From Spirochaetota bacterium (GTDB lineage: Bacteria > Spirochaetota > UBA4802 > JAFGDQ01): DNA of 64,000 nucleotides. Below, one piece after another: positions 1 through 64,000 of this stretch. The DNA lies in contig JAZDKB010000019.1 of the NCBI GenBank assembly GCA_043803405.1, positions 171,840 through 235,839 of the forward strand, given 5' to 3'. The first letter of the stretch is position 1. Each line of letters starts with the position of its first letter. The notes beneath the pieces are model-generated. The model did not search any database, had not been told where the DNA came from, and was given only the letters and a program-made list of their open reading frames with translations. Position numbers and translations under genes: made by a program.

Positions 1-709
1 CGAGCTTTTAAATGAACGCGGTGAATTGTATAAATTTAAAAATAATAGCGCCATTCTGGATAAAGATACATATATTAGGAACAAAAAACTCTTTAAATTC
101 GTAATTTCCAAAGCAATGCGGGAAAATTTCGGGGAATTTGTCACAACCGGAATGCTTGAAGAAATATATAAAAAGGCAGTTACTAAGAAAACCAATCTGA
201 GCCTTTACCGCAACCGGAATCTTATCATAAAAAAAACACTGGATGAGAATAAAAAAAAGATTATTGTAATTTCCAGGGATATTGAATATAATATAGATAA
301 CGCAGACTGGGAATATAAAATAGACCTGGACTTTAACGGCGAACAAAGCATATATTTAAAAGAGATAAAAAGAACGCTTTTTTTAAAGCAAGCGGATTAT
401 GGATCTTTTTTAAATGAAAAAGAATCCGGGAATAAGGTTTTTATTGCGCTTAACGGAAATGAAGCAAATATCATTATAAGAAACAGGCGCAAAGGCGATA
501 AGATAAAACTGGAAAACGGGACTAAAAAGATCAAAGAGCTGATGATTGAGTATAAGCTTGATGCAGATGTCAAGCATTCCATCCCTATTGCGGCAATCGG
601 CTCCTGTGTCGCAGCTTTTATGCCCGGTATAATTGATGTACCGCCCAACAGGGTCTCGCCCGATTTTTATGTAAAAAGCGATTCAAAAAAAATACTTGCT
701 ATACAATGA
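1..709 (+). CDS. tilS: tRNA(Ile)-lysidine synthetase, C-terminal part (5' end truncated by window edge)
   Basis: The C-terminal ~50 aa (RNRRKGDKIKLENGTKKIKELMIEYKLDADVKHSIPIAAIG...) match the conserved TilS C-terminal domain pattern (R-x-GD ... KklK ... P...R..P). The tilS->ftsH gene order is classical. The ORF is open to the window start. Confidence 0.6.
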   Translation, partial: ELLNERGELYKFKNNSAILDKDTYIRNKKLFKFVISKAMRENFGEFVTTGMLEEIYKKAVTKKTNLSLYRNRNLIIKKTLDENKKKIIVISRDIEYNIDNADWEYKIDLDFNGEQSIYLKEIKRTLFLKQADYGSFLNEKESGNKVFIALNGNEANIIIRNRRKGDKIKLENGTKKIKELMIEYKLDADVKHSIPIAAIGSCVAAFMPGIIDVPPNRVSPDFYVKSDSKKILAIQ

Positions 710-763
710 GAAAAATATCAACTGTGTTAATATTTCCCAAAATTTTCAGGAGTGAATAATTAA

Positions 764-2677
764 ATGAATAAAAATGTCAAAAATATAGCATTAGCCTTAT
801 TGATTGTCATTTTAATAATGGCAATTTATAAGATGAATGATGTAAATAAACAGAAGGTCGAATCCCTTCAATACAGCGATTTTATCAAAAAGGTTTACGA
901 TAAAAAGATAAAAGGAGTAAGTATTGTAGGCGGGACTAAAATTAAAGGCCAGTATGTAAAAGGGGATAAGGTTTTTGTATTCGAGACAGTTATACCGTAC
1001 AATGACCCCGAATTAATTAAAACTTTAATTGCCAATAATATTGAGATTGAAGGTGAAGAAGCAGACGAGAACTTTTTTGTGAAAGGGCTGTTGAGCTTTG
1101 TGCCGTGGCTTATTTTTCTCGGTTTGATATGGTTTTTGATGATGCGCCAGATTCAGGCTACGGGCACAAAGGCAATGTCGTTCGGTAAGAGCAGGGCCAA
1201 GATGAGCCCGGAGACAAAGAATAAAGTTACCTTTGCCGATGTTGCGGGCGTTGATGAAGCAAAAGAAGAGCTTAAAGAGATTATAGACTTTCTTAAGGAG
1301 CCGAAGAAATTCGTAGGCATAGGAGCAAAAATACCGAAGGGCGTTCTGCTGATGGGCTCTCCGGGTACAGGCAAAACTCTGCTTGCGCGCGCTATTGCAG
1401 GGGAAGCGGATGTGCCGTTTTTCTCCATAAGCGGATCCGACTTTGTCGAGATGTTTGTCGGTGTCGGCGCATCGCGCGTGCGAGATCTTTTTGAGCAGGG
1501 CAAAAAAAGCGCGCCATGCATCATCTTTATTGATGAGATAGACGCTGTGGGAAGATTGCGCGGAGCAGGACTCGGCGGCGGTCATGACGAAAGGGAGCAG
1601 ACGCTTAATCAGCTTCTTGTAGAGATGGACGGATTTGAAACGAATGACGGTGTAATTATTGTCGCTGCAACGAACAGGCCCGACATCCTTGACCCGGCAC
1701 TGCTGAGACCTGGCAGGTTCGACAGACAGGTTGTTGTAGATATTCCGGATGTCAGGGGACGCGAGAAAATACTGGCTGTCCATTCAAAGAAAGTACCGCT
1801 TTCCAGGGAAGTAAATCTTAAAATAATCGCACGCGGAACCCCTGGTTTTACGGGAGCGGATCTGGCTAACCTGGTAAACGAAGCGGCACTTCTTGCCGCA
1901 CGCAGAAACAAAAAGAGAGTTTCCATGCCCGAGATGGAGGACGCAAAGGATAAAGTACTCATGGGACCGGAAAGAAGGTCTGTGCTTATAACCGATGAGG
2001 AAAAAGAAATAATTGCGTTTCACGAATCCGGGCACGCTATACTCGGAAAGCTACTCCGCAGCGAAGATACGATTCATAAGGTTACTATTATTCCAAGAGG
2101 CAGGGCGCTCGGACTCACAATGAATCTCCCGAAAGAAGAAAAGCATCTTCATTCAAAGACTTACTGGATTAACCAGATCATTCAGCTTTACGGCGGGCAT
2201 ATAATCGAAAAGATTCAGTTTAATGATGTCACCACGGGGTCAAGCAATGATCTTGAGAGGGCGACTGACATAGCAAGAAGAATGGTTTGCGAATGGGGCA
2301 TGAGCGAGAACATGGGATCGCTCACATTCGGCAAGAAGAACGAACAGATTTTTTTAGGCAGGGAAATTTCCCAGCATAGGGATTACAGCGAGGCGACAGC
2401 GGAGCTTATTGATAAGGAAGTTAAATCTATACTTAGCGAATGTGAAGGTAAAGCGAGAAGTCTCATTCTGGAAAATAAAGACAAAGTCGAAAAAATCGCA
2501 AGGTATTTAATAGAACGTGAAAGCCTGAACGAGCAGGAAATTAATATGATAATGAATAATGAGGAGCTGCCGGCATTACAGCTTACGGACAAGGCAAGGG
2601 CAGCCAGGATCGAGAAAGATAAAAAGAACGATTCAAAGACAGTTGAAGATAAAAAGTTGCGTCCTGCTGAGTTATAG
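764..2677 (+). CDS. ftsH: ATP-dependent zinc metalloprotease FtsH
   Basis: 637 aa with an N-terminal TM, the AAA+ Walker A GSPGTGKT, the SRH region and the zinc-binding HESGHAI (HEXXH). An SD (aggag) precedes the ATG. Confidence 0.95.
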
Positions 2678-2728
2678 AGTATAATTTCAAGTTGACTTGC
2701 TTTTTGAACTATTAACTACAGCCAAATC

Positions 2729-2843
2729 GATAAAGTGATCTAATTTTAATCAATTTCCAGCCGCTAATGCATACATCCTGTATGAAGCGGCTAGCGGCAA
2801 CTTCCTGTTGCCTTGAAATTGATTAAAATTAGATCACTTTATC
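2729..2843. repeat. Perfect 29-bp inverted repeat (gataaagtgatctaattttaatcaatttc / gaaattgattaaaattagatcactttatc) flanking a 57-bp spacer that itself contains nested palindromes (ccgcta...tagcgg; cataca-tcc-tgtatg)
   Basis: Read directly from the sequence. It lies in the 275-bp gap between ftsH and the next gene. It is a long stable hairpin/cruciform with no obvious U-tract. Confidence 0.7.
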
Positions 2844-2951
2844 AAAGATCTTTACAATTTAGCATTAAGAAGTCAGCTAAATTAGCCAATTTCTTTAAAT
2901 GTTTTACGGCACCTGATCAGTCATAAAAAATAATATTAAGGTATTTCATTT

Positions 2952-4004
2952 ATGAAGTATGACGATATAGATGATTTGCTTATCAATATTGAAGAAAGTC
3001 AGGGACAATTAAAAGCTTCGAAAGAGGAACCGGCAAAGAAAGAATCGCCCAAAAAGCCGGAAAAACCAGCGGAATCCTCTAATATACATGAGACAACCGA
3101 TTTATCATTTCTTGAGAATGTAGATTCAAATGATCCGGCTGAAAAGAATAGGGAATTTGAAGAATCCCTTAAACAGGCTGTTGTCGAAAGCAAGGATGAA
3201 GAGCCGGACAAATCCGCAGAAAAAAAACCGGAAGAAAAACCCCGGCCAATAAAAACCGAAAAACAACCGGCGTTCACCAGTGTCGTGTTTAAAGTAAGAG
3301 GCACCAGGTCATGGAATACCCGCGAGCCGTACGTTATTGAAATAAGTGAAGAAAAGCTGGACTCGGATTATAAAGATTTAACCAGGACATTTTACTTTAT
3401 TAAAGAGCAGGATAGTGAACAGGCCGTTCAGAGTGAAATGAAAAGGGCCCTGTTTAAATTTATCAGGGGTTCAGGGAAAAATATTACTGATGAATATTCC
3501 GCATTTATCGGCAGCAGGCTGTTTTCGCTGGTGGCGGACTGGGGAACCGAATTCGGCTTTCAGAAAGATATGCTGCATCTGTTCGTCTATCATCTTGGCG
3601 TGTTGAGCCTTTATAAAATATTACTGCTGACGTTTCAGTCCGGAAAAACAGGATATTGTTTTAAAGCCTTGACCGGGAATAATGTGGTAAAATACATACC
3701 ACAGGAATTCATCAAAGAATTAATTTTAAAATGGCATAATGAAAATATAAACAGCAATGCCCTCCAATACGATGGAATTATTGAGTACAATGAATTAAAG
3801 CGGGTAGTTTCCAAAAAGTACTCGGCCGAATTCGAAAAGATAAACAGCAGGCTTGACGATCTGATAGCGAAATCAAATTTAAACGTAAGCCCGCCCGACA
3901 GGGAACAGATTTTAAAAAGTAAATGGGATGAGTGGTTCGGTAAAATTAATATTTTAATATATAACCGGTTTCTCGAACGCACAATATTTAAAATGGTTAA
4001 ATAG
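2952..4004 (+). CDS. hypothetical protein with an acidic/K/P-rich low-complexity N-terminus
   Basis: 350-aa ORF with an upstream aagg SD. The first ~110 aa are E/K/P-rich, predicted disordered. No recognisable catalytic motif. Confidence 0.5.
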   Translation: MKYDDIDDLLINIEESQGQLKASKEEPAKKESPKKPEKPAESSNIHETTDLSFLENVDSNDPAEKNREFEESLKQAVVESKDEEPDKSAEKKPEEKPRPIKTEKQPAFTSVVFKVRGTRSWNTREPYVIEISEEKLDSDYKDLTRTFYFIKEQDSEQAVQSEMKRALFKFIRGSGKNITDEYSAFIGSRLFSLVADWGTEFGFQKDMLHLFVYHLGVLSLYKILLLTFQSGKTGYCFKALTGNNVVKYIPQEFIKELILKWHNENINSNALQYDGIIEYNELKRVVSKKYSAEFEKINSRLDDLIAKSNLNVSPPDREQILKSKWDEWFGKINILIYNRFLERTIFKMVK

Positions 4005-4008
4005 CCAT

Positions 4009-6132
4009 TTATGATAAAATCGACAGCACTTTTTTTGTCCTTATGCCTGCCAGCAGCGGTGAAAGCCTGACATCTTTCAGCAAATCGCTTAAATTCTCAA
4101 TTTTTAATACAGCCGCTTCTGCTTCTTTTTTTGCTTCGAGTATCAGGTCAATATCCGTAACAATGTTTGCGAACTCAAAACCTGACGCATAGCCGTGCTG
4201 CCTGCTGCCGGTTATATCACCGGCCCCCCTCAGTTTCAGGTCTTTCTCTGCTATCCGGAACCCGTCTTCTATTGCTGTCAGTGTTTCTATTCTTGTTTTA
4301 GCTTCGGATGAAATATTGTCCGGATACACCAGCGCGCAGAATGACTGATGCCGCCCTCTGCCGACCCGGCCTCTTAGCTGATGCAGCTGCGAAAGTCCGA
4401 ATCGCTCCGCGTGTTCTATTACCATTATATTCGCATTCGGAACATCAACTCCGACCTCTATTACAGTGGTGGAGACAAGTATGTCGATATCCCCTGATTT
4501 AAATTTTTTCATTACGGTGTCTTTTTCACAGGAGGACATTTTCCCGTGAAGCAGTTCAATCCTCCGGTGGCTGAATACTTCCTTGTGCAATTTGTTGTAT
4601 TCCTCGACAGCAGACTTTAGATCAATTTTTTCGGATTCCTGGATGATTGGAAGCACAAAGTAAACCTGCCTTCCCTGTGATATATATTTTTCAACCGAAT
4701 TGTAAACACCCTCTATACCGGATTCCGGAAACGACATGGTTTTAACAGGAAACCTTCCGCCCGGTTTTTCTTTAATATACGATATGTCAAGATCGCCGTA
4801 AAGAGTAAGCGCAAGGGATCTTGGGATCGGAGTGGCAGTCATTACCAGGAGATCGCATAATTGTCCTTTCCCGCGGAGACTAGCTCTCTGGTTGACTCCG
4901 AATTTATGCTGTTCATCAATTATTATAAGGCCGAGTTTGTTAAAGACGACTTTTTCCTGAAATAAGGCATGTGTGCCGATAACTATATGGATTTCTCCTT
5001 TCGATATTTTCTCATATATATTTTTTCTGTCGGCGGCCGAAGTGCTGCCGGTCAGAAGCGCTATATTAATATCACCGGCAATGAAGTTTTTGTATGTTTC
5101 ATAATGCTGATTTGCCAGGATTTCGGTTGGAGCCATATACGCGGCCTGGTCACCGCGCCCGCAGGCAAAAAGAGCTGCTGCTATTGAGACCAGCGTTTTT
5201 CCGCTTCCCACATCGCCCTGCAGCAGCCTGTTCATGGGATACGATTTTTCCAGATCAGCTTTAATTTCGCTGATGCAGGTAAACTGATCTGCTGTTAATT
5301 TAAAAGTTAAATCCGATAAAAGTTTTTTACATAATGAATCATCAATTTGTTTTTTTTCAGTGTGAATCTCTTCGCGATTGTATTTTTTTGAAACAGATAA
5401 ATAATATTGCAGAAAGAACAGCTCATTAAATGACAGCCTTCTTCTCGCTTTTTCCGCTATTTCAATAGATTCCGGAAAGTGGATCGAGAAAATCGCTTCC
5501 TTTAATGAAAGCATGCCAAGTCTTTCAAGGAGTGCCGGATCAAACGGATCGATAATTAATTCAATGTCGGCATCGATGATAGTGCGGACAATCCTTCTGA
5601 AACCTCTTGAATCAAGTCCTATTCTTTTAAGTTTTTCTGTGGATCTGTAAAGCGGTATTATTCTGCCTGTATTAATGGATTTTATCTGGGAGTCTTCATC
5701 AATAAAATCGAAATCCGGATGGACAATCTGTTTCTGTTTATAATATTCCACTGTTCCGGAAAACAATATGTACTCTCCGGGTTTAAAAAGTTTGGAAAAA
5801 TAGTTAAGCGAATTAAAAAAAATGCCTGCGACAGAATCGCTTCCGTCGTCAATGATTACCTGAAGGTATTTTCTTTTTTTGCCTGTTATTATTGTTTCGA
5901 TTATATTCCCGCCAACGGTTACGCTTTCGCCGGCAAAGACATCTTTAATTTGCTTAAAAGAAGATCTGTCGATATATCTTCTCGGACAGTAATACAACAG
6001 ATCTTCAACAGTTTCAATTCCGGCTTCGCATTTTAACGCTTCAGCCTTTTTGGGGCCTATGCCTTTCAGGTACTGTATGCTCTTGTTGAGAAAATGACTG
6101 TTCATATATAGTTGTTTTGTGCATCGAGACAA
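4009..6132 (-). CDS. recG: ATP-dependent DNA helicase RecG
   Basis: 707 aa with Walker A GDVGSGKT, a DEQHKFG (DEAH-like) box, helicase C-terminal motifs (QLRGRVGRG) and an N-terminal wedge domain. Confidence 0.9.
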   Translation of the reverse strand: MSRCTKQLYMNSHFLNKSIQYLKGIGPKKAEALKCEAGIETVEDLLYYCPRRYIDRSSFKQIKDVFAGESVTVGGNIIETIITGKKRKYLQVIIDDGSDSVAGIFFNSLNYFSKLFKPGEYILFSGTVEYYKQKQIVHPDFDFIDEDSQIKSINTGRIIPLYRSTEKLKRIGLDSRGFRRIVRTIIDADIELIIDPFDPALLERLGMLSLKEAIFSIHFPESIEIAEKARRRLSFNELFFLQYYLSVSKKYNREEIHTEKKQIDDSLCKKLLSDLTFKLTADQFTCISEIKADLEKSYPMNRLLQGDVGSGKTLVSIAAALFACGRGDQAAYMAPTEILANQHYETYKNFIAGDINIALLTGSTSAADRKNIYEKISKGEIHIVIGTHALFQEKVVFNKLGLIIIDEQHKFGVNQRASLRGKGQLCDLLVMTATPIPRSLALTLYGDLDISYIKEKPGGRFPVKTMSFPESGIEGVYNSVEKYISQGRQVYFVLPIIQESEKIDLKSAVEEYNKLHKEVFSHRRIELLHGKMSSCEKDTVMKKFKSGDIDILVSTTVIEVGVDVPNANIMVIEHAERFGLSQLHQLRGRVGRGRHQSFCALVYPDNISSEAKTRIETLTAIEDGFRIAEKDLKLRGAGDITGSRQHGYASGFEFANIVTDIDLILEAKKEAEAAVLKIENLSDLLKDVRLSPLLAGIRTKKVLSILS

Positions 6133-6347
6133 TAATTATTAATTTTCTCGCCGCTAATCAGATGATGAGAAAGCTGCTGATTATAATCAGCAGGTTGCTT
6201 GCTTTGTATTAAAAATAAAATACAGTAGGTTAGTCAATTATATTTAAATCTTGATTTTATTTTTTGTTTCTGTTATAATAAGAAATGTGCTAAATTGTTT
6301 TTTGCTGCCTAATTCACCCGTTAATTACTTTTCGGAGATTTGAAAAA

Positions 6348-7430
6348 ATGAAAGGTATTAATACAATTACAGACAGACGCCTGTTCCAGGATATATTGGG
6401 AAAATTCTTTTTTAATAAAAGCTGTTTTTTATATGGTAAAGAAGGCGCGCTGGAAGTTAAATTTAATAGATCTTCCGATGGGCTGATCGTGATAAAGATT
6501 CCTTTTTTTACGGAAGAGCCGACAAACTGTATCGCATTTACAAGACAGGGTGCTAATATAATATTTGTTTATCTGAAGTTATGCGGGAGAAAGGAAGACA
6601 ATATTTATATTTTTAATCCGGCTAAATTCCAGATCGCGGAAGCGGACAGGAAGGATGAAAGAAAGTCTCTTATAAAAAATACAAACAGTAAATCCGTTTT
6701 ATACATAACTAATTTTATTTCGGATAATATTATTAATAAATCGCTTAGCAGCCAGGCAGAAAAGCTGGACCGTATTAAGGAAATTATTGCGTACGATCAT
6801 TTAAATGAATATGAATATCTGAAATTATTTTTTTGCAATGAAGAAATGAATGATGCAAGAATGAAATATTTTAACAATAGCAGAATACCTATATTTATCC
6901 CCAATATACATTCGGAAAATGCAAATGATGAATTACATGAGTATTATAAAAATTACATTTATAATAATGATGAATATTTGAAAATTCACAAGGAAATTGT
7001 TTCTGAAGTTGCAGTGCCGATATTGTTTGATTCAAAAATACCTTATGGTTACATACAAGTGAATAAAACCGGTCCCTTGCCTACATCAACGATTTCAGTT
7101 ATGAAAAGAGTTGCAGCATTAACGGACGATATTACAAAAAAATCTAAATTGTTTTCCGTTTCCAGCGATAAATTACTTGTCTGGGATATTTCGGAAAAAG
7201 GTGTCGGCATAGCATTTAAGAATACAAAATATATTCCTTATTACAGAAGAGACAGCTTTGTATCGCTTGATTTGCTTCTTCCAAGATATAAAAAAGCTTC
7301 AATACTTGCGGACGTAAGGCATCTGGAAATGCTGGAGAATAAATTAATTAAAGTCGGGTTCGAGATAAAAGATATGGACACAGCAAGCAGGGATAATTAT
7401 GAGAAATTTCTCGGCTCAATCAGCGCATAA
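6348..7430 (+). CDS. hypothetical protein (N-terminal NxSxxG motif could indicate a degenerate PilZ-like fold, unverified)
   Basis: 360-aa ORF in a long intergenic context with AT-rich codon usage typical of this genome. No confident domain assignment. Confidence 0.45.
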   Translation: MKGINTITDRRLFQDILGKFFFNKSCFLYGKEGALEVKFNRSSDGLIVIKIPFFTEEPTNCIAFTRQGANIIFVYLKLCGRKEDNIYIFNPAKFQIAEADRKDERKSLIKNTNSKSVLYITNFISDNIINKSLSSQAEKLDRIKEIIAYDHLNEYEYLKLFFCNEEMNDARMKYFNNSRIPIFIPNIHSENANDELHEYYKNYIYNNDEYLKIHKEIVSEVAVPILFDSKIPYGYIQVNKTGPLPTSTISVMKRVAALTDDITKKSKLFSVSSDKLLVWDISEKGVGIAFKNTKYIPYYRRDSFVSLDLLLPRYKKASILADVRHLEMLENKLIKVGFEIKDMDTASRDNYEKFLGSISA

Positions 7431-7730
7431 GCGGAAAAATCCCTTAGCCTGATATACCTGATTGAAACCCGCCCTCGCAGGCCCCCGGTATTTTATTCCT
7501 TCTGATAAATATCTTGATAATTTCAATAGATATAAAAACCATGTCACCGGTAATCATTACCGTCTTTATACGGATGTCACTGCATACACCCAGCGATGCT
7601 TTTGGGGCCGGATGGGAAAGGCAATTCTTCAATATTTTTCCCTTGACTGGATTAGCAGTTGAAATAATTTTTAATTGAATTTATTATGATTTTCTGAATA
7701 AGTTGTTAATATGACTGCCCGGTTATAATA

Positions 7731-8225
7731 ATGAATCAGGAAAAACTGGAAAAATACCTCACTCTTTTCTGCCTGCGCAATGATTTTACCATGGAAGACC
7801 TGACTGCGTCCTACAGGGTACTCGCAAAACTTAACCATCCGGATGTAAGCAAAGATAAAGATTCCGTTAAGCTGATGGCAGGCATTAATGAAGGATATCA
7901 ATTTTTAAAAGATGCTTTGCTGACCGGAGAAGTAATAATTTATTTCAATAATTTAAAAAAGGCGGAACCGGAATCTGAAAGAAGAAGAGTAGAAGATATT
8001 TTTTACGACCAGTACAAGAAAGGCTTTGTTATACTTAAATCCGCTTTTGAGGATTATTACGGAGAGAAAGAGGACAAATTTCTTACGGGGAAAGCTGATA
8101 TTTTAAAAAAGGAATTGTTGCGAGCCAAAATCGAGTTTGCAGTTTTAATTAATGACCTGCCGTATAATCTATGGGTAAATGATGCGATCGATAAAATAAG
8201 CAGTATTAATAAATGGCTGGATTAA
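7731..8225 (+). CDS. J-domain (DnaJ-like) protein
   Basis: N-terminal J domain with an HPD tripeptide (YRVLAKLNHPDVS...) in a 164-aa protein. It lacks the DnaJ Zn-finger and C-terminal domains. Confidence 0.65.
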   Translation: MNQEKLEKYLTLFCLRNDFTMEDLTASYRVLAKLNHPDVSKDKDSVKLMAGINEGYQFLKDALLTGEVIIYFNNLKKAEPESERRRVEDIFYDQYKKGFVILKSAFEDYYGEKEDKFLTGKADILKKELLRAKIEFAVLINDLPYNLWVNDAIDKISSINKWLD

Positions 8226-8233
8226 ATAAGCTT

Positions 8234-8929
8234 TTATTTTTTCGAGGATGCTTCTGCGGGATTTAACTTCTGCCTTTTCTGCGACAGTCTCTTCAAATGA
8301 TCGTCTATAATTTTACCGTAACTTAAATCGCCGCGCGCAATTGAAAACCGCTCCGATTCAATAAATCCCAGGTCCGTTGTTATTTTAATATCGCTTGCGT
8401 CCATCGCATATCTTTTTGCGTTTTCCCAGTATGGTATCGCTTCCTTGTAAAGTTTTTCAGCTATATCGAAACTTTCGTTTATTTCTTTGGCAAACGGCGA
8501 ATTATAAAACTTAATGCTTTGCTTGTCGTATCGTGATGCAATCGACATATAATTTCGCATAATGAGAATATTCAGATGCATGAACATAAGTCTGCGGTAT
8601 TTTAAATATTCCGCTTCGGAGTCGATTTTAACAAGCGCTTCGGACGGATGTCTGAACTTGCAGGCGAGGGCGGTTTTAAGCCTGTCTATATTTTTCCGGA
8701 GTGAATTTTCGTTGTAGTGCTGTTTCATGCCGTACAGCTGATAAAAATCTTCAAGGTAATGCGGTACAGTAAAATAATGAAGCCTGATCTTTGGTATGTA
8801 ATCCGAGAAAGGGACGTATTTATCTTTTTCGTGATTAAAATACTGATACTGATAGTCTTCCGGGTGCAGTCCAGGCTGCAGCAGCATAACAAGACTAAAG
8901 ATAATTACTATTTTTAGCAATGGTTTCAT
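8234..8929 (-). CDS. hypothetical secreted protein (signal peptide)
   Basis: 231 aa with an N-terminal hydrophobic signal (MKPLLKIVIIFSLVMLL). No recognisable domain. Confidence 0.45.
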   Translation of the reverse strand: MKPLLKIVIIFSLVMLLQPGLHPEDYQYQYFNHEKDKYVPFSDYIPKIRLHYFTVPHYLEDFYQLYGMKQHYNENSLRKNIDRLKTALACKFRHPSEALVKIDSEAEYLKYRRLMFMHLNILIMRNYMSIASRYDKQSIKFYNSPFAKEINESFDIAEKLYKEAIPYWENAKRYAMDASDIKITTDLGFIESERFSIARGDLSYGKIIDDHLKRLSQKRQKLNPAEASSKK

Positions 8930-8983
8930 TTATTTGATTATCGGTAATTATTTTTAATTAGTGAAGCAGCAGAGCAGTTAATT

Positions 8984-9898
8984 TTAAATCCCTGCGCTGT
9001 GCCGTTGAGCGGAATATTCCGAAAAGAAGAGGTTCAAATACTCTTTAACTGAAAGCGCGTATTGAAGTTTTATTTTTGTTTCCACTGCCCATGTAGAATG
9101 CGGGAATATCTTAAGTACGTTTTTAAAATTTATCTCTGCTTTCAGAAGCAGGTCGTCCGCTATGTCTTTTTTGAAGAATCCTCTGTTGTGCCTGTCATAG
9201 AATATTTCCTTTTCGCACGGGTGAAGCATGTCGTCGCCTCTCTTGAAGAGCCTGTACGCTTCCACTTCTATGGAATCGCTGTAAGAATCGATTACATTAA
9301 CGCATTCCGACGCCATATAAAAATAATATATCATTGCGCTGAAGACTTCAAAATGTTTGAGAAAATCGATATCTTTTGTTTTATTATTCAAGCTCATTAT
9401 GGAGTGATAGTGTTTTTTTAAATTCGAAGTGATGTTGACGAATATGTTTTTGTTTGCCGCGTTGTTTCTTCTGGCAATATTGTATATTCCGTACTGGAAA
9501 TATCTGTAAAGATCGTTTTTTGCCGATTCCCTTATTTTAACAAATTCTTTTGTCAGGATATCGTGATGAAGCGCTTCATTTGCTTCTTTGTCCGGATCGT
9601 AATAGCTCTTTTTTAATTTTGGTTTTTTAACAGGTTTTTCTGCATATACATTCTGCTGTGTGCCCGAAGGTTTTACATCTTCTTTTCCTGGTTCTTTCTT
9701 CTCTTCCTGGAAACGCAGCTGCATAAGCGTTGTGTATGCCATGTTAAGAGCAGACATAGCATTGTTCGCCCATTCGATCCTGTCAGGATTTTTGTCGGGA
9801 TGAAACTTGTGCGCAAGCATCTTGAACGATTTTTTAATCTCGTCATCAGTGGCGCTTACCGGCAATCCCATAATTCTGTAGCAGTCTGATAAATTCAT
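8984..9898 (-). CDS. J-domain (DnaJ-like) protein
   Basis: N-terminal J domain (YRIMGLPVSATDDEIKKSFKMLAHKFHPDKNPD) followed by a non-DnaJ C-terminal region. 304 aa. Confidence 0.7.
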   Translation of the reverse strand: MNLSDCYRIMGLPVSATDDEIKKSFKMLAHKFHPDKNPDRIEWANNAMSALNMAYTTLMQLRFQEEKKEPGKEDVKPSGTQQNVYAEKPVKKPKLKKSYYDPDKEANEALHHDILTKEFVKIRESAKNDLYRYFQYGIYNIARRNNAANKNIFVNITSNLKKHYHSIMSLNNKTKDIDFLKHFEVFSAMIYYFYMASECVNVIDSYSDSIEVEAYRLFKRGDDMLHPCEKEIFYDRHNRGFFKKDIADDLLLKAEINFKNVLKIFPHSTWAVETKIKLQYALSVKEYLNLFFSEYSAQRHSAGI

Positions 9899-10107
9899 TT
9901 GAGCACAATTCTTTATTATTATAACAAATATGCAATAATACTATTTGGTTATGGAATATGTCAAATTAGATTTTGTTATCGGGAGCATGGAAAAGATAAA
10001 TTATAGATATACATCGATTACAAGTCATCTCAAAATATAATTTTATAAAAAAAGCTGACTTAAAATTTCAATACATTACAAATCTTAATTTTGAATTTTT
10101 AACTTTC

Positions 10108-10136
10108 TTGACGCTCCGGGCAATATTGAAGATAAT
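10108..10136 (+). promoter_or_regulatory. candidate sigma70-type promoter for serS (TTGACG-17-GATAAT)
   Basis: Hexamers read in the sequence about 40 bp upstream of the serS SD. The region is AT-rich, so specificity is low. Confidence 0.3.
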
Positions 10137-10170
10137 GTTCACATATATGTTTTAATTTCGAGGTAATAGA

Positions 10171-11433
10171 ATGATAGATCCAAAACTGATTAGGGAAGAC
10201 ATTGAAGGTATACGCATCCTATTAAAGAACAGGAATATGACGAATGCCGTTGATCTTGATGTTTTGCATAAGACCGAGGAACAGAGAAGAGAGCATGTAT
10301 TAAAGATAGATAAGCTCCGTGAAAAAAGGAATGCCTTGTCAAAAGAGATCGGCAGGCTAAAGGGAGCAGGTAAAGACGATTCGCAGCTGAGGCAGGAAGT
10401 GCAGGCCATTACCGAAGAAATGAAACAACTGGAAGCGGGCATTGAAAGCCTCAACGAAAGGTTCAATGATATGCATTTATCCGTGCCGAACATTCTGGAT
10501 AAGTCCGTTCCTGTCGGCAGGGATGAGAAAGAAAATAAAGTGATACGCGAATGGGGGAAGAAGCCGGTATTCACATTTGCTCCGAAGCCTCATTACGAGA
10601 TCGGCGTAGACATGGGCATACTGGATTTTGAAAGAGGAGTAAAGCTTGCAGGCGCGCGCTTTTACGTATACCGCGGCCTGGCCGCAAAACTTGAAAGAGC
10701 GATCATAAGCTTTATGCTGGATCTGCACACCAGGGAGCACGGATATACTGAAATATTCGGGCCGTTTATCGTGAACGATGAGAGCATGACAGGCACCGGA
10801 CAGTATCCGAAATTCAAGGACGAGTTTTACAGGATAGAACGCGACGGCCTGTCGCTTATACCTACTGCGGAAGTCACTCTTACCAATCTTTACAGGGACG
10901 AAATACTGGACAAGGAGAACATGCCGGTTTACGTAACAATGCAGTCTTCGTGCTTCAGGCGCGAGGCCGGCGCAGCAGGCAAAGACACGCGCGGGCTTAT
11001 ACGCGTGCACCAGTTCCAGAAAGTCGAGCTTGTGAAGTTCGTTGAACCGGAAACCTCGTCCGATGAGCTTGAGAAACTTACTGCGGACGCAGAGGCAGTG
11101 CTGCAAAAGCTGAATCTTCATTACCGCGTTATGCTTCTTTGCAGCGGCGATACATCCGCATCATCTTCAAAAACATATGATATAGAAGTATGGATGCCCG
11201 GGCTCGACAGGTACATGGAGATAAGCTCGTGTTCCAATTTTCTTGATTACCAGGCAAGGCGCGCGAAGATAAGGTACAAAAAAGCGAAAGGCGAAAAACC
11301 TGTGCTTGTGCATACGCTTAACGGGTCAGGACTGGCAGCAGGAAGGACCATGGCAGCAATAATGGAAAATTACCAGACTTCTGATGGAAAAATCGAAATA
11401 CCGGAAGCGTTATCGAAGTATATGAATTTATAG
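10171..11433 (+). CDS. serS: seryl-tRNA synthetase
   Basis: 420 aa with an N-terminal coiled-coil arm and class II aaRS motifs (FRRE..., GSGLAAGRT). SD gaggt precedes the ATG. Confidence 0.95.
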
Positions 11434-11438
11434 GCCGC

Positions 11439-11747
11439 CTATCGGACGTCTTTTAATTCGCCGGAAATGATAAACAGATTATCCGAGTCTTTTGTTACGC
11501 GTTTTACAGCTAAAACCGCCTGCAGCGGAGGCTGTTCAATTCCACCGGAAACTTTAACTGCAATATCCAGCTCGGAGCCTTCTTTTATATGCTTAGAAGT
11601 TGAAAGTTGAATCCCTGTATGGGAGAGGTTTTTGCAAATAGCTTTAAATTCTTCATTATTCCCGCGTATTTTACAAATTACTTCAGTTTGTATTTCCATA
11701 CGTATAAAATCTCTTTTTTCTTTGTTAATAACTGATGAGCCAGGCAT
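11439..11747 (-). CDS. PilZ domain protein (putative c-di-GMP receptor)
   Basis: RxxxR (KRDFIRME) and NxSxxG (NLSHTG) PilZ motifs are present. The start is moved to the internal ATG at 11747, which is preceded by a ggagaaat SD. The longer ORF extending to 11831 lacks an SD. Confidence 0.6.
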   Translation of the reverse strand: MPGSSVINKEKRDFIRMEIQTEVICKIRGNNEEFKAICKNLSHTGIQLSTSKHIKEGSELDIAVKVSGGIEQPPLQAVLAVKRVTKDSDNLFIISGELKDVR

Positions 11748-12055
11748 AACATTTCTCCGAAAATAATAGTTCAAATAATAATAATATTTACATGCGCCCG
11801 GTAGAATAGAACCAGCAACGCACGGATTCAAAGTTTTAGAAAACGCTTTCCATTAACAATCCATAGTGATCTGTATATATAAGTTCATAAAATCGTCAAT
11901 AAAAATTGCTATAGAATACTTCAGTTAACGCTTTTTTCTAATTGTTTTTGTTATTTCAATACTTAACAAAAATATTTAAAATGAAAATAATAAACATCTA
12001 TATAGACGAATTAACTATCATCAAATAAAAATGTATTCTATAGAACACCGGTAAA

Positions 12056-12535
12056 CTATTCAATGTTCCCTAATTCAGTAATAACCTGCGGATTAAAATA
12101 ACAATGTTTTTGTATCAATCTCTCATTAATTTCATTTTCATTTAAATCCGTTACAAATATCATCCTGCCATTATACTGATTAAAACCTGCAATTTTATAT
12201 TGATCGTAGTCCGGATCCCAAACGGTATTTTTAATTTCAAATTTAACCGGTTCCATAAATTCATAATTTGATATATGATTAAGTATCGGCGTATATTGAG
12301 AATTCGTCCGTTTTTTAAGTAAATGATCATTATTAAAAAATATTATTATGTCATTAGCTTTTGAATACTCATTTAAAAGCATAAACAGGGACTTTCTGTC
12401 TTTAACTTTATGGTCTACAACACAGGATGCATTATTTTTAAGAAAAACAGTAATATCGGAATGATGTTCCTCCGGTAATTTAACGGCTGAAATATGTGAA
12501 AAAGCTAATCCAAGCATAATGTTTTCAAAGTGCAT
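12056..12535 (-). CDS. hypothetical protein
   Basis: 159-aa ORF with no recognisable motif. Confidence 0.4.
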   Translation of the reverse strand: MHFENIMLGLAFSHISAVKLPEEHHSDITVFLKNNASCVVDHKVKDRKSLFMLLNEYSKANDIIIFFNNDHLLKKRTNSQYTPILNHISNYEFMEPVKFEIKNTVWDPDYDQYKIAGFNQYNGRMIFVTDLNENEINERLIQKHCYFNPQVITELGNIE

Positions 12536-12667
12536 TTTTAATTCCTTATTATTATTGTATAAATTACTTTATCAGTAGGCACTGCATAAAAAGTTCCATT
12601 ACGGATGATTCTTTTGATGGCTTTTTGATTCTTACGGAAATCCTGTAATCCTCAGGATTATCGGAGG

Positions 12668-12740
12668 CGCGCCCGGCAGGAGTCGAACCTGCGACGCACG
12701 GATTCGAAGTCCGACGCTCTATCCACTGAGCTACGGGCGC
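12668..12740 (-). tRNA. tRNA-Arg (anticodon UCG)
   Basis: Hand-folded cloverleaf on the minus strand: acceptor GCGCCCG/CGGGCGC, D-stem GCTC/GAGC, anticodon stem-loop with U33 and UCG at 34-36, a 5-nt variable loop, T-arm GCAGG-TTCGACT-CCTGC and discriminator G. CCA is not encoded. Confidence 0.85.
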
Positions 12741-12800
12741 CTAGCTGTCTGAATTTTTTTTGAATGACGCATTATGTCAAGGAGAAAAAAACATCCAATT

Positions 12801-12895
12801 CCCCGTGCGCAGCCTCCCTGTGGGTCTCTCTGCTTCGTAAAGAGGGGGAAAATACTGTTTTCTCCCCTTCTCTTTTTAAAGAGAAGGGGGCGGGG
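12801..12895. repeat. GC-rich hairpin repeat (family 2) copy 1: ccccgtgcgcagcctccctgtggg ... ccccttctcttt-ttaa-agagaaggggg
   Basis: It resembles the reverse complement of 21495-21575 (shared ccccgtgc..ag.c.tccct.tggg and cccttctc-loop-gagaagg modules). It lies immediately beside tRNA-Arg. Confidence 0.3.
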
Positions 12896-12947
12896 GATGA
12901 GTTAAACAAGGTTTCTTTTAGCGAGTGGCATCCCTGGGGGAGTCCGG

Positions 12948-14018
12948 TTATTTAACAGATCTGAATTTATTATCGATTGCTTCCAGGTCCAGCGGGCTGT
13001 CAACATCGTTTTCCCATCTTGACGCGTTCTTTTTTATGTGATAAATAAGTATACCCATGCTGCTTAAATCTATTTTATATAATCCGGATATTATATCAAT
13101 AATAGCGTTCACGAGTTCGGTCTCGACGATACACTTATTTTTTATTTGCCTGATAATTTTTAAATGTCTTGTCTTTAAAAAAAGAAAGAAAATTTTTGAT
13201 ATGTTGCTTGGTGTTAATGCTTTACGCAGATTATAAAAAACATTTATAGCTTCATATTCAATTAAACCGTCCAGGGATGTGTCCATTAAAATAGCAGATG
13301 AATTGCCGATCCTTGACTGGAAATTTTCAAAGCCCATAAAGCTTTTTAGCTTTCCTTTGTTATGCCCGTGTTTAATATATTTTATTCTGTGTTCCAGCCA
13401 GTTATCTTTTAAATCCGCAAAGTCAGCTAAACTAAAAATAAGTGAAACAGGAACCCCTCTGTGATCTTTTGTTCTGCCGAGTATTTTATTAAATTCTTCA
13501 TGAATCCATTCCACATCGCTTGAAGTTATCCTTGGTGTATCCCCGAAAAAAATATCGACCCTCTGCCCGTATTCAATATAGTTTTTGCAGAAATCTTTCA
13601 GGTGGCCGCCTACTGAGCTTTTCATCTGGTTTACTGCAAGATGCGGATACTTTGAAAGATCGATCGCCTGTTTTATGCTTTTTATGTCGTTATAGACATA
13701 TATTTTATCGTATAACCTTTCGGATTTTTTGCTGCCTGCAGAGCCCGATTTTTTTGCATTGTATACCGCGTTTATAACGTATTCAATAATCGGTTTTCCC
13801 GCGATCTTTTTCAGGAATTTATTCTGTCCTATGTATATTACCTCGCCGTCGTATGCTTCCTGCATTTCTTCTATTATCTTTTTTTTCTTTTTTCTGGATT
13901 CAATTTTATTGAAACCTGCGAGAATAAGAGCGACTGGTTTTAAAATGGGTTTGGTTTTTGTCTGTTTTTTTTTCGTTTTTTCGGGAGATTTCTTTTTTGC
14001 CGGCATATTTATTTCCAT
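12948..14018 (-). CDS. hypothetical protein with a K-rich N-terminus; possible nucleotidyltransferase (MobA/IspD/CofC-like) fold
   Basis: 356 aa. A segment (PVALILAGFNKIE...GKPIIEYVINA...DIFFGDTPRITSSDV) loosely resembles the NTP-transferase glycine loop, GKPLI and GDxP motifs. This is a weak assignment. Confidence 0.4.
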   Translation of the reverse strand: MEINMPAKKKSPEKTKKKQTKTKPILKPVALILAGFNKIESRKKKKKIIEEMQEAYDGEVIYIGQNKFLKKIAGKPIIEYVINAVYNAKKSGSAGSKKSERLYDKIYVYNDIKSIKQAIDLSKYPHLAVNQMKSSVGGHLKDFCKNYIEYGQRVDIFFGDTPRITSSDVEWIHEEFNKILGRTKDHRGVPVSLIFSLADFADLKDNWLEHRIKYIKHGHNKGKLKSFMGFENFQSRIGNSSAILMDTSLDGLIEYEAINVFYNLRKALTPSNISKIFFLFLKTRHLKIIRQIKNKCIVETELVNAIIDIISGLYKIDLSSMGILIYHIKKNASRWENDVDSPLDLEAIDNKFRSVK

Positions 14019-14283
14019 AAAGTCAGTTAATTATATAATTACACACGAAAATGGAAAATTTTGTATTGATGATTACAAGACGATAATCTTTAAAAAAAAG
14101 TTGTCTTGTCAAGAGAAGTTCCTTGTATTTTGATATTTAATAATAAATTTTGTCAACTATCAATTTGGTTGACTTATTGAAATAAGAAATAAAGTTTTAT
14201 AAATTACATATAGTGTGTCCCAAAATCTAAAACGATATAAATACAGATGCAGGGGCGCAGTATAAATTTTACAGGAGTTAAAA

Positions 14284-14907
14284 ATGATAATTGAGCAGAT
14301 ATTAGTAACAGGTTATGCAGTATTCTGTTACCTGATCGCGGATGAAAAGACAAAGGAAGGCGTTCTTGTTGACCCTGCCGGTGACATTCAAAAAATCTAT
14401 TCCGTAATTGATAAACATAATGTTAAAATTAAATGGATCATTAATACACACGGCCATTTTGATCATACGGGCGGCAATGATATTATAATGAAAGAAACAG
14501 GGGCCGGTCTTCTGGTGCATGAAGAAGAAGCTAACTCGATAGATTGTATTGACGGAAAAATAAAATCTAAATTTTCAAATACGAAAAGTTTTCCCGAAAC
14601 AGTATCTTTCATAAAAGACGGGGATGTTATTGAAGTCGGTTCCATTAAGCTGAAGGTGCTGCATACTCCGGGACACAGTGCGGGAAGCATTTGCCTGTAT
14701 ACAGATGGAAATATCTTTACAGGAGATACGCTCTTTACGGAAGGCATGGGCAGAACGGACCTGCGCGGAGGCTCCGAAAGGCAGATAATGCATTCAATAC
14801 GCAATATCATACTGGGGCTGCCGGATGACACGGTCATCTGGCCCGGCCATCATTACGGAAGATACCCGAAGTCTACTGTGAGAGAGCAGAAGAAATATTA
14901 CATGTAG
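14284..14907 (+). CDS. MBL-fold metallo-hydrolase (glyoxalase II-like)
   Basis: 207 aa with the HxHxDH motif (THGHFDHTGG), a downstream His and the TPGHSAGS motif. Confidence 0.85.
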   Translation: MIIEQILVTGYAVFCYLIADEKTKEGVLVDPAGDIQKIYSVIDKHNVKIKWIINTHGHFDHTGGNDIIMKETGAGLLVHEEEANSIDCIDGKIKSKFSNTKSFPETVSFIKDGDVIEVGSIKLKVLHTPGHSAGSICLYTDGNIFTGDTLFTEGMGRTDLRGGSERQIMHSIRNIILGLPDDTVIWPGHHYGRYPKSTVREQKKYYM

Positions 14908-15124
14908 CTGAAAGTTATCCTGCTAACTCGTTGATAGATAAATTTATCTTCTGGAAAAAGTGCTAAATACAGCGAATCTTTTGCATACGGAATCAAATAG
15001 AATCTGAAGCAGATTGGCGATTATCATGTCAGGGGAAAATTGATTCTACAGAAGGTCAGAATACTAAAATATATTCGATTTTAGAATAATTTTATCAAAA
15101 TTATTTATATATTCGAATATATAA

Positions 15125-15154
15125 TTGACAAAATTATCGATAATCGTATATAAT
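15125..15154 (+). promoter_or_regulatory. candidate sigma70 promoter for panB (TTGACA-18-TATAAT)
   Basis: A near-consensus -35 at 15125-15130 and an extended -10 tatataat at 15147-15154. It is followed by the hairpin cctccgt-N12-acggagg, whose 3' arm contains the panB SD. Confidence 0.45.
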
Positions 15155-15187
15155 ACCTCCGTATTTAAAAAAACACGGAGGTATTAT

Positions 15188-16009
15188 ATGTATTCAGCTG
15201 ATTTTAAATCAAAAAAATTCAATATCAATGATTTTGAGGCAAGGAAGAAAAACGGCATCCCTGTCACAATGATAACATGCTACGATTATGCCTTTGCCCG
15301 GATTCTGGATAATACGAATATCGATGTGATACTTGTTGGCGATTCGCTGGGAAACGTGTTTGCAGGATACGACACAACAGTGCCGGTTACGATTGATCAG
15401 ATGATTTATCACACTGCTATTGTAAAACGCGGCGCTCCATCGAAGCTTGTAGTAATAGATATGCCTTTCATGAGTTATCATATATCGGTGGAAGATACTC
15501 TTCGAAACGCAGGCAGAATGATAAAGGAAACAGGGGCAGGCGCTGTAAAGCTTGAAGGCGGCAGGGATTTTTACGATGTTATAAAGGCCCTTACGAGAGC
15601 ATCGATTCCGGTAATGGGGCATCTGGGGCTAACGCCGCAGTCGATTCATAAGCTCGGAGGATTTTCGGTTCAGGGGCGCAGCGAAGAGCAGAGAAAAAGG
15701 ATTATTGAAGACGCAATGATTCTCGAAGAAGCTGGGGTGTGTTCTATTGTGCTGGAAAAGGTTCCCGCATCTCTCGGTAAAGAAGTGTCCGAAAGGCTCT
15801 CTATCCCCACAATAGGCATAGGCGCAGGGAAATTCTGCGACGGGCAGGTTCTTGTGCTTAACGACGTCCTTGGGATTGATAAGGACTTTAACCCTAAGTT
15901 TGTAAAAAAATACGCGGATTTATATTCAGCAACAAAGAACGCGCTTGAATCTTATATTTGCGAAGTTAAGGAACGCGCATTCCCGTCAGCCGAGAATTCT
16001 TTTGAATAA
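15188..16009 (+). CDS. panB: 3-methyl-2-oxobutanoate hydroxymethyltransferase (ketopantoate hydroxymethyltransferase)
   Basis: Conserved PanB N-terminus (ITCYDYAFARILD, ILVGDSLGNV) and the full TIM-barrel length. The start is set at the ATG 8 nt after the ggagg SD, rather than at the upstream in-frame ATG at 15125. Confidence 0.9.
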   Translation: MYSADFKSKKFNINDFEARKKNGIPVTMITCYDYAFARILDNTNIDVILVGDSLGNVFAGYDTTVPVTIDQMIYHTAIVKRGAPSKLVVIDMPFMSYHISVEDTLRNAGRMIKETGAGAVKLEGGRDFYDVIKALTRASIPVMGHLGLTPQSIHKLGGFSVQGRSEEQRKRIIEDAMILEEAGVCSIVLEKVPASLGKEVSERLSIPTIGIGAGKFCDGQVLVLNDVLGIDKDFNPKFVKKYADLYSATKNALESYICEVKERAFPSAENSFE

Positions 16010-16054
16010 TAAAAGTAAACAAATTTCATAACAGGTGTTTGGAAGCCGGTAAAC

Positions 16055-16525
16055 ATGTCGAACGATAAAAGAAACTTAGACGATATGGACGCGAAGATAA
16101 TCGCTGTTCTTCAATCGGACGGAAGAATAAGCAATACGGATATTGCGAAGTTGCTCGATGTGTCCGAGGCTACGGTGCGCGGAAGAATTAAGCGCCTCAT
16201 AGATGATGAAATTATACAGATAGTGGCAGTCTCGAACCCCCTTAAACTGGGATTTGAGATTACCGGCGACTTGTATATCACTGTTGACATGAAAAAGATG
16301 GACAAAGTGATCGGCGCTCTTAGGGAATACAAAGAGTTGTGGTACATTGTAGCTACTACAGGCAGGTCGAACCTGAACGCGGAATTTGTCGTTAAGAACC
16401 TCGACGAGCTGAACGATCTTGTGTATAACCGCCTTAGCCACATAGACGGCATTGAGCAGATTGAAACTTCTATCATTATGAAATACGTTAAGCGCAAATA
16501 CGATTTCGGAACTTCTCTGGACTGA
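16055..16525 (+). CDS. Lrp/AsnC family transcriptional regulator
   Basis: 156 aa with an N-terminal HTH (MDAKIIAVLQSDGRISNTDIAKLLDVSEATVRGRIKRL) and a C-terminal RAM domain. Confidence 0.85.
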   Translation: MSNDKRNLDDMDAKIIAVLQSDGRISNTDIAKLLDVSEATVRGRIKRLIDDEIIQIVAVSNPLKLGFEITGDLYITVDMKKMDKVIGALREYKELWYIVATTGRSNLNAEFVVKNLDELNDLVYNRLSHIDGIEQIETSIIMKYVKRKYDFGTSLD

Positions 16526-16593
16526 ACCCGGTCTTTTGTTTTCTGGAGAATTCCTGCATTTATTGTTTTGTGAGGATAATGCGGCACTTGAAA

Positions 16594-16622
16594 ATGATTA
16601 TACGAATCATTCGTATAATCAT
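16594..16622. promoter_or_regulatory. perfect 12-5-12 palindrome atgattatacga-atcat-tcgtataatcat, with a partial direct repeat (gaaaatgattatgc) about 55 bp downstream
   Basis: Read directly from the sequence. It lies about 70 bp after the Lrp-family gene stop, so it is a candidate operator or terminator hairpin. Confidence 0.4.
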
Positions 16623-16959
16623 GCGAGAGTTTCGTCAAACTATGCGCGAGATGAAAATGATTATGCTAATACCTAAAATATACTCATTTGGTGCTTTTTT
16701 AACATAAAATGCACTTTTATCGTATTTATTTTAGCTTTATTGGAGTAAATATATAGAATATATCAGGTTAAATCATAAGTGGAATAGTTTTACATTGACA
16801 GACCCCTTAAATATGCTAATAATTAGCGAAAACTTTCATTTAGATTTTTTAATATCAGGGTATCTTTGCTGTTTAATACTATGTTAGGTTTAAAAATGCT
16901 TGATTTGTGATATAAACTGTAATAAATTGTACAAAATTCAGTAATAAATAAGGTACAAT

Positions 16960-17235
16960 ATGCAAAGATTAAAGCTTGACCAAGATATCCGACCTCTTTC
17001 AGAAGTCAGGACGGAAATTGCCAGCTGTATAAAGCAAGTTCATGATACAAGAAGACCATTGATTATTACTCAACATGGGAAAGGTGTAGCTGTTTTATTA
17101 GATGTTCAGGAATATGAAGTAATACAGGAAAAACTTGAATTGTTATCTGATGTACAAAAATCTTTATCGCAAATCGAAAATGGTAACGGGATAGAACATA
17201 AAAAAGCAAAAGCCATACTTATAAAACGAGTTTAG
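16960..17235 (+). CDS. type II antitoxin, Phd/YefM family
   Basis: 91 aa with the typical Phd/YefM N-terminus (RPLSEVRTEIASCIKQVHDTRRPLIITQHGKGVAVLLDVQEYE). It sits directly upstream of the toxin gene. Confidence 0.8.
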   Translation: MQRLKLDQDIRPLSEVRTEIASCIKQVHDTRRPLIITQHGKGVAVLLDVQEYEVIQEKLELLSDVQKSLSQIENGNGIEHKKAKAILIKRV

Positions 17236-17237
17236 CA

Positions 17238-17534
17238 ATGAAAATTGTATGGTCTCCACTTGCCCTCGAAAGAGCTTCTGAAATAATTGATTATATTGCA
17301 CAAGATAAACCATCCGCAGCAATAAATTGGATAGATATTGTCTTTTCAAAAGTTGAATTACTTGCATTATCTCCAGAGATGGGTAGGGTTGTGCCAGAGA
17401 TAGGGAATATTCAATTTAGAGAAGTGATTTATGGTAATTATCGAATTATTTATCGGTTTTATAAAAAACAAATATTTATTCTTACTATCCGTCATGGAAA
17501 GCAAATATTACCAATTGATGAAATTTCATCATAA
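17238..17534 (+). CDS. type II toxin, ParE/RelE family
   Basis: 98 aa. The start codon is 3 bp after the antitoxin stop. The ParE-like C-terminus (YRIIYRFYKKQIFILTIRHGKQ) is present. Confidence 0.8.
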   Translation: MKIVWSPLALERASEIIDYIAQDKPSAAINWIDIVFSKVELLALSPEMGRVVPEIGNIQFREVIYGNYRIIYRFYKKQIFILTIRHGKQILPIDEISS

Positions 17535-17675
17535 AAATTGTTGCACTCTATTTCAGGTATAGAAAAGCTCAACATTTGTTCAAGTCGTTGCGCCATTAGT
17601 CAGTTAAACTCTATTGCCAGCACTCGCAAAAACCGCTGAGCCAACTGTTAAAGTTCTTTTTCGGGAGTTAAGTAA

Positions 17676-18755
17676 GTGATAGTTGTATTGTTTATTCTGG
17701 GTGTAGTTTTGTTGCTGGTGGGCGGCGAATTATTAGTGCGTGGGGCGTCACGCCTTGCAGTCGCATTAGGTATCTCACCTCTGATTGTCGGGCTTACCAT
17801 TGTAGCTTTTTGTACCAGTGCCCCTGAATTATCTGTTACCCTTCAAGCGGCCTATGCCGGTACAGCTGATATTGCGCTGGGGAATGTCATTGGAAGCAAT
17901 ATTGCAAATATTCTATTAATTCTCGGTATAAGTGCAGCTATTATACCGCTGATCGTTTCACAAAAATTATTACGAGTAGATGTGCCCTTGATGATTGGCA
18001 TAACTGTTCTCCTGTATGTGTTAGGCCTGGATGGGAAAATCAGCCGTTCTGAAGGTTTCTTGCTTTTTGGGGGCATTGTTGCTTACGTTGCATATGCGAT
18101 CTGGCAAAGCCGTCATCCGGAGCCGGGTGTACAGAAAGAATATGCACAGGAATATGGGGAGGAGCCTGCGAAAGCGAAGCGTCAATGGGGTCTCAACCTT
18201 TTATTTATTGGAATTGGCGTATTGATGTTGGTATTTGGTGCGACATGGCTGGTAGAAGGGGCTGTTGCCTTCGCCAAGGCATTGGGATTAAGTGAGTTGA
18301 TCATTGGATTAACTGTCGTAGCTATTGGGACATCTTTGCCTGAAATTACAACTTCGATTATAGCAAGTAGACACGGGGAGAATGATATAGCAGTCGGCAA
18401 TGTTATAGGAAGCAATATCTTCAACATTTTGTCGGTCTTGGGAATAACGGCTATAATAGCGCCTGATGGAGTTCCCGTAGCCCGATCAGCATTACACTTT
18501 GATATACCAATCTTGATAATTGCCTCTATTGCATGCTTACCGATATTCTTCACCGGGCATCAAATTTACCGATGGGAAGGTCTCCTTTTTGTGGGATATT
18601 ACATTATTTACGTCACCCATTTAGTTCTTAATGCGACGGCCCACGAGGCGCTTTTATTATTCGATAATATGATATTATGGTTTATTATACCATTGACGAT
18701 TATAACGTTAATAATATATTTCTGGAGAAGCTGGCACATTCCTGCAAAACGATGA
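17676..18755 (+). CDS. Ca2+/Na+ antiporter, CaCA family (YrbG-like)
   Basis: 359 aa with two internal repeats each carrying the alpha-repeat signature (GNVIGSNIANILLILG / GNVIGSNIFNILSVLG). GTG start after a gggag SD. GC content is visibly higher than in the neighbouring genes. Confidence 0.85.
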   Translation: MIVVLFILGVVLLLVGGELLVRGASRLAVALGISPLIVGLTIVAFCTSAPELSVTLQAAYAGTADIALGNVIGSNIANILLILGISAAIIPLIVSQKLLRVDVPLMIGITVLLYVLGLDGKISRSEGFLLFGGIVAYVAYAIWQSRHPEPGVQKEYAQEYGEEPAKAKRQWGLNLLFIGIGVLMLVFGATWLVEGAVAFAKALGLSELIIGLTVVAIGTSLPEITTSIIASRHGENDIAVGNVIGSNIFNILSVLGITAIIAPDGVPVARSALHFDIPILIIASIACLPIFFTGHQIYRWEGLLFVGYYIIYVTHLVLNATAHEALLLFDNMILWFIIPLTIITLIIYFWRSWHIPAKR

Positions 18756-18863
18756 GCAGTTCTTCATAGTAATGAGCCGCCTGAAGCCGGCTTGCCCCGG
18801 GGAATTTTATTTTCAATGTCGGCAGCGCAGTTTACTCTGCTGAATTTCAGGTTGAAAATATTG

Positions 18864-18891
18864 TTGACGATTTATTTAAGTATGATATATT
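18864..18891 (+). promoter_or_regulatory. candidate promoter for mazEF-like pair (TTGACG-16-TATATT)
   Basis: Hexamers read about 25 bp upstream of the antitoxin start. Confidence 0.3.
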
Positions 18892-18912
18892 GTCATACTA
18901 TAGGTAACTAAA

Positions 18913-19155
18913 ATGGCAGCTTCAAAAATAGCAATAACAATTGATAATAATATTTTAAAGCGCCTGGATCTCCTCGTTAAATCAAAGTTATACCCGAATC
19001 GAAGCAAAGCAATTCAGGATGCAGTTGCTGAAAAAGTTAAAAAACTTGAAAAGAACCGTCTCGCTTTGGAATGTGAGAAACTTGATCCTGAATTTGAGCA
19101 ATCAGTCGCAGAAGAAGGATTTTCGGCGGATATCGAAGAATGGCCAAAATATTAA
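18913..19155 (+). CDS. type II antitoxin, MazE/RHH-like (CopG-type ribbon-helix-helix)
   Basis: 80 aa. The N-terminal KIAITIDNNILKRLDLLV is typical of an RHH beta-strand/helix. It overlaps the downstream toxin gene by 16 bp. Confidence 0.7.
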   Translation: MAASKIAITIDNNILKRLDLLVKSKLYPNRSKAIQDAVAEKVKKLEKNRLALECEKLDPEFEQSVAEEGFSADIEEWPKY

Positions 19156-19475
19156 GAGGTGAAATATACTGGGCTGATTTAAATCCGGTAATCGGACATG
19201 AACAAGGTGGATTGCGTCCGGTTTTGATAATAAGTCAGGATGTTTTCAATGAAAAATCGGGTACAGTCATAGTTATTGCTTTAACCAGCCAGCCTCAAAA
19301 AGCCGGTTATCCATTAACATATCAACTAAACAATTTAAAACTGCCGAAGACTTCCTGGGTAAAAATAAGTCAAATCCGAACGCTTTCAATTCAAAGAATA
19401 GGGAAAAAAATCTCTAAAGTATCAGATAACGAGTTAAATCAAATTATTGATGGTTTGAACGAAATAATTAGTTAA
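19140..19475 (+). CDS. type II toxin, MazF/PemK family endoribonuclease
   Basis: 111 aa with the N-terminus GEIYWADLNPVIGHEQGGLRPVLIISQDVFN, characteristic of the PemK/MazF fold. Confidence 0.85.
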   Translation: MAKILRGEIYWADLNPVIGHEQGGLRPVLIISQDVFNEKSGTVIVIALTSQPQKAGYPLTYQLNNLKLPKTSWVKISQIRTLSIQRIGKKISKVSDNELNQIIDGLNEIIS

Positions 19476-19493
19476 TAATTCAGCGAGGCAAAT

Positions 19494-21098
19494 ATGATAA
19501 TCAAATCTGGAATTTCAGCAGTAACAGTTTATAACGACAGGGCAGAGGTTACAAGAACTGCGTCGGAAAATCTTGATAAGGGCGAGCATGTGCTCATTTT
19601 CGATTTTCTTCCTGAATACATTGAACCGAACAGCGTGCAGGTTAGGGGCAGTGGGAACGCCATGCTTAAGGACGTTAAATTCAAGACAGTGTATTACGAA
19701 GAGCTTCCGGACCCGAACGCAAAGCTCCTGTTCGATGAGAAGCTGAAACTGGCAGAGGCGATCTCCGAGCTGGATGATAAGATCGCGCACGCTGAAAAAG
19801 AGAAGGGCTTTATTGAGGATATAGCAAAGCGCCTTACTGTTTCCACAGGCAAATCCGAAGCATTCGAATTTAATCCCGATAAATGGATTAAGATGGTGGA
19901 ATTCTACAGGATTAAAAACGACGAGCTCGATAAAGAGATACGCGCTGCAAACAAAGAGAAAAATATCTTAAAAAATAAAATGGAAAAAATTCTGAAAGAT
20001 ATTGCGGCGGTTGGGAGTACCAGGGAGAAAAGCAAAAACCAGGTTGAGGCGTCTGTTCTGATGAACGGGCAGGGCGCTTTGATACTTGATCTGATATATA
20101 TTGTGTACGGGCCTTCGTGGGCCCCTGTTTATGACCTGCGCGTTTCAACAGACAGCAAGAGTATGAATATATCCTACCATGCTTTAATACAGCAGAACAC
20201 GCAGGAAGACTGGAACGATGTAGACTTAAAGCTTTCTACGGCGCGGCCGAACATAAGCGGCAATCAGCCGGAGCTTACTCCATGGCATATAAGCGTTTAC
20301 CAGCCGGATTTATTCAGGAACGCGCCTTCTGCTTCTTTAGCAAAGGAAAAGAAAGCTGCCGCGCCTGCAAGGCAGATGTTTGATGAAGAGGCGTCCAGGA
20401 TTGCGGACATGGATTCGGTAGTAGGCGGGATGCCTGCTATTGCTCCTGCAGAAGCAACAGTGGAGACGGGCGCAACATCGGTGCTGTTTGCGGTCGGGGG
20501 AAAAAGCACGATCGGGAGCGGAAGCGACCAGCACAAGGTCACGATTTTAAGAAAGGATTTCTCCGCATATTTCCGCTACTCAAGCGTGCCGAAGCTCGCC
20601 CAGTTCGCATATTTAAAGGCAAAAGTAAAAAACGAGACCGAGTATCCGCTGCTCCCGGGCGAGAGCAACATCTTCCTTGATAATAATTTTGTCGCGAATT
20701 CGTATATGAAGCTGGCTGCTCCGGGTGAGGAGTTCTGGACTTTTCTGGGCGTTGATGAAGGGATGAAGATTGAGTACAAGTTTATCAATAAGTACGAAGC
20801 TACAGAAGGCGTGTTCAGCAAAACAAGCAAACTGATGTACGAATACCAGATCATCATTAAGAACAATAAAAAATCCGAGGCAGATGTTGTTGTCTGGGAT
20901 CAGATACCGATTTCCGGCAATGAAGAGATAAAGGTCACGCTTATCGAACCAGAATACAAAAAGGATTCGGACTCGCTCAAGATAAACGAGAACAAATATC
21001 TGGAATGGCTCTTTAAACCAAAGCCGGCGCAGGAGATCAAAGTGCAGTTTAAGTTCTCGGTCGAGTATCCGAAGAACATAGTCGTTTCGGGGCTGTAA
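19494..21098 (+). CDS. DUF4140/DUF4139 family protein (MuiA-like)
   Basis: 534 aa. The N-terminus (ISAVTVYNDRAEVTRTA...NSVQVRGSG) and overall architecture match the conserved DUF4140-DUF4139 hypothetical family, with a coiled-coil middle region. Confidence 0.55.
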   Translation: MIIKSGISAVTVYNDRAEVTRTASENLDKGEHVLIFDFLPEYIEPNSVQVRGSGNAMLKDVKFKTVYYEELPDPNAKLLFDEKLKLAEAISELDDKIAHAEKEKGFIEDIAKRLTVSTGKSEAFEFNPDKWIKMVEFYRIKNDELDKEIRAANKEKNILKNKMEKILKDIAAVGSTREKSKNQVEASVLMNGQGALILDLIYIVYGPSWAPVYDLRVSTDSKSMNISYHALIQQNTQEDWNDVDLKLSTARPNISGNQPELTPWHISVYQPDLFRNAPSASLAKEKKAAAPARQMFDEEASRIADMDSVVGGMPAIAPAEATVETGATSVLFAVGGKSTIGSGSDQHKVTILRKDFSAYFRYSSVPKLAQFAYLKAKVKNETEYPLLPGESNIFLDNNFVANSYMKLAAPGEEFWTFLGVDEGMKIEYKFINKYEATEGVFSKTSKLMYEYQIIIKNNKKSEADVVVWDQIPISGNEEIKVTLIEPEYKKDSDSLKINENKYLEWLFKPKPAQEIKVQFKFSVEYPKNIVVSGL

Positions 21099-21189
21099 AA
21101 AATACGGATGTTTCATATACATAGCAAGGAATACAGAGAATATTTAATACCATCATCGCCCTGTCCCCAGGGCTGCCTCACGCTAAATT

Positions 21190-21426
21190 TTTTAGTTGTA
21201 AATTGGATATGCTCCCGGCCCCCTAACCCCCTGAAGGGGGCATAATTGGAAAGGTGTTGAATTGACAATATTTATTTTTAGTGGTTAAAAGGTTTAAAGC
21301 AACTAATAAAGAGTAAAATATCAGATAATAAAATACATCTGATTAAAGATATGAGATATAATATAAATATTTTCCCGAATATGCCCCCTTCAGAGGGTTA
21401 GGGGGCTGAAAGGGCAATGGCTATGG
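21190..21426. mobile_element. MITE-like non-autonomous repeat element, copy A (about 237 bp, GC-rich about 30-bp TIRs, AT-rich core)
   Basis: About 93% identical to 48970-49206. Left TIR gctcccggccccctaaccccctgaagggggcat. Right TIR atgcccccttcagagggttagggggctgaaag, which is the reverse complement with 1-2 mismatches. The core contains an atcagat-N10-atctgat hairpin. Intergenic location. Confidence 0.6.
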
Positions 21427-21494
21427 AATGCAAGCATGGTTGTCGAAAGCAGATAATAATAGCAGATATTTAGCATAAGGCAGCCCTGCCTAAC

Positions 21495-21575
21495 CCTGCC
21501 TTCTCTCCTCGAGAGAAGGGGGAACTCTACCTCTACTTTTGGAAGTCCCAAAGGGATGCTTTGCACGGGGTTAGG
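21495..21575. repeat. GC-rich hairpin repeat (family 2) copy 2, inverted orientation (ccttctctcctcgagagaagg ... catccctttggg ... gcacgggg)
   Basis: The reverse complement aligns module-by-module with 12801-12895. It lies directly adjacent to MITE-like copy A. Confidence 0.3.
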
Positions 21576-21598
21576 AGGTTGAGGTTTTACATTATATT

Positions 21599-22258
21599 AT
21601 GAAAGAACTGGAAAAAATATTGCAGAGATCGTTGCCAGGCGCCAAGATAGCAGAGTCGTCTTTTCCGCTTTGCAGGGAATTAAAGCTTTATCTGCTCGAT
21701 CCGTCCGGCATGGAGAGAGGTTTTTCTTCCGGAGAAGCACAGAATATTTTTGCAGATACTCCGTTCTGGGCGTTCTGCTGGGCAAGCGGTTACGCTCTGG
21801 CTTCGTATATTTTACAGAATCCTGGGATGGTACGGGGACGACGCGTTGTCGACTTCGGTGCAGGGTCAGGTGTTGTTGCCGTCGCAGCAGCAATGGCCGG
21901 GGCGGACGAAGCAGTTGCATGCGATCTTGATTCCAATGCTCTTAAGGCTGCAATACTTAACGCGGAACTGAACAACGTAAGCATTACTGTGAGCGAATCT
22001 ATTGGCAAAAAAGCAAAGAGATACGACCTGCTTACTGCTGCGGATGTTTTATATAATACAAACAATTTATTTCTGCTCGATATGTTCCTTGAGCATGCTC
22101 AGGAAGTTTTACTTGCAGATTCCCGCGTTAAAGACATTGAACATCCTTTCTATAATAAGATTTACGAATGCAGGACATCTACTCTGCCAAGGCTGGGTAA
22201 TTCCGATGATGAGATCGTAGGGATATATGGAACACGTCCTATTTTTGTAAATAGTTAG
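21599..22258 (+). CDS. class I SAM-dependent methyltransferase (PrmA/protein-methyltransferase-like)
   Basis: SAM-binding motif I (VVDFGAGSGVVAVAAAMAG) and post-I acidic residue (ACDLD). 219 aa. Confidence 0.75.
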   Translation: MKELEKILQRSLPGAKIAESSFPLCRELKLYLLDPSGMERGFSSGEAQNIFADTPFWAFCWASGYALASYILQNPGMVRGRRVVDFGAGSGVVAVAAAMAGADEAVACDLDSNALKAAILNAELNNVSITVSESIGKKAKRYDLLTAADVLYNTNNLFLLDMFLEHAQEVLLADSRVKDIEHPFYNKIYECRTSTLPRLGNSDDEIVGIYGTRPIFVNS

Positions 22259-22311
22259 AACTTTGATTTTTTAATTTCAGTAGTATTGAAAAAAAATACA
22301 GCAGAAGAATA

Positions 22312-22812
22312 ATGAAAGACGAAAATTACTGGATAGATAAATTAAAACTGGAGCCGCATCCTGAAGGCGGCTATTTCAAAGAAATTTACAGATCGCAGGA
22401 AATTATTCCAAAGAGTGCTTTACCGGAACGCTTTTCCGGCGACAGGGTGTTTTCTACAAGTATATATTTTTTATTAAATAAAAGTAATTTTTCAGCATTT
22501 CATCACATTAAGCAGGATGAGCTGTGGCATTTTTACGACGGTTCAGCACTTACGATTCATGTGATAGATTTGAATTCGGCATATTATGCGGCAAAACTCG
22601 GAAGAAATGCTGATGAAGGCGAGTTTCCCCAGGTAATTGTAAATGCCGGGTGCTATTTCGCAGCAGAAATAAACGACAAAAGCTCGTACACGCTTGCGGG
22701 ATGCACTGTGGCGCCGGGTTTCGATTTTGCAGATTTTGAAATGCCAGGCAAAAGCAGGCTTATTGAGCTATTCCCTCAATACGAGGAAATCATCAGAAAA
22801 TTTACGAGATAA
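22312..22812 (+). CDS. cupin-fold protein (DUF985 family)
   Basis: N-terminus LKLEPHPEGGYFKEIYRS is typical of the DUF985 cupin family. 166 aa. Confidence 0.65.
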   Translation: MKDENYWIDKLKLEPHPEGGYFKEIYRSQEIIPKSALPERFSGDRVFSTSIYFLLNKSNFSAFHHIKQDELWHFYDGSALTIHVIDLNSAYYAAKLGRNADEGEFPQVIVNAGCYFAAEINDKSSYTLAGCTVAPGFDFADFEMPGKSRLIELFPQYEEIIRKFTR

Positions 22813-22948
22813 TCCTACGATATTAATATTCAATATAGTTGTTGCGAAATGACATTTGAAATATGTAACAACTCTAATAACTTAATTTTAAAAAAAATTG
22901 TTGCAACTATGTGCATTAAGCAAGTATAGATCGATATAAAAAATACTT

Positions 22949-23179
22949 ATGCGTACAAAAAATAATATTTTTTTAATTTTAATAATAACCTTGTCTGTTC
23001 TTTGTTGTGAAAAAGACGAAGAAGCCTATAACCAATGCAGAGAAGATTGTGAAAGACACAGAACAACCTGCAGAAGTTCATGTGCGCAGACATATATCGA
23101 GGGATCTGCGTTATATATAAATTGCATGAATAATTGCCAGAATGATTACTCGGATTGCATGGACGATTGCAATTACTAA
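22949..23179 (+). CDS. small cysteine-rich secreted/lipoprotein-like protein (four CxxxC motifs)
   Basis: 76 aa with a signal peptide ending LSVLCC (lipobox-like). The mature ~55 aa contain CREDC, CRSSC, CMNNC and CMDDC. No homolog recognised. Confidence 0.45.
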   Translation: MRTKNNIFLILIITLSVLCCEKDEEAYNQCREDCERHRTTCRSSCAQTYIEGSALYINCMNNCQNDYSDCMDDCNY

Positions 23180-23236
23180 TATTTAAAGCATAAATATAAT
23201 TTAAATATCCATAGAAAAACTATACTGGCGTTTTTT

Positions 23237-23262
23237 TATTTCAAGGTGCCTTGAAATAAAAT
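23237..23262. terminator. candidate bidirectional intrinsic terminator (ttcaagg-tgc-ccttgaa hairpin flanked by T7 upstream and A-rich downstream)
   Basis: Lies between the convergent Cys-rich ORF (+) and the nitroreductase (-). Confidence 0.4.
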
Positions 23263-23323
23263 ATCCCGTCTGCGCCGAAGGCGGAGACCGATGCGATAGT
23301 ATTGGCAGTTTATTCTTTAAAAG

Positions 23324-23899
23324 CTATGATATAAACCTGGTTTTTTCTTTGACAGGCTTTCTCGGCATTGGCGCAGGCACAGAGGAGCATTTGCCCAGGC
23401 ATACAATGGAGATAAGGGCTTTGCCTTCTTCAACGCCTATTATTTTTGCAACATTCTTTTTTTCAAAAAAAGTAAACCACAGGCTTCCAATTCCCAGCGC
23501 ATGGGCTGCAAGCATCATATTCTGAATTGCTGCTGCGCACGCGTACTGATAACCGACGCTGCCGTCATCTTTCATAAAGGCATCTATGCCAGTTTTTTTC
23601 GGATCGCCAGTGACAGCGATTAAAACAGGCGCGGATTTTACAAAATCCATTTTGTAACTGCCTGCCCATTTTTGGCCGCAATCTTTGGCAGCCCAGTCCC
23701 GGCACCGTTCGGCCTCTTTGGCAATTTCGTTTTTCATTTCCTGATTTGTTATGACTATGAACTGCCACGGCTGCATGTTCATCGGGGATGGGGCAAAAGT
23801 ACCTGCTTCAAGTATTTTTTCAATCGTCTCGGAGCTGATTGATTCAGATGAATAATCCCTGCAGCTCCTGCGCTCTTTCATTGCTGTAAATATATCCAT
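23324..23899 (-). CDS. nitroreductase family protein
   Basis: N-terminus RRSCRDYS..., PSPMNMQPWQF and the nitroreductase-fold length. The start is set at the internal ATG (MDIFTAMKERRS) preceded by an aggacgg SD. Confidence 0.8.
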   Translation of the reverse strand: MDIFTAMKERRSCRDYSSESISSETIEKILEAGTFAPSPMNMQPWQFIVITNQEMKNEIAKEAERCRDWAAKDCGQKWAGSYKMDFVKSAPVLIAVTGDPKKTGIDAFMKDDGSVGYQYACAAAIQNMMLAAHALGIGSLWFTFFEKKNVAKIIGVEEGKALISIVCLGKCSSVPAPMPRKPVKEKTRFIS

Positions 23900-24440
23900 A
23901 TTACACCGTCCTTTTATGTTATTTTGAAAATTACATGCATCATAATGATCAGTCAAATTTCAAATAAGGAAATACACGATATTTTTTAAAACATGCAGGA
24001 AACAAAATAGTAATATTAATATTTGTATAAATAGACCGGAAATTTTTTATGAACGCTTAGTAGTAAGCGTTCATAATCTCCCGAAGTCAATTTAATTTTC
24101 ATGAGTTTAAAAATATTTTGAAAAATTATGCTCGTGTATCTATTAAATTACGCGGTTTAAATGCTATATTGAGTTTCGTTGATAGCAGAGACAACCTTAA
24201 TTAACAATTAACTATTTTTTTTAATACACGAACCGATCGATTGGTCGCATAATGCATATAGATTTATTTTTAATGCGAAACATCTTAATTTTCATTGGCA
24301 ATAAGGTTCTTTTTTTATTAATTAAATAATTTTTAATATATTTATTGTACATATCTAATTGACAAAAATTTTACTTATGTTTTACATTGAGACTCTTTAA
24401 TATAGACTGGCTTTAAAATTTATCAATAGGAGCGTTCGTT

Positions 24441-25649
24441 ATGAAGAAGGTTTTGTTATTCTCAATGTTTCTTATTACTTTTTTTGCCTTTACTATTATC
24501 GCATTTGCAGCAGACACAATTAAAATAGGTATTGTGGATACTTACTCGGGTCCGGCTACAACGTACACGCAGGATGTACTGGACGGATTTAAGTTAGCTG
24601 TAGAAAAAATAAATGCAAAGGGCGGAGTACTTGGGAAGAAAATCGAATATGTCACAAGAGATGATAAATTTAAACCGGATATCGGTCTTGCAATGGCAAA
24701 AGAGCTTGTGCTTAAAGAAAAAGTTGATATTCTTATGGGCACCATAAATAGTGCGTCAACCCTTGCTGTTTCTGACTTTGCTGAAAAAGAGAAAATTCCT
24801 TTTTTCGTAACTTATGCCAAGAGCGATAAGATCACCGGTGAAAAAGGGCATAGATATATATTCAATATGAATGAAAATACAGCGATGGCCGGCAGGGCAG
24901 CTGCGGTTGCGCTTGCAAAAAAGCCATATATAAAATACTGGATCGCAGGCGATGATTACGAATATGGTCATGCAATTGCCAATGCTGCATGGGATAACAT
25001 TAAGAGACTCAATCCCAGGGTACAAAAGGTCGGGGAATCATGGTGGAAAGTCGGGGAAGCTGACTTTACTCCGTACATTACGCAAATTATCGCGGCAAAA
25101 CCGGATTTTATTATAGTTGCTACAGGCGGTTCAGGAATGGTAAACTTCCAGAAGGCTGCTAAGGCAACAGGGCTGAGCGAGAAAATTCCATTTTATCAGC
25201 ATACTGCAACAGAACTGGGCACATTATTACCGCAGGGTTTGAATGCGCCTGAAGGCGTTTACGGTACAGCTGCATATTTTTTTTACAGCCCGAAAACTCC
25301 GGCTAACATGACTTTCGGCGCTGATTTTATGAAAGCATATAAAAGAAATCCGAAAGGCAGCGCATATTCCGGATATATGACCGCTATGTTCATTGGCGAA
25401 GGATTCAAAAAAGCAAAGAAAATCGATAAAGAAGCTCTGATAAATTCTCTTGAAGACATGGTGCTTGACAGCCCTGTCGGCCAAGTTCAAATAAGAAAAT
25501 GCGACCATCAGCTGCTGCTTCCTATTTATTTTGGTAAAACTAAAAAAGATCCGAAATATAATTTCCTTATATCGGTTGACAATCAGGTAATTTCAAGCAA
25601 GGACTATGTATCTCCCTGTGAACAGGTGTTAAAAGCAAGAAAAAAATAA
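24441..25649 (+). CDS. ABC transporter substrate-binding protein, branched-chain amino acid (LivK/LivJ) family
   Basis: 402 aa with a signal peptide and a type-I periplasmic binding fold (IKIGIVDTYSGPAT..., GDDYEYGH). First gene of a 5-gene liv-type operon. Confidence 0.85.
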   Translation: MKKVLLFSMFLITFFAFTIIAFAADTIKIGIVDTYSGPATTYTQDVLDGFKLAVEKINAKGGVLGKKIEYVTRDDKFKPDIGLAMAKELVLKEKVDILMGTINSASTLAVSDFAEKEKIPFFVTYAKSDKITGEKGHRYIFNMNENTAMAGRAAAVALAKKPYIKYWIAGDDYEYGHAIANAAWDNIKRLNPRVQKVGESWWKVGEADFTPYITQIIAAKPDFIIVATGGSGMVNFQKAAKATGLSEKIPFYQHTATELGTLLPQGLNAPEGVYGTAAYFFYSPKTPANMTFGADFMKAYKRNPKGSAYSGYMTAMFIGEGFKKAKKIDKEALINSLEDMVLDSPVGQVQIRKCDHQLLLPIYFGKTKKDPKYNFLISVDNQVISSKDYVSPCEQVLKARKK

Positions 25650-25682
25650 ATAAAACCAAGTGTGGTTAAAGAGTTTGTTTAA

Positions 25683-26582
25683 GTGGATTTAATATATTCT
25701 GTTATACCGCCGGCAATATTCAGCCAGCTTTTCGTTGGCCTAAGCCGGGCGGTAATACTTTTTATTGTCTCGTCAGGCCTGAGCCTTATTCTGGGGACGC
25801 TCCGCATTCCCAATGTCGCGCATGGCTCTCTGTATATGATAGGAGCATTTGCGGCATATACGGTCTCAGGCATCTTCTCTGACAGTCCGGCCTCTTTCTG
25901 GATTGCGCTTATACTTGCGCCTCTTTTTGTAGCATTAGTAAGTTTTATTTCTGAACGGGCTCTCTTCCGTCATTTGTATGAAAGAGAGCATCTGATGCTG
26001 ATGCTGCTCACATTTGCACTCTCTCTTATATTCAGCGACCTCGTGAAACTTACATGGGGTGCCGAATATAAATCCGTGCCGGTGCCGGAGATCTTTCAGG
26101 GATTTGTACCTCTTTTCGGAGGCTTGCCTTTCCCGGTCTACAATTTATTTCTGCTGTGTGTGGGCCCGGTAGTCGCCTTACTCATGTGGCTTCTTATTAA
26201 TAAAACGAAAATCGGAAAGATAGCCCGCGCCGCTGCTGTAGACAGGGAAATGGTAGGAGCTGTCGGAATTAATGTGAGCTGGGTTTTTGCAGGCGTATTT
26301 GTTATTGGCTGTTTTCTTGCCGGCCTTGGCGGGGTGCTTGTTGCGCCTACCATTAGCGTGACACTCGGGATGGATCATTCACTTATTATAGAAGCATTCC
26401 TGATAGTAATAATAGGCGGGCTCGGCAATATATGGGGAGCTCTGCTCGGCGCCCTGATATTCGGCCTGACGCAGTCAATGGGGATACTCATCTGGCCGAA
26501 ATTCGGCATTATATTCCCATATCTTGCAGTTGTAATAGTTTTAATATTCAGGCCAAGGGGGCTTCTCAAATCCGCATGGTAG
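25683..26582 (+). CDS. livH: branched-chain amino acid ABC transporter permease (LivH-like)
   Basis: 299 aa polytopic permease with the typical EAA-like loop. Adjacent to livM. Confidence 0.85.
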   Translation: MDLIYSVIPPAIFSQLFVGLSRAVILFIVSSGLSLILGTLRIPNVAHGSLYMIGAFAAYTVSGIFSDSPASFWIALILAPLFVALVSFISERALFRHLYEREHLMLMLLTFALSLIFSDLVKLTWGAEYKSVPVPEIFQGFVPLFGGLPFPVYNLFLLCVGPVVALLMWLLINKTKIGKIARAAAVDREMVGAVGINVSWVFAGVFVIGCFLAGLGGVLVAPTISVTLGMDHSLIIEAFLIVIIGGLGNIWGALLGALIFGLTQSMGILIWPKFGIIFPYLAVVIVLIFRPRGLLKSAW

Positions 26583-27655
26583 CAGGCAACGTTGTGTTAA
26601 AAAATATTTTATCCCCAGGTTATAAAATATGGGCATACGCAGGAATAATGCTGCTTGTATTTTTACCGGCTGTTTTACCCTTGTCAACTTTCAGATTTTA
26701 CATATACCTTGCTTCAATAATACTTCTCTATGGTGTAGCAGCTACAAGCTGTAACCTGGCACTGGGTTACGGCGGAATATATCAGTTCCATCATACTGTA
26801 TTTTACGGTATGGGAGCGTACGGAGCAGCTCTTGCTATAACAAGGTTGGATGTTTCGCCGTGGATTGCTTTTCTATGCGGGCCATTAATATCAGCTTTGC
26901 TGGCGCTTGTCATGGGATTAATATGCATGCGGCTTTCGAAGCTGTATTTCGGAATGCTGCAGATATCTCTCGGATCGCTTGTCTGGGTTGTTGTGTACAG
27001 ATGGTATTCTTTCACCGGAGGAGATGACGGAATTCACGGCATCCCTATGCCGGATTTGCTCGCTTCGCCTAAAGGTGCATACTATTTCGTTTTGATTATT
27101 TCAGGTCTCAGCCTGTTCCTGATGTATAGAATTATCAAATCTCCTTTCGGGATCACGCTTCAGGGAATACGCGACAATCCTGTGCGCAGCGAGATGATCG
27201 GGATAAACGTCCGGATACATCAGCTTGTTACACTTATTATTGCCGGATTTTTTGCCGGCATAGCAGGAGTGCTGTTTATCGTAGTAGACAACACGGTGTT
27301 CCCGGATATGATGTTCTGGACGGCATCATTGGAAATGATAATTATGTGTCTGCTTGGCGGGATGTATAATTTTTTCGGACCCATAACTGGAGCGGCTATC
27401 GTGATTTTCATCAGGACATTTGCAGGCTCGTTCGTGGAATCATTTACTTCATTGTTTATCAGGATATTCGGGGGCGCATTAAGTGAAACTTCGGTCAGCT
27501 CGTTAAAAAGAGTATCGGCCGATTTTTCTTCGTACTGGACTCTGGTGCTCGGAATAATCTGCATCCTGGTAATATTTTTTGTGCCGAATGGAGTGCTTGG
27601 ATTTTTTGACAATCTGAAAAACGGGAAGAAAGAGGCATCATCTGCCGGGGAGTAA
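26576..27655 (+). CDS. livM: branched-chain amino acid ABC transporter permease (LivM-like)
   Basis: Polytopic permease. The start is set at the ATG overlapping the livH stop (ATGGTAG). The longer upstream ORF overlaps livH by 150 bp. Confidence 0.8.
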   Translation: MVAGNVVLKNILSPGYKIWAYAGIMLLVFLPAVLPLSTFRFYIYLASIILLYGVAATSCNLALGYGGIYQFHHTVFYGMGAYGAALAITRLDVSPWIAFLCGPLISALLALVMGLICMRLSKLYFGMLQISLGSLVWVVVYRWYSFTGGDDGIHGIPMPDLLASPKGAYYFVLIISGLSLFLMYRIIKSPFGITLQGIRDNPVRSEMIGINVRIHQLVTLIIAGFFAGIAGVLFIVVDNTVFPDMMFWTASLEMIIMCLLGGMYNFFGPITGAAIVIFIRTFAGSFVESFTSLFIRIFGGALSETSVSSLKRVSADFSSYWTLVLGIICILVIFFVPNGVLGFFDNLKNGKKEASSAGE

Positions 27656-27657
27656 TT

Positions 27658-28401
27658 GTGCTTATTGTTGAGTCATTATCAAAATCATTCGACGGATTCA
27701 GGGCAGTTAATAATGCAAATCTTGAAGTTAGGCCGGGAGAAATAATAGCTATAATCGGCCCTAACGGAGCAGGTAAAACAACATTATTCAACCTGATAAC
27801 CGGAGTTCTTAAACCGGACAGCGGCCGGGTTATTTTTAAAGGCGAAGACATAACCGGGGTGCTGCCTCATGAAGTCTGCAGAAAAGGTATTTCCAGGTCT
27901 TTTCAGGTAGTTAATCTGTTTCAGAAGCTTACTGTTTTTGAGAATGTTCAGGTCTCCGTTCTTGCCAGAGAAAGAATGACATGGAAACTGTTTGTGCCTT
28001 CGGCAAAATTCGTAAGACAGGAAACAGAGGAAATACTCAGGAAAGTCGGGCTTGAAGACAAGAGTGACTTTATTGCAGCTCTGCTGTCTCACGGCGACCG
28101 CAAGGTGCTTGAGATTGCAATGGCGCTGGGAGGAAATCCTCATTTCCTTATTCTTGATGAGCCAACGGCAGGGATGGCACAGGATGAATGCCAGCGCAGT
28201 ATTGATCTAATTAAGAAATTATCCAGAGAAATGGGTCTGACAATAGTTTTTTGTGAACATGATATGGAAATGGTTTTCGGTATTGCTGACAGGATTATGG
28301 TCATGGTCAGAGGCGCAACGGTAATTCAGGATACGTGCGATGCGATTCGATGCAATCAGTTAGTACAGGAAGCTTATCTCGGCGGGAGCAGCCATGCTTG
28401 A
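27658..28401 (+). CDS. livG: ABC transporter ATP-binding protein (LivG-like)
   Basis: Walker A GPNGAGKTT, ABC signature LSHGDRKVLE and Walker B ILDEP. Confidence 0.9.
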   Translation: MLIVESLSKSFDGFRAVNNANLEVRPGEIIAIIGPNGAGKTTLFNLITGVLKPDSGRVIFKGEDITGVLPHEVCRKGISRSFQVVNLFQKLTVFENVQVSVLARERMTWKLFVPSAKFVRQETEEILRKVGLEDKSDFIAALLSHGDRKVLEIAMALGGNPHFLILDEPTAGMAQDECQRSIDLIKKLSREMGLTIVFCEHDMEMVFGIADRIMVMVRGATVIQDTCDAIRCNQLVQEAYLGGSSHA

Positions 28402-29083
28402 AGTAAAGAATATTCATACATATTACGGATTAAGCCATATATTATTCGATGAATCGCTGTATGTGTCCAGAGGAGAGATTGTCGGTTTGCTTGGAAGAAA
28501 CGGGGCAGGCAAAAGCACAACAATGAGAAGCATTATGGGACTTACTCCTCCGGCAAAGGGCAGTATAATCTATAACGGGGAAGATATCACGGGACAGAAA
28601 CCATATATGCTGTTTCGAAAAGGCATAGGCTATGTGCCGGACGACAGGCGGGTCTTTGCAGATTTAACAGTGGATGAAAATCTTGATATAGTTTATACTA
28701 AAAGCGGCGAGTGGAATAAAAAAAGGATTTACGAAATATTCCCGGCGCTGAATGAAATTAAAGCGAGGCGTGCGGGGTTTTTAAGCGGAGGCGAACAGCA
28801 GATGCTTACTATTGCCCGCGCCCTTATGGGAAGCCCCGAACTTATTCTGCTTGATGAGCCTATAGAAGGCCTTGCTCCGATTGTAGTCCGCAGTCTTGAA
28901 GAACAGATATTATTGCTCAGGGATGCGGGGATAAGCATTTTGCTTTCAGAGCAGAACATCAAATCCGCGGTAAAGCTGGTAAACCGGGTATATGTAATCG
29001 ACAACGGGAGCATCCGGTTTGAAGGCACTGTTGCAGAATTTGAAGCGAACGATGAAGTGAAAAAAAAATACCTCATGGTATAA
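28394..29083 (+). CDS. livF: ABC transporter ATP-binding protein (LivF-like)
   Basis: Walker A GRNGAGKST, signature LSGGEQQML and Walker B LLDEP. Overlaps livG by 8 bp. Confidence 0.9.
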   Translation: MLEVKNIHTYYGLSHILFDESLYVSRGEIVGLLGRNGAGKSTTMRSIMGLTPPAKGSIIYNGEDITGQKPYMLFRKGIGYVPDDRRVFADLTVDENLDIVYTKSGEWNKKRIYEIFPALNEIKARRAGFLSGGEQQMLTIARALMGSPELILLDEPIEGLAPIVVRSLEEQILLLRDAGISILLSEQNIKSAVKLVNRVYVIDNGSIRFEGTVAEFEANDEVKKKYLMV

Positions 29084-29090
29084 TATTTTT

Positions 29091-30251
29091 TTATTCCCTG
29101 TGCATACCCTGGTAAATATCGGTGCGTGTTACCTCGACCGATATTACATCTTTCCCGGAATAAGATGTATTCAGCTTTAGCTCAAATTTAACCTTACCGA
29201 TATTTTCTTTTTTAATATTTTCATCTTTTGAAACCTTAAATGAATAATCTTTTCCTTCGTAATGAAAAATACAGGATGCTGTTGTGCCTTCAGCTTTGCG
29301 TGATCCGCTGACAGTGACTTTCATCGGTATGTTTTTGCCGTTTCTGTCCGTGAATGAAAGTGACTTGCTCTCGCTTATGTCCGGCTTTTTGTCAGTAAGA
29401 TTGTATTCAGCGTCAAGAAGCCTGGACTGTTTATAAATAGTATCGTTAAAATGGCTTATCACAGATCTGAGCGTTGTGGATCTGCCAGGTTTAACGGTGA
29501 TTTTTTCTTCCCAGTCCGAGAATGAAAATTCCGGCAGTTTAACTACGCCGAAATCTTTTGTTAAATGAATTCTCATTGTATATGTGCCGGGATCAAGATC
29601 GCGTATTATTACAGCATCATATAGATTTCCTGTCGTGTAACCCGCGAACTTTCCATCAAGCTGAATTTCCGCATTGATCAGATTGCAGAATAGGGAAATT
29701 GAGCCAGGTATCATGTCTCGCAGTGTCAGCAGGCTTCTTTTCTCGGCTTCATTTACAAAATTATAATTTTTGCCAGTAAGGGATTTTGCAATTCCTTCGG
29801 ATAGTTTATGAATATCGTTTTCCGTTGTGCCGCGCGATGTAAATACGCGAACTGCTCCGGTCGTCGTATCTGCCATCCGCATGGTAAGCGCCACTTCGCC
29901 GCTTACAAGAGTATATTCGACAGAGATAAGATAATCTGCTGCAAGCAGCTTCCCAGCTTCAATGGACTTTTTTTCCTGGCCTTCTTTTGTTAAGCCTGCT
30001 ACCTGTAATTGCTGTTCGGAAATGATTTTCTCAAGCCTGTTCCTTTCAACCAGTGTGATCTCTTTCACACTAGAAAGATCAAATAAAATTACGCCTTCCG
30101 TAAAAGCTGCCAGATAATCATACTCCGGGTTTTGCGAAAGGTTCTGCACCCCGATAAAAGCCGCGGTTTTTGCAGATAAAATTCCAGGGATCATAAGAAT
30201 GAAAAAAACTAAAAATCGAAATTTAATATTAACTTTATTAAAAAAAAGCAT
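29091..30251 (-). CDS. secreted protein with a CsgG-like N-terminal domain
   Basis: Signal peptide. The segment TLVERNRLEKIISEQQLQVAGL...AGKLLAADYLI matches the CsgG/LpoB-family core motif (ERxxLxxIxxEQxLQxSG ... lGADYvv). The C-terminal ~200 aa are unassigned. Confidence 0.45.
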   Translation of the reverse strand: MLFFNKVNIKFRFLVFFILMIPGILSAKTAAFIGVQNLSQNPEYDYLAAFTEGVILFDLSSVKEITLVERNRLEKIISEQQLQVAGLTKEGQEKKSIEAGKLLAADYLISVEYTLVSGEVALTMRMADTTTGAVRVFTSRGTTENDIHKLSEGIAKSLTGKNYNFVNEAEKRSLLTLRDMIPGSISLFCNLINAEIQLDGKFAGYTTGNLYDAVIIRDLDPGTYTMRIHLTKDFGVVKLPEFSFSDWEEKITVKPGRSTTLRSVISHFNDTIYKQSRLLDAEYNLTDKKPDISESKSLSFTDRNGKNIPMKVTVSGSRKAEGTTASCIFHYEGKDYSFKVSKDENIKKENIGKVKFELKLNTSYSGKDVISVEVTRTDIYQGMHRE

Positions 30252-30565
30252 ATAGCCTCCGGTTCGGTGTTATTATTGTCCTGATGCTCAACACGGCAAT
30301 AAATAGGTTTTGGGATTCAATCCTGATTAAATTTATATTTTTTAAAAATGCTTTAATAAAAAAAATAAGCTTATTGAGTAAGCTGAGAAATAATTACTTT
30401 AGTAATGCAATAACGGAAGTCAACTAAATTTTGTTTATAATATATTACACAAGTTAATCGTGACCCTGGAAAATAATTTTATTATATTGATTTTTAAAAG
30501 ACCCGCATTTATAATTAAGCTATTAATATTTACCATTAACTTAAATATTTAAGGAGGGTAAATTT

Positions 30566-30820
30566 ATGTACTTTATGAATATTTGTACATGGGCACCAGA
30601 GGATGAAAAAGAAGTTGAAAAACGCAGGGCAAAATGGAAATGGCCGAAAGGCATAAAGGTCCTTTATGAATTCATAGACCTTCAGGGATGCAGGGCCGTT
30701 AATGTCGTTGATACTGATGCCAAAGGATTGTTGGCCAGCAGGGCAGCCTGGATCGATATAACTATATTTGAGACATTCCCAGTATATCCATTTGGTGAAA
30801 GCAAGAGTCTTATTAAATAA
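30566..30820 (+). CDS. hypothetical small protein (DUF3303-like?)
   Basis: 84-aa ORF with an upstream aaggaggg SD. The SD makes it likely real, but function is unknown. Confidence 0.45.
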   Translation: MYFMNICTWAPEDEKEVEKRRAKWKWPKGIKVLYEFIDLQGCRAVNVVDTDAKGLLASRAAWIDITIFETFPVYPFGESKSLIK

Positions 30821-31091
30821 TGAGACCGGCAGGATCTCCGGCGAATATGTCGAATCCGTTCGGTTTTATCTTCTTGAGAAAGCATTCTGCCGGAGATTTT
30901 TGCAGCAGGCTGTCAGATACTATCTTTTTCGCTGCGGGACAAAAACGCTGCTGAAAGAAATCTAACCTTGTATTAAAATTTTCACTCGGACAAAATAAGG
31001 ACAACTCAGACAGTCCTCGAAAATTGTAATAATTTATGATCTATCCTAAGTTCGTTTGTTATGTTACTGAGGATATGGGATGCAATTTTAA

Positions 31092-32069
31092 TTATTCCTT
31101 AACCTTGCTATCGAAGCTTTCATCCTCTTTATATTTTCGTTTGAGTTTCCCTGAAATAATTCCTACTAAACTTTCACCGTATAACATAAAAATAAGCCCG
31201 CTGATAATGAAAGGTATACTGAGAGCAAGCAGGGGCGCCGGATTTTCGCGGCCAAGCGCGAGTCCAAGCAAAACTGCGATAAGCGGATTCACGATCGTAT
31301 AGCTTACTATCCTGATTGAAGGTTCGTGCGCAATGAGATACGTGTAAGCGTAATATGCCGCGCTGCCCATAATACTTAAATACAATAATGAGAAAGCAGA
31401 TCTGTGACTTATATTACTTATAAGTTCAGGAAGCGGCTGATACAGGAACTGCGACATTACAAATGCAATTAAACCTGCAATTATCATTTGAAGGCCGCTG
31501 TTTACTAAATTGTTCGGATACACTTTAAGCATGTGACCTATGCTTGTCGCAAACGACCATGAAATTAAACCGCCTAATGTTAGTATGATATACGGGTCAA
31601 TCGAAGAGAACGGATTTTTTCCTGTATATAAAATTGCCGTCACCCCGAGAAAACCCAGAATTATTCCAAGGAGACGGACTCTGGACAGTTTTTCTTTAAA
31701 AAACATCCTGTTGAAAACAGCAACGCTGAAAGGAGTTGCTGAAATAATAATTGCCGAAAGATAGCTGTCGATACGCAGAAGGCCTGCGGATACAAGGCCG
31801 CTGCCTCCTATAAGAAGGAATATACCGAAGAATGAGGCGGATAAAAATTCTCTGATGGTCGGCATTCTGTTTAGCTTTCGCGTGGCCAGCGATATGAGTA
31901 TGAATCCCAGGCCGCCGAAAAAGAAGCGTGTGCTTACCAGATAATATACGGGGAATGATTCAACTGCCCAGCGCATTGCCAGGTAAGTTGATCCCCATAC
32001 AATATAAATTGTAAGGTAAGCAAAGATAACAGGAAGTTTGGGAACAATTTTAAAAATCATTATGACCAA
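31092..32069 (-). CDS. DMT superfamily transporter (EamA family)
   Basis: 325 aa with 10 TM helices in two EamA repeats. The N-terminus IVWGSTYLAMRWAVE is typical. Confidence 0.85.
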   Translation of the reverse strand: MVIMIFKIVPKLPVIFAYLTIYIVWGSTYLAMRWAVESFPVYYLVSTRFFFGGLGFILISLATRKLNRMPTIREFLSASFFGIFLLIGGSGLVSAGLLRIDSYLSAIIISATPFSVAVFNRMFFKEKLSRVRLLGIILGFLGVTAILYTGKNPFSSIDPYIILTLGGLISWSFATSIGHMLKVYPNNLVNSGLQMIIAGLIAFVMSQFLYQPLPELISNISHRSAFSLLYLSIMGSAAYYAYTYLIAHEPSIRIVSYTIVNPLIAVLLGLALGRENPAPLLALSIPFIISGLIFMLYGESLVGIISGKLKRKYKEDESFDSKVKE

Positions 32070-32215
32070 TTTCTATAAGGCATAGTGCTTTTTATTGTAA
32101 TTATATTTAAGCACTGAGAGCACAAAAACGCAGACACTTGCAAAGAAAGGGATGAATAGATTTTATTTCTAAGCATATAATTTTGAATTCTTGCCGGGTA
32201 AATTAATATACCGTA

Positions 32216-33064
32216 CTAGACATTTACTATCATAGTATCATACGCAAAAGTAATATTGCCGTATCCCTGGTCTTTCAGAAATATTTCTGCTTTTTTTAAA
32301 TCGTCGTATGAAATCTCATCTTCAATATGGTATATAATTACCTGTGAGGCATTCAGGCTGCGTATGACTTTAAGCGTTTGCTGAAATGTTGCTTCTCCTT
32401 TAAGGATTGGATGATTTTCCGGTATGCGCCGTTCGCCGTTAAAGAGATCAAATTCAATAATTCCCATAGGCAGAACTGCGAGGTCGAGTCCATGCAGCTC
32501 CGCGGGCGGATCCCATTTTAAAAGCTCGTCCATTGCAATTAAAACGCGTTTCCCGGAATTTTCAAATAAAAAAGCGTATACATAGTCTTCAGCCAGACGG
32601 AATGGCTTAATGTTCGTATCCCCGATTTGAACTGTATCCCCATCCGATAATTCGACCAGACGAATCAATCCCATCTTTTCAAAATACTTCAAATGATCCC
32701 ATGTCCCAAGCGTATCCCGGAATGTTTCGCCGACGCGCTGCGGCAGGTAGACATCTGTCCGGTCAATTCGTAACGGCCATTGGCGGAGGTTGAATTTAGA
32801 TTCCCAGAGCCTGCGTCCCATGACGTGATCCGGATGCCAGTGAGAATAGAAACACGCATTGATTTTTTTAACCCGGGAGCGGTTAAGTTCATCTTTAATT
32901 TCTTCGGGCGTATCGATAAGCACATCCGGTCCGTGTACGAACACGCTTGGTCCGCTGCGGCTGTACGGGATTCCTTTTTCCCGCGCCTGAATGCAGACCT
33001 TGCAATTGCAAAAGGGTTTAGGTACTGTCAGAGGTCCGGATGTTCCCAGAAATTCGATTTGCAT
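32216..33064 (-). CDS. MBL-fold metallo-hydrolase
   Basis: HxHxDH motif (YSHWHPDHVMG). 282 aa. Confidence 0.8.
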   Translation of the reverse strand: MQIEFLGTSGPLTVPKPFCNCKVCIQAREKGIPYSRSGPSVFVHGPDVLIDTPEEIKDELNRSRVKKINACFYSHWHPDHVMGRRLWESKFNLRQWPLRIDRTDVYLPQRVGETFRDTLGTWDHLKYFEKMGLIRLVELSDGDTVQIGDTNIKPFRLAEDYVYAFLFENSGKRVLIAMDELLKWDPPAELHGLDLAVLPMGIIEFDLFNGERRIPENHPILKGEATFQQTLKVIRSLNASQVIIYHIEDEISYDDLKKAEIFLKDQGYGNITFAYDTMIVNV

Positions 33065-33738
33065 TTTGTTTGCCTGTGTCCGATTATATGTTTAATCCGA
33101 GCAAACGTCTGTTATAGATGCTGTCCGGGATGATAACAGTGCCGGAATCTCATTAAATAGCAACTAATTTTCAATTTATATAATTAAAAAATTTTTAAAT
33201 TGGAAACCGCTTTTTATAATTTTGTTAATTTTTAAGATCAAGGATTATTCATATAATATGATACGGAATTTTTATATGAGATTTGTTATTCTGAGATATA
33301 ATAAAGGTTGAACCTGCATATTATTTAAAATTCAGCTTTAAAATAATCGGTTCTTAAAAAATTTGATAGAATTAATAAAAGTATACTATTATGATTTATT
33401 CTTGATAATTTTACGCTATCAATTTAACATTGCAATTGTAAATTTTTTTAAGTTGATTGTTTTTACCGGCTGATTATGGTGCTGCGCATTTTTAATATGT
33501 ATTCTTATGTGCAAGTAAATAAGTTTATTGCAGAACTGTTTTAAAAAAAATATCCCTCAAAATTATTTGATCCTGTTTTTCAACTGAATCAGAGTTGTTT
33601 TAGAGAAGGAATTTATTAATAAAAATTATGCATGCAAAGAATTTGTCGGAATTTAAAATAGTTTATATCCGGTTGAAACATCAGCGCCAATAAATCCCTA
33701 AAACAGGATTAATGTTTTGTTTTGCAAAGGAGAAAAAT

Positions 33739-34014
33739 ATGGAAGATAAAATAAAAGAAAACAGAAGAAAGATGGCGAAAGTGATCTCCAAGGCATGGAG
33801 CAGTGAATCGTTTAAAGAGAAGCTTATTTCAAATCCGAGAATGGTTCTGGCGGAAAACGGAATTACTGTGCCGGCAGATGTTGAATTAAAGGTTGTTGAG
33901 CAAACTGAAAAACTTATGTATATTGTTATACCATTTAGACCAGAGGATGCAGAGGGCGGGTCATGGATGACTGAAGACGATGCCTATGATATACCTTGTA
34001 TTCGTTGCGTATAA
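33739..34014 (+). CDS. RiPP precursor peptide, NHLP (nitrile hydratase leader peptide) family; leader ends ...PEDAEGG, predicted core SWMTEDDAYDIPCIRCV
   Basis: The leader KAWSSESFKEKLISNPRMVLAENGITVPADVELKVVEQTEKLMYIVIP closely matches the NHLP family consensus (KAWsD.aFk..Ll.nPkavLae.Gv.vPegvelkvve.t.dtlylVlP). The ATG at 33739 has an aggag SD. A GG motif precedes the Cys-containing C-terminus. Biosynthetic genes lie immediately downstream. Confidence 0.8.
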   Translation: MEDKIKENRRKMAKVISKAWSSESFKEKLISNPRMVLAENGITVPADVELKVVEQTEKLMYIVIPFRPEDAEGGSWMTEDDAYDIPCIRCV

Positions 34015-34191
34015 AGTTACTTTAGAGAAACAGGTCTGGTTATAAGTAGAGTTGTGTCTGTGATGTTTTTGACTGCTTTTTTAGTGAGGTGACCAGCTTT
34101 TAAAGGAATGAAACTCCATCATTTGTTATATTTAAGCTTTGGGTGTCCAGCACATCAACTATTCCTATATGCTTGCGGGGTATAAATTGTC

Positions 34192-35181
34192 GTGATTGCT
34201 TCCCTTGTGCCGCGCGAATTGAAGATTGAAATTACAAATAACTGCAATCTGCATTGTACCTTTTGTTCTCTGGGCGGGAAGATATCTTCGGATATTTGCT
34301 TTATGCCGGAGGAGGAAGTTCTGCGCTGGATAGACTGGGCAGTCGATAATAATATGCGCTATGTGCGTTTTACCGGCGGGGAGGCCATGATGCATCCGCA
34401 GATAGAGATGTTTTGCTATTATGCGTACCGGCTGGGACGCCTTATCATTCTGAATACTAACGGAATGGGGGATGACAAACTTTACAGGAAAATTCTTCGT
34501 GTTGTATACGATATGCGTATTAGCATGCCGACTCTTGATGCAGTGCGTATGGATAAACTTACCTGCGGAAAGGACGTGCTTGTAAAAAAGAAAAATGTGA
34601 TCGGACTGGCGCTGGAAACGGGTGTGCCACGCATAAGTCTTTTAACGCCTTTGCTGCCGGAGCTGCACGGAAGCCTGGAACAATTCGTTCTTTTTGTTAA
34701 AACTTCACCCAGGCTATTCTGGCTGCCGCTGCGTTACGAGTCTAGCCCGACAGCCCCCCGTCCATGGACGCAGTCAGATGCACAGGCCTTTGCCGAGGAG
34801 ATGGCTGATCTAATGCGCCGTTATCCGGAAAAGGCGAAGGGGATTTACCTGGCTATGCCGTTTTGCGGGATAAAGCCGGCAAGCCTTGGCGCATTCATAT
34901 TTCACGGGCGAACGGAGGATTGCGGCCCCTTCGCGGCCCTGAACGTTAATGTCAGCGGCCGTATGCAGGCATGTTTTAATGTGGGTGAAACGGACGGCAT
35001 CCCGGCGCTTTCCGAGATTTACAATTGCCCTGAAATATGCGCCTGTGCCTCTATTGATACATTGCCTGACGAATGCCGGTGCTGTAAGTATGTTGCCCGA
35101 TGCGCCGGAGGCTGCCGCAAGCCATATAGCATGGTCCGGCACGGCGGTCGGCAGATCGATTATCTGGCAGGATTTGTGTAA
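34192..35181 (+). CDS. radical SAM enzyme with C-terminal SPASM/twitch domain (RiPP maturase)
   Basis: CxxxCxxC at residues 17-24 (CNLHCTFC). The C-terminal Cys-rich region CPEICACASIDTLPDECRCCKYVARCAGGCRK fits the auxiliary Fe-S SPASM pattern. GTG start. Confidence 0.8.
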   Translation: MIASLVPRELKIEITNNCNLHCTFCSLGGKISSDICFMPEEEVLRWIDWAVDNNMRYVRFTGGEAMMHPQIEMFCYYAYRLGRLIILNTNGMGDDKLYRKILRVVYDMRISMPTLDAVRMDKLTCGKDVLVKKKNVIGLALETGVPRISLLTPLLPELHGSLEQFVLFVKTSPRLFWLPLRYESSPTAPRPWTQSDAQAFAEEMADLMRRYPEKAKGIYLAMPFCGIKPASLGAFIFHGRTEDCGPFAALNVNVSGRMQACFNVGETDGIPALSEIYNCPEICACASIDTLPDECRCCKYVARCAGGCRKPYSMVRHGGRQIDYLAGFV

Positions 35182-35218
35182 CAGGCCGGCTGCTCGTGCA
35201 TCATTTCATGGTATTGTT

Positions 35219-37483
35219 ATGAATTATTATAAAATTAAAACCGGTAAAGCCGTAGTAGCAGACGGCGACAGCTTGTTTCTGCTTGATGAAACAAGCCAAA
35301 AGAAAATTACATCAGAATTAATGTCCGGGTTGATGCGTCTCATCAGCCGTGGGCCTGCCGATGAAGAGGAACTCGTCTCTGCATTGGAAGATCGTTTTTC
35401 TCCGGTACGGATATACTATGCGCTTGTTCAGCTTGAAAAGCTGGGTTTAATAGTTAAAGATAATCGTCCTGAATCGCAAACTAATTTATTCAGAGAAAAA
35501 CTGTTTAGGCAGAATGGGAGCGATTGCCGGCAGCTTCGGAAACCTGCATTGCCTGTAAGGATATTTTCGATCGCAGGTGCGGAATCTTCTGCCGATGTTC
35601 TTTCTGAAGCGTTGAAACGTTCGGATCTGATGCAAGTTGAACGTCCGGATGACTGGCATACTGAAAAAATATCTTCCAACTGCCTTTACATTGCAGTAAC
35701 ACCCGATTATCTTGAACCGGAACTGGAGGCTTTTGGGCATCTGGCTTATAAAAGCGGAGTTCGCTGGCTGCCTGTTAAACTGGCAGGCGTGATACCGTGG
35801 ATAGGGCCATTGTTCGATAGGCAAGAGACAGCCTGTATTGAGTGCCTGCTTGACAGGGTGAAAGGGCACAGGCGGCTGGAAGCAAAACAAATCCGAGAGG
35901 ATGGAGCAAAGCAATCACTTCGTCTTTCAGCGGGACAGACTTTTTATTCGTTTGAAGTCGCAGCAGGGCTTTTGTCTGTGGAACTGGAAAAAATTGCGAC
36001 GGACTGTAAATCGGAATTAGCAGGCGGAATGTTTACAATCGATTTCCGGTCTTTTAAATTTGACAGGCATGCTTTTATAAAACGTCCGCAGTGTCCCGCA
36101 TGCGGAAATATTATTAAAGGAAATATAAAAACCGGAGTTTTTCCTGCTGAGGCGATGCATTTGCAATCGCGGGCAAAATCGGATCACCGTGACGGCGGTG
36201 AACGTATATGTTCGGCTGTTGAAACGCTTAAGAAATATAATCATTTGATCAGTCCGGTTACAGGCATTGTGGGAGAATTAAAACCAGTAGAAGGAATTCC
36301 GCCGTGTTTCGGCAGTGTGATAAGAAGCAGGTGGATTATCCGCAGCGGAGAAAGTGCGGAAAGAAAAAATAATGCGCGTTTATCGGCTACCGGTTTCAGC
36401 ACAGGCAAAGGGAAGACTGAGCAGCAGGCGCTGGCCAGCGCACTTGGTGAGGCTGTAGAGCGTTACTGCTCGCAGCACGAGGGCTATGAAACACGCATCC
36501 GAGCATCTTTCGCGGAGCTTGGCGACCCGGCGATTCATCCTTATAGCCTGATGGGCTTCAGCGAAAGGCAGTATTCTGAGCGTGAATCATGGCGCCGGAA
36601 AGGGGACACTTCGTATGTGCCTGAGCCTTACGAAGCTTCATTGCTGATTGACTGGTCGCCTGCATGGTCGCTGACTCAGAAGCGCTGGAAGCTCATCCCG
36701 AGCGCTTTTGCTTATTATTCCTACCCGCGTGATGGCGGCGGCGATATTTGCCGCGGGTGCAGCAACGGCGTGGCTGCCGGCAATTGCATAGAAGAGGCAA
36801 TAATGCAGGGCTTCTTTGAGCTGGTAGAACGCGATGCCACTGCAATGTGGTGGTATCATAAACTACGGAAACCATCTGTGGATTGGCTAAGTTTTGGCTC
36901 TTCTTTCACAGCTTCCGTTGATGCACAAATCAGGAAAATGGGGATGAAACTTGAAGTACTCGATCTGACAAACGATCTCGGCATACCCGTGTTCTCAGCC
37001 AATCTTTTTATGTGTGATGAAGGCAACAGTTTTATCTCAATGGGATTAGGCTGCCACTGTGATCCGTATATTGCGCTTGAGCGTGCTATAGCGGAGCTTG
37101 GACAGCTCTGGACACAAATGAATACGGACGATTCCGGCCGCAGATTTACAGAAAGCCTGCGCAGCATAGGATCATTTTTAAGGGCTGATCCCGGTCGGAC
37201 TCCAATGACATATTTCGATTTTCCAGAAAAACAGCGCAGTGATTTTCTCGACGACATTAATGATACCGTGCGGAACTTGAGCGAAAGGGGACTGGAAATG
37301 CTGGTGATGGATTTGACCCGCCCCGACGTCGGTTTCCCGGTAGCGCGTGTTATCGTCCCGGGCCTTATCCATTTTTGGCCGCGTTTCGGATGCAGCCGTC
37401 TATTTGAAGTTCCCAAAGCTGCAGGCTGGATTGACAAGGAAGCAGGTGAAGATGACCTTAATCCGGTGCCGTTCTGCTGGTGA
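35219..37483 (+). CDS. fused E1-like (ThiF-like, with RRE) / YcaO cyclodehydratase (PatD/TruD-type azoline synthase)
   Basis: N-terminal winged-helix/E1-like domain with two CxxC pairs (TACIEC, RPQCPAC), as in the Zn-tetrathiolate of PatD-like proteins. YcaO signature SATGFSTGKGKTEQQALASALGEAVERY. Start set at the ATG at 35219. The longer ORF from 34949 would overlap the rSAM gene by 230 bp. Confidence 0.85.
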   Translation: MNYYKIKTGKAVVADGDSLFLLDETSQKKITSELMSGLMRLISRGPADEEELVSALEDRFSPVRIYYALVQLEKLGLIVKDNRPESQTNLFREKLFRQNGSDCRQLRKPALPVRIFSIAGAESSADVLSEALKRSDLMQVERPDDWHTEKISSNCLYIAVTPDYLEPELEAFGHLAYKSGVRWLPVKLAGVIPWIGPLFDRQETACIECLLDRVKGHRRLEAKQIREDGAKQSLRLSAGQTFYSFEVAAGLLSVELEKIATDCKSELAGGMFTIDFRSFKFDRHAFIKRPQCPACGNIIKGNIKTGVFPAEAMHLQSRAKSDHRDGGERICSAVETLKKYNHLISPVTGIVGELKPVEGIPPCFGSVIRSRWIIRSGESAERKNNARLSATGFSTGKGKTEQQALASALGEAVERYCSQHEGYETRIRASFAELGDPAIHPYSLMGFSERQYSERESWRRKGDTSYVPEPYEASLLIDWSPAWSLTQKRWKLIPSAFAYYSYPRDGGGDICRGCSNGVAAGNCIEEAIMQGFFELVERDATAMWWYHKLRKPSVDWLSFGSSFTASVDAQIRKMGMKLEVLDLTNDLGIPVFSANLFMCDEGNSFISMGLGCHCDPYIALERAIAELGQLWTQMNTDDSGRRFTESLRSIGSFLRADPGRTPMTYFDFPEKQRSDFLDDINDTVRNLSERGLEMLVMDLTRPDVGFPVARVIVPGLIHFWPRFGCSRLFEVPKAAGWIDKEAGEDDLNPVPFCW

Positions 37484-37486
37484 GAA

Positions 37487-38860
37487 ATGAGCGAATCAAA
37501 GGATATAATTGAAACAAATATGCAAGCATCTAATATTTTTTTCTCCGTAAGGTTGCGCGATGATATTATTGCAGACCGTCCGGGGAACGGGCGAATCATA
37601 TTTATTAAAAACGGGATTAAATGTACGGATATTCCGGCGGACCATCCGCTTATCGAATCTTTGATTGCCAAATGGGTCACAGAGGCGACAATTGACCAGG
37701 AAGCCTCATCGGCATCCAATCCTTCAGTCATATATTATATTTTCGAAAAGCTGTTCTCCCTCGGCCTCCTTAAGGCACGATGCACACTTAACGAAAAATC
37801 CCTGTTCTCTGTTGTACCTGCCCCGGAGTGGCAGGCATGGCAGGGAAAGCTGCCTGCATCAGCGCATAGGCTTTCGCCATGCTTATGCCTACGGCAGAAT
37901 GAGCATGATTTTATTCTGGAGATGCCGCTTTCACAAAAGAAATGCATTATACATGATGGAAGGTGCATTATCTGGCTAATGGAGATTGTACAAGGAAGCA
38001 TTTCCATGCCTGTAAATGATGCAGCCCGTTCAGCATTTTATCTGGCATTATGGATGATGAATGCCCTTATATGTGATGAGGATTCCGATCCTTCCTGGGA
38101 GTTCCACGACTTGCTGTTCTTTCATCATTCAAGCATCGGCTTTCATGATGATGCTACCGGAGCGACCTGCAGGTTTAAGGATAAATCTTTGCCTGAGCCG
38201 CTTTTAAAGGCGATCACGGGGTTTTGTGTTTCGCTTCCTGAACCCGATGAGCGGCTTATGAAAAAGCTGAATACGCCTTTTGCCGAAGTGCTTGCAAAGC
38301 GCCGCAGCAGCCGTAATGTATGCGGATCACCGGCCCTCGAAGAAATAGGCGCTTTGCTTTTTGCATCAGCCCGCATTCAGAGCGTCAGGGACGATTCTAC
38401 GCATAGTTATTTTGTTTCATTGCGGCCTTCTCCCAGCGGTGGTGCATTGCATTCCATTGAAATATATTTATTTGTACGTCAATGCACAAATCTTGAAAGC
38501 GGAGTCTGGCGCTATGATCCAGGCCGGCATCAGGTGGAATCTGTTGCAGCGGACAATGAATTATTTGAAGCCTACATGAACAGCAATCCGTATGCTGCGG
38601 GACCGAACACAGCGCCTCCGTATCTTCGATTAGTGATGACATCTCGTTTTCAGCGGAACTCGTGGAAATACGAAAAGATCGCCTACCGTCTTGTTCTGCA
38701 GGATCTGGGCTGCCTGTATCAGACTATAAGTCTGGCAGCTGCAGCTCTGGGACTGGCAACCTGCATTCTCGGCGCAGTTGAAGCAAAGCGCCTTGGAGAG
38801 ATAATGAAGCTGGAACCTCTTATCGAACCGGTCATCGGGGAGATGATGTTATCGTCTTAG
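37487..38860 (+). CDS. SagB/ThcOx-type FMN-dependent dehydrogenase (azoline oxidase)
   Basis: C-terminal nitroreductase-like fold with LAKRRSSRN...LRPSPSGGALHSIEIY, typical of SagB-family TOMM dehydrogenases. Starts 4 bp after the cyclodehydratase stop. Confidence 0.8.
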   Translation: MSESKDIIETNMQASNIFFSVRLRDDIIADRPGNGRIIFIKNGIKCTDIPADHPLIESLIAKWVTEATIDQEASSASNPSVIYYIFEKLFSLGLLKARCTLNEKSLFSVVPAPEWQAWQGKLPASAHRLSPCLCLRQNEHDFILEMPLSQKKCIIHDGRCIIWLMEIVQGSISMPVNDAARSAFYLALWMMNALICDEDSDPSWEFHDLLFFHHSSIGFHDDATGATCRFKDKSLPEPLLKAITGFCVSLPEPDERLMKKLNTPFAEVLAKRRSSRNVCGSPALEEIGALLFASARIQSVRDDSTHSYFVSLRPSPSGGALHSIEIYLFVRQCTNLESGVWRYDPGRHQVESVAADNELFEAYMNSNPYAAGPNTAPPYLRLVMTSRFQRNSWKYEKIAYRLVLQDLGCLYQTISLAAAALGLATCILGAVEAKRLGEIMKLEPLIEPVIGEMMLSS

Positions 38861-39085
38861 CAAAAGTCTATTTCTCCAGCTCATTCAATGAATATGTTTT
38901 AATCTACTGAAGTTGGAGTTTAATATTTATCTTAAGATTAAAAGTTATTCTTTGAATAAGGGTACATTCTAAATTATCCGGTTTCTTCTTAAATTATTTT
39001 ATTTGTATTTTTTAATTTTTTATATTACCATAGATATTGATTCATGGCACTCCAGTTCTCTTTAGATTATTTCCTGGAGTTAATA

Positions 39086-40228
39086 ATGAAAAGAAAACCG
39101 GCCATAAGTATTCTTTTCCTGGTTACCTTAATAATATTTGCGTTATGCAGCAAGGAGAATGTGTGGGAGAAAGTCAACCGGACCGACTCTCCTGCTTATT
39201 TTGTTACTGTTCTTTCTACAACTCCCTCAAGCAATGAAACCTATGTTCCGACTAATTCACTTATAACGGTCACTTTCAGCGACAACATTCTGGCATCGAC
39301 ATTAAATGCGGCTACTATCTCCGTAAATAATGGTGTGACACCTTTAAGTATTTCATATGATTCAAATACAAAAACAGTCACATATTCGCCGCAGGCCAGC
39401 CTTTCCCAGAATACAACCTATACAGTAATTTTATCCAGAGAAATTACAAATTCAGCGGGTGAAGGACTATCTGTAGATTATTCATGGAGTTTCACTACAG
39501 TTTCCGGACTTGTACCCGAAATAGATTTATTCCAGGGTATATTTCCGTTAAATACGGGCAGCTTATACGACTTTGGGACAATACTGGATACGGAGACCCG
39601 CGCAATTGTCTTTACAATTAACAATTCAGGCGCAGGAAACCTTACAGTAAATAGTATTAGCCTGGGAGGGATTGATGCCGGCGAATTTACTCTTACAACC
39701 GGCGTTTTGCCTGCTACAGTTATAGCCGGCGGCCAGACCACATTTACTGCTACCTTTGACCCGAATTCAGCTGGAGTAAAGAACGCAAGTATTATTATAA
39801 GTAACGATGATGGCAACGAATCTTCATATACTGTTTATATAAAGGGCTATGCAGCCGGTACGGCCCAGCCGGAAATAATGCTCAGGCAGGGACTGACTGA
39901 GTTTGTTGCAGGATACAATTACGATTTCGGGACAGTGCTCGTAGGTTCCTCCAGTTCTGCCGTTACCTTTACAATTTATAACATCGGCAATGATGTCTTG
40001 AATATAAGCTCTATTGCTCTTGATTCCGGTGACCCGGACATTGGCAACTTCATCCTGGATACATCAGGCACTTCCTTTATTGTTGCAGCTCAATCAAACA
40101 CAACTTTTACAGGCCGCTTTGCTCCAATCGAAGCGGGAGTCGTACTCGTCCAGCTTCGAATTGAGAGCAATGACATAGATGAAAGTTCCTTTATGTTCAA
40201 ATTTAAAGGCAGGGGGGCAAATCCATAA
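39086..40228 (+). CDS. lipoprotein with N-terminal Ig-like domain and two tandem ~110-aa beta-sandwich repeats
   Basis: Signal peptide plus lipobox (LIIFALC). The internal repeat (YDFGT[IV]L...FTI.N.G...L....I.L.G.D...F.L) occurs twice. Start at the ATG after a ggag SD. Confidence 0.55.
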   Translation: MKRKPAISILFLVTLIIFALCSKENVWEKVNRTDSPAYFVTVLSTTPSSNETYVPTNSLITVTFSDNILASTLNAATISVNNGVTPLSISYDSNTKTVTYSPQASLSQNTTYTVILSREITNSAGEGLSVDYSWSFTTVSGLVPEIDLFQGIFPLNTGSLYDFGTILDTETRAIVFTINNSGAGNLTVNSISLGGIDAGEFTLTTGVLPATVIAGGQTTFTATFDPNSAGVKNASIIISNDDGNESSYTVYIKGYAAGTAQPEIMLRQGLTEFVAGYNYDFGTVLVGSSSSAVTFTIYNIGNDVLNISSIALDSGDPDIGNFILDTSGTSFIVAAQSNTTFTGRFAPIEAGVVLVQLRIESNDIDESSFMFKFKGRGANP

Positions 40229-40231
40229 GAT

Positions 40232-42829
40232 ATGGCTAACTCCATAAAATTTAAAAAAGGCAAAGAAGAAAAATATCTTTTTTATAATTCTTATAAAAAA
40301 ATTCCCGATCTGAATAGAAATAAAGCAGAGCTGGAAAAAGAACTCATGATTGATAGAATGAGTCGTGAAGGAATAAAGACCTGTCTCGTTGTATATTCGG
40401 GGAATGAATGTAAGGATATATGCGGGCATATGATTTCGATTTATAAAAAGCACGGTATAGAGATGATAACCCTGTATTTTCAGTTCCGCGGAACCGAAAA
40501 TTATAAACTGATTAAAAAAGCTGCGGATAATCTTTTGCAGCGGCTTGGCAAACAAAACTGTATATTGCTGTCTTTCGACGATAACAAGCTTTTGCATTTA
40601 TTTATTGTTTTATTTTTTATTAATATAAAAAAATCTCCTTTGCAGGCTGTCAGCACCGCCAGGCATCTTTCCACAATCGGAAAATATGCAGGTTTTGAAG
40701 AAAAAATTATTAATGGTTTTTACCGGTATTTTATAGCACATTCGGTAAAGGACAATCATAAACATTCCGCTCCCAAACCTTGGAATAAAAAAAATGAATC
40801 CCCTGAAGATGTATCCGGATCTGACCGCACAGAGAATACAAATGGCCGGGATAAAAAAATTTTACCTGTTGAAGACCGTGAAAAATTTGTAATTGTTAAT
40901 GGGAATGGCAAGCCTGCTGAAGGTTTGAAAATACATCACGTTTCTTTTTCTACGGTACTACACTGGCTGGGTTTATTCAGGCAGTCAATCCAGTTCAAAC
41001 TCATGCTGATCGTTTCCGGTTTGCTTACATCCGCAATGCTTGTAATGATACTGCTCGCGACGCATTTCTTTAAATCGGACAATGAGACACGCGTGCAGGA
41101 GAATAATCTGAACATATCTACTATTATGGCGGACAAGATAAAGACCGACATTCTTGCAGTTGCCGGAAAAGCAAAGTCTATAGCATTGACTTCCTTTCAG
41201 GAAGGCGGCCTGAACAGGGAAACAGGAATTTCCGCGGATTTGTTGATCAAAGACGAAAAGGATTTCGTTTATGTCGGGCTGGCTAAAAGAGTAAATCATA
41301 TTCCATCCGTACGGTCAATAAAAGGAATAATCAACAGTAGTTATATCGAAGGTAAAGGTCTGCGCGGAAAGGATCTAGAAGTTCTTAGCCTGACACGCGA
41401 AAAGTTATTTTCCAGGTCGTACAATTCAGAAATTATAGTTGCCAATCTTTCCAGGGAAATCAGGTCTCCGCTTCTTGCTCTTAGTTTCCCGTTTGAGATA
41501 ATAAAAGGGTCGGTGGAGTCGGTCCTTCTCGTGTATATTAATCCGAACAGGCTTATAAAAAATTTTTCAAGTTCCGGGATTACGGAAACATTTTTAGTGA
41601 ACCTTGACGGAGACGTACTGGCGCATACGGATGCAAACCTTTTATTGATGAACACAAATTTTTTAAACAGTCCCATAATTAAGAAAATGTTGTCAAGCAC
41701 GATCGACAACGGCCAGACGAGATATAGAGGAGAAGACAACAGGGTATACCTCGGCTCCTTTAAAAAAGTGGGAATAGGCGGTCTCGGCATCGTTTCAACT
41801 GTTCCGGAAGCAAAGGCTTTTGAAGAAGTGTATAATATTCAGAAAAGAAATATTTATATTCTTTTGATAATACTCAATATTTCCATACTTGCGGTATTTT
41901 TCTTCAGCAAAACCATGACAAAGCCAATTATTGAGCTTGTCGGCGAAACCGAGAAAATCAAGAACGGGAATTATAATGTCCGGCTTAAGCCAAGGACAAA
42001 AGATGAGATAGGCATTCTGACAGATTCATTTGCGGATATGAGCAAAGGCCTTCAGGAGCGCGAAAGAATAAAAACAGCTTTTGGAAAATTCGTCAACCCT
42101 GAAATAGCCGAAATGGCTATGCATCAGGAAATGCAGCTCGGCGGAGAAAAGAAAAATGCGGTCGTCATGTTCTGCGACATAAGATCATTCACAGCCATAT
42201 CGGAAAGCCTTTCCCCTGAACATGTCGTTGAATTTCTTAATAATTATCTCACGCGAATGGTGCAATGTATAAATGATAATTTCGGCGTTGTGGATAAATT
42301 TATCGGCGATGCTATAATGGCGGTCTGGGGCACGCCTGTTTCGAGCGGTAATGACATTCAGAATGCCGTTCACAGTTCGCTGCAGATGAGATACCAGCTG
42401 GAGCTTTTTAACATGGACAGGGGCATCCCCGGTAAACCGGTTATAAAGATGGGGTGCGGAATAAATGCCGGCCCTGTTATCGCCGGCCAGATAGGGTCAT
42501 CTGACAGAATGGAATATACTGTGATCGGCGACACTGTTAATCTCGCGTCGCGCATCGAAGGTTTGAACAAGGCATTCGGTACGGATATCCTCCTGACTGA
42601 AGAGACTTACAGGCAAATCAGTAAAACAGTGAAAGCTGTAAAAATGCCTGCAGTAACTGTGAAGGGTAAAAAAGATCCGCTTTATGTTTACGCAGTACTC
42701 GGCAGTGCCGACGATCCGGATACACCGGGCGATCTCAGCCAGCTGCGGAAACTGCTGAGAACAAACTCGAATGCGCCCGCGGGAGAAGGAGTAGTGCTCA
42801 ATGAAAGCAAATATAAAGTTATTGAATAG
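40232..42829 (+). CDS. membrane-bound class III adenylate/guanylate cyclase with periplasmic sensor and HAMP domain
   Basis: The C-terminal cyclase domain (VVMFCDIRSFTAISESL...FIGDAIMAVWG...) is preceded by a HAMP domain and two TM helices flanking a ~280-aa periplasmic domain. An N-terminal ~240-aa cytoplasmic region is of unknown function. Confidence 0.85.
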   Translation: MANSIKFKKGKEEKYLFYNSYKKIPDLNRNKAELEKELMIDRMSREGIKTCLVVYSGNECKDICGHMISIYKKHGIEMITLYFQFRGTENYKLIKKAADNLLQRLGKQNCILLSFDDNKLLHLFIVLFFINIKKSPLQAVSTARHLSTIGKYAGFEEKIINGFYRYFIAHSVKDNHKHSAPKPWNKKNESPEDVSGSDRTENTNGRDKKILPVEDREKFVIVNGNGKPAEGLKIHHVSFSTVLHWLGLFRQSIQFKLMLIVSGLLTSAMLVMILLATHFFKSDNETRVQENNLNISTIMADKIKTDILAVAGKAKSIALTSFQEGGLNRETGISADLLIKDEKDFVYVGLAKRVNHIPSVRSIKGIINSSYIEGKGLRGKDLEVLSLTREKLFSRSYNSEIIVANLSREIRSPLLALSFPFEIIKGSVESVLLVYINPNRLIKNFSSSGITETFLVNLDGDVLAHTDANLLLMNTNFLNSPIIKKMLSSTIDNGQTRYRGEDNRVYLGSFKKVGIGGLGIVSTVPEAKAFEEVYNIQKRNIYILLIILNISILAVFFFSKTMTKPIIELVGETEKIKNGNYNVRLKPRTKDEIGILTDSFADMSKGLQERERIKTAFGKFVNPEIAEMAMHQEMQLGGEKKNAVVMFCDIRSFTAISESLSPEHVVEFLNNYLTRMVQCINDNFGVVDKFIGDAIMAVWGTPVSSGNDIQNAVHSSLQMRYQLELFNMDRGIPGKPVIKMGCGINAGPVIAGQIGSSDRMEYTVIGDTVNLASRIEGLNKAFGTDILLTEETYRQISKTVKAVKMPAVTVKGKKDPLYVYAVLGSADDPDTPGDLSQLRKLLRTNSNAPAGEGVVLNESKYKVIE

Positions 42830-44966
42830 CAGCATTGTTGTCACAACCTTATGCGTTTTACTGACAATACTGTTTTCAGCCATGCTTTATTCGAGTTACA
42901 GTACAAAAAAAGATATTATGTTAAAGGATAATGTCGGCGTCCTGTCCTTTAAAAAGGAGTCAGCTCTCAGGAAATACGGCGGCCAGGTGGTCTGGGAAGA
43001 TATTACGCAGGATATGCCTGTATACAATGGCGACACGCTTAGAACAGAAAAATTTTCCGAAGCTGTTATAAAACTTAAAGACGGAACACGCATAACCATG
43101 GAATCCGACAGCATGATAATTTTGTCGTTCTCAAAGGAGAGCATTGATATCGGGTTTAATTACGGATCGATATCCGCAAAAAGAGATGCCGGATCGGAGC
43201 AATTCGGGAGACTAAAAATTGATGCAGGCCGTATGAGTCTTAATGTCGGGCAAAGCAGCCTGCAGCTTAAAGGCCGCAGCGATGCGGCAATGAATGTTTC
43301 CGTGCACGAAGGAAGCGCGGACATTGTCAGCGGGAACAAAGTTGTAAAGCTAACGAACAGGGAGCAGGCGGTTATAACTAAAAATTCCGACGAGCTCCAT
43401 ATATCGCCTGTTTCATTAAGCCTGCTCGAACCTGAAAACAGCAAATATATAACCGCCGCATCTGACACTGTAAATATCAGCTTTAAATGGCAAAAGAACG
43501 GGAAAGCCGGCAGCACAACCTTCGAACTTTCAGACGATTCATCATTTAGTGATAAACTTGTCGCCAGGGAGATTAACCGGAATAGCCTGGAGCTTAACAT
43601 CAGGCCGGGTATTTATTACTGGAGATTGCAGGCTGATCAGGATAAGACGGATAAAAAAATTTACAGCGATATTTTTAAATTTACTTTTATAAAAGAGCCT
43701 CCTGTTAAGCTTGTTCATCCGGCAGATGGACAGCGCTTTTCATTTTATTCAGCAGCGCCTCCAATAAGCTTTCAATGGCAAAAAAGCCCGACCGCATCAT
43801 TGTACAGACTTGTAGTTTCCGGAGATGCTGCTTTTTCAAAAGCGCATATTGCAGGAGATACTGACGGGGAGACTTTGACCGACTTTACTCTCGGTGAGGG
43901 AACATGGTACTGGAAGGTTATCGTAAAGACGCCTTTCAGCGAGGATTATATCGATACCGGCGCTGTTAAAAGAAGCTTTTCAATATTGAAAATGAAAAAG
44001 CTTCCACAACCGGAACTGGTTTTTCCTGAGGAGAACAGGAAATTTCAGGTTGAGTGGTTAAGGAAAAACAGGCTGTATTTCAACTGGGAAAAATCGCAGG
44101 AATTAGTTTCATCTGAATTTATTTTGGCCGGCGACAAAGATTTTAAAAATATTTTAATACGCAAAATTATTCCCGGCAGCTACATTTCTCTCGAAGAGCT
44201 TCTTCCCGGTTCATACTTCTGGAAAGTAATATCCTGGACGCAGAAAAACGATCTCCGGCTTTCATCGGCCGCCAGGCATTTTTCTGTATTAAAGGAGATG
44301 AAAATATCCCTTCTGTCTCCGCCCGATAAATTAAAACTTGAAAAGCCTTTTAGCCTGAATAAATTGCCTGTTCAGTTCAAATGGGAATGCAATAACTCAG
44401 AAGCTTTATGTTCTTTTGAAATGTCGGGTTCCCGGGACTTCGGAGAAAATATATTAAAAAAAGAAATTAAAGAAAATGTTTTTAACCTTGATGATATAGG
44501 AAACGGCACTTTTTACTGGAGAGTGAATGCGATGGATGAACGCCGGAACATTGTACAAATAACTCCTGTCCGTGAATTGCATATCATCCCGACTCTGGAT
44601 AAACCGGTGCCGATTGTTCCGCAGAATCAAAGTATTATTAATATGAGAGACAGAAATTCACTCGAAATGTCATGGAGCAGGATCACAGGCGCTCAGGTAT
44701 ATATCGTAAGATTATATTATCTTCACGGCACGGAATTTTTAAAAGTCCATGAGGCAAGGACTATACAAAACAGTCTTAGGTTGACCAACCTGTCAATGCT
44801 GAACAGGGGCAGGTTTTCATGGACTGTAACAGGCAGCCGCATGGAGAAGGATGACGGAACAAAGGCAATCAACAGCCCTGAGGGCAAAGGTTATTTTGAA
44901 ATAACACTGGGCAAAAAACTCGACGAACCTAAAATAATATCCCCGGATATTCAGTACAGACAATAA
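42801..44966 (+). CDS. FecR-domain protein with multiple ~85-aa tandem beta-sandwich repeats
   Basis: Signal/TM anchor, then a FecR-like domain (VVWEDITQDMPVYNGDTLRTEKFSEAVIKLKDGTRI). At least 5 repeats share the motif F.W....A..Y...[VI]S.D..F ... G.[YW]YW[RK]V. Confidence 0.6.
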   Translation: MKANIKLLNSSIVVTTLCVLLTILFSAMLYSSYSTKKDIMLKDNVGVLSFKKESALRKYGGQVVWEDITQDMPVYNGDTLRTEKFSEAVIKLKDGTRITMESDSMIILSFSKESIDIGFNYGSISAKRDAGSEQFGRLKIDAGRMSLNVGQSSLQLKGRSDAAMNVSVHEGSADIVSGNKVVKLTNREQAVITKNSDELHISPVSLSLLEPENSKYITAASDTVNISFKWQKNGKAGSTTFELSDDSSFSDKLVAREINRNSLELNIRPGIYYWRLQADQDKTDKKIYSDIFKFTFIKEPPVKLVHPADGQRFSFYSAAPPISFQWQKSPTASLYRLVVSGDAAFSKAHIAGDTDGETLTDFTLGEGTWYWKVIVKTPFSEDYIDTGAVKRSFSILKMKKLPQPELVFPEENRKFQVEWLRKNRLYFNWEKSQELVSSEFILAGDKDFKNILIRKIIPGSYISLEELLPGSYFWKVISWTQKNDLRLSSAARHFSVLKEMKISLLSPPDKLKLEKPFSLNKLPVQFKWECNNSEALCSFEMSGSRDFGENILKKEIKENVFNLDDIGNGTFYWRVNAMDERRNIVQITPVRELHIIPTLDKPVPIVPQNQSIINMRDRNSLEMSWSRITGAQVYIVRLYYLHGTEFLKVHEARTIQNSLRLTNLSMLNRGRFSWTVTGSRMEKDDGTKAINSPEGKGYFEITLGKKLDEPKIISPDIQYRQ

Positions 44967-44970
44967 AACA

Positions 44971-46128
44971 ATGAATAAATTAAAATTTATACTGATTTTT
45001 TTTATTCAGCCAATGGCTGTTATGTTTTTATTATCTGCGGGAGGCATGGGGTATGCAGAAGAAGAAATAAATAAACTTCATTTAAAATGGGAACCAGTAC
45101 AGGGAGCTATTGAATACCAGATTGAAATTCAGGATGCATCCGGAAAGGAAGCTCTGAATGTCAAAACAGGGGACACTGAACTTGATTTCAACCTCCCTCC
45201 GGGCGACTACAGAGTAAGAATAGGCGCTGTCAACAAGTTCAATAAGGTGGATACCTGGTCCTCGTGGAATCCCCTTAAGGTTAAAAAAATTTTTGTGCCG
45301 GTTATATACGGGCTTTCAAAAAATAAATTCATTAGCGGTACAGAAGAGAAGGATTTGCAAATTTCAGGCAGGGATATTGAAAAAGATGCTGCAATTTACA
45401 TTAAAAACAAAAGCGCAAGTTATCAGATACGCGACTTCAGATATGTAAACAGCAGTACAATTAATTTTGATTTGGATGTTTCCGGGATTGAAGCCGGTGA
45501 TTACGATCTGGTAGTTATTAATCCCGGCGCTCCGGAGGCAAAGAGTCCGGAAAAGGTGATTGTGTCCGGCAAACCATGGATATCCTCAACCATGGCACGG
45601 GATGCCGGAGCCGGTATATCCGCAGGTTACTCCTATACTCAGCTCCTTTCGCCGTGGACAGATGTATATAAACAATCTCTCATTGGATTTAACCTGCTAT
45701 TGACTGCGGATTCAGCTTTGATAAAATCAGTGAGCATGATTCCCGTACTTAACAGGACAGGAGTGGATATTGAAATGAATTATTCTTCTCTGGTAGGTAA
45801 AGAAAGGGCCGGAATTGTCCGCACCGATATGTCGCTCATTATGCTCGGCGGAAGCATATATTTCAGGATACCGGTTATAGGGAAATCTTCCGTAAGATTA
45901 AAAGCAGGCGGCGGTATTGCAGTCTCGGATGTAAAGGAAGATGCGCTTTACTCCGCTTCGCAGAATTACCGGTCAACGGATTTTTATTATTCAGCAGGCA
46001 TTAATTATAATTTTCCCTTGGGCAGGCTTGTGTTTATTGAAGCAGGGATTTCATATTATCATGTTCTTTATAGTGATAAAGGAATGAATAGTATAAAATA
46101 TTCATTCGGGATCGGGATTATTTTCTAA
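44971..46128 (+). CDS. putative outer-membrane beta-barrel protein with N-terminal repeat-like domain
   Basis: Signal peptide. The N-terminal domain (LKWEPVQGAIEYQIEIQD...GDYRVRIGAVN) resembles the repeat unit of the preceding gene. The C-terminal half has alternating hydrophobic strands and a terminal F (FGIGIIF). Confidence 0.45.
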   Translation: MNKLKFILIFFIQPMAVMFLLSAGGMGYAEEEINKLHLKWEPVQGAIEYQIEIQDASGKEALNVKTGDTELDFNLPPGDYRVRIGAVNKFNKVDTWSSWNPLKVKKIFVPVIYGLSKNKFISGTEEKDLQISGRDIEKDAAIYIKNKSASYQIRDFRYVNSSTINFDLDVSGIEAGDYDLVVINPGAPEAKSPEKVIVSGKPWISSTMARDAGAGISAGYSYTQLLSPWTDVYKQSLIGFNLLLTADSALIKSVSMIPVLNRTGVDIEMNYSSLVGKERAGIVRTDMSLIMLGGSIYFRIPVIGKSSVRLKAGGGIAVSDVKEDALYSASQNYRSTDFYYSAGINYNFPLGRLVFIEAGISYYHVLYSDKGMNSIKYSFGIGIIF

Positions 46129-46136
46129 TTAAATAT

Positions 46137-46787
46137 TTAAAATCCAAGCTCAACTGGTGTAAGAATAACAGTAAAGTCAGTCAGCATTGGCCTGTAATCG
46201 ATTATAGTAGTAACCCTGCAGATTGTTTTAGGAGGCCTGCAGTCTGCACAGAAGCCGGTTTTAGCGCACGGGGTTTCCATATTCCCTCTTTTTGTGTTCA
46301 TTGCGCTTGCGGTATTTTTCGCGCGGTAAATTGCGTCATCCAGATCCTTCGCGATTTTATTTGCGCTTATGACAGCAATGACGTGCTTTGGCCCGAATAT
46401 CATAGCCGCGACCCTGTTGCCGATTCCGTCTATATTAATAATTCTGCCGTCCCGGGTTACGGCGTTCGCACTCGTTAAAAAATAATCGGATGTAAGCTGG
46501 CCTTTTCGCGTTTCAAGACTTTGTTCAGGTGTCAGGTTTTTTTCCCAGTGATCCAGTAAAGTGTTGCCGCGGTCCCTTAATAATTTGTCTATGCCGATTT
46601 CGCGCAATGTTATTGATCCGCCCAATCCGACTCTCGCGTTTGCAGGGATTGTCTTTACCATGTAATCAGCAATATCGTTTATAGTATTTAATATAACTAC
46701 ATTGAAATCTCTTTTAGTCAGATTATCTTTTACTTCTTTTAAAATAACTTCGTTATGCCAGTTTTTAATCTCGTTAAATTGGTTCAT
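46137..46787 (-). CDS. LUD-domain protein (LutC/YkgG-like lactate utilization family)
   Basis: 216 aa. Motifs GLGGSITL, NAVTRDGRIINIDGIGNRVAAMIFGP and CxxCxxxC-like CAKTGFCADC are consistent with the LUD/DUF162 family. Confidence 0.7.
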   Translation of the reverse strand: MNQFNEIKNWHNEVILKEVKDNLTKRDFNVVILNTINDIADYMVKTIPANARVGLGGSITLREIGIDKLLRDRGNTLLDHWEKNLTPEQSLETRKGQLTSDYFLTSANAVTRDGRIINIDGIGNRVAAMIFGPKHVIAVISANKIAKDLDDAIYRAKNTASAMNTKRGNMETPCAKTGFCADCRPPKTICRVTTIIDYRPMLTDFTVILTPVELGF

Positions 46788-46908
46788 TTTTTCTCTCTTA
46801 AATTATTCTTTGCTGCGTTATTACAACTCATCTTAAAATTAATATTTCCATTTAAAGTCAGATATTTATGTAAAAACATATTCCCGGGATATGTTCCAAT
46901 AACAGGTA

Positions 46909-47250
46909 TTACGAAACTCTGAGTTCGGTCTTCCCTATCCTTATAACATCGCCGGATTTCAGCTCTATTTTCTGATCTTTCGGAACCGGGTGATTGTTTA
47001 CATACGTGCCGTTTGTACTGCATAGGTCGCTGATGTAATAACAGCCCTTCACGTGCTCTATGAGCGCGTGTTTTCTGGAAATAAGCGGATCGTCTTTAAT
47101 TGAAATGGCGTTTGCTTCATTTCTGCCGATGTAAATATTTTTTACAACATCAACACTTCTTTCCTTAAACTTTATTGAGATTGCTTTTGTCTTGATTTCG
47201 TCGTTGATTTTTTTGCCGTCTTTTGCTCTTTTATAAACTGTAATGTCCAT
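46909..47250 (-). CDS. FHA domain protein
   Basis: 113 aa. FHA core (IGRNEANAISIKDDPLISRKHALIEHVKGCYYISDLCSTNGTYVNNHPV...GDVIRIG). Start set at the internal ATG (MDITVYK). Confidence 0.75.
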   Translation of the reverse strand: MDITVYKRAKDGKKINDEIKTKAISIKFKERSVDVVKNIYIGRNEANAISIKDDPLISRKHALIEHVKGCYYISDLCSTNGTYVNNHPVPKDQKIELKSGDVIRIGKTELRVS

Positions 47251-47614
47251 AATTATATCCTGAATTATAGTTTTTAAATAATTATAATTGCTGTTTACAG
47301 ATATGGATTTAATGCTTAATTTTTCTGCTGATTCTAAATATATTATACGGGCAATCATTAAAAAATATATTTATTTTGCCAGGATGTCAAGGGATTAATT
47401 GCATTTGAGTTTTAAGATCCTATAGTAATTAAAGATTGTTATTACGAAGGAGCGATAGCGCCGGGAAATCCTTAATTGGAATTAAGTTTTCAGATTTTTG
47501 ATATTTGCTCGAAATGACAGGCTCTGGATAATTAGTAAAATGCTATAATGGGTTGAAATAGAGTGATTTATAAAATATATTGACAAGAATAGAAAAAACA
47601 ATATCTAAACAATA

Positions 47615-48892
47615 ATGAAATTCATAGTAAAGCCATCAAGAATATCAGGAGAAGTAAATGTTCCTGGCTCTAAATCCCATACTATCAGGGCTTTAGTTCT
47701 GGCTTTGCTTGCAGACGGCGAATCCGTCATAAGGGAGCCGCTTGAGTCCGCAGATACGCACTCGTGCTTCAACATGGTAAAGAAGTTCGGCGCCGAAATT
47801 TATACGGAGAAAAATGTGTGGCGGGTTAAAGGCAGGGCAGGGGAGATTGCTGTTCCTGATGATATTGTAGACGTGGGAAACTCCGGCACTTCGCTGTACA
47901 TAGGGCTTGGGATTGCTTCTCTTGCTGACGGCTACACTGTGTTCACAGGAGACAGCCAGATAAGGAACAGGCCTGTGAATGCTCTTTTAACATCCATACC
48001 GGAACTTGGCGGCATGGCTTGTTCCACCAGGAACAACAACAAACCGCCTGTAGTTGTAAAGGGCAGGATTAAAGGCGGCAAAACAAGCGTGGAAGCAGTA
48101 ACATCACAGTATCTTTCATCTCTTCTTATAGCATGCCCGCTCGCTTCCGGCAATACAACTATCCATGTGCCGTTATTGAATGAAGTGCCATATATTGATA
48201 TGACATTAAAATGGATGGATAAACTCGGTATTAAATATCATAATAATAATTACAGGACATTCGAAATAAAAGGAAACCAGAAATATAATAATTTTGACGA
48301 ACATATCCCAGCCGATTTTTCCTCTGCCGCTTTTTTTCTTGTAGCAGCAGCGATTACAGGCACTGAACTTACATTGCATGGTCTTGACTTTAACGATACG
48401 CAGGGCGACAAGGAGGTAGTTAATATTTTAAAATCAATGGGAGCAGAAACGGAAATTGGTAAAAGCAGCATAACAATAAAAGGAAATATGCTTAAAGGCG
48501 GAACATTCGATCTGAATGCGATCCCAGATTCTCTTCCTTCGCTTGCTGTGGCAGGCTGCTTTGCACAAGGCGAGACAAGGCTGGTTAATGTGGCACAGGC
48601 AAGAGTGAAAGAAACAGACAGGATAAAGGTGATGTGCAGTGAACTAAAAAAAATGGGAGCCGATATCGAAGAGCTGCCCGACGGGCTAGTTATCAAAAAA
48701 AGCTCGCTGAAAGGAGCGCAGGTGAACGGCCACAATGATCACAGGGTGGTAATGTCCCTTGCTGTTGCGGGACTCATGGCGGACGGCCAGACTGAAATAG
48801 ATACTGCCGAATCTGCTGCTGTAACTTTTCCAGAATTTTTTTATTTAATGAAATCCGCAGGTGCTGACATTAAAATGATTGGGGACGAGTAG
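47615..48892 (+). CDS. aroA: 3-phosphoshikimate 1-carboxyvinyltransferase (EPSP synthase)
   Basis: 425 aa with the N-terminus PGSKSHTIRALVLALLADGES and the two-domain EPT fold length. Confidence 0.9.
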   Translation: MKFIVKPSRISGEVNVPGSKSHTIRALVLALLADGESVIREPLESADTHSCFNMVKKFGAEIYTEKNVWRVKGRAGEIAVPDDIVDVGNSGTSLYIGLGIASLADGYTVFTGDSQIRNRPVNALLTSIPELGGMACSTRNNNKPPVVVKGRIKGGKTSVEAVTSQYLSSLLIACPLASGNTTIHVPLLNEVPYIDMTLKWMDKLGIKYHNNNYRTFEIKGNQKYNNFDEHIPADFSSAAFFLVAAAITGTELTLHGLDFNDTQGDKEVVNILKSMGAETEIGKSSITIKGNMLKGGTFDLNAIPDSLPSLAVAGCFAQGETRLVNVAQARVKETDRIKVMCSELKKMGADIEELPDGLVIKKSSLKGAQVNGHNDHRVVMSLAVAGLMADGQTEIDTAESAAVTFPEFFYLMKSAGADIKMIGDE

Positions 48893-48969
48893 AAGTACAT
48901 CTAAGAGCGCATCTCAAACCTATATTCAGTTATTTTTTTTATCGGGGCAGGGATGTTTCATGCTGATTA

Positions 48970-49206
48970 TTTTAGTTGTAACACGGGTATGCTCCCAGCC
49001 CCCTAACCCCCTAAAGGGGGCATAATTGGAAAGGTGTTGAATTGACAATATTTATTTTTAGCGGTTAAAAGGTTTGAAGCAACGAATAAAGAGTAAAATA
49101 TCAGATAATATAATACATCTGATTAAAGATATAAGATATAATATGAATATTTTCCCGAATGTGCCCCCTCCAGGGGGTTAGGGGGCTGAAAGAGCAATGG
49201 CAATGT
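48970..49206. mobile_element. MITE-like non-autonomous repeat element, copy B
   Basis: About 93% identical to 21190-21426 over its full length, in the same orientation, and intergenic between aroA and the heptosyltransferase gene. TIRs gctcccagccccctaaccccctaaagggggcat / gtgccccctccagggggttagggggctgaaag. Confidence 0.6.
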
Positions 49207-49312
49207 AATATAAGTTCGATCGCCGAATGCAAATAAAATAGATGAACAGCCGGTACAGATAAACAATATAACTCTGCTGCGCCAATTTAACTTTAGATTC
49301 AACTTTATTTTA

Positions 49313-50422
49313 ATGCAAAACAATATAATAAAAAAAAAGCGTCTGCGGGTTTTATTAATAAGATTCAGCTCCATAGGTGACATCATACTTACAACTCCGG
49401 TCATAAGAGCTTTAAAAGAAAGTTATCCGGATTTGATACTGGATTATCTGACATTAAAAGAATATGCCATACTGCTTAAAGACAATCCTTATATAGATAA
49501 TCTTATCACAACTGACAGAAAGGGAACAGCAGGCGCTGTTAAAACAGCCTTGCAATTGAGGGGAAATAATTACGATTTTATTTTCGATCTGCACAGGAGT
49601 ACAAGGAGCCTTATCTTCAGGGCAATTTTAAAAGCAGATTATAAATATAAATTTAAAAAGAATTATATTAAACGATTCCTTCTGACAGCTTTTAAGCTGC
49701 GCTTTTACAGAAAGCCCTATTCAGTAGTGAACAGATATTTTAATACTCTTAAGAGATTGAATCTCCCGAACGAACATAAAAGTGAAATATGGTTAAACAC
49801 TGACGACGTCAAAAAAGCAATTCTAAAAATAAATAAAATTGCCGGTACAAAATTTTCCTTTATTGCCGCAGCAGGCGGGGCAGCTCCGGTCAGCAGGAAA
49901 CTTTTTCGCGAAAAAGAACGCAGAATGATTTCCATCATGCCGTTCGCGAAATGGAAAACAAAGGAATGGGGGGATGATAAGTTTATAGGGCTTGGGCTAA
50001 GATTAAAGAAAGCCGGGGTCATTCTATGCATTCTCGGCGGAACCGAAGATGCGGAAAGGGCGGACAAAATTGCACACGCGATCGGGAAGGGCGCGCTGTC
50101 CCTTGCGGGCAAACTCACGCTCGCTGAAACTGCAACAGCACTCGCTGTATCAGATTGCCTTGTAACTAACGACACAGGCGTTATGCATATAGGCGGTGCT
50201 GTTTCCATTCCTGTTGTTGCAGTGTTCGGTTCTACAGCAGAAGAGCTTGGTTTCTTTCCATATAAGTCCGAAGGCGAAGTTGTGCAAATCGATCTGAAAT
50301 GCCGGCCATGTACGGCCAAAGGTTTGCCCGCATGTCCAAAAAAGCATTTTAAATGCATGAATGATATTTCTGTCGATATGGTTTACTCAACTGTGAGAAA
50401 ATGTATAGGGACGTTGCTATAA
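49313..50422 (+). CDS. glycosyltransferase family 9 (LPS heptosyltransferase-like)
   Basis: N-terminus RVLLIRFSSIGDIILTTPVIRALK and C-terminus VTNDTGVMHIGGAVSIPVVAVFGST are typical of GT9 heptosyltransferases (WaaC/WaaF-like). The specific paralog is not assignable. Confidence 0.8.
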   Translation: MQNNIIKKKRLRVLLIRFSSIGDIILTTPVIRALKESYPDLILDYLTLKEYAILLKDNPYIDNLITTDRKGTAGAVKTALQLRGNNYDFIFDLHRSTRSLIFRAILKADYKYKFKKNYIKRFLLTAFKLRFYRKPYSVVNRYFNTLKRLNLPNEHKSEIWLNTDDVKKAILKINKIAGTKFSFIAAAGGAAPVSRKLFREKERRMISIMPFAKWKTKEWGDDKFIGLGLRLKKAGVILCILGGTEDAERADKIAHAIGKGALSLAGKLTLAETATALAVSDCLVTNDTGVMHIGGAVSIPVVAVFGSTAEELGFFPYKSEGEVVQIDLKCRPCTAKGLPACPKKHFKCMNDISVDMVYSTVRKCIGTLL

Positions 50423-50525
50423 AACAAAGGGATAATCTTTCAAATCAAAGGGAAAATGCTGCTAAAACAAACAAAAATGAATAATAATAATAAATTATGT
50501 ATTTTTTTGATCGCGGAGACAAATA

Positions 50526-51800
50526 ATGCTTTATGAATCTGTAATATTTATTGGATCAGTTATTGCGAGATTTATAGCTTTATTCGATAAAAAAATGGCC
50601 AGGTTTTTTTCGTTAAGGGAGAAAGAAACCGAAAGAATAGCGGATTATTTCAGCAGTTATCAAAATCAAAAAAATAAAGTAATATGGTTCCATGCTTCGT
50701 CTGCAGGCGAACTGGAGCAGGCAAAGCCGCTGATCGAACATTTTAAACGCACAATTAAGAAAGCACAGATTATCGCAAGTTTCTTTTCCCCTTCCGGATA
50801 TGATGCAGGGCTTAAATATAAACAGATTGATTTTTGTTTTAATCTGCCATTGGACTATACGAAAAATGCTGAAGCTTTACTGAACTGCATAAATCCGGAA
50901 ATCATTATATTTTCCAAATACGATGTCTGGACAAACCTGACTGTGGAAGCCAGGAGGCGCAATGTGAAGCTCGCGTTGATAAGCGCCACTTTGCCGGAAA
51001 AATCGCTAAGGCATAAGTTCCCGTTGAGTAGTTTTTTCAGTAAAGCCTACAGCGCTTTAGACAGAATATACGCTATATCCAAAGCAGACGCAGACAGGTT
51101 TTCAAAGATTGCTAAAAATAAACATAGCATTAAAATATCAGGGGATACCAGGTTCGACAGGATAAAGACCGTAATTGATAATGCGCAGGTAAATACAAAA
51201 AGCATAATAAAAAAACAGAAAGATATTGATTACCTGGTGGCAGGCAGTACTTACGAAGTATGCGAGAAAAAACTGATCGGCGTTTTAAAACAGTTAAACG
51301 AGAATTATAAAAATATCAGATTAATCCTTGTGCCGCACGAGATCGATGCCGGAAATATCCTGAGACTGAATAAACTGGTCAGCTCCTATGGCTATAATCC
51401 GGTAATGTATAGCAAAGCTGTTCATCCGGTGTTACTTAATGACAACGATGTTTTAATTATTGACGCTTTCGGAGTACTGGCTTTTCTTTACAGGGAGGCG
51501 GATATTGTATTTGTAGGCGGTTCGTATAAAGGCAGCGTCCACAGCGTTCTTGAGCCTGCTATATTCGGAAAAACAATTTTAACCGGGCCTTACATACAAA
51601 ACTCCTATGAAGCTTTGGAGTTGAACCTGGCCGGCGGGCTTCTGGTATGTAAAGATCAGGATGAATTATTTAAGCAGACATCTGATTTAATTCGTGATAA
51701 AAGTTACAGGAATAAAATAGCGCAAAAAGCAAAAATATTTTTTGAAAAAAATACTGGTGCAACTAATATTATACTAAAGGATATCAGAAAATTATTATAA
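50526..51800 (+). CDS. waaA: 3-deoxy-D-manno-octulosonic acid (Kdo) transferase
   Basis: 424 aa. N-terminal membrane anchor, IWFHASSAGELEQAKPLI and the GT30 fold length. Confidence 0.85.
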   Translation: MLYESVIFIGSVIARFIALFDKKMARFFSLREKETERIADYFSSYQNQKNKVIWFHASSAGELEQAKPLIEHFKRTIKKAQIIASFFSPSGYDAGLKYKQIDFCFNLPLDYTKNAEALLNCINPEIIIFSKYDVWTNLTVEARRRNVKLALISATLPEKSLRHKFPLSSFFSKAYSALDRIYAISKADADRFSKIAKNKHSIKISGDTRFDRIKTVIDNAQVNTKSIIKKQKDIDYLVAGSTYEVCEKKLIGVLKQLNENYKNIRLILVPHEIDAGNILRLNKLVSSYGYNPVMYSKAVHPVLLNDNDVLIIDAFGVLAFLYREADIVFVGGSYKGSVHSVLEPAIFGKTILTGPYIQNSYEALELNLAGGLLVCKDQDELFKQTSDLIRDKSYRNKIAQKAKIFFEKNTGATNIILKDIRKLL

Positions 51801-51862
51801 ATTAGCACTCATCTTAAAATTACAAATATAAATAGCTGAGTTGTAATAATATATTAAAATCT

Positions 51863-52618
51863 ATGGGGAAATCGGTAATGCCTCAATTTTTTATAAAATC
51901 ATCAAATCTTATTGAAAATAAATGTTTAATAGAAGGCGAGGACTTCCGCCATTTGCGCAAAGTCAGAAGAGTGAAGCCGGGAGATTTGATAGATCTAAGA
52001 ATCGACAACGGCCTGATTTGCAAAGGCAAAATTTGCACGGTTAATGCCGACTCTTTAACAGTTGAGATTTTGGAAACTAAAGAAGGCAACAGTGCCGGGC
52101 CTGATTTAAATTTAATACTTTATGCAAGTATATTAAAAGGCAAGGCTTTCGATTTTGCATTGCAGAAAGCAGTTGAGACAGGAGTCAGCAAAATTATCCC
52201 TGTGGTGACTGAGCGGACAATACCTGTTATAGAGAGAAACAGTAGCAGAAAAGCGCGGTGGGAAAAGATAGCCTCGGCTGCAGCCAAGCAATGTATGCGA
52301 AAGGATATCCCTGTTGTAGCAGACGTTATTACTTTCAGCGAAGCTGTGTCGAAAGACAGGTCTGGTACTAAAATTATCGCGCATCCTGAGCAGCGAAGTA
52401 TCGATATTAAACAATATTTTACTCAAAAAGAAAAAACAAAGGATGTTTCCTTGCTGATAGGCCCCGAAGGAGGTTTTACGGATAAGGAGGTTGATCTGGC
52501 AGAAGAAAACGGATGGAACAGCGTTATTTTCGGCTTTACATCGCTCAGGGCCGAAACAGCTTCAATAGTGTTTCCCGCAATTGTTATATATGAATGGAGC
52601 AGCGCAGGTGGACATTAA
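51863..52618 (+). CDS. rsmE: 16S rRNA (uracil1498-N3)-methyltransferase
   Basis: 251 aa. N-terminal PUA-like domain (GEDFRHLRKVRRVKPGDLI) and C-terminal SPOUT domain (LIGPEGGFTDKE). Confidence 0.85.
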   Translation: MGKSVMPQFFIKSSNLIENKCLIEGEDFRHLRKVRRVKPGDLIDLRIDNGLICKGKICTVNADSLTVEILETKEGNSAGPDLNLILYASILKGKAFDFALQKAVETGVSKIIPVVTERTIPVIERNSSRKARWEKIASAAAKQCMRKDIPVVADVITFSEAVSKDRSGTKIIAHPEQRSIDIKQYFTQKEKTKDVSLLIGPEGGFTDKEVDLAEENGWNSVIFGFTSLRAETASIVFPAIVIYEWSSAGGH

Positions 52619-52811
52619 AGTTAACGGCAGAAATATATATATACAATCTGAGACCCTATCGATTAATTACCTTTTAAGGCATTTAAAAATAAAGTCAGCA
52701 ATGGTTGTAATCGAAAAGAACGGTGTTTTAATCGATAAGGATAATTATGATACTGAACATGTAACCGACGGCGACGTTGTTGAAATAGTACAGTTCGTAG
52801 GCGGAGGATAA
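52581..52811 (+). CDS. thiS: sulfur carrier protein ThiS
   Basis: Small ubiquitin-like ORF ending in GG (VVEIVQFVGGG). It lies upstream of thiE. The exact start is ambiguous and overlaps the rsmE end. Confidence 0.65.
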   Translation: MLYMNGAAQVDIKVNGRNIYIQSETLSINYLLRHLKIKSAMVVIEKNGVLIDKDNYDTEHVTDGDVVEIVQFVGGG

Positions 52812-52818
52812 AGCATAA

Positions 52819-53865
52819 ATGGACTCAAGGATATATGCGGCAATAGATGCGAACATAAACAGATCGCTCGAAGGAATAAGAGTATGCGAAGACATATTCC
52901 GATTTGTCGCGCGTAATAAAGTATTATCAGTTAAGCTGAAGGATATCCGGCACAATATAGCAGATGCAATAAAAGCATTTTCATATAAAGGCCTCCTGAG
53001 TAGCAGGGACGTAGATAACGATTCCCAGAAGTTTGTTGATTTAGACAGCGAAAAGAAAAGAGACAATCTTCAGGATATACTGAAAAGTAATTTGCACAGG
53101 GCAATGGAAGCGATGAGATCCGTCGAGGAGTTCTATAAGCTGCTGCACGCAAAATCAGATGAAAATCCTTTTCAGAAAATCAGGTTTTCTCTTTATTCGA
53201 TTGAAAAAGAATTAATCTCTTGTTTAATAAGAAACGGAAAACATAAAAAATTTAAAAATTCGTTATATGCTATTCTTGATTCTTCTTTTGTAAAGAATGA
53301 AGAATATTTAAACGCAGCTCAAAGACTTATCAAAGGCGGAGCATCAATAATACAGCTTCGAATGAAAAATCATTCGCAAGGAAAAATACTGGAAGTTGCA
53401 AAAGAAATATCCGGTCTTTGCAAAGAAAACAATGTATTGCTTATTATTAATGACTATCCGGACATTGCATATCTATCCGGTGCGGACGGTGTGCATCTTG
53501 GGCAGGATGACCTGCCGGTTATAGAGGTAAGGCGTCTTTTCCCAATGGATATGATTATCGGGATCTCGACCCATTCCAGAGAGCAGGCTGTTGTTGCCGC
53601 AAGGTGCGAACCGGATTACATTGCCATCGGGCCGGTGTATAACACAAAGACTAAAAATAATCAAAATATTAACGGGATAGGGGAGGATGTTGTCAGGGAA
53701 GTTTCAGGAGGCACTGATATTCCTGTCGTTGCTATCGGCGGCCTTAACCCGGAAAGGATCGGTATATTGAAAACGCTCAGATGCGGATGTTATGCAGTTG
53801 TTTCGTATTTGTATAAAGATGATAAAATTGAAGATAATTGCAGGGGAATAACGGGGATACTTTAA
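52819..53865 (+). CDS. thiE: thiamine-phosphate synthase with N-terminal extension
   Basis: The C-terminal ~210 aa match ThiE (IIQLRMKN..., GADGVHLGQDD, IGISTHS, IAIGPVYNTKTK). The N-terminal ~130 aa are an extra domain of unclear identity. Confidence 0.8.
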   Translation: MDSRIYAAIDANINRSLEGIRVCEDIFRFVARNKVLSVKLKDIRHNIADAIKAFSYKGLLSSRDVDNDSQKFVDLDSEKKRDNLQDILKSNLHRAMEAMRSVEEFYKLLHAKSDENPFQKIRFSLYSIEKELISCLIRNGKHKKFKNSLYAILDSSFVKNEEYLNAAQRLIKGGASIIQLRMKNHSQGKILEVAKEISGLCKENNVLLIINDYPDIAYLSGADGVHLGQDDLPVIEVRRLFPMDMIIGISTHSREQAVVAARCEPDYIAIGPVYNTKTKNNQNINGIGEDVVREVSGGTDIPVVAIGGLNPERIGILKTLRCGCYAVVSYLYKDDKIEDNCRGITGIL

Positions 53866-53981
53866 GCGGTATTTTTTTATTGACAGAAGGATTTAAATTA
53901 TAACTACTTTTTGTAAATTAAAGCATTTATTGTAACATGCGTTTTAAATATGAAAGATATATTTGTTAAATAGGATAAATT

Positions 53982-54692
53982 ATGACACTTGTCTGGATAC
54001 CGAATTCATTAACTCTGGGGAATCTGCTTTTTGGATTTATCTCGCTTATATTTTCAAGTCTGGGCACTCAACAGGGATATTTCATAGCCGGTTTTTTAAT
54101 TCTTGCTGCAGGTCTTTTAGACGGGCTTGACGGCCCGGCCGCCAGAGCGCTGAAAGTCTCAAGCCCGCTGGGCAAAGAGCTCGACTCCCTGGCGGATTGT
54201 GTTGCATTCGGCATAGCCCCGGGTTTTTTAAGTTATAATTCATATCTTACCGGAATCCATAATTCTTTCTTTAGCTTTCCGATAGATTTAGGTATGCTTA
54301 TAGCCGCAGTATTTCCGGTTTGCGCTGCTTACAGGCTCGCAAGGTTTAATATATTATCCGATTCAAGTTCATTTGTAGGTCTTCCGGCACCTGCAGCAGG
54401 AATAATTATAGCGCTTTTCCATGTATATAATATCGAGATGCCCAAATTGTTGTTTGCCGTGATTTTTATCGCATTAGGGCTATTGATGGTATCCACTGTC
54501 AGGTATTCCAAGCCGAAATCCTCATATATATTTGAGAATATTCACGGCATTAAATTAATAATATTTGCCGTCATCATCATTCTTATTGTTATCTTCTTTA
54601 AAAAATGGACTGTTTTTATTTTTATATCTTTTTATATACTATCCGGCCTTTTAAGTTTTGTTATCCAGTTTATCCAGGAACATAAATACTGA
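53982..54692 (+). CDS. pssA: CDP-diacylglycerol--serine O-phosphatidyltransferase (CDP-alcohol phosphatidyltransferase family)
   Basis: The motif DGLDGPAARALKVSSPLGKELDSLADCVAFGIAP is the D-G-x2-A-R-x8-G-x3-D-x3-D signature. 236 aa, multi-TM. Confidence 0.8.
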   Translation: MTLVWIPNSLTLGNLLFGFISLIFSSLGTQQGYFIAGFLILAAGLLDGLDGPAARALKVSSPLGKELDSLADCVAFGIAPGFLSYNSYLTGIHNSFFSFPIDLGMLIAAVFPVCAAYRLARFNILSDSSSFVGLPAPAAGIIIALFHVYNIEMPKLLFAVIFIALGLLMVSTVRYSKPKSSYIFENIHGIKLIIFAVIIILIVIFFKKWTVFIFISFYILSGLLSFVIQFIQEHKY

Positions 54693-54739
54693 TTTAATAA
54701 CTTTTAAAATATTTACTGCGTATCGTTTAAAATAAACCC

Positions 54740-55213
54740 ATGAATAAATTTTCGCATTACTCAGATGACGGATCGTCCAGAATGGTCGATATAAGCGGCA
54801 AAAAAGTTACGCTTAGAACAGCGAAGGCCTCCGCTTTTGTTAAAATGCAGCCGGCCACCCTGGACTTAATAGAAAACAAACTGATTCCCAAAGGCAATGT
54901 TTTTGAAGTAGCAAAAATTGCCGGTATAATAGCCGCAAAGAAAACTTCTGAACTCATTCCGATGTGCCATCCGCTATTGCTTTCGCATGTTGATGTAAAA
55001 ATCTCTCTGGATAGAAAAAAAGAAGGGGTGATGTTGGAATCTGAAATAAAACTGGAAGGTAAAACAGGAGTCGAAATGGAAGCGTTAACAGCGGTCTCGG
55101 TTGCCGCATTAACAATTTATGATATGTGTAAAGCAGTAGATAAAAATATGGTAATAGAAAATATTAAACTTATTGAAAAAAAAGGAGGAAAATCTGATTT
55201 TATAATTAAGTAA
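54740..55213 (+). CDS. moaC: cyclic pyranopterin monophosphate synthase
   Basis: 157 aa with conserved MVDISGK..., IPMCHPL and the MoaC fold. Confidence 0.9.
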   Translation: MNKFSHYSDDGSSRMVDISGKKVTLRTAKASAFVKMQPATLDLIENKLIPKGNVFEVAKIAGIIAAKKTSELIPMCHPLLLSHVDVKISLDRKKEGVMLESEIKLEGKTGVEMEALTAVSVAALTIYDMCKAVDKNMVIENIKLIEKKGGKSDFIIK

Positions 55214-55322
55214 CCGCAAAAATTACAAAAATAAAAAAATTTTATTGTTGTAATTTTTAATCATATTTGATAATAAACGCCCATAATTTAATAATATTAT
55301 TTATAAACAGCTTCTATCGAAT

Positions 55323-55351
55323 TTGCGAAATTATAATATATAATATAAAAT
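55323..55351 (+). promoter_or_regulatory. candidate sigma70 promoter immediately upstream of CIRCE (TTGCGA-N15/17-TATAAA/TAAAAT)
   Basis: The -35-like hexamer and several overlapping -10-like hexamers lie in very AT-rich DNA. The position relative to CIRCE is classical, but the exact -10 is ambiguous. Confidence 0.3.
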
Positions 55352-55357
55352 TAATTG

Positions 55358-55383
55358 TTAGCACTCAACAAGATGAGTGCTAA
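55358..55383. promoter_or_regulatory. CIRCE operator (HrcA binding site) TTAGCACTC-N8-GAGTGCTAA
   Basis: Perfect 9-bp inverted-repeat arms identical to the CIRCE consensus, about 220 bp upstream of groES. By my count the spacer is 8 nt rather than the canonical 9. Confidence 0.75.
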
Positions 55384-55605
55384 CAAAACTAATCGCAATG
55401 CTTCTCAAATATTTAATATAAAGTTAAATCTTACAAATTAGCTGGTTATTCCTGCTTACAGCTAGGATAACTGCAAGTCACCTGCTATATATTGAGAAGT
55501 TACGAAAAACTTTTGTTTAAAATAAAACTAATTAAAATATTTTATATTACTTAAACAAAGTAAAATAATATAAAAATTACAAAATAAAAATTAAGGAGGA
55601 CCAAC

Positions 55606-55890
55606 GTGGCTATTAAACCATTAGGTGATCGTGTATTAATTGAGGTTCTTGAAGACGAACTTCAGAAACAAGGTGGCCTGTATATACCCGATACAGCGAA
55701 GGAAAAGCCCCAGGAAGGCAAAGTAAAAGCTATTGGAAAAGGCAGATATGAAGACGGTAAACTTGTTCCATTAGATGTGAAGGTTGGAGACAAAGTTCTT
55801 TATGGAAAATACTCCGGTACTGAAATAAAACATGATGGCAAAGAGTATTTAATCGTCAGAGAAAGCGATATATTAGCAGTAATTGACTAA
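55606..55890 (+). CDS. groES: co-chaperonin GroES
   Basis: 94 aa, [11 protein letters not shown]...GKV... Strong aaggagg SD. Confidence 0.95.
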
Positions 55891-55896
55891 AAATAA

Positions 55897-57555
<1,659 letters not shown>

Positions 57556-57593
57556 ATAGCCGTGATATAAAGAATTAAAAATTCGAAATTAAA

Positions 57594-57628
57594 TAAAAAA
57601 GGGGCATTTAAGTGCCCCTTTTTTATTT
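57594..57628. terminator. bidirectional Rho-independent terminator (aaaaaa-ggggca-tttaag-tgcccc-ttttttattt)
   Basis: A GC stem of 6 bp with a 6-nt loop, flanked by an A-run and a T-run. It lies between convergent groEL (+) and the GT2 gene (-). Confidence 0.8.
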
Positions 57629-57644
57629 GTATTAAAATGATAAA

Positions 57645-58604
57645 TTAAATATTAATCGTTTCCCTGATTTTATATGGAGCCTCGTTCCTTGTTTCATGAT
57701 ATACTCTCGTTAGCAATTCCGCAAGAATCCCCAGTAAAAAGAACATCACGCTCAGGATAATGAGCATTACAGTTAACAGCAAAAGAGGATTGCGTATCAT
57801 TGACTGATCCTGCGCTATTTTCATTGCAATTACACTGACCCCGCTTATGCTGCTTGAAAAGAGCAGAAAAATTCCTATGCCCCCGAAAAAATAAATCGGT
57901 TTAGTGGAATACGATCCCAGAAATTTTATAGTTATCAAATCCAAAAGGACTTTAAATGTCCTGATTAAACCATATTTTGACTTTCCGAATTTCCTGGCAT
58001 GATGTTTTACCGGGATTTCCGTAATCTTGGCTCCTAACCACGATGCGTGGACGGGAATGAATCTGTGCATTTCTCCGTAAAGTTTTACCTGTCGGAGCAG
58101 GTCCCCTCTGTATGCCTGTGAAGACCCGATATCGTGTATATGCACTTTGCTGACCCTTGAGATTATCCAGTTTGCTATTTTTGAAACAAGTTTACGGGAA
58201 AATAATTTATCTTGTCTGTCTTTTCTCCAACCGCTTACAACATCATATCCTTCTTCTATTTTATTTGTCAGTTTTTTTATATCCTCAGCGTCGTTCTGGA
58301 GGTCGGAGTCCATAATTATTATTATCTGACCGCATGAGTTATCTATTCCGGCTGCAAGGGCGGCGGTTTGGCCGAAATTTCTTCTGAATCTGATTATTTT
58401 AACATTTTTATTTTTTTTGGCAATTTTACTCAGGAGATCAAATGATGTGTCAGTACTGCCGTCATCAACAAAGATTATTTCATAAGTCTTTTTTAGCGGC
58501 ACTATCGATTTTAATATATCCTCATATTGCAATGAAATATTTTCTTCTTCATTGAAAACTGGCAGTACAATGGAAAGATACGTATTTTTATTTTTTTTTC
58601 TCAT
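57645..58604 (-). CDS. glycosyltransferase family 2, polyprenyl-phosphate sugar transferase type (GtrB/ArnC/DPM1-like)
   Basis: N-terminal GT-A domain (LSIVLPVFNEEENI, FVDDGSTDTS, DSDLQND) plus two C-terminal TM helices. Confidence 0.85.
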   Translation of the reverse strand: MRKKNKNTYLSIVLPVFNEEENISLQYEDILKSIVPLKKTYEIIFVDDGSTDTSFDLLSKIAKKNKNVKIIRFRRNFGQTAALAAGIDNSCGQIIIIMDSDLQNDAEDIKKLTNKIEEGYDVVSGWRKDRQDKLFSRKLVSKIANWIISRVSKVHIHDIGSSQAYRGDLLRQVKLYGEMHRFIPVHASWLGAKITEIPVKHHARKFGKSKYGLIRTFKVLLDLITIKFLGSYSTKPIYFFGGIGIFLLFSSSISGVSVIAMKIAQDQSMIRNPLLLLTVMLIILSVMFFLLGILAELLTRVYHETRNEAPYKIRETINI

Positions 58605-58700
58605 ATTTACTTTGCTGATGGTTTAATTTTTAATAAACTATAAAATTTATAATAATTTAAAACTATTTGCTCCCGAGAACAATCGTGGAAAATATTATCT

Positions 58701-60683
58701 TTATTTAGCTTCAGTCATTTTAATATAATCATAAGTAACATTAAAAGCTTCCTTTAAAAACAGGTCATGTTCTATGTCAATTAATTTGCTGTCGGTACGC
58801 GAATGTTTTTCTTTTTTTTCAATATCTTTTAATTCCTGATTCTCAATTTTTGCCTGTTCCTTAAGGCTTATTGTTTTTTCTTTTCTTTTGGCCAGGAGAT
58901 TTTTTATCTTTTTCCCCAATTCAATAAATTCTTTGCTTGAATCAATTCTTTTGGAAGATAATCTTTTTAAAGCAGCAATTACATTATTAGTTAAATATTT
59001 GTCATAGGGTAAATATTGCGCTTTTTCAATTTTTTCCCATTTCAATGCATTGCGCAGCTTGCTTTCGCCAATATCCCATATGGAACTCATATCCGGAACC
59101 AGGATGTCGGGCTCAATGCCGTTTAACTGATTTGATGAACCGCCCGGTTGATAAAAAAGAGCTGTAGTAATTTTCATAGCTCCGTTTTTTCCAGGCAAAG
59201 CATTATAAGTCTGTACCGAGCCTTTTCCGAATGTGCTTGCAGGCCCGATTACTATGCCTCTTTTGTAATCTTTAATTGCGCCCGCAAAAATTTCTGAAGC
59301 GCTGGCGCTGAATTTATCAATAAGAATTACGATCGGCCCATTATAATATACCCCCGGGTCTTTGTCTTCCATAACTTCAGCATTATTTTTTCCTATTAAT
59401 ATTTGCACTATTGGGCCTTCGTTAATAAACATTCCGGCGATATTAACAGCTTCATTGAGGGCGCCGCCGGGATTTCCCCGCAAATCGATTACCATGCCCT
59501 GTATGCCTTTGCTTTTTAATTTATTGATCTGAACCTTCATATCATTCGAGGATTTTTTTGCGTTAGGATCGTTACTGTTTACTGCATCGAAATCCATATA
59601 AAAAGAAGGGAGCTGAATATAGCCTATTTTTACTTCTGATTTGTCCTTAACTATCGGGTATATGTCCGATTTAGCGGCTTTATCTTCAAGAGTTATTTCT
59701 TCCCTGGTAATGGGAATCAGCAGCCGCTGCTGCTTGTTTTGTTCGCTTATCTGTCTTAATATTGTTAGCTTTACAATTGTACTTTTTTTTCCTCTGATAA
59801 GGTTGACGACATCTCTTAACGCCATATCCGTTACGTCAACCGGCTCATCATTTGCCTGGGCAACGCCGACTATTTTATCGTCCGGCTTCAGTTGCAGTTC
59901 TTTAGGAAGTTTTGAAGCCGGCCCGTTCGGAATTATGCTCTCAACAGTGATGAAGCCGTCCTCGGAACGAAGCAGAACCCCGATTCCTTCCAGCTTCAAA
60001 TTCGTTGATATCTGGAAGTCCTCATGTTCTTCCTGGGTTAAATAATTTGTATGCGGATCAAGTGCTGTCGTAAAAGAATTAAGGAAAATAGCCAGCATTC
60101 TTTCATTATTAATTTCGTCTATACGTTTTTGAGATATCTGGTACTTCTTTTTCAGTTTTTCCTTTGCTGCTTTAATATCTTTTTCCGAAGAGAGCTGGTT
60201 TAAAAGCTGCAGTTTGATATTTTTTCTCCATCTCTCTTTCATCTCTTCTTTGGTTTTGGAGTAATCGATTTTTTCGCTGTCAATAATTATGCTTTCATCT
60301 TTGTCGAAGTCATAATTTATTTTGATAAGTTCATTGAAAATTGTTAAGTTTTCACGGAATCTTGTTTTATATGTTTCTTGGATCTGGAAAATAAATGAAA
60401 AGTCATTTGCATTTACATAATCGTCGATATCATTCTTATGTTTCATGAATGCGTCGATATCGCTTTTATAAAAATAATTTTTTCCCGGATCAAGGTAATT
60501 TATTAAATTATTCAGTGTTTTTTCTGATATTTCATCGGTAAATTGATTATTCATAATATGTCTTGACAGGAAAATGCTTATTAGAGGTTCAATTTCATCC
60601 TGTTTAAGGCCGTTGGTCTTTTTAGTGCAGCCAAAAAGCACTAATGTTATTATTATAAACGTAACTAATCTTTTATGTCGCAT
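58701..60683 (-). CDS. carboxyl-terminal processing protease, S41 family (Prc/Tsp-like)
   Basis: Signal/lipobox N-terminus, a PDZ domain and the S41 catalytic region (GPIVILIDKFSASASEIFAGAIKDYKRGIVIG, TFGKGSVQ). 660 aa. Confidence 0.85.
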   Translation of the reverse strand: MRHKRLVTFIIITLVLFGCTKKTNGLKQDEIEPLISIFLSRHIMNNQFTDEISEKTLNNLINYLDPGKNYFYKSDIDAFMKHKNDIDDYVNANDFSFIFQIQETYKTRFRENLTIFNELIKINYDFDKDESIIIDSEKIDYSKTKEEMKERWRKNIKLQLLNQLSSEKDIKAAKEKLKKKYQISQKRIDEINNERMLAIFLNSFTTALDPHTNYLTQEEHEDFQISTNLKLEGIGVLLRSEDGFITVESIIPNGPASKLPKELQLKPDDKIVGVAQANDEPVDVTDMALRDVVNLIRGKKSTIVKLTILRQISEQNKQQRLLIPITREEITLEDKAAKSDIYPIVKDKSEVKIGYIQLPSFYMDFDAVNSNDPNAKKSSNDMKVQINKLKSKGIQGMVIDLRGNPGGALNEAVNIAGMFINEGPIVQILIGKNNAEVMEDKDPGVYYNGPIVILIDKFSASASEIFAGAIKDYKRGIVIGPASTFGKGSVQTYNALPGKNGAMKITTALFYQPGGSSNQLNGIEPDILVPDMSSIWDIGESKLRNALKWEKIEKAQYLPYDKYLTNNVIAALKRLSSKRIDSSKEFIELGKKIKNLLAKRKEKTISLKEQAKIENQELKDIEKKEKHSRTDSKLIDIEHDLFLKEAFNVTYDYIKMTEAK

Positions 60684-60866
60684 TGATTACAGTAACTCCT
60701 GTTCAGGTTATAATGAAATTCAATGTAAAATGGAATAGAGTACAAATTTTTGCCGATTAGTCAATCGATTATTTATTAAAGAAAAATTTATTTGACCAAA
60801 TACTTTAATATTAAAAGATAGAGATATATAATATCGTTTTTAATAAATAATATTCAGGTATTTTTT

Positions 60867-61382
60867 ATGCGTTTAAAAACTGCATTTGGTTTTGCAATAA
60901 GATTAAATTTTATATTATTTTGTTTTATTATATCGTGCAATACTTATCCGGAGATAAGTATTAATAAGAAAAATTTTCCGGCAAAGATTGTTAAGAAAGA
61001 AAAAAGCGGTAATCCTGACGGAATATTAAAATATTATAAAGCGTCAGCAGAAAAGAGTTATCCGGCTGAGCCGCAAAAATATTACAGGCTTTATCATAAA
61101 AGATATTTTACGAAATATTTTTTCTGTACACCGGCGGCGGATATAAATAATTCGGGCGTTGATTATGCTTTGAAGGGAATGTATCCGGAAGCAGAAATAT
61201 TGTTCTGCGAAGTTATTAAAGAAAATTGCGATGATCCGTCAGCATTAAATAATCTCGGTATAATTTACGAATTAAGCAATAATATTAAGGCTTTCGATAT
61301 GTATTCAAAAGCATGTTTGCTTAATCCGGGTAATGAATTTTTCAGATTGAATTATTTAAATTATTGCGATAATAATTTGTAA
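60867..61382 (+). CDS. hypothetical protein with TPR-like C-terminal region
   Basis: 171 aa with a hydrophobic N-terminus. A C-terminal TPR-like helix pair (ALNNLGIIYELSNNIKAFDMYSKACLLNPGN). Confidence 0.4.
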   Translation: MRLKTAFGFAIRLNFILFCFIISCNTYPEISINKKNFPAKIVKKEKSGNPDGILKYYKASAEKSYPAEPQKYYRLYHKRYFTKYFFCTPAADINNSGVDYALKGMYPEAEILFCEVIKENCDDPSALNNLGIIYELSNNIKAFDMYSKACLLNPGNEFFRLNYLNYCDNNL

Positions 61383-61455
61383 TTGCCTGATTATTAAATT
61401 ATAAATAATTTTCTGTATATTTCACAAATCAATTTTGTAAACGGATAACGATAAA

Positions 61456-62451
61456 ATGTTAATAGATAGTTTTTCCAGAAAGCTGGATTATTTGCGGGTC
61501 TCAATAACCGATAAATGCAATCTGCGATGCAGCTACTGCATGCCGCCCGAAGGGCTTGAGCTTCTGGAGCATGATGAAGTTCTTAGAAATGAAGAATTCA
61601 TTTATCTTATAAGGATATTTGCAGACCTCGGCATAAAAAAAGTCCGCTTTACAGGCGGGGAGCCCCTGGTTCGCAAAGGATTTCTTGATATAGTTGAGGG
61701 AACCCGTGAAGCTTCGCCTGATCTTGAACTTTGCTTAACTACAAACGGAGTGCTGCTTGATAAAGTAATACCTGATTTGAAAAGATTAAGCGTTAAAAAA
61801 CTGAACATAAGCCTTGATACTTTATCACAGGATGAATTTAAAAAAATTACCGGAAGAGATTATTTTAACAAAGTAATATCAAACATTGAAAATGCAATAA
61901 GTATGGATTATTTTGAAGTTAAAATTAATTGCGTACTGCGTGAAGATACATTAAATGAACTGGATGATTTTCTTGAATATTTTAAAGATAAAAAGGCTAT
62001 TCTAAGATTTATTGAAAAAATGCCGTTTTCTCTGGATAAAAACAGCAGGCAGGTTTCATTTAATGATTTAATTGCCGAATTGGGAAAAAGAGGTAAGCTT
62101 GAGAGGAACAACAGCCTGGATACGAAAGTTGCGGTTATGTATAATCTTATTTATAAAAGTATTTATACTATTAAAATAGGTGTTATACCCCCGATGTCGC
62201 ATAATTTTTGCGCGAAATGCAACCGCCTCCGGCTGACATGCGACGGCTTTCTGAGAACATGCCTGCTTGCAAATAATGAGTACGACCTGAAAAGCGTATA
62301 CAGAATGGATATGGGCGATAAAGCGTTAAAGGATTTTATTTTGCGCGCTGTAAGCGAAAAACCGAAAGCTCACAACATGGATTGCAATAGCCCGGACGAA
62401 GGATGTTTCTCGCTGGTCTCACGCAGAAGAATGTCCGAAATAGGCGGATAA
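61456..62451 (+). CDS. moaA: GTP 3',8-cyclase (molybdenum cofactor biosynthesis protein A)
   Basis: Radical SAM CNLRCSYC near the N-terminus. The C-terminal second cluster Cys (CAKCNRLRLTCDG) is typical of MoaA. 331 aa. Confidence 0.9.
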   Translation: MLIDSFSRKLDYLRVSITDKCNLRCSYCMPPEGLELLEHDEVLRNEEFIYLIRIFADLGIKKVRFTGGEPLVRKGFLDIVEGTREASPDLELCLTTNGVLLDKVIPDLKRLSVKKLNISLDTLSQDEFKKITGRDYFNKVISNIENAISMDYFEVKINCVLREDTLNELDDFLEYFKDKKAILRFIEKMPFSLDKNSRQVSFNDLIAELGKRGKLERNNSLDTKVAVMYNLIYKSIYTIKIGVIPPMSHNFCAKCNRLRLTCDGFLRTCLLANNEYDLKSVYRMDMGDKALKDFILRAVSEKPKAHNMDCNSPDEGCFSLVSRRRMSEIGG

Positions 62452-62479
62452 TTTGCATCATTAAAAAGCACGGTTCCTG

Positions 62480-63028
62480 TTACAGCTGGTACTGGCTTAT
62501 TAAGTTTTCAAGCTCTTTAAGCTTTTTAATTAATTTTTCTTTTCCGCCGCTTTTGCTGCATAAATTTTTCACTTCGGTTATTCCGTTTTTTATTTCCGAC
62601 ATATCTTCCGTTAATGCCTGCGATACCTGTGTTAAAGTAATGGAGCAGTCGTAAAGCTGATCGCCTTCCCTGAGCGCCGTAAAGGTTTTTAAATTTTTAT
62701 TTAAAATGTCTTTTAACGCCTCGTTAAAACGATAGAGAGGACCGGCAACTTTATGAGAAGCATAAAGCACAAATACGGCAATAATAATTGAGGATACCAG
62801 CATATTAATAATCGATAATGTAAGTATAATAGGGAAAAGCATATCCTTGACATTCTTGTAAGTGACATGCGCCGAGAGCAAGTTGGTTTCTACTTCGCTG
62901 TTTAAAAAGATATATAAAAAGAAGCCGAATATTATCATTATCAGTATATTAATAATAATGAATTTAGAGATTAACCTTACCTGGAACTCTCTATTAATAA
63001 GAATTATATGCCTTCTGTTCTTATCCAT
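62480..63028 (-). CDS. membrane protein with two TM helices and a HAMP domain
   Basis: Two N-terminal hydrophobic helices followed by a HAMP-like segment (SHKVAGPLYRFNEALKDI) and a coiled coil. No output domain. Confidence 0.5.
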   Translation of the reverse strand: MDKNRRHIILINREFQVRLISKFIIINILIMIIFGFFLYIFLNSEVETNLLSAHVTYKNVKDMLFPIILTLSIINMLVSSIIIAVFVLYASHKVAGPLYRFNEALKDILNKNLKTFTALREGDQLYDCSITLTQVSQALTEDMSEIKNGITEVKNLCSKSGGKEKLIKKLKELENLISQYQL

Positions 63029-63041
63029 TTTTTAATCCTCC

Positions 63042-63497
63042 TTAATGGCATGTTTTGCAAAGCTGGCCTTTATTGTTTTTTTTAATCAAATAATATGTTT
63101 TGTAATGCGGTTTACCGGAAAATATTTTTTCATAAAGACTTTCGGCCTTCCACGAATTACTATCGTATCTGTTTTCTTTAAGGTTGTGACATGTAATGCA
63201 TGTTAGTCTTTTTTTTCCGGTTAATATAAATTCTTCAGGGAGTTTTTCAACGATTTTATTGTTTATGGCATGGTGATTTTTTATTTCTTTATGACACGTT
63301 AAGCATTGAGGGGAGCAGGCCAGTGCCGGATCGCCTACTTTAATATTTTTACTGATTTTATTGTGACAGGCTGCGCAATTATTTGCATCCTTCACAAAAG
63401 GATGGATTTTTATCGTTTCATTGTCGAAAGCTGCGGCAAAAACAGCCATAACCGATATGCCGGTTAAGAAAAATAAAATTTTTCGCCAGAGACGCAT
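63042..63497 (-). CDS. tetraheme c-type cytochrome
   Basis: Signal peptide plus four CxxCH motifs (CAACH, CLTCH, CITCH, CKTCH) in 151 aa. Confidence 0.75.
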   Translation of the reverse strand: MRLWRKILFFLTGISVMAVFAAAFDNETIKIHPFVKDANNCAACHNKISKNIKVGDPALACSPQCLTCHKEIKNHHAINNKIVEKLPEEFILTGKKRLTCITCHNLKENRYDSNSWKAESLYEKIFSGKPHYKTYYLIKKNNKGQLCKTCH

Positions 63498-63509
63498 TTA
63501 TTTGCTCCG

Positions 63510-64000
63510 TTAAAATCTGATAACAAGCTGAATGTAATATAACATATCGTTATAATATTGATCGGATTCATATTCTTCATACGCAGTTAAGTACTTTATG
63601 TATTCCAGTTTTAAATATGATATACGGGCAATGTTTATATTTAAACCTGCTGTTGCCCTGCTGATAGAGCTTTTCTCTACGCCTTCCCGGTAATTAATTG
63701 AAACAATTTCCTCTGATGTATATTTGTCGTACCTTCCGTAAAGGATAACAGGCAGCCTGGAGAAATAATTAAAGTCGATTGCGCCTGTTACATGGTAACC
63801 GTACAGCAATATACCGGCGTTCTTATCGCGGTAATAATATTCGGAACTAAGGATGACCGGGCCCACCTTGCTTTCCATATCGCCTGCAAATATTTTTTCC
63901 GCAGTTGCACCGTCCCTGTCAATATCGTGTATATATGAAAAGCCGAATTCAAGAGGCGACATGGATGCCGATTTTAGGGTATATGGATTATTAAACGGAG
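63510..64000 (-). CDS. putative outer-membrane beta-barrel protein, C-terminal part (5' end beyond window)
   Basis: ORF open to the window edge. Alternating amphipathic strands and a C-terminal F (VIRF) are typical of OMP barrels. Immediately upstream of the cytochrome c gene. Confidence 0.4.
   Translation of the reverse strand, partial: PFNNPYTLKSASMSPLEFGFSYIHDIDRDGATAEKIFAGDMESKVGPVILSSEYYYRDKNAGILLYGYHVTGAIDFNYFSRLPVILYGRYDKYTSEEIVSINYREGVEKSSISRATAGLNINIARISYLKLEYIKYLTAYEEYESDQYYNDMLYYIQLVIRF

Follow-up and report, generated by a model that had tools for sequence, protein, structure and literature searches.

A non-coding, hairpin-ended repeat in a Spirochaetota genome shares its ends with dispersed elements and DUF559 nuclease cassettes of Bacteroidota

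We describe here a small non-autonomous hairpin repeat, present as two dispersed copies about 92% identical in a MAG labelled Spirochaetota bacterium (NCBI), for which relatives have an empty syntenic site and whose ends are common to dispersed elements in Bacteroidota. In the latter phylum, the same ends are also shared with DUF559 nuclease cassettes. On balance, we favour the view that the two copies are ORF-less members, mobilised in trans, of an undescribed family of hairpin-ended elements, probably acquired across phyla; what speaks against it is that two copies have been seen, in a 64-kb window (the whole stretch of DNA analysed) of a 424-kb contig. The repeat is MITE-like and REPIN-like in its action and fits the definition of neither: with no target-site duplication (TSD), repeats that appear subterminal, no matching IS found and no GTAG tag, it is neither a textbook MITE nor a canonical REPIN.

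Results

Two copies of a 289-nt unit with inverted, self-folding arms

The two copies, A and B, lie 27.8 kb apart in the same orientation (Table 1). An initial annotation had described them as a unit of 237 bp with about 93% identity, and the block is indeed there: it aligns without gaps, with 219 of 237 positions identical (92.4%; 18 differing positions). The size of the unit had to be revised to about 290 bp, as the homology recovered both by repeat search and by BLAST extends over 289 nt (87.9% identity, E about 1e-102). Directly beyond these limits the identity between the copies drops to 25-29%, which is random, and local alignment does no better than with shuffled sequences; this collapse sets the shared unit at ~289 nt. 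Inside it, conservation is arranged in tiers: 95.5% in the core (133 nt, 22.6% GC), 88-89% in the GC-rich arms and edges, and 67-68% in the outer shoulders (21168-21189 and 21427-21456). The AT-rich core (23% GC) and the lack of a transposase ORF had both been predicted correctly. Neither copy contains an ORF, all six frames being closed by stops throughout, and the NCBI annotation places no gene between MFH0975997 and MFH0975998; a small protein-coding gene was rejected because of the stops in every frame. Neither repeat search nor BLAST revealed a third copy of the core within the 64-kb window, in which the composite arm motif described below is confined to the two element spacers.

Table 1. 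Coordinates of the repeat copies, of neighbouring repeats and of DUF559 cassettes (positions in the window, or in the respective locus for L024, L026 and L034)
Feature	Position	Size or identity	Description
Copy A, full shared unit	21168..21456	289 nt	Repeat search, BLAST, identity tiers
Copy A, high-identity block	21190..21426	92.4% to copy B	
Copy A, left arm	21210..21243		TGCTC foot, then GCCCCC-TAA-CCCCC-TGAA-GGGGG-CA; strict motif 21218-21242
Copy A, AT-rich core	21246..21378		ORF-less
Copy A, internal hairpin	21320..21343		ATCAGAT-N10-ATCTGAT
Copy A, right arm	21381..21416		ATG-CCCCC-TTCA-GAGGG-TTA-GGGGGC-TGAAAG-GGCA; strict motif 21382-21406, single stem defect GAGGG
Copy B, full shared unit	48948..49236		Same orientation as copy A
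Copy B, high-identity block	48970..49206		
Copy B, left arm	48990..49023		Strict motif 48998-49022, GCCCCCTAACCCCCTAAAGGGGGCA
Copy B, AT-rich core	49026..49158		
Copy B, internal hairpin	49100..49123		
Copy B, right arm	49161..49196		Strict motif 49162-49186
Outer inverted repeat, around copy A alone	21168-21188 / 21468-21488	21 nt	2 matches, 0 expected
Mini-palindrome adjoining copy A	21489..21579	~90 bp	Related ends CCTAACCC ... GGGTTAGGAGG
L024 DUF559 cassette	701-1129		Between two polysaccharide-synthesis genes
L026 DUF559 cassette	701-1075		23 nt after and 1 nt before two 2-oxoacid:ferredoxin oxidoreductase subunit genes (POR operon)
L034 DUF559 cassette	701-1102		Splits metH between pterin-binding and B12-binding domains; left end alone kept

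The inverted arms (21218-21252 and 21372-21406 in copy A) are 35 nt long and 89% complementary. They had been taken for terminal inverted repeats; the inversion stands, but a terminal position finds no support, since the sequence common to both copies continues for 28-50 nt outside the left arm and for 20-50 nt outside the right arm. The repeats thus appear subterminal, and the boundaries of the transposed unit are uncertain. No direct repeat, and hence no TSD, is present at 21168/21456, at 21190/21426 or at the equivalent positions of copy B. The stem is lengthened by five more pairs across a small bulge, TGCTC pairing with GGGCA in copy A and with GAGCA in copy B.

From the outside in, each end consists of a C-run, TAA, another C-run, a loop of 4 nt and a G-run, and the two ends are inverted relative to each other. 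Each arm is able to fold alone, its one G5 run having a choice of two C5 runs to pair with: single arms self-fold with -7.5 to -8.6 kcal/mol, and as DNA the left arm of copy A forms by itself a 7-bp hairpin (-7.8 kcal/mol). The RNA fold z-scores of the two copies are -5.8 and -6.6, with 0 of 200 shuffles as stable. The internal hairpin was found in both copies as annotated, the sole difference between them falling in its loop, and the GC-rich tract that had been singled out as unusual is indeed so: with at most 2 mismatches, the window contains 5 occurrences of GGGGTTAGGGGGC vs 0.5 expected, all of them in the two element spacers. A G-quadruplex was rejected by inspection, there being fewer than four G-runs per strand in copy B.

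Unrelated neighbours and an empty site in relatives

The genes initially named as neighbours were recovered, and they provide two unrelated intergenic contexts. Copy A has on one side a DUF4139/DUF4140 gene (19494-21098), itself preceded by the gene of a MazF toxin, and on the other the gene of a PrmA-like methyltransferase (21599-22258); copy B separates the EPSP synthase gene aroA (47615-48892) from a GT9 heptosyltransferase gene (49313-50422), after which comes a Kdo-transferase gene. The flanking genes of each copy are co-directional, and the next start codon is 173 nt downstream of copy A vs 107 nt downstream of copy B. The neighbourhood of copy A is rich in accessory genes; two type II toxin-antitoxin pairs are found just upstream (16960-17534 and 18913-19475), one formed by Phd/YefM with ParE and the other by a small ORF with MazF/PemK.

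The Bacteroidetes-like setting implicit in the initial annotation did not hold, the host being a Spirochaetota MAG, to whose 424,217-bp contig GroEL, aroA, the two neighbours of copy A and the next two genes after copy B were all assigned. Its closest aroA homologues (83-65% identity) come from Spirochaetes MAGs wherever the source gives a name. In two of these relatives, L035 and L036, with aroA 83% and 79% identical, the orthologous GT9 gene (369 aa) follows aroA directly, and the spacers of 32 and 81 bp, compared with 420 bp in the window, carry neither element nor motif. Two others (L020 and L021, 79-80%) miss the GT9 and Kdo-transferase genes and likewise the motif; altogether, the composite motif is absent from ~43 kb of the four relatives' loci. 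Having no counterpart in the L035 and L036 spacers, the element is not a conserved feature of the aroA-GT9 junction, and, judging from these sequences, copy B looks like a lineage-specific insertion rather than a conserved regulatory region; loss from both relatives at such a distance (about 80% amino-acid identity) is formally conceivable. The empty-site comparison that had been proposed gave an element-free junction in the two closest relatives found, the opposite of the syntenic conservation across species that had been put forward as the refuting scenario.

As a separate observation on this locus, the GT9 and Kdo-transferase genes occupy 49313-51800 in the window, between aroA and rsmE; GT9 also follows aroA in L035 and L036, and L020 and L021 have rsmE immediately after aroA. 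Related spirochaete MAGs differ here by an indel of two LPS-core genes.

For copy A, an independently assembled Logan contig of the same organism, L001 (run SRR27925880), bears an identical methyltransferase gene, and its position 1 corresponds to position 21402 of the window, inside the right arm. Such a start fits, as weak evidence, an assembly break induced by a repeat.

Several of these features would suit a duplicated functional RNA or cis-regulatory module (a small RNA, a stabilising or insulating hairpin, a terminator) under selection downstream of two genes: both copies have the same orientation and sit between co-directional genes, the core (95.5%) is better conserved than the arms (88-89%), the fold is strong, and the lone difference in the inner hairpin falls in its loop. 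However, the small-RNA gene and the terminator module that had been suggested for the repeat found no backing. No Rfam family was recovered from the elements, where a relaxed scan gave sub-threshold plant miRNA and generic long-hairpin models on both strands, tRNA being the one Rfam family in the window; no sigma-70-like promoter or Bacteroidota-type TAnnTTTG site lies inside either element; and neither spacer contains an intrinsic terminator (GC-rich hairpin plus T-run). A riboswitch or known small RNA was rejected for want of an Rfam match, as was a promoter module for want of either type of site. Moreover, the aroA-GT9 junction of relatives does without the element, the flanking genes are unrelated in function, the distances to the downstream start codons are unequal (173 vs 107 nt), and covariation is not demonstrable from two copies. 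We consider a functional module of this kind improbable.

The arm motif recurs among Bacteroidota

The four arms of the window share a 25-nt motif, GCCCCCTAACCC-N-CT-NN-AGGGGGCA, and all four fit the search pattern used for it, GCCCCCTAACCCNCTNNAGGGGGCA. In a collection of 185,579 species-representative genomes, the strict motif gave matches at 18 loci, which belong to 11 genomes, each from Bacteroidota: Bacteroidaceae, Muribaculaceae, two other Bacteroidales MAGs, Paludibacter, Porphyromonas levii, Pedobacter, Mucilaginibacter, Longitalea and a Saprospiraceae MAG. By our own arithmetic, ~0.07 matches would be expected by chance (22 fixed bases, 596 Gb). The motif is identical in four Bacteroidota classes and in one spirochaete; the pattern being strict, variants in other phyla would escape it. 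Two metagenome contigs also carry the motif, and there was no match in the IMG/VR viral contigs.

Within the Bacteroidota loci the motif recurs up to four times per 8 kb, the typical layout being left-right inverted pairs, gCCCCCtaaCCCCCtaaaGGGGGcat ... CCCCCtttaGGGGGttGGGGGGctgag, whose outer CTGA is also present in the window's GGGGGCTGAAAG. These pairs, for which Rfam holds no family, surround AT-rich cores of ~40-400 nt that are unrelated to one another; across taxa the stems are conserved and their 4-nt loops vary (TAAA, TCAA, TGAA, TCCA). Alignment between the window elements and those of Bacteroidota is limited to the ends and ~15 nt beside them, the cores not being homologous across taxa, and a deeper kinship of the window core to the Bacteroidota cores was rejected for this reason. 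A parallel to the window element is offered by a Paludibacter jiangxiensis MAG (L018): two ORF-less pairs, at 2025-2300 and 6560-6650, have the same ends and the right half of an AT-rich core in common, and form a multi-copy, ORF-less, MITE-like family. The window element is accordingly built on a general pattern, with conserved hairpin ends around a variable core. In Longitalea luteola (L003, 330-375 and 890-930) the motif was seen as the loop of a larger GC hairpin, atgCCCCCCggCCCCat [motif] tGGGGccGGGGGGcat, repeated 557 bp apart along with ~90 nt of common upstream sequence.

The 89 ORFs found within 3 kb of the motif are housekeeping genes, no family occurring more than twice, and this scatter is a dispersal of the kind known for REP and MITE elements. 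No transposase recurs near the motif in the 20 Bacteroidota loci.

With this distribution in hand, two alternatives can be weighed. The first is that the unit is a doublet of REP palindromes of the REPIN/BIME type, with a single-copy RAYT (a Y1 HUH transposase), encoded elsewhere in the genome, responsible for its amplification. The arms are, like REPs, imperfect palindromes of 25-35 nt, each self-folding, and they are inverted about a spacer without a TSD; in one Bacteroidaceae and one Muribaculaceae MAG, GTA precedes the motif, which with the motif's first base gives GTAG. The window arms, however, have no GTAG/CGTC (GT[AG]G) tag at the foot of their hairpins, the preceding tetranucleotides being CCCG, CCCA and TCAG; their 139-nt spacer is long for a REPIN, judged by published sizes; and no Y1 transposase was found among the motif-neighbour ORFs visible or the window ORFs scanned. 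Further, REP sequences have been described as species-specific (PMC6006769), yet this motif does not differ between four Bacteroidota classes and a spirochaete. We regard a REPIN doublet as unlikely. A RAYT-type Y1 transposase is the main alternative to DUF559 as the enzyme, given that RAYT subclasses specific to Bacteroidetes and showing 'atypical secondary structures' have been documented (PMC6006769).

The second alternative is a single event between two spacers, either segmental duplication or gene conversion, requiring neither element-encoded nor trans-acting mobility. That two copies are seen, 27.8 kb apart and in the same orientation, and that neither has a TSD would be expected from it; against it, the flanks are unrelated past sharp limits, the 25-nt motif that the arms match is scattered through many other genomes, and the break of the Logan contig hints at more copies or variants. 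We find it the hardest of the alternatives to sustain, and very improbable.

DUF559 nuclease cassettes have ends of the same kind

Coding elements with matching ends were encountered in Bacteroidota. In Porphyromonas levii (L013, NZ_KB904203.1, 250-690, minus strand), a motif pair surrounds a DUF559 ORF (PF04480, E = 2e-33), and the cassette lies in frame within a DegT/DnrJ/EryC1 aminotransferase gene. With the cassette, the DegT protein covers positions 36-114 of the Pfam profile; once the cassette is removed in silico, one continuous PF01041 match is restored (positions 4-114, E = 1.7e-32). The left arm of copy B, together with the T that follows it, is identical in 26 of 26 positions to the left end of this cassette.

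Used as a query, the same DUF559 protein retrieved 923 homologues at E <= 1e-10, and the best 120 of these 923 are informative in three ways: (i) 39 have ...NAPL as their C-terminus, and the one locus of this sort that was read (L024) has the final codons, with the stop, within the right-end hairpin, CCCC-TTTAG-GGGG; (ii) 10 have N-terminal extensions, such as MPPSPLKGS or KPPYPPKGG, matching the translated GC-rich left end, a match shown at the DNA level for P0169 (L024) and P0149 (L034); and (iii) several are fused to host proteins, namely GDP-mannose dehydratase, Polysacc_synt_C, DegT and MetH. Three loci (L024, L026 and L034) were picked by protein alone, and in the DNA of all three, ends of the same kind as the motif are found at the boundaries of the DUF559 ORF, in L034 on one side (Table 1); the L026 cassette was seen in 91 blocks of the collection searched. 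Unlike host genes have near-identical junction peptides: DegT carries APQPPKGGVLHSAD, and a GDP-mannose dehydratase of Duncaniella carries APRPPKGGVLKSAD. Close DUF559 relatives reside in different host genes (DegT, GDP-mannose dehydratase, the POR operon, metH and Polysacc_synt), which shows that the cassettes move.

Among solved structures, the nearest to DUF559 is 3HRL, an uncharacterised endonuclease-like protein. We found no description in the literature of DUF559 as a hairpin-ended or mobile cassette, no paper dealing with the motif in a relevant context, and no DUF559 in viral contigs. In the window, tblastn gave no similarity to DUF559, and a decayed DUF559 ORF in the core was rejected, given this result and a core of just 133 nt.

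Other repeats and wider searches

The 21-nt inverted repeat that encloses copy A, whose left arm coincides with the left edge of the shared unit, reads CAGGG(C/A)TGCC....GCTAAA(T/A), with a box CAGGGCTGCC...GCTAAAT. The left edge of copy B carries a diverged copy of it, and there is a solo relative beside a tRNA gene (12917-12939, minus strand). The mini-palindrome that adjoins copy A includes a CCTTCTCTC/GAGAGAAGG hairpin at 21499-21519. Small GC-rich palindromes occur both there and at 12840-12895, and CCCCTTCTCT / AGAGAAGGGG hairpins followed by an extra G-run reproduce the layout of the right-end motif. The host genome seems to hold several related hairpin repeats.

A different pair was noted near the same tRNA gene (12668-12740, minus strand): a 31-nt direct repeat, 84% identical and 876 bp apart (11804-11834 vs 12680-12710), the second member being the 3' half of the tRNA gene. 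The two repeats bracket an ORF without a Pfam match (12056-12535, minus strand) and may have been left by a small element that integrated at the tRNA.

Searches with the core, the arm-core junction or the whole unit returned no matches: a 29-mer from the core in the 185,579 species genomes, a 22-mer spanning the arm-core junction in the JGI metagenomes, the whole unit against plasmids and phages in distant mode, and a composite of element-encoded peptides, aimed at spurious ORFs on other copies, against 5.8 billion proteins. Exact look-ups of the aroA, DUF4139 and GT9 proteins of the window likewise yielded no record. A Pfam scan of the 41 window ORFs gave no transposase, DUF559, RAYT or other nuclease candidate. 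No cognate IS with matching ends, for which a search had been proposed, was found in the window, and the one type of coding element found with such ends is the DUF559 cassette, in Bacteroidota only.

Discussion

The description of the repeat as MITE-like thus survives in part: it is dispersed, non-coding and absent from the syntenic junction of relatives, but has no TSD, no clearly terminal repeats and, in the window, no matching IS or transposase. We return to a family of hairpin-ended elements, mobilised in trans, as the favoured reading. Under it, the element would have entered the spirochaete lineage horizontally from Bacteroidota; with the strict pattern, the exact motif is otherwise found in Bacteroidota alone, and acquisition across phyla is the simplest account of this. 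Copying would have been performed in trans by a structure-specific nuclease or a transposase, which probably recognises the ends in folded form. The leading candidate is the Vsr-like PD-(D/E)XK enzyme represented by DUF559, as this is the sole coding capacity found between such ends. Insertion would proceed without TSD, as for HUH/Y1 enzymes or for a nuclease followed by repair. A preferred target may also exist: the 67% shoulders and the outer 21-nt inverted repeat of copy A suggest, from two copies, insertion into an older palindromic repeat, and the outer repeat is possibly such a target. Once inserted, the element would add a ~35-bp stem to read-through transcripts, whose effect on neighbouring genes is likely a side effect and not the reason for its existence.

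What connects DUF559 to the window copies, in whose genome no such gene is known, is the kind of end that they have in common with elements from another phylum, and DUF559 might be cargo, or a nuclease merely favouring such hairpins, instead of the mobilising enzyme. A bolder version, to which we give only tentative credence, is that the window copies represent the ORF-less form of an undescribed mobile class with nuclease-only autonomous members, which has spread to Spirochaetota. The autonomous members would be cassettes of ~420 bp, with an ORF that extends from one GC hairpin end and reaches into the opposite one; those of Bacteroidota would insert in frame in genes or tightly between the genes of operons; and a structure-specific nuclease, rather than a DDE or HUH transposase, would drive both the cassettes and their MITE-like derivatives.

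These findings matter at several levels. For the host genome, the element marks sites of recent rearrangement or insertion and places a ~35-bp stem between co-directional genes. It is unusual for a 25-nt end motif to be identical in a spirochaete and in four classes of Bacteroidota, REP-type repeats being normally species-specific. Through the motif, hundreds of small ORFs annotated as 'endonuclease domain-containing' (DUF559) are also tied to a hairpin-ended unit with a definition. Should DUF559 be the enzyme of mobilisation, a role would fall to a widespread domain of unknown function, and a new, nuclease-driven route for the spread of small repeats and of in-frame gene insertions would come to light. 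In practical terms, the motif would be a marker for assembly breaks and for spurious ORF calls in Bacteroidota genomes.

Comparison with known systems

The Neisseria Correia/NEMIS elements, the pneumococcal RUP and the enterobacterial ERIC/RU elements are examples of bacterial MITEs. As they do, the window element has fewer than 300 bp (289 nt, within the MITE range of about 50-600 bp), is non-coding, AT-rich in its body, bounded by inverted repeats, intergenic and dispersed, and would form a long hairpin if transcribed. It differs from MITEs in having no TSD, in carrying its inverted repeats 20-50 nt inside the shared unit, in that the search for a matching-ended IS with a DDE transposase gave none, and in ends that are self-folding GC hairpins.

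IS200/IS605 elements and their ORF-less PATE derivatives have subterminal hairpins and generate no TSD; their left and right hairpins differ, and they have no long inverted repeat. The window element shares with them the subterminal hairpins and the absence of TSD, and departs from them in that its two ends are inverted relative to each other over ~35 nt.

Free-standing homing-endonuclease cassettes include Vsr-like/EDxHD enzymes such as I-Bth0305I. The Bacteroidota relatives of the window element likewise carry a small ORF for a PD-(D/E)XK Vsr-like nuclease (DUF559), inside or between conserved host genes and with the reading frame intact. In contrast to homing cassettes, the DUF559 units have no intron or intein context and bear hairpin inverted repeats at both ends; ORF-less derivatives occur at many sites unrelated to one another, a distribution that homing by itself leaves unexplained, and the window copies have no ORF.

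IS1397 and ISKpn1 are full IS3-family elements that insert into the loops of REPs. Copy A lies in a comparable way between the arms of the outer 21-nt palindrome, and both copies have 67% shoulders; here, unlike with these IS, the inserted unit is non-coding, and the proposed target is a hypothesis drawn from two copies.

With the REP/BIME/REPIN elements and their RAYTs (PMC6006769, PMC3116915), the window copies share GC-rich imperfect palindromes in inverted pairs (the arms falling within the 20-40 nt of REP palindromes and their inverted doublets), an extragenic location, the absence of TSD and, presumably, handling as folded single-stranded DNA. They differ from these in lacking GTAG/CGTC, in a longer spacer with conserved content of its own, in a motif conserved across classes and phyla, and in that no link to a RAYT was seen.

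Finally, compared with the DUF559 hairpin-ended cassette as defined here, the window copies have no PF04480 ORF between their ends and are at most its ORF-less derivatives; both of them carry its composite ends, with a C-run, 2-3 nt, a second C-run, a 3-4-nt loop and a G-run on the left and the inverse on the right.

Follow-up and report, generated by a model that had tools for sequence, protein, structure and literature searches.

At positions 33739-38860 of the window, by which we mean the whole 64-kb stretch of Spirochaetota DNA analysed here, four co-directional genes on the plus strand follow one another in the order precursor, radical SAM (rSAM) enzyme, fused heterocyclase and SagB-type oxidase, just where a sequence-only reading of this DNA had placed them. 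We consider this probably to be a real RiPP operon, functional and self-contained. The explanation that we favour overall, and think likely, is that the operon makes a peptide with a bis-thiazole at C87 and C90 and with a further, Cys-independent radical modification of its tail.

What would such a pathway look like? Here we infer the modification sites, the order of the steps, the radical chemistry, the removal of the leader and the biological role. In the 91-aa precursor, residues 1 to ~66 would fold as the NHLP leader, while the C-terminal tail would be flexible. The LynD-type heterocyclase would use its N-terminal winged-helix/E1-like domains to bind either the leader or the proximal part of the tail, and would cyclodehydrate Cys87 and Cys90 to thiazolines with ATP. 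The SagB/ThcOx-type FMN oxidase would then convert these to thiazoles (an expected loss of 20 Da at each site and of 40 Da for both), and the 329-aa SPASM-type rSAM enzyme would modify the same tail by radical chemistry that does not depend on Cys. For that last reaction we would rank a two-electron oxidation or C-terminal oxidative reaction first, C-alpha epimerisation second and a C-C or C-O crosslink third.

Table 1. Features of the four-gene operon and its flanks (positions in the window).
Feature	Position	Strand	Basis or detail
Presumed promoter region upstream of precursor	33065..33738	+	AT-rich intergenic, ~28% GC (composition profile)
Precursor gene, 91 aa, NHLP-type leader	33739..34014	+	TIGR03793, PF02979
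Structured NHLP leader domain, residues 12-69	33772..33945	+	HMM match, AF2 model
C-terminal tail SWMTEDDAYDIPCIRCV, residues 75-91	33961..34011	+	Family consensus, AF2, alignment
C87-I-R89-C90, predicted thiazole sites and Arg-Cys pair	33997..34008	+	Conservation
rSAM enzyme, 329 aa, GTG start, SPASM-type C-terminal domain	34192..35181	+	PF04055, alignment, AF2
CxxxCxxC rSAM cluster motif, C18/C22/C25	34243..34266	+	Sequence; invariant in alignment A1
SPASM-type auxiliary-cluster Cys region	34864..35115	+	C225, C244-x11-G-x4-C261, C295-xx-C298-x5-C304-x3-C308
Fused leader-binding/E1-like + YcaO heterocyclase, 754 aa, cyanobactin (LynD/TruD/MusD) type	35219..37483	+	
TOMM leader-peptide-binding/E1-like domain, residues 182-351, two CxxC pairs	35762..36271	+	TIGR03882
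YcaO ATP-dependent cyclodehydratase domain, residues 396-752	36404..37474	+	HMMs, LynD alignment
SagB/ThcOx-type FMN-dependent azoline oxidase, 457 aa	37487..38860	+	TIGR03605, PF00881
Inverted repeat, possible operon end	38880..38960	+	26-nt arms, 85% complementary, 20 nt past SagB stop

The thiazole-forming enzymes are readily identified. The heterocyclase scores 300.4 bits against TIGR03604 (cutoff 219.25), 119 against TIGR03882 (36.9) and 297 against PF02624, and it is a full-length homologue of LynD, MusD and TruD (E 1.9e-125 to LynD over residues 15-752); its N-terminus aligns with the RRE and E1-like domains of LynD from residue 15, and its CxxC pairs, GKGKT…ERY signature and C-terminal NPxP (NPVPF) have their counterparts in the same alignment. 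The oxidase, which starts 3 nt past the YcaO stop codon, reaches 162.7 bits against TIGR03605 (cutoff 78.4), matches PF00881, falls slightly under the cutoff of PF22767 (26.4 bits) and aligns with CyaGox over residues 125-455 (E 1.3e-37). Three components by which TOMM machinery is recognised, a YcaO protein, an E1-like/leader-binding partner and a SagB, are encoded here. The sequence-only reading had described 35219-37483 as a ThiF/E1-like protein fused to YcaO, with a double CxxC and GKGKT…ERY, followed by a SagB-type FMN dehydrogenase and preceded by an rSAM enzyme with CxxxCxxC and a precursor with an NHLP leader; each of these assignments holds.

The precursor scores 71.9 bits against the NHLP model TIGR03793 (curated cutoff 50.9) and 49.8 against PF02979 (27.2), with residues 12-69 covered by the HMM and HMM positions 64-77 unmatched; it resembles the nitrile hydratase alpha subunit and bears the NHLP/Nif11-type leader that marks proteusins. 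In its AF2 model, helices span residues 2-39 (pLDDT 84-90) and a beta-hairpin residues 51-63, and from residue 78 onwards pLDDT is below 50 and the tail is disordered. The start at 33739 is preceded by a GGAG at a distance of 6 nt; the NCBI annotation has a 100-aa version starting at 33712, and the protein is a 100% match to P0071, 'NHLP leader peptide family RiPP precursor [Spirochaetota bacterium]'. Translation of this small ORF had been made to depend on its conservation, and it is kept in at least 26 relatives and is under purifying selection (pN/pS 0.27-0.30 versus four orthologues). Of the three outcomes that the sequence-only reading had named as refuting it, a failing leader, a missing YcaO domain and an unconserved small ORF, none came about.

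The architecture, too, is conserved, as had been anticipated. The order precursor-rSAM-YcaO-SagB recurs in at least six independent loci of other organisms (L001, L004, L005/L095, L086, L091 and L094), the closest full loci being those of Syntrophus MAGs; L096/L097 have the four genes in order with one gene inserted, and the truncated contigs L090, L092 and L093 agree as far as their sequence extends. Because every related locus with enough DNA has these genes, the arrangement is not due to chance. Only these four gene families are common between loci, and the genes flanking the operon in the window have no homologues at the others. Across the wider rSAM family, an NHLP gene lies within ~2 kb of the rSAM gene in all 14 other distinct loci, and the conserved pair is the rSAM enzyme with its NHLP precursor; YcaO and SagB often accompany this pair but can be absent. 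The oxidase and the fused heterocyclase go with tails that contain Cys (window type, L096, L084) and are missing where the tails have none (L002, L087, L088). In sister branches the tail extends only 1-3 residues past the aligned region (SAF, SVF, AAY), with an M50-like protease alongside. The identified hosts are mostly anaerobic, comprising the Spirochaetota MAG, Syntrophus, Desulfovibrio and Humidesulfovibrio, together with a Candidatus Ozemobacteraceae MAG.

Where does the core begin? The sequence-only reading had placed it after a GG, as a 17-aa peptide. The GG is present in the window; the boundary, though, is doubtful, for the GG is not invariant in orthologues (SG in P0075, GV in P0078, absent in L001, L004 and L005), and the real core may therefore be perhaps only the last ~5 residues. 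The stretch behind the GG is conserved like a leader rather than variable (family consensus GGSW[QM][CT]EDD[CAT]YD[ILTP]PC[IAV]RC[SNVH]), and in alignment A3 its SW..EDD.YD.P part lies opposite the C-terminal leader segment (…ELSDEQL..VAGG) of typical NHLPs. Residues 75-91 probably combine a recognition segment with the true core. The very end of the tail, …PC-x-RC-x, is unusually conserved: all 27 sequences have R89 and C90, and C87 is conserved in at least 90%, its sole replacement being Ser, in P0091. Ser, too, is open to heterocyclisation, so that both positions keep a residue that could form a heterocycle, which fits the predicted modification of C87 and C90.

These features bear on what kind of product is made. 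If the operon encoded a classical bacteriocin, a C39-type ABC exporter encoded elsewhere would cut after Gly73-Gly74 and release an antimicrobial peptide, the modified 17-residue SWMTEDDAYDIPCIRCV. The GG of the window and most close orthologues is the usual NHLP cleavage motif (PMC2887384), and in L001 a type I secretion ABC/HlyD pair is found within 3 kb. That pair, however, adjoins an RTX-type protein and is not kept at other loci, the GG is replaced or absent in the orthologues named above, and the residues behind it line up with the place where the leader of ordinary NHLPs ends. Moreover, there is one precursor gene only, and no leader protease, exporter (of C39 type or other) or immunity gene was found in the cluster or the rest of the 64-kb window. 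The conserved tail, the single precursor and the lack of immunity and export genes argue for a product of fixed structure and specific function instead of a hypervariable bacteriocin, and we think the bacteriocin rather improbable.

A small-molecule or cofactor-like product is a tentative possibility. Here the core would be C-I-R-C-V alone, with the NHLP domain and the acidic W..EDD.YD.P serving as scaffold and recognition element, and the outcome, a small, fixed bis-thiazole or the modified 91-aa protein itself, would serve anaerobes in signalling, metal binding or redox reactions; the parallel is with mycofactocin and PQQ, in which a SPASM rSAM enzyme acts at the C-terminus of a peptide before a peptidase does. 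The position of SW…DIP opposite the leader end in the alignment of all precursor types, the invariant R89 and C90 in a tail strongly conserved across metagenomes, the short tails and M50-like protease of the sister branches, the missing export and immunity genes and the mostly anaerobic hosts are all consistent with this. Against it, the case is purely comparative and relies on aligning short, low-complexity tails, which is fragile, the C-terminal residue of window-type precursors varies (V/S/N/H), and the mycofactocin and PqqE models score far under their cutoffs: PqqE (TIGR02109) gives 30 bits versus 381 on the window rSAM enzyme, and MftC (TIGR03962) is outside its 25 best-scoring NCBIfam models and reaches 28-84 bits (cutoff 265) in the six proteins, family members or remoter relatives, for which it was listed. 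Neither an equivalog HMM match nor a PqqD-like gene, the marks of mycofactocin and PQQ maturases, was found.

The rSAM enzyme itself belongs to the radical SAM superfamily: it scores 53.4 bits against PF04055, its GGE motif (T61-G-G-E64) is as invariant as its cluster motif, and its AF2 fold agrees with a partial TIM-barrel core. Its start is confirmed by alignment to 22 homologues. The SPASM-like domain that the sequence-only reading had assigned to its C-terminus stands in part. The Cys pattern from C244 to C308 is invariant across 23 homologues, as is C225 in A1, and fold and family-level evidence agree with the label, but the window protein is itself below HMM thresholds, with 19.5 bits against TIGR04085 (cutoff 27; 30.0 for P0001, a 72%-identical homologue) and no match to Pfam SPASM (PF13186). 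The 7/8-Cys SPASM pattern is incomplete at its end, there being no eighth Cys behind C308; A1 shows near-invariance at H317 and D323, one of which may serve as a cluster ligand. The AF2 model (pLDDT 91.8) has its best structural matches in SuiB, SkfB, BlsE, anSME, PqqE and CteB (TMq 0.59-0.74). In the NCBIfam search no model came near its cutoff, and since the best, MoaA, was far below (59 bits versus 284), the reaction cannot be derived from homology. With SuiB, SkfB, CteB, anSME, PqqE and MftC the enzyme shares the overall fold, the CxxxCxxC and the auxiliary Cys motif, yet its identity to such peptide-modifying SPASM/twitch enzymes is 16-18%, it has no fused or stand-alone RRE or PqqD, and its substrates are NHLPs.

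Could the enzyme be a proteusin-style C-alpha epimerase that introduces D-amino acids into the tail, the product being an azole-containing proteusin like nostatin A? NHLP leaders are a proteusin hallmark and an rSAM epimerase is the signature enzyme of that class; a chemistry independent of side chains would suit the very different tails of the family, and the invariant C75, outside the cluster motifs, might act as H-atom donor. Nostatin A unites an NHLP precursor, YcaO chemistry and rSAM enzymes in one cluster (PMC11583998), as the window does. The nostatin A cluster, however, has a PoyD-like epimerase together with a B12-dependent C-methyltransferase as its rSAM enzymes, along with Lan-type dehydratases and a core of 30 aa; the window enzyme is a compact one of SPASM type, and none of those partners accompanies it. 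Searches of NCBIfam and the PDB, rather than a direct comparison with PoyD, showed no PoyD-type relationship; the window enzyme has no N-terminal extension, and in structure it is closest to SPASM enzymes that crosslink or oxidise. We judge epimerisation to be unlikely.

We give very little credence to a thioether synthase of the sactipeptide or ranthipeptide type, which would join one of the two Cys, Cys90 or Cys87, to another residue, acidic or not (through a D84-x-x-C87 motif, for instance; compare NxxC). The fold resembles SkfB and CteB, the tail has Cys and several Asp/Glu, and AuxII apparently lacks a fourth Cys ligand. Thioether synthases have open coordination sites, and AuxII of the window enzyme is reminiscent of them. 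Yet relatives at 48-63% identity serve Cys-free precursors (L088, at 63%, P0097, L087 and L002), the change of C87 to Ser in P0091 fits heterocyclisation instead, and the scores of the StsB, PapB and AlbA models fall far short of what their cutoffs demand. Sactipeptide and ranthipeptide systems are recognised by an N-terminal RRE and by Cys in every substrate; the window enzyme has no such RRE, its rSAM motif beginning at residue 18, and the substrates of its family differ as just described. Because the family is linked to NHLPs even without YcaO, SagB or Cys, it is probably not a thioether former.

Chance adjacency of an unrelated rSAM gene, or a decaying, unexpressed remnant, is strongly disfavoured and extremely improbable: neither promoter nor terminator was called with confidence in the scan of the operon, and the untranslated 177-nt gap between the precursor and rSAM genes has no significant RNA structure, but all 14 other distinct loci of the rSAM family have the neighbouring NHLP gene, the four ORFs are intact and full length against their homologues, and the precursor is under purifying selection. 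The AT-rich region upstream of the precursor may act as the operon promoter; sigma-70-like matches at 33363-33392 and 33402-33430 (10/12 or 9/12) are matches to the consensus only. The inverted repeat behind SagB, which the terminator scan did not call, possibly marks the end of the operon.

How much of this is new? NHLP precursors with a fused cyclodehydratase, and in some cases a dehydrogenase, were described bioinformatically in 2010, Syntrophus aciditrophicus included (PMC2887384), and an NHLP, a LynD-like YcaO and an FMN oxidase (MprE/MprC/MprD) have been reconstituted, with thiazole formation shown (PMC12455567); the thiazole-forming part of our system is therefore of a known kind. With the clusters of Haft et al. 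2010 (PMC2887384), as in S. aciditrophicus SB, the window shares an NHLP precursor (TIGR03793) beside a fused cyclodehydratase-docking protein (TIGR03882/TIGR03604); a SagB dehydrogenase (TIGR03605), present in the window, belongs to some of those clusters and not to others. That paper nowhere mentions an rSAM partner, which the window has, and its emphasis is on cores that are hypervariable and on ABC/C39 exporters linked to them, of which the window has neither. The Mpr and srp systems of the Agarwal laboratory (PMC12455567, PMC12537861, PMC10858898) likewise have a structured NHLP leader, a LynD-like fused YcaO with a Cys-preferring RRE and a separate FMN thiazoline oxidase. In Mpr, however, there are ten precursors, whose cores differ and which have GG cleavage sites (PMC12455567), against one precursor with a conserved tail here, and we see no clear counterpart of the MprE L(X)4L motif in the window tail; the tailoring partner in srp is a flavin brominase, in the window an SPASM-type rSAM enzyme. 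The closest solved structures are those of the cyanobactin enzymes LynD/TruD/PatD/MusD and ThcOx/CyaGox, but no PatA/PatG proteases were found in the window cluster or its flanks, the precursor is NHLP rather than PatE-type, and macrocyclisation signals are absent.

The sequence-only reading had called the arrangement the strongest candidate for a novel system in the window. NHLP-YcaO-SagB sets are known, as are NHLP clusters with YcaO and rSAM enzymes (PMC11583998), and since NCBI already names the small ORF as an NHLP RiPP precursor, the novelty is narrower than was implied; what stands is the rSAM family. It is small (~70 clusters at 90% identity), it has neither a curated model nor a solved relative, and a literature search that covered subscription journals thinly found no characterised member. 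In joining known thiazole machinery to this uncharacterised rSAM family on a single NHLP precursor, the system offers a solid, if not revolutionary, lead for new peptide chemistry.

The cluster at 33739-38860 is, on sequence grounds, best filed as an azole-forming RiPP cluster of the nitrile-hydratase-type leader peptide (NHLP) kind, in which the family-defining extra enzyme is an uncharacterised radical SAM maturase (rSAM) of SPASM type with no leader-binding domain (RRE) of its own. All four co-directional ORFs that the sequence-only reading had placed here are present, and the breadth of novelty it claimed for them needs to be narrowed. Clusters joining an NHLP precursor to a fused cyclodehydratase, with or without a dehydrogenase, were described by Haft et al. 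in 2010, one of them in Syntrophus aciditrophicus, with no mention of radical SAM enzymes (PMC2887384), and the combination of NHLP, YcaO and FMN oxidase is known from a second study (PMC12455567). The nostatin A cluster resembles this one in joining NHLP and YcaO to radical SAM enzymes, but its radical SAM partners are an epimerase resembling PoyD and a methyltransferase that depends on B12 (PMC11583998). A full-text literature search found no paper on the rSAM family of the window, a result that is not proof of absence since most subscription journals lay outside the search.

Features of the NHLP cluster and of its wider surroundings, with the profile scores behind each assignment (curated cutoffs in brackets)
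Feature	Size	Coordinates	Strand	Evidence
NHLP precursor gene	91 aa	33739-34014	+	TIGR03793 71.9 bits (50.9); Pfam NHase_alpha 49.8 bits
rSAM enzyme, GTG start	329 aa	34192-35181	+	PF04055; C18xxxC22xxC25
Fused heterocyclase	754 aa	35219-37483	+	TIGR03604 300 bits (219); TIGR03882 119 bits (37); PF02624 297 bits
SagB	457 aa	37487-38860	+	TIGR03605 162.7 bits (78.4); cyanobactin oxidase CyaGox E 1e-37
tRNA-Arg(TCG)		12666-12740
DUF4139/DUF4140 protein	534 aa	19494-21098

The leader had been recognised correctly as NHLP-type, and an NCBI entry with the same sequence as the precursor bears the name NHLP leader peptide family RiPP precursor [Spirochaetota bacterium]. The NCBI record begins 27 nt further 5' (33712), giving a 100-aa product that starts MFCFAKEKN-; the position of a GGAG at 33729-33732, 6 nt 5' of 33739, together with the length of most orthologues (about 91 aa), favours the shorter form. 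The small ORF is conserved in relatives and under purifying selection, with pS of 0.60-0.77 against pN of 0.18-0.23 in comparisons with four orthologues. Its tail is conserved to an unusual degree: precursor alignments give the window-type consensus GGSW[QM][CT]EDD[CAT]YD[ILTP]PC[IAV]RC[SNVH], in which R89 and C90 are invariant and Ser is the sole substitute for C87, in contrast to azol(in)e-type RiPPs (TOMMs) with NHLP leaders, for which hypervariability of the core and the presence of several precursors have been stressed (PMC2887384).

Where does the leader end? A GG followed by a 17-aa core had been proposed; the GG is there in the window, but the boundary is doubtful. The GG is replaced by SG and GV in the orthologues P0075 and P0078 and is missing from the related loci L001, L004 and L005, in an alignment of every precursor type with MAFFT the window's SWMTEDDAYDIP faces the C-terminal part of the leader (…ELSDEQLTNVAGG) in ordinary NHLPs, the last 14 positions of the NHLP HMM find no match in the window precursor, and the AF2 model of the precursor loses its order beyond about residue 66. 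For these reasons the true core may be just the last five or so residues, C-I-R-C-V. A PqqA-like E-x3-Y in the tail (E79…Y83) was considered and rejected, as E changes to D or G and Y to H or D, so that neither residue is conserved.

The predicted fusion of an E1-like and a YcaO domain is borne out by all three profiles and by an alignment with the cyanobactin heterocyclase LynD across residues 15-752 (E 1.9e-125), which takes in both CxxC pairs, the GKGKT…ERY signature and the C-terminal NPxP. The oxidase is likewise of SagB type and starts directly after the YcaO gene, 3 nt past the stop codon. Enzymes of the LynD/TruD/PatD type are ATP-dependent cyclodehydratases, and ThcOx/SagB-type enzymes oxidise azolines to azoles. 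Given this chemistry, and the precedent of MprC/MprD, an NHLP/YcaO/FMN-oxidase system for which azoline formation and oxidation on NHLP substrates have been demonstrated by experiment (PMC12455567), the fused YcaO would convert Cys87 and Cys90 to thiazolines in an ATP-dependent reaction and SagB would oxidise both to thiazoles, for an overall change of -40 Da. The rSAM would add a Cys-independent modification to the same tail, a step assigned by elimination alone.

The GTG start of the rSAM agrees with the N-termini of 22 homologues, and its radical SAM motif begins at residue 18, so that there is no N-terminal RRE. The description of its C-terminus as SPASM-like calls for qualification: in favour are a family-invariant pattern of cysteines (C225, C244-x11-G-x4-C261 … C295-xx-C298-x5-C304-x3-C308), the predicted fold, and a TIGR04085 score of 30.0 bits (cutoff 27) for the 72%-identical homologue P0001; against it, the window enzyme itself reaches 19.5 bits on that model, Pfam SPASM finds no match in it, and the final Cys of the canonical pattern is absent. 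With that Cys missing and H317 and D323 nearly invariant, AuxII may be ligated by a residue other than Cys or be left with a coordination site open. The AF2 model (pLDDT 91.8) is closest to SuiB, SkfB, BlsE, anSME, PqqE and CteB (TMq 0.59-0.74), a likeness that supports a peptide maturase of SPASM/twitch type. Among curated models MoaA scores highest, with 59 bits where 284 are required, and the nearest solved structures share 16-18% identity, so the chemistry is not readable from homology; no curated model or structure covers the family.

The rSAM family is small, compact and cleanly delimited. Its members fall into about 70 clusters at 90% identity, 47-72% identical to the window enzyme, and a profile search of 1.84 billion representatives returned about eight 50%-identity clusters above 270 bits before a drop to about 220 bits and below, where multidomain fusions and fragments appear among the matches. 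The next-nearest relatives include fusions with HD phosphohydrolase domains (P0108 and P0109, about 820-915 aa) and proteins with three or four radical SAM/SPASM modules (P0106, P0116 and P0124, 1098-1406 aa), one with a B12-binding domain; none of the five matched a curated family. Naming the family through more distant relatives was rejected, as none reaches any curated cutoff. Scanning genome contigs with the rSAM alignment, through a motif (TGGE[AP]T[LM]HP) that radical SAM enzymes share in general, gave at least two true family loci, and scanning metagenome contigs with the precursor alignment gave at least nine useful loci, most of the other matches listed being unrelated NHLPs or true nitrile hydratases.

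An NHLP gene lies within about 2 kb of the rSAM gene at all 14 of the other distinct loci recovered with the family. The four-gene architecture does recur: the order precursor-rSAM-YcaO-SagB is found in L001, L004, L005/L095, L086, L091 and L094, with enzymes 50-71% identical to those of the window, as well as in L096/L097 with one inserted gene and, as far as their sequence extends, in the incomplete contigs L090, L092 and L093. In an all-versus-all ORF comparison of 12 loci, the four cluster families alone are common to the loci, apart from antisense shadow ORFs, generic ABC ATPases and a few subgroup-specific neighbours. Across the whole family the conserved pair is the rSAM and its NHLP precursor. 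At L002 (Desulfovibrio inopinatus) and L087, the rSAM (48-51% identical to the window's) accompanies two or three NHLPs that lack Cys, together with a YcaO that is unfused and just 24-26% identical to the window YcaO, with no SagB; in L088, where YcaO is absent altogether, the rSAM is 63% identical and the precursor has the ending …GGSVIGDLDVRDAAY. SagB and LynD-type YcaO are found exactly with Cys-containing tails, namely those of the window type, of L096 (…SMVICY) and of L084 (…AFCECFSI and …AACFCCAITGNP), a co-occurrence that fits thiazole formation.

The sister branches show further variation. In L087 (9098-9623) and L002 (9221-10138), the Cys-free tails that follow a conserved …E-R-L-A-A can consist of no more than SAF or SVF; one sister-branch tail (HWPYIYVI) is free of Cys, Ser and Thr, yet an unfused YcaO of 610-618 aa is present, with no SagB. 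Thioamide or amidine chemistry are possibilities for the unfused YcaO of L087 and L002. A composite locus, L084 (1-16993, GCA_900218215.1), holds three NHLP precursors, a LynD-like YcaO, a SagB and a member of the rSAM family, together with a GNAT, a second radical SAM enzyme (486 aa) beside its own NHLP, a B12-binding radical SAM, a sigma factor and an ABC exporter. Evidently the rSAM family also works inside multi-enzyme NHLP toolkits.

Which reaction might the rSAM catalyse? We rank first a two-electron oxidation or a C-terminal oxidative reaction, because of the anSME-like fold and because sister branches combine very short tails with a peptidase in a mycofactocin-like layout. C-alpha epimerisation, for which proteusins offer a precedent, would come second, and a C-C or C-O crosslink ranks third. 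Thioether (sacti/ranthi) formation, fourth, is unlikely for the family since the 63%-identical enzyme of L088 pairs with a Cys-free precursor. An aromatic Trp/Tyr cyclophane crosslink was downgraded, W76 and Y83 being missing from the L001, L004 and L005 orthologues.

The window flanks (an EamA transporter, an MBL hydrolase, an Ig-like lipoprotein and an adenylate cyclase) have no homologues near the other clusters, and elsewhere the window holds chromosomal genes of an ordinary, housekeeping kind (FtsH, RecG, SerRS, GroEL, MurA, KdtA and a tail-specific protease), with two ORFs of 350-360 aa (2952-4004 and 6348-7430) that match nothing in Pfam at E<=1e-5. Three branches of the family share a membrane protein of 561-589 aa with an HExxH motif and a weak Peptidase_M50 signal (L096:4658-6427, L088:6304-8004 and L087:11840-13525; 33-66% identical to one another), a probable leader protease or exporter; the 64-kb window holds neither a homologue of it nor a C39 exporter. 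The 177-nt gap between precursor and rSAM folds no better than shuffled sequence (z = +1.2), giving no evidence of an attenuator, and a promoter and terminator scan returned nothing above expectation. An AT-rich inverted repeat at 38880-38960, 20 nt 3' of the SagB stop, has 26-nt arms (85% complementary) around a 29-nt loop, with no terminator call. At the island boundaries there are neither direct repeats on the flanks nor a tRNA gene alongside. The GC content of the cluster (0.478 against 0.391 in its flanks) was considered as a specific sign of recent horizontal transfer and rejected: an excess of 3-15 points is seen at every locus examined (window, L001, L004, L005, L086, L091, L094 and L096), so that it is a property of the cluster and by itself no sign of recent transfer into the window genome.

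The lineages identified with the rSAM-NHLP system are mostly anaerobic (the Spirochaetota MAG, Syntrophus, Desulfovibrio and relatives). A tail so conserved, with neither export nor immunity genes beside it, points to a physiological role in these anaerobes and away from antibiosis. We see a reasonable, if minority, chance that the cluster is no bacteriocin system but one for a small molecule or a cofactor-like product. A bolder proposal, which we hold only tentatively and consider improbable on balance, is that of an undescribed RiPP class of mostly anaerobic lineages, in which the RRE-less SPASM-type rSAM reads the folded NHLP without an intermediary and carries out, at the very C-terminus, a radical reaction that is new and independent of Cys; in the branch of the window, a heterocyclase and oxidase of cyanobactin type would add two thiazoles to a five-residue C-x-R-C-x core, and the outcome would be a fixed small molecule. 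The product would then be a cofactor, signal or metallophore and not a bacteriocin, by a logic parallel to that of mycofactocin and PQQ. In our reading of the field, new families of radical SAM peptide maturase have each tended to introduce a new bond-forming reaction. Small, delimited and strictly NHLP-tied, with no recognition domain of its own and no curated model or structure, the rSAM family is a well-defined target for enzyme discovery, and the four genes of the cluster (about 5.1 kb) could be co-expressed directly, the thiazole part being expected to behave predictably and so to serve as an internal positive control. How a folded NHLP is read by an RRE-less enzyme is a question opened recently, so far for YcaO enzymes, halogenases and lanthionine synthetases alone (PMC12455567, PMC12537861), and the rSAM could show how this folded "leader" is read.

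Follow-up and report, generated by a model that had tools for sequence, protein, structure and literature searches.

The window, by which we mean the whole stretch of 64,000 nucleotides analysed, carries a 91-codon gene which is a genuine precursor of a ribosomally made, enzyme-modified peptide. It is the first gene of a four-gene cassette, all on the + strand, in the order precursor, radical SAM (rSAM)/SPASM enzyme without an RRE, fused leader-binding/YcaO enzyme and SagB. The features of the precursor gene and the DNA before it are:

33140..33700 (+), AT-rich non-coding region, presumed promoter or regulatory region, GC 0.24, no precursor-like ORF
33727..33732 (+), Shine-Dalgarno AAGGAG, 6 nt 5' of the ATG at 33739, read from the sequence
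33739..34014 (+), NHLP-family RiPP precursor, 91 aa and stop, translation ending in PEDAEGGSWMTEDDAYDIPCIRCV
33739..33936 (+), folded NHLP domain, residues 1 to ~66, from the AF2 model

The full 91-aa translation of 33739..34014 (+) is MEDKIKENRRKMAKVISKAWSSESFKEKLISNPRMVLAENGITVPADVELKVVEQTEKLMYIVIPFRPEDAEGGSWMTEDDAYDIPCIRCV. An earlier description of this DNA, prepared from the letters alone (the sequence-only reading), had proposed the same 91-aa ORF as a single NHLP-type precursor adjoining a YcaO gene, had preferred its start to one further upstream, and had pointed to an AT-rich region in front of it with no second precursor ORF; all of this was borne out. The alternative ATG at 33712 is preceded only by AGGA at a spacing of 3 nt, and most homologues use the start equivalent to 33739, though the GenBank call for the precursor of this Spirochaetota MAG (P0001) is the 100-aa form, named 'NHLP leader peptide family RiPP precursor'. 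Because GenBank calls the longer form, an exact-sequence look-up with the 91-aa form gave no match. The NHLP leader model TIGR03793 matched residues 12-69 of the precursor with 71.9 bits (curated cut-off 50.9) and Pfam NHase_alpha with 49.8 bits (cut-off 27.2). An NHLP profile search of every window ORF of 40 aa or more matched 33739..34014 alone, and no second precursor-like ORF was present among the ORFs of at least 20 aa in 33065-34200. In the AF2 model of the precursor, helices span residues 2-39 and strands 51-54 and 60-64, with pLDDT values of 71-87 that drop to ~50-60 past ~residue 66.

The upstream GC content was 0.24 at 33200-33599. Within 33000-34400, sigma-70-like hexamers were not above shuffle expectation and no intrinsic terminator was detected; a sigma-54 consensus was absent from the + strand upstream of the precursor. 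An Rfam scan of 31000-36000 (E<=1) returned no riboswitch or leader RNA, and the 177-nt spacer between the precursor and rSAM genes folded no better than its shuffles (z +1.25).

Cassette enzymes and flanking genes

The three enzymes encoded downstream of the precursor are:

34192..35181 (+), radical SAM/SPASM enzyme, 329 aa, GTG start, without N-terminal RRE, PF04055 at 53.4 bits
35219..37483 (+), fused leader-binding (E1-like)/YcaO cyclodehydratase, 754 aa, start at MNYYK, TIGR03604, TIGR03882 and PF02624
37487..38860 (+), SagB-type FMN dehydrogenase (azoline to azole), 457 aa, TIGR03605 and Nitroreductase

The YcaO protein scored 300.4 bits against TIGR03604 (cut-off 219.25), 119 against TIGR03882 (cut-off 36.9) and 297 against PF02624, while the SagB protein reached 162.7 bits with TIGR03605 (cut-off 78.4) and 45.3 bits with the Nitroreductase domain. 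Both components that define a TOMM, or linear azol(in)e, cluster were thus identified, namely a SagD-type YcaO protein with a leader-binding domain and a SagB-type FMN dehydrogenase. The sequence-only reading was right to build on the YcaO neighbour and made no use of the rSAM/SPASM gene lying directly between the two, which is the most distinctive partner of the precursor.

The rSAM enzyme carries the CX3CX2C motif at C18/C22/C25 and an invariant SPASM signature (C225, C244-x11-G-x4-C261, C295-x2-C-x5-C-x3-C308), with no Cys past C308, the place of the canonical seventh and last SPASM Cys. Since its AF2 model (pLDDT 87.5) opens directly with the radical-SAM barrel, whose first strand is formed by residues 9-13, and the CX3CX2C motif starts at residue 18, the protein has no RRE domain. 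The nearest folds found by Foldseek were BlsE, SuiB (TMq 0.71), SkfB and PqqE, and in profile searches the enzyme aligned nearly full-length only to anSME. None of the curated family cut-offs was reached, the best being MoaA (59 bits vs 284); the MftC and PqqE models scored below cut-off, StsB and AlbA far below it, and the SPASM epimerase YydG gave a weak match (E 0.004). With SuiB, SkfB, PqqE, CteB and anSME the enzyme shares a radical SAM core followed by a C-terminal CX2CX5CX3C SPASM domain, and with anSME also the lack of an RRE. It differs from the SPASM maturases and anSME in its low identity (<=19%) and in its C-terminal cluster region, and from the maturases in lacking the N-terminal domain. 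Of the traits of sactipeptide and ranthipeptide maturases it has the SPASM domain; there is no N-terminal RRE, and the cores paired with sister enzymes are free of Cys donors. An invariant Cys75 lies outside the cluster motifs and may, by analogy with rSAM epimerases, donate hydrogen. Candidate reactions for the enzyme are epimerisation, C-terminal oxidative decarboxylation, C-C or C-S crosslinking and Cys/Ser oxidation.

The cassette is flanked by a Liv-type ABC system, a weak CsgG-like match, an EamA-type transporter gene (two genes upstream of the precursor, on the opposite strand) and an MBL-fold hydrolase, and further by genes for a choice-of-anchor-D protein, an adenylate cyclase and a FecR-domain protein; the other larger annotated genes of the 64-kb window are housekeeping genes. 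Conserved-neighbour clustering of the window-type cassette kept nothing beyond the four genes. No protease or exporter is encoded inside the cassette, and neither a C39 transporter nor another dedicated leader peptidase was found among the larger annotated genes of the 64-kb window, so that export of the microcin-like product suggested from the sequence is unsupported.

Homologous loci and rSAM-linked clusters

Searches for homologues identified 26 homologous precursors, and the cassette recurs in other genomes. The same four-gene order was found in Syntrophus buswellii DM-2, a Syntrophus MAG, Syntrophorhabdaceae and many metagenome contigs, with precursor, rSAM, YcaO and SagB genes arranged identically in L001, L005, L006, L007, L011 and L021-L027. 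In no fewer than 10 independent loci, the rSAM gene comes directly after the precursor. The rSAM family itself comprised 70 protein clusters (E <= 1e-94) and 204 confirmed metagenome stretches. Relatives at least ~47% identical to the window enzyme were adjacent to an NHLP precursor throughout, and a distant branch (L037-L048, 36-42% identity) has no NHLP or YcaO gene in its vicinity and appears to be another system.

The rSAM-linked clusters fall into three architectures, of which type I is the form found in the window. Type II adds an HExxH intramembrane metalloprotease of ~570 aa, which scored 161 bits with the daptide protease model, short of the 300-bit cut-off. Type II leaders terminate in (E/D)ERLAA, after which come short cores of variable sequence, and the cores of the primary precursors mostly have a penultimate Cys (ICY, ACH, SCS, PCN, GCV). 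Type III, represented by Desulfovibrio inopinatus and one MAG, consists of the rSAM gene, 2-3 NHLP precursors and a stand-alone E. coli-like YcaO gene without SagB, and its cores are Cys-free and 3-8 residues long (SAF, SVF, MVDAFGIL, HWPYIYVI); in D. inopinatus an EamA-type transporter gene follows the YcaO gene. The rSAM enzymes of types I and II are 69% identical to each other and ~50% identical to those of type III.

These architectures bear on the chemistry in two ways. SagB and the fused TOMM-type YcaO protein accompany Cys-bearing cores, which supports thiazole formation in the window cassette. The type III rSAM enzymes are encoded beside Cys-free cores, so that, if the chemistry is shared, the rSAM reaction is probably not Cys-dependent, and its target is probably the extreme C-terminus because this is the only region common to all substrates. 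A ranthipeptide-like thioether from Cys to Asp/Glu was also considered and downgraded, as 50%-identical rSAM enzymes pair with Cys-free cores (L008, L010).

One orphan homologue (P0025), on a 5.5-Mb Syntrophorhabdaceae chromosome (OY762209.1), lies between FmdB-type zinc-ribbon/NifX-like genes and modA (141.9 bits, cut-off 62.5), near moaA/moaC; its position beside modA is the sole hint of metal binding by the tail, which is a guess. A ferredoxin-domain gene follows the cassette directly in L001 and one gene further on in L011, where CorA/CDF genes also lie upstream. For a metallophore RiPP, such as a methanobactin-like one, these CorA/CDF genes and the modA neighbour are at most hints from context.

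The conserved tail and the leader boundary

Three short features lie in the C-terminal part of the precursor:

33955..33960 (+), Gly73-Gly74, the leader end proposed by the sequence-only reading, near-invariant in the close subfamily
33961..34011 (+), 17-residue tail SWMTEDDAYDIPCIRCV, residues 75-91, about as conserved as the leader and alignable to the Syntrophus tail
33997..34011 (+), invariant C-I-R-C-V with the predicted modification sites Cys87 and Cys90, C-[IVA]-[RG]-C-x in type I homologues

The Cys87 codon is tgt (33997-33999) and the Cys90 codon tgc (34006-34008). Heterocyclisable residues present in the tail are Cys87, Cys90, Thr77 and Ser75. The number of acidic residues, earlier given as five, is four (E79, D80, D81, D84), and the earlier estimate of a ~1.9-2.0 kDa product agrees with the computed monoisotopic mass of 2015.84 Da for the unmodified 17-mer, or ~1.98 kDa with two thiazoles.

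Within the close subfamily the mean pairwise identity of the tail was 0.758 vs 0.706 for the leader. The tail showed a pN of 0.18 vs a saturated pS of 0.95, and non-synonymous divergence in the leader was 0.20, again with synonymous sites saturated. By these measures the tail is no less conserved than the leader and is under purifying selection. The hypervariable Cys-containing core expected by the sequence-only reading is therefore not what follows the conserved part in the close family; hypervariable cores occurred only in the wider rSAM-linked family. The tail is Cys-containing and clearly functional. The two Cys residues of the C-terminal CxxC, which are the obvious heterocyclisation sites and were among the potential ones named earlier, hold up well in the alignment: Cys90 is present in every tail-bearing homologue and Cys87 in all but one (P0021), which has Ser, and the CxxC is, judging from this distribution, beyond chance. 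The Ser of P0021 is also heterocyclisable.

The tail consensus of the closest group is GG-SWQCEDDCYDLPCIRCS. Compared with it, the window tail has Thr in place of Cys at position 4 and Ala in place of Cys at position 9; among the homologues, position 4 is Cys or Thr and position 9 is Cys, Ala, Thr or Ser. Tails of the Syntrophus group, ending in KPGEELLVKPMMSDETDEISCVRCV, have no GG, W or Y, yet their last 17 residues (KPMMSDETDEISCVRCV) align without gaps to the window tail, and the tail of P0222 ends in DGKRGPWMCEDDAYDLPCAGCD. Common to all tails are an acidic run and then C-[IVA]-[RG]-C-x at the extreme C-terminus.

The sequence-only reading took Gly73-Gly74 as the leader terminus, leaving a 17-residue core, and alignment to known NHLP precursors makes this doubtful. 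TIGR03793 could be matched up to model position 63 of 77 (residue 69), so that the end of the model, which is the canonical GG, extrapolates to ~residue 83. In a MAFFT alignment the canonical leader ends ...AGG and ...ERLAA stood opposite window residues 78-82. With hmmalign and a profile built without subfamily members, the canonical ...AGG stood opposite A82-Y83-D84, in a stretch (68-84) of weak homology that was aligned, against the non-subfamily NHLPs, only for the window sequence. The GG of the window lies 5 residues past the FRP that closes the fold, compared with 12-15 residues in canonical NHLPs, and 8-10 residues upstream of the canonical leader end in the alignment. It is preceded by Pro at -7 and -10 and Arg at -8, with no L(X)4L-type motif, and the hydrophobic -4/-7/-12 pattern of double-glycine leaders is broken by the Pro at -7. 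Furthermore, the GG is missing from the Syntrophus group despite an identical cassette, and from P0222 (...DGKRGPWMCEDD...).

Gly73-Gly74 is thus probably not a canonical cleavage site. In MprE/MprC experiments the motif just before the cleavage site of the NHLP leader was bound by the RRE of the YcaO enzyme (PMC12455567). Rather than belonging to a released 17-mer, GGSWMTEDDAYD, which is acidic, more likely closes the leader at its C-terminal end as the part that the enzyme recognises, a role that would also account for its conservation, and the released or functional core may comprise ~7-9 residues, about (Y)(D)IPCIRCV. The argument for such a late boundary draws mostly on length and position, and the placement is soft because homology across 68-84 is weak, the AF2 model of the precursor is uninformative past ~residue 66 and leaves the boundary unsettled, and the closest homologues nearly all retain the GG.

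The strongest alternative is that the precursor is cut after Gly74 and releases the 17-mer SWMTEDDAYDIPCIRCV, with azoles at Cys87 and Cys90 and perhaps at Ser75 and Thr77, which would be exported as a microcin-like or metal-binding peptide of ~1.98 kDa. We regard this as possible but doubtful. Both Gly residues are near-invariant among the 26 closest homologues, Gly-Gly is the classic NHLP cleavage motif (PMC2887384), the two residues that alternate at tail position 4, Cys and Thr, are both heterocyclisable, and the computed mass is as predicted; the EamA-type transporter genes near the window cassette and in the D. inopinatus cluster could serve export. Against cleavage here, the homologues without GG (Syntrophus-type and P0222) have the same cassette, and the GG probably sits too early and lacks the usual residues before it (cf. 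PMC12455567). Export is further weakened by the missing C39 transporter and by the lack of hypervariability in the tail, an unusual trait in a competition peptide. The late boundary is the one kept in the model below. Should it hold, NHLP precursors offer a lesson for annotation, in that a core predicted from the 'first GG' can miss by 8-10 residues.

Proposed maturation, alternatives and related systems

We consider it reasonably probable that the precursor is the substrate of the four-gene RiPP cassette, and that it receives thiazoles and a SPASM-dependent modification beyond a late leader boundary. Four steps would lead to the thiazoles. The N-terminal ~66 residues would fold as a nitrile-hydratase-like leader domain (step 1), which would dock on the fused leader-binding/YcaO enzyme (step 2). 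The YcaO domain, with ATP, would cyclodehydrate Cys87 and Cys90 to thiazolines, and Thr77 (Cys in most homologues) may be cyclised too (step 3), after which the SagB flavoprotein would oxidise the thiazolines to thiazoles (step 4). In a fifth step, the RRE-less SPASM rSAM enzyme would add one further radical modification within the last few residues. The most likely outcome predicted from the sequences would be two thiazoles, at Cys87 and Cys90, plus the SPASM radical modification near the C-terminus; whether and where the leader would then be cut depends on the boundary discussed above. Tail positions 4 and 9 could be real modification sites in a 17-mer core, which counts against the short core of this model. 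What the analysis established is the identity of the genes, that they strictly occur together and that the tail is conserved; the modification sites, the sequence of the reactions, the rSAM chemistry and any cutting of the leader are inferred.

A different fate for the same modified tail is that the product is retained in the cell, either as a ~10-kDa protein whose tail serves as a redox or metal prosthetic group, or with a tiny C-terminal fragment cut out to serve as a cofactor, much like mycofactocin or PQQ. Purifying selection on the tail across phyla, a cassette without protease or exporter, the resemblance of the SPASM rSAM enzyme to PqqE in sequence and fold, the anaerobic hosts (Syntrophus, Syntrophorhabdaceae, the Spirochaetota MAG), the ferredoxin-domain gene downstream in L001 and L011, and an orphan copy amid modA, NifX-like and MoaA/MoaC genes would all fit such a role. 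This is an argument from context, though, in which the neighbours beyond the four genes are not conserved, and the HExxH intramembrane protease of type II clusters implies release there. Moreover, no earlier example of such a protein cofactor bearing thiazoles is known, and we consider a retained product unlikely. Taken to its full extent, a cell-retained thiazole peptide or small protein, made by the rSAM/YcaO/SagB trio, would be a cofactor or metal-handling factor of anaerobes, with the RRE-less SPASM enzyme performing a new reaction at the C-terminus, the same one as in the Cys-free clusters of the Desulfovibrio type; this is more speculative still, and if true it would add a new class of RiPP-derived cofactors beside PQQ and mycofactocin.

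That the ORF is no substrate at all, being a stand-alone small nitrile-hydratase-alpha-like protein whose unmodified Cys-rich tail binds metal and whose adjacency to the enzymes is incidental, is very improbable: it can point to the orphan P0025, for which no rSAM/YcaO cluster was traceable to the same contig among the matches, but the absence of the enzymes from that genome follows only indirectly from match records, the precursor strictly adjoins rSAM and YcaO genes in all other loci examined, and NHLP is an established leader family, some of whose precursors are known to be encoded at a distance from their enzymes (PMC2887384).

The model of a substrate modified by the cassette places the locus within a known general class, the NHLP-type thiazole/oxazole peptides, of which the window cassette is an uncharacterised sub-branch. 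NHLP-type TOMM precursors were defined in 2010 by Haft, Basu and Mitchell, who included an example from Syntrophus aciditrophicus (PMC2887384). Like these TOMM/LAP precursors, the window precursor has a nitrile-hydratase-alpha-like leader, an adjacent TIGR03882/TIGR03604 protein, SagB and a Cys-bearing C-terminus (PMC2887384). In contrast to them, its tail is conserved, its GG probably lies off the homology end and no ABC/C39 transporter accompanies it, and a SPASM rSAM gene stands between precursor and cyclodehydratase; the term 'radical SAM' has 0 occurrences in PMC2887384. Four things set the cassette apart from the known kind: its tail is conserved, the GG is displaced or absent, a SPASM enzyme is a constant partner, and genes for export or cleavage are lacking.

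Steps 1 to 4 are best modelled experimentally by the MprE/MprC/MprD (Mpr) system, in which a YcaO enzyme recognises a structured NHLP leader and, in reconstitution with an FMN oxidase, makes thiazoles on NHLP substrates with a loss of 20 Da (-20 Da) in two steps (PMC12455567). The Mpr precursors, ten in number, carry variable cores behind an 81-residue leader with L(X)4L before the GG (PMC12455567), whereas the window has a single conserved tail, no such motif and an rSAM partner. Nostatin A and other proteusins also combine an NHLP leader, azoles and radical-SAM enzymes in one pathway (PMC11583998). The rSAMs of the nostatin A pathway are a PoyD-like epimerase and a class B cobalamin methyltransferase, and the pathway has a 30-residue core and a LanM-like dehydratase (PMC11583998), unlike the compact SPASM enzyme and the tail of 7-17 residues in the window. 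Of the proteusin traits, an NHLP leader and a PoyD-type epimerase, the leader is present, and the rSAM enzyme is of the SPASM type without family assignment. Mycofactocin (MftA/MftC) and PQQ (PqqA/PqqE) share with the cassette a SPASM rSAM, a C-terminal target that is short and conserved, and the lack of an exporter, but this is a functional analogy only, as those pathways have no YcaO or SagB and use a separate RRE chaperone.

In an incomplete coverage of the literature, we found no published characterisation of a cassette combining NHLP, SPASM rSAM and YcaO, including those of Syntrophus and Desulfovibrio. The cassette is a reasonable genome-mining lead rather than a surprise. If the model holds, it would represent an NHLP/YcaO branch in which selection keeps one short C-terminal C-x-x-C-x across phyla, a compact SPASM rSAM is always found with the cyclodehydratase, and the leader end does not obey the textbook Gly-Gly rule. 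Cultured hosts of the family are Syntrophus buswellii DM-2, S. gentianae and Desulfovibrio inopinatus, so that the product and the rSAM chemistry are directly testable.

Precursor start, leader layout and core endings

GenBank calls the precursor of the window as a 100-aa protein (P0001, window 33712-34014), starting nine codons 5' of the start that is favoured by a Shine-Dalgarno box, and also by most homologues. In a wider search, many proteins of 150-400 aa (P0218, P0225, P0236, P0250) have two to four tandem NHLP domains but just one GG with its core behind them; P0218, for example, has four NHLP repeats and then AVAGG-WRRWRTRRWIRARG... This layout was found in most of the best 150 matches and may represent either true multi-domain leaders or merged gene calls.

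Among the distinct precursors, about 39 in number, that adjoin genes of the radical SAM/SPASM (rSAM) family in the compared loci L001-L053, about 20 have a penultimate Cys, as counted from the tail list, with the endings …GCV, ICY, ACH, SCS, PCN, RCV, SCW and ICK. Wherever the rSAM of a cluster shares at least 64% identity with the window enzyme, every primary precursor has this Cys. Two precursors of the ERLAA/EQRVAA type have Gly/Asn-rich cores:
L029 8193-8498, core GCGGNGGAGGNGGFGGVY
P0290, core containing ...GNGGNGGTGSGGNGGAGGNGG...
The L029 core ends in GGVY, which recalls the mycofactocin precursor, whose C-terminus is GVY.

An orphan precursor in Syntrophorhabdaceae

A precursor copy was also identified on a Syntrophorhabdaceae chromosome:
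L002 (the same as L004) 9968-10243, OY762209.1, orphan precursor with tail SWMCEDDCYDLPCVRCH
No rSAM, YcaO or SagB gene adjoins it, and among the rSAM and YcaO protein clusters found, none could be traced to this 5,508,164-bp contig. Its 5' neighbours encode ZnuA, an ArsP-like permease, DUF134, NifX-like and FmdB zinc-ribbon proteins, while on the 3' side lies a true modA (141.9 bits against a cut-off of 62.5), beyond which are moaC, moaA and then a molybdo-hydroxylase.

Clusters with Cys-free cores, and a probable leader protease elsewhere

Clusters of the Desulfovibrio inopinatus type (type III) carry an rSAM of the same family as the window enzyme, at about 50% identity, together with two to three tandem NHLP precursors each:
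L008 8001-12106, rSAM-family cluster of D. inopinatus
L010 8001-13525, rSAM-family cluster
The cores are 3-8 residues long and without Cys (SAF, SVF, MVDAFGIL, AIVFSATF, HWPYIYVI). After the precursors comes a YcaO that is stand-alone and E. coli-like (NF040716, 162 bits, below the cut-off), and no SagB was found in either cluster.

Clusters with leaders ending in (E/D)ERLAA (type II) have a further gene between precursor and rSAM:
L020 5235-7004, membrane protein of ~570 aa with a HEFAHG motif
A relationship to the daptide intramembrane metalloprotease model is seen at 161 bits, against a cut-off of 300, and the protein occurs in L020 and 10 other loci (L010, L012, L015-L019, L029, L034, L050). 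It is probably a leader protease; the window-type (type I) cassette is without it.

Neighbours outside the cassette

Several genes flanking the cassettes were recorded:
window 39044-44966, 3' of the cassette, Big_5/choice-of-anchor-D surface protein, 865-aa HAMP adenylate/guanylate cyclase and FecR-domain protein
L001 15065-16156, adjoining SagB downstream, protein of 363 aa carrying a 2x[4Fe-4S] ferredoxin domain at its C-terminal end
L011 15527-16618, downstream of SagB and one gene further, the same 363-aa protein
window 31092-32069, minus strand, two genes 5' of the precursor, EamA-family transporter
L008 12368-13216, directly 3' of the YcaO gene in D. inopinatus, EamA-family transporter

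The genes at window 39044-44966 have no conserved counterparts at cassettes elsewhere. Both loci with the ferredoxin-domain protein are type I, and the window is without this protein. The EamA-family transporter, found near the precursor or YcaO gene in two loci only, may be an exporter.

Follow-up and report, generated by a model that had tools for sequence, protein, structure and literature searches.

A radical SAM enzyme with a SPASM-like domain and no peptide-docking domain of its own in an NHLP-type RiPP cassette of a Spirochaetota bacterium

The window analyzed here, a stretch of 64,000 nucleotides from a Spirochaetota bacterium, contains four contiguous, co-directional genes that encode a nitrile-hydratase-like (NHLP-type) precursor peptide, a radical SAM enzyme (hereafter rSAM), a fused E1-like/YcaO cyclodehydratase, and a SagB-type FMN dehydrogenase (Table 1). 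The precursor, the E1-YcaO protein, and SagB each score above the cutoff of their family model and are encoded side by side, the arrangement of an NHLP-TOMM cassette. These neighbors uphold what the initial annotation had proposed, that the rSAM gene sits between precursor and cyclodehydratase and is part of a RiPP operon. A candidate promoter is the best sigma-70-like match upstream of the precursor gene, where the sequence is AT-rich (GC 0.26 over 33200-33799). The precursor ATG is preceded by a Shine-Dalgarno sequence (AAGGAG, 7 nt upstream), a similar GGGG lies about 12 nt before the GTG of rSAM, and 37 nt separate the rSAM and E1-YcaO genes. The precursor, which we compared in an alignment with 31 related precursors, ends ...EDAEGGSWMTEDDAYDIPCIRCV; its core is probably the last ~8 residues, DIPCIRCV.

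Table 1. Features of the cassette and of the surrounding window, in window coordinates
Feature	Position	Strand	Evidence or remarks
EamA-family exporter gene	31092..32069	-	YedA-like, 144 bits, below cutoff
Candidate operon promoter, sigma-70-like TTGATA-18-TATTAT	33363..33392	+	10/12 matches, by consensus only
NHLP-type precursor peptide, 91 aa	33739..34014	+	TIGR03793 71.9 bits (cutoff 50.9); Pfam NHase_alpha
Precursor-rSAM spacer, 177 bp	34015..34191	+	No detectable regulatory RNA
rSAM/SPASM-like maturase gene	34192..35181	+	329 aa, GTG start, without RRE
Codons of the radical SAM cluster motif C18-x3-C22-x2-C25	34243..34266	+	Reads C18-N-L-H-C22-T-F-C25
Predicted SPASM-like auxiliary-cluster region, residues 225-311	34864..35124	+	Cys motif, alignment
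Fused E1-like/YcaO cyclodehydratase, 754 aa	35219..37483	+	TIGR03604 300 bits (cutoff 219); TIGR03882 119 (cutoff 36.9)
SagB-type FMN dehydrogenase, 457 aa	37487..38860	+	TIGR03605 162.7 bits (cutoff 78.4)
Genuine MoaA gene	61456-62451		324.5 bits versus cutoff 284

The rSAM gene, correctly called beforehand as an ORF with a GTG start, encodes a protein that combines the CxxxCxxC motif with an above-threshold match to Pfam Radical_SAM (PF04055; 53.4 bits versus a cutoff of 29.5, residues 12-165), the two marks of the Radical SAM superfamily. The motif had been placed at residues 17-24; it is present, but one residue further on, at 18-25, and its three cysteines are invariant in an alignment of 37 family members. 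A stop codon closes the frame two codons upstream of the GTG, and the start [G/A]TG-ATT is kept in five related loci (GTG in three, ATG in two), so that the short N-terminus is real. In an AF2 model of the protein (pLDDT 91.6), the first barrel strand is formed by residues 9-13, and the chain ends 21 residues past the last cluster cysteine, C308.

Neither terminus thus has room for a winged-helix domain, which would take up about 80-100 residues. The roughly 70 homologues are 250-373 aa long (324-373 aa for the full-length ones), and profile searches gave no match to a PqqD-type domain in rSAM. Given these lengths, the conserved start, and the missing PqqD-type match, rSAM contains no RRE and its homologues leave no room for one; the absence at the N-terminus that had been noted earlier extends to the C-terminus. 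The gene encodes a real, uncharacterized radical SAM peptide-tailoring enzyme without a peptide-docking domain of its own. Leader-binding domains do occur elsewhere in the operon. The N-terminal ones of the YcaO protein are homologous to those of LynD, MusD, and TruD (LynD E 1.7e-32, from residue 15). The earlier view that this protein is the only RRE carrier of the operon did not hold up: the dehydrogenase has a 260-residue N-terminal extension that is homologous to ThcOx/CyaGox (5lq4, E 1.3e-37, aligned from residue 125; residues 134-220 match the ThcOx domain of Pfam). ThcOx has been described as carrying RRE copies (PMC8795117), and by this resemblance the extension is probably RRE-like and the YcaO protein probably not the sole carrier. 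No discrete RRE or protease gene was found near the operon in the window. In sister loci, a gene for a membrane HExxH protease stands directly upstream of rSAM; tblastn of the window with this protease, and with a small ORF that is conserved upstream, returned nothing. That small ORF is not an RRE; it encodes a P-loop protein of MobB type that goes with Mo-cofactor genes.

The C-terminal part of rSAM is predicted to be a SPASM-like auxiliary Fe-S domain. Ten cysteines are invariant across the 37 homologues, among them those of the SPASM pattern: an invariant C225 is followed by C244-X11-G256-X4-C261 and by C295-X2-C298-X5-C304-X3-C308, which supplies the first six cysteines of the seven-cysteine motif CX9-15GX4C ... 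CX2CX5CX3C ... C. The seventh, downstream cysteine is absent in all 37 members, none of which has a cysteine after C308; where this canonical last residue is missing, the family has the upstream C225. An additional cysteine, C75, is near-invariant. C317, C320, C326, and C330 of the anaerobic sulfatase-maturating enzyme anSME align with C295, C298, C304, and C308. Model TIGR04085 matches the expected place (residues 245-311) at 20 bits, below its cutoff of 27 (E 6.7e-4), and the Pfam SPASM model PF13186 gave no match to rSAM even at E<=10. With the AF2 model as query, the best Foldseek hits were SuiB (TM 0.75), BlsE, SkfB, and PqqE, of which BlsE and SkfB are twitch enzymes, and public annotation pipelines label the homologues 'radical SAM/SPASM'. 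Motif, anSME alignment, and fold are consistent with the SPASM-type cysteine domain of the initial annotation, the HMMs being sub-threshold or silent, and nothing in them places the cysteine cluster outright outside the SPASM/twitch class.

The rSAM family is genetically coupled to NHLP precursors and usually to YcaO. An NHLP precursor is encoded within 4 kb of rSAM in 23 of 25 distinct (non-identical) loci, and the remaining two lie at contig ends, with less than 1.1 kb on one side and 88 bp on the other. Wherever the flanks are adequate the linkage is kept, through differing gene orders and taxa. The cassette itself turns up again in many independent genomes as well as metagenomes, and its arrangement is not due to chance. 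YcaO genes are present in 19 of the 25 loci. Two loci combine rSAM with an NHLP precursor and lack YcaO despite at least 5.7 kb on both sides, which argues that rSAM can work without a YcaO partner.

The family was found in Syntrophus, Syntrophorhabdaceae, Desulfovibrio, and metagenomes, and all named hosts are strict anaerobes. One conceivable role for rSAM is to dehydrogenate azolines independently of oxygen, or to act as some other redox helper of the YcaO pathway, in analogy to radical SAM dehydrogenases of the anSME/BtrN type, which stand in for oxygen-dependent enzymes. Such a role would suit some loci (L002, L033) in which rSAM and YcaO occur and SagB was not detected, and anSME is the only solved structure that aligns with rSAM over its full length in sequence (residues 19-315). 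However, a SagB-type dehydrogenase is already present in most cassettes, including the one in the window, two loci have no YcaO at all, and the cores of Desulfovibrio inopinatus are mostly free of Cys, Ser, and Thr; we consider this role very improbable.

No curated family model was found to cover the rSAM family. The best scores came from MoaA (TIGR02666; 59.2 bits, cutoff 284) and from the tungsten-cofactor maturase model (42 bits, cutoff 380), both far below cutoff. PqqE (TIGR02109) reached 30 bits (cutoff 381), StsB 28.6 (cutoff 625), and AlbA 22.2 (cutoff 850); by the AlbA, StsB, PapB, and SCIFF models, and likewise by its missing RRE, rSAM does not belong to the sactipeptide/ranthipeptide maturases. 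The anSME model TIGR03942 (cutoff 349) is outside the top full-length matches and gave 12.6 bits on the C-terminal domain. No model for a PoyD/OspD-type proteusin epimerase is among the curated-model matches listed for rSAM. Classification by way of more distant relatives (L038-L063) was uninformative, with generic sub-threshold matches to NirJ, AhbD, PqqE, and MoaA only. At family level, the enzyme groups with neither anSME nor MoaA: every curated cutoff is missed by a wide margin, and a true MoaA is encoded elsewhere in the window. The ranking of the MoaA and tungsten models could nevertheless be read as the mark of a cofactor enzyme of MoaA or NirJ type that just happens to lie beside RiPP genes. 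MoeA/MobB-like genes occur near the cassette in several Syntrophus loci, and the nearest out-group families are found in multi-rSAM clusters or as HD-domain fusions, without NHLP. (Relatives of ~910 aa were considered as fusions of the sister-locus protease with rSAM, an idea that was rejected since BLASTP found no similarity and an HD domain is present instead.) Against a cofactor enzyme stand the wide shortfall from both cutoffs, the genuine MoaA gene in the same window, the consistent NHLP linkage, and the absence of Mo-cofactor genes (MoeA/MobB-like) next to the cassette in this window, and we find the idea barely credible.

The precursor cores differ widely. Enzymes ~69% identical to the window rSAM serve CxRC[VS] cores as well as unrelated cores of the type 'ERLAA + hypervariable', and the precursor alignment revealed no residue conserved across all cores. 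A cue to position is given by a Cys at -2, which 20 of the 34 complete tails possess; residues at the very end vary strongly (V, S, I, L, F, H, N, Y, K, W, G, T, or P). The D. inopinatus cores HWPYIYVI, MVDAFGIL, and AIVFSATF contain no Cys, so a Cys thioether cannot be the family-wide reaction. These patterns suggest that recognition by rSAM may be leader-driven and tolerant of core sequence.

The lack of a universally conserved core residue fits a backbone-directed reaction such as epimerization at least as well as a crosslink. rSAM could then resemble EpeE/YydG or the proteusin epimerases, abstracting a C-alpha hydrogen while a protein thiol or other donor, for which C75 and C225 are candidates, returns hydrogen to the opposite face and leaves D-residues in the short core. 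An NHLP precursor with a radical SAM enzyme is the hallmark of proteusins (PMC10849128), and rSAM is small and RRE-less like EpeE, which is among the fold and profile matches. The EpeE match is weak, though, and covers no more than the SAM core (residues 14-112, E 0.004; in Foldseek, TM 0.49 at rank 47). The sister-locus HExxH protease is weakly similar to the epipeptide protease YydH/LiaK, but far closer to the daptide protease (179 versus 31 bits), and the complete CX2CX5CX3C two-cluster motif is more typical of oxidative enzymes. PoyD-type epimerases are not known to contain a SPASM domain. They have, moreover, a C-terminal RRE (PMC7470986). On balance, an epimerase appears unlikely.

Position rather than sequence could also set the site of reaction. 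The cores are very short, the C-terminus is their only fixed landmark, and the frequent Cys at -2 would agree with a modification determined by distance from it, such as an MftC-like oxidative decarboxylation of the last residue, which adjoins the penultimate Cys or thiazole; ring closure might then follow. The core of the YcaO-less locus L031 ends ...GGVY, and mycofactocin MftA also ends GVY; the mycofactocin radical SAM model is among the better sub-threshold matches of the D. inopinatus homologue (55.5 bits). MftC chemistry, however, needs a C-terminal Tyr, while the last core residue varies as described, every mycofactocin model score is far below the cutoff of 265, and MftC uses the RRE protein MftB, for which no gene is present here. 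We regard decarboxylation of this kind as decidedly unlikely.

The reading we favor, with slightly better than even confidence, is that rSAM belongs to a conserved RiPP cassette of four genes as its dedicated tailoring enzyme and, guided by the leader, modifies the peptide oxidatively close to the penultimate Cys, probably by a crosslink. The structured NHLP leader would present, at the C-terminus, a short core of some 6-10 residues, here DIPCIRCV; the leader may contact the rSAM barrel directly, or the peptide may be held by the RRE domains of the YcaO or dehydrogenase proteins. The C18/C22/C25 cluster would cleave SAM, and the 5'-deoxyadenosyl radical would take the hydrogen of a C-H bond in a core residue that lies near the conserved penultimate Cys. 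Where SPASM enzymes have two auxiliary clusters, they mostly carry out two-electron oxidations (thioether or C-C crosslinks, dehydrogenation, decarboxylation), and the substrate radical may likewise be resolved oxidatively via two such clusters. By an allotment that follows the alignment rather than coordinates, the probable ligands of Aux I are C225/C244/C261/C308, and those of Aux II are C295/C298/C304 plus a non-Cys ligand or an open site. One auxiliary cluster of PqqE has a non-Cys ligand, and the same is likely for rSAM. The most likely outcome would be an intramolecular crosslink (thioether or C-C/C-X), added to thiazol(in)e formation by YcaO/SagB.

Among characterized enzymes, the streptide maturases SuiB/StrB (5v1q/5v1s/5v1t) provide the best global fold match, that to SuiA-bound SuiB, and share a partial TIM barrel, a SPASM domain, and a peptide substrate. 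SuiB differs in its N-terminal RRE of about 100 residues, its total length of 459 aa, and its Lys-Trp crosslink on short-leader precursors without an NHLP or YcaO link; its identity to rSAM is 16-18%. The anSMEs (4k36-4k39) are likewise RRE-less and similar in size, and their CX2CX5CX3C block aligns residue for residue with that of rSAM. They act on sulfatase proteins, however, occur in another genomic context, and have eight cluster cysteines, including the final downstream one that the rSAM family lacks; the TIGR03942 score of rSAM is negligible. PqqE (6c8v) gave the best profile E-value among solved structures (1.7e-10) and is a SPASM enzyme acting on a ribosomal peptide, but it depends on a separate RRE protein, PqqD, and joins Glu to Tyr by a C-C bond. 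EpeE/YydG (8ai1-8ai6) is an RRE-less peptide maturase of about 320-344 aa with a C-terminal auxiliary Fe-S cluster and, as in the sister loci, a YydH-like membrane protease, yet it is an epimerase, has just one auxiliary cluster, and occurs without an NHLP leader or YcaO. Maturases of the rSAM/SPASM kind that do without an RRE are already accepted as a category and include the darobactin synthase DarE, which binds its precursor without an RRE (PMC10705402); its binding needs a roughly 60-residue N-terminal extension that rSAM lacks, and its precursors and chemistry are unrelated. The proteusin enzymes (PoyD/OspD epimerases, PlpX spliceases) are guided by NHLP leaders as well, and some proteusins, nostatin A among them, contain azoles (PMC11583998). 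These enzymes are much larger and are reported to have C-terminal RRE fusions (PMC7470986) or partner proteins, and no sequence-level relationship to rSAM was detected.

NHLP-TOMM clusters with an NHLP precursor beside a fused cyclodehydratase-docking protein and a dehydrogenase were described by Haft, Basu and Mitchell (2010, PMC2887384), who already listed Syntrophus aciditrophicus. A radical SAM component goes unmentioned in their paper, and the rSAM partner family is thus undescribed there; nor did we find this enzyme described when we searched the literature on NHLP, YcaO, rSAM/SPASM, and Syntrophus. More speculatively, the cassettes may represent a new RiPP subclass, in which peptides of ~6-10 residues are released from NHLP leaders with a C-terminal thiazole from the penultimate Cys and a radical modification, and in which a SPASM enzyme whose auxiliary cluster has an open or non-Cys site where the canonical last Cys would bind reads the folded leader directly, without RRE or N-terminal extension; we advance this composite proposal tentatively and think it more doubtful than probable. 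Radical SAM/SPASM enzymes are a main source of new peptide chemistry, and how structured, protein-like NHLP leaders recruit RRE-less enzymes is an active question. A compact, NHLP-paired, core-tolerant enzyme that is conserved among anaerobic syntrophs and sulfate reducers would suit the study of RRE-independent, leader-guided radical chemistry and could serve as a tool for modifying short azole-bearing peptides. It also flags small azole peptides of strict anaerobes, covered by no curated model or paper that we found. With its constant NHLP neighbors and its frequent thiazole-forming ones, the family is a reasonable genome-mining lead rather than a surprise.

The spacer between precursor and rSAM, at 177 bp close to the ~180 bp stated earlier, had been suggested to hold an attenuator, a suggestion that the sequence does not support. 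Its fold has a z-score of +0.89, with 167 of 200 shuffles folding at least as well, and it contains no terminator-like site and no Rfam match. Among relatives, the spacer ranges from 34 to 264 nt and is conserved in neither length nor sequence. Upstream ABC transporter genes were considered as a peptide exporter and rejected, since they encode Liv/Urt-type importer components. The EamA-family gene, located two genes upstream on the opposite strand, is a possible exporter or immunity gene, although the association is weak. In Desulfovibrio inopinatus, an EamA gene directly follows the YcaO gene of the cassette.

The radical SAM (rSAM) protein encoded between the NHLP precursor and the fused E1-like/YcaO cyclodehydratase falls in a branch of rSAM/SPASM peptide maturases whose members are compact and carry no RRE, and its gene is located in a conserved NHLP-azole cassette; it is a variant of an established enzyme class, not a new class. 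Uncharacterised rSAMs are common in RiPP clusters. The gene is real and had been correctly described: the open reading frame of 329 codons with a GTG start, the match to Pfam Radical_SAM (53.4 bits, clearly above the threshold of 29.5) and the surrounding cassette of four co-directional genes (gaps of 177, 37, and 3 nt; see the table) are all confirmed. The CxxxCxxC motif is likewise present, one residue off the initially assigned positions 17-24 (C18-x3-C22-x2-C25). A stop codon two codons 5' of the GTG closes the upstream reading frame, and the start, [G/A]TG-ATT, is found at the same place in five related loci (GTG in three, ATG in two), each with a Shine-Dalgarno (SD)-like purine stretch approximately 11-13 nt upstream. 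The closed frame and the conserved start show that the very short N-terminus is genuine and not the product of a mis-called start.

Features of the cassette, its surroundings in the window, and related loci
Feature	Position	Strand	Evidence or remark
EamA-family exporter gene	31092-32069	-	neighbors the cassette
Stretch directly upstream of cassette	33200-33800		very AT-rich, GC 0.26
Region with the cassette	33200-38900		four-gene cassette GC 0.44-0.54; flanks mostly 0.30-0.45
NHLP precursor	33739-34014	+	ATG at 33739 best start; TIGR03793, 71.9 bits; SD AAGGAG 7 nt upstream
Precursor tail region	33943-34014	+	ends in DIPCIRCV
Precursor-rSAM spacer	34015-34191		177 bp
rSAM	34192-35181	+	GTG start
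Fused E1-like/YcaO cyclodehydratase	35219-37483	+	TIGR03604, 300 bits; TIGR03882, 119 bits
SagB-type dehydrogenase	37487-38860	+	TIGR03605, 162.7 bits
N-terminal extension of dehydrogenase	37487-38290	+	260 residues
MoaA, second radical SAM gene, 331 aa	61456-62451	+	bona fide; TIGR02666, 324.5 bits (cutoff 284)
EamA gene, D. inopinatus cassette	L002:12368-13216		neighbors the cassette
Kinase-like/protease gene, sister clade	L011:862-2571		approximately 570 aa, directly 5' of rSAM
Kinase-like/protease gene, sister clade	L031:4192-5904		approximately 570 aa, directly 5' of rSAM
Precursor of YcaO-less locus	L031:7193-7408		Gly-rich core ending in FGGVY
rSAM-homologous fragments	L010:2250-2632		several frames
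Second rSAM/SPASM maturase	L020:2924-4357		477-486 aa in the two loci
Second rSAM/SPASM maturase	L012:9125-10585	-	477-486 aa in the two loci

Nothing suggests that the spacer between precursor and rSAM holds an attenuator, as had been proposed. Its predicted minimum free energy (-39 kcal/mol) is above the mean of shuffled sequences (-42.3; z +0.89), it contains no terminator-like site and no Rfam match, and no conservation of its length (34-264 nt) or sequence was seen among relatives. Notable promoter-like sites are found only upstream of the precursor.

In a confident AlphaFold model built from the family alignment (pLDDT 91.6, pTM 0.90), the first barrel strand starts at residue 9, and 21 residues follow C308; the full-length homologues from a search of 5.8 billion proteins are all 324-373 aa long. 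Neither terminus can therefore accommodate an RRE, and the absence of an N-terminal RRE noted in the initial annotation holds at the level of the family. Profile searches of the rSAM against Pfam and NCBIfam also gave no match to the PqqD-like family.

Evidence that the C-terminus is a SPASM domain is mixed, but overall favorable. Pfam SPASM gave no match even at E<=10, and NCBIfam TIGR04085 stayed below its cutoff of 27 bits with a score of 20, although placed exactly as expected (residues 245-311). Exactly ten cysteines are invariant across 37 homologues, the three of the SAM cluster plus C225, C244, C261, C295, C298, C304, and C308; C244-X11-G256-X4-C261 and C295-X2-C298-X5-C304-X3-C308 match positions one to six of the SPASM signature, the latter block aligning residue for residue with C317/C320/C326/C330 of anSME. 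The best matches of the model among solved structures are the SPASM/twitch enzymes BlsE, SuiB (TM 0.75, SuiA-bound form), SkfB, and PqqE, while a profile search of PDB sequences matched PqqE, SkfB, MoaA, SuiB, and CteB, with a whole-length alignment only to anSME. No family member has a cysteine after C308, such that the usual last SPASM ligand is missing; instead, the family has the invariant C225 further upstream. By analogy with anSME, we infer that Aux I would be ligated by C225/C244/C261/C308, and Aux II by C295/C298/C304 together with a non-Cys ligand or an open site; H317 and D323, both near-invariant, are candidate residues for this position.

We found 70 homologues (47-74% identity, the window's own rSAM not included), among them proteins from Syntrophus species, Syntrophorhabdaceae, Syntrophobacterales, Desulfovibrio inopinatus, and Humidesulfovibrio. 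Only about eight of 1.84 billion cluster representatives score above 275 bits; below these, scores drop to approximately 200 bits, at which level the matches are fusions to an HD domain and proteins of multi-rSAM clusters that lack NHLP. An NHLP precursor lies within 4 kb of the rSAM in 23 of 25 non-identical loci, the two exceptions being short contigs (<1.1 kb on one side, 88 bp on the other). A YcaO gene is present in 19 of the 25, and L031 and L032, each flanked by at least 5.7 kb in both directions, encode the rSAM and NHLP precursor but no YcaO; the rSAM thus has its invariant partner in the NHLP precursor rather than in the cyclodehydratase. Gene order is variable, the rSAM preceding the precursors in D. 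inopinatus and following SagB in L012. No curated NCBIfam model came near its cutoff for the rSAM (the best, MoaA, 59 bits against 284), and the window's genuine MoaA is only ~25% identical to it over the SAM core; the protein does not group with anSME or MoaA at family level. A non-peptide role is essentially excluded by the NHLP linkage and the separate MoaA. No description of this enzyme was found in the literature, and neither "radical" nor "rSAM" occurs in the publication of 2010 in which the Syntrophus NHLP-TOMM cluster was first listed (PMC2887384).

The YcaO-less loci argue that the rSAM can act without a YcaO partner, which makes direct recognition of the leader more likely than an obligatory reliance on the YcaO RRE. 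That rSAM/SPASM maturases can be RRE-independent is already accepted, DarE being one example (PMC10705402). One report describes NHLP leaders as longer and structured, engaging differently with different enzyme classes (PMC12537861). The RRE ascribed to the YcaO protein is well supported, its N-terminus being homologous from residue 15 to the leader-binding region of LynD/MusD/TruD (E 1.7e-32), but, contrary to what had been claimed, this protein is probably not the sole carrier. The dehydrogenase extension is homologous to ThcOx/CyaGox from residue 125 (5lq4, E 1.3e-37; Pfam ThcOx, 26.4 bits, residues 134-220), and ThcOx has been described as containing RRE copies (PMC8795117); the dehydrogenase is probably a second carrier.

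In the alignment, the precursors have the NHLP fold in common as far as V-[IL]-P-x-[KR]-P, followed by a variable linker of ~12-16 residues, in most clades a leader end resembling [DE]-R-[LVM]-A-A, and a hypervariable tail of ~6-10 residues, which is [DE]-[IL]-x-C-x-R-C-[VS] in the window's clade. The GG in EDAEGG, initially taken as the cleavage site, may not be the site, since TEDDAY of the window precursor aligns with the "ERLAA" position and the GG lies upstream of this leader end. The single recurring core feature is positional: a penultimate Cys in 20 of 34 complete tails (window and loci L002-L044), and a Cys within the last five residues in 27 of 35. Enzymes close to those of the window (rSAMs ~69% and YcaOs ~60% identical) serve both the conserved core and unrelated ones (TLIKFSCS, SMVICY, WPGEYTGPGCV, HASYYSMACH), and both enzymes thus appear, from these sequence pairings, leader-guided and core-tolerant. 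Radical chemistry that is leader-guided and RRE-independent could be studied cleanly in this family, and the cassette is likely to yield new small azole peptides.

In the proposed mechanism, the structured NHLP leader would present the short C-terminal core to the rSAM, SAM cleavage at the C18/C22/C25 cluster would yield a 5'-deoxyadenosyl radical for hydrogen abstraction from a residue of the core close to its C-terminal Cys, and the substrate radical would be oxidized via the auxiliary clusters. Because two-cluster SPASM enzymes overwhelmingly perform two-electron oxidative chemistry, we rank an intramolecular crosslink first by analogy, tentatively and with a probability well short of even, a weak commitment to the specific reaction. 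Epimerization of the core also fits, given that the cores are hypervariable and that sister loci encode a YydH-like or daptide-like protease, as does MftC-like C-terminal oxidative decarboxylation, given the positional cue in the cores; oxygen-independent azoline oxidation by the rSAM is a further rival to the crosslink.

The GC contrast of the cassette with its flanks, the AT-rich upstream stretch, and the housekeeping character of the flanking genes (a Liv/Urt-type ABC importer, adenylate cyclase) suggest a horizontally acquired island. No PCAT-type transporter or protease is encoded in the window; the EamA-family gene may serve the cassette in export or immunity. The D. inopinatus cassette (L002, AUBP01000002.1) is divergent, with the rSAM, three NHLP precursors, an unfused YcaO, then the EamA gene and a TAT-signal protein, and no SagB. 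Its cores (HWPYIYVI, MVDAFGIL, AIVFSATF) are of eight residues and Cys-free, and its YcaO, which most resembles the E. coli S12/RimO-accessory type (162 bits), cannot form azoles on Cys.

Sister-clade loci (L010, L011, L014-L019, L031, L040, L044) carry, directly 5' of and often overlapping the rSAM, a gene absent from the window; its product has a HATPase_c_2 kinase-like domain at the N-terminus, a faint PqqD/ScmD-like stretch, and, at the C-terminus, an intramembrane HExxH protease that is daptide-protease-like (179 bits) and weakly YydH/LiaK epipeptide-protease-like. L031 also encodes a SAM methyltransferase, and the C-terminal GVY of its precursor resembles that of mycofactocin MftA. The L010 fragments, adjacent to an intact NHLP-SagB-YcaO set encoded on the other strand, reflect either decay of an rSAM gene or a frameshift in the assembly of that MAG. 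The nearest out-group (~200 bits; L091, L092, L038; P0082-P0098) consists of ~900-aa HD-domain fusions or conserved clusters of three to four rSAMs, one of B12 type, in which small ORFs lie upstream and NHLP is absent; this multi-rSAM system is unrelated and apparently undescribed. Finally, L020 and L012 encode a second, classical rSAM/SPASM maturase with an N-terminal extension and sub-threshold PapB/QhpD/SCIFF-like matches, so that the products of such clusters may carry two different radical modifications.
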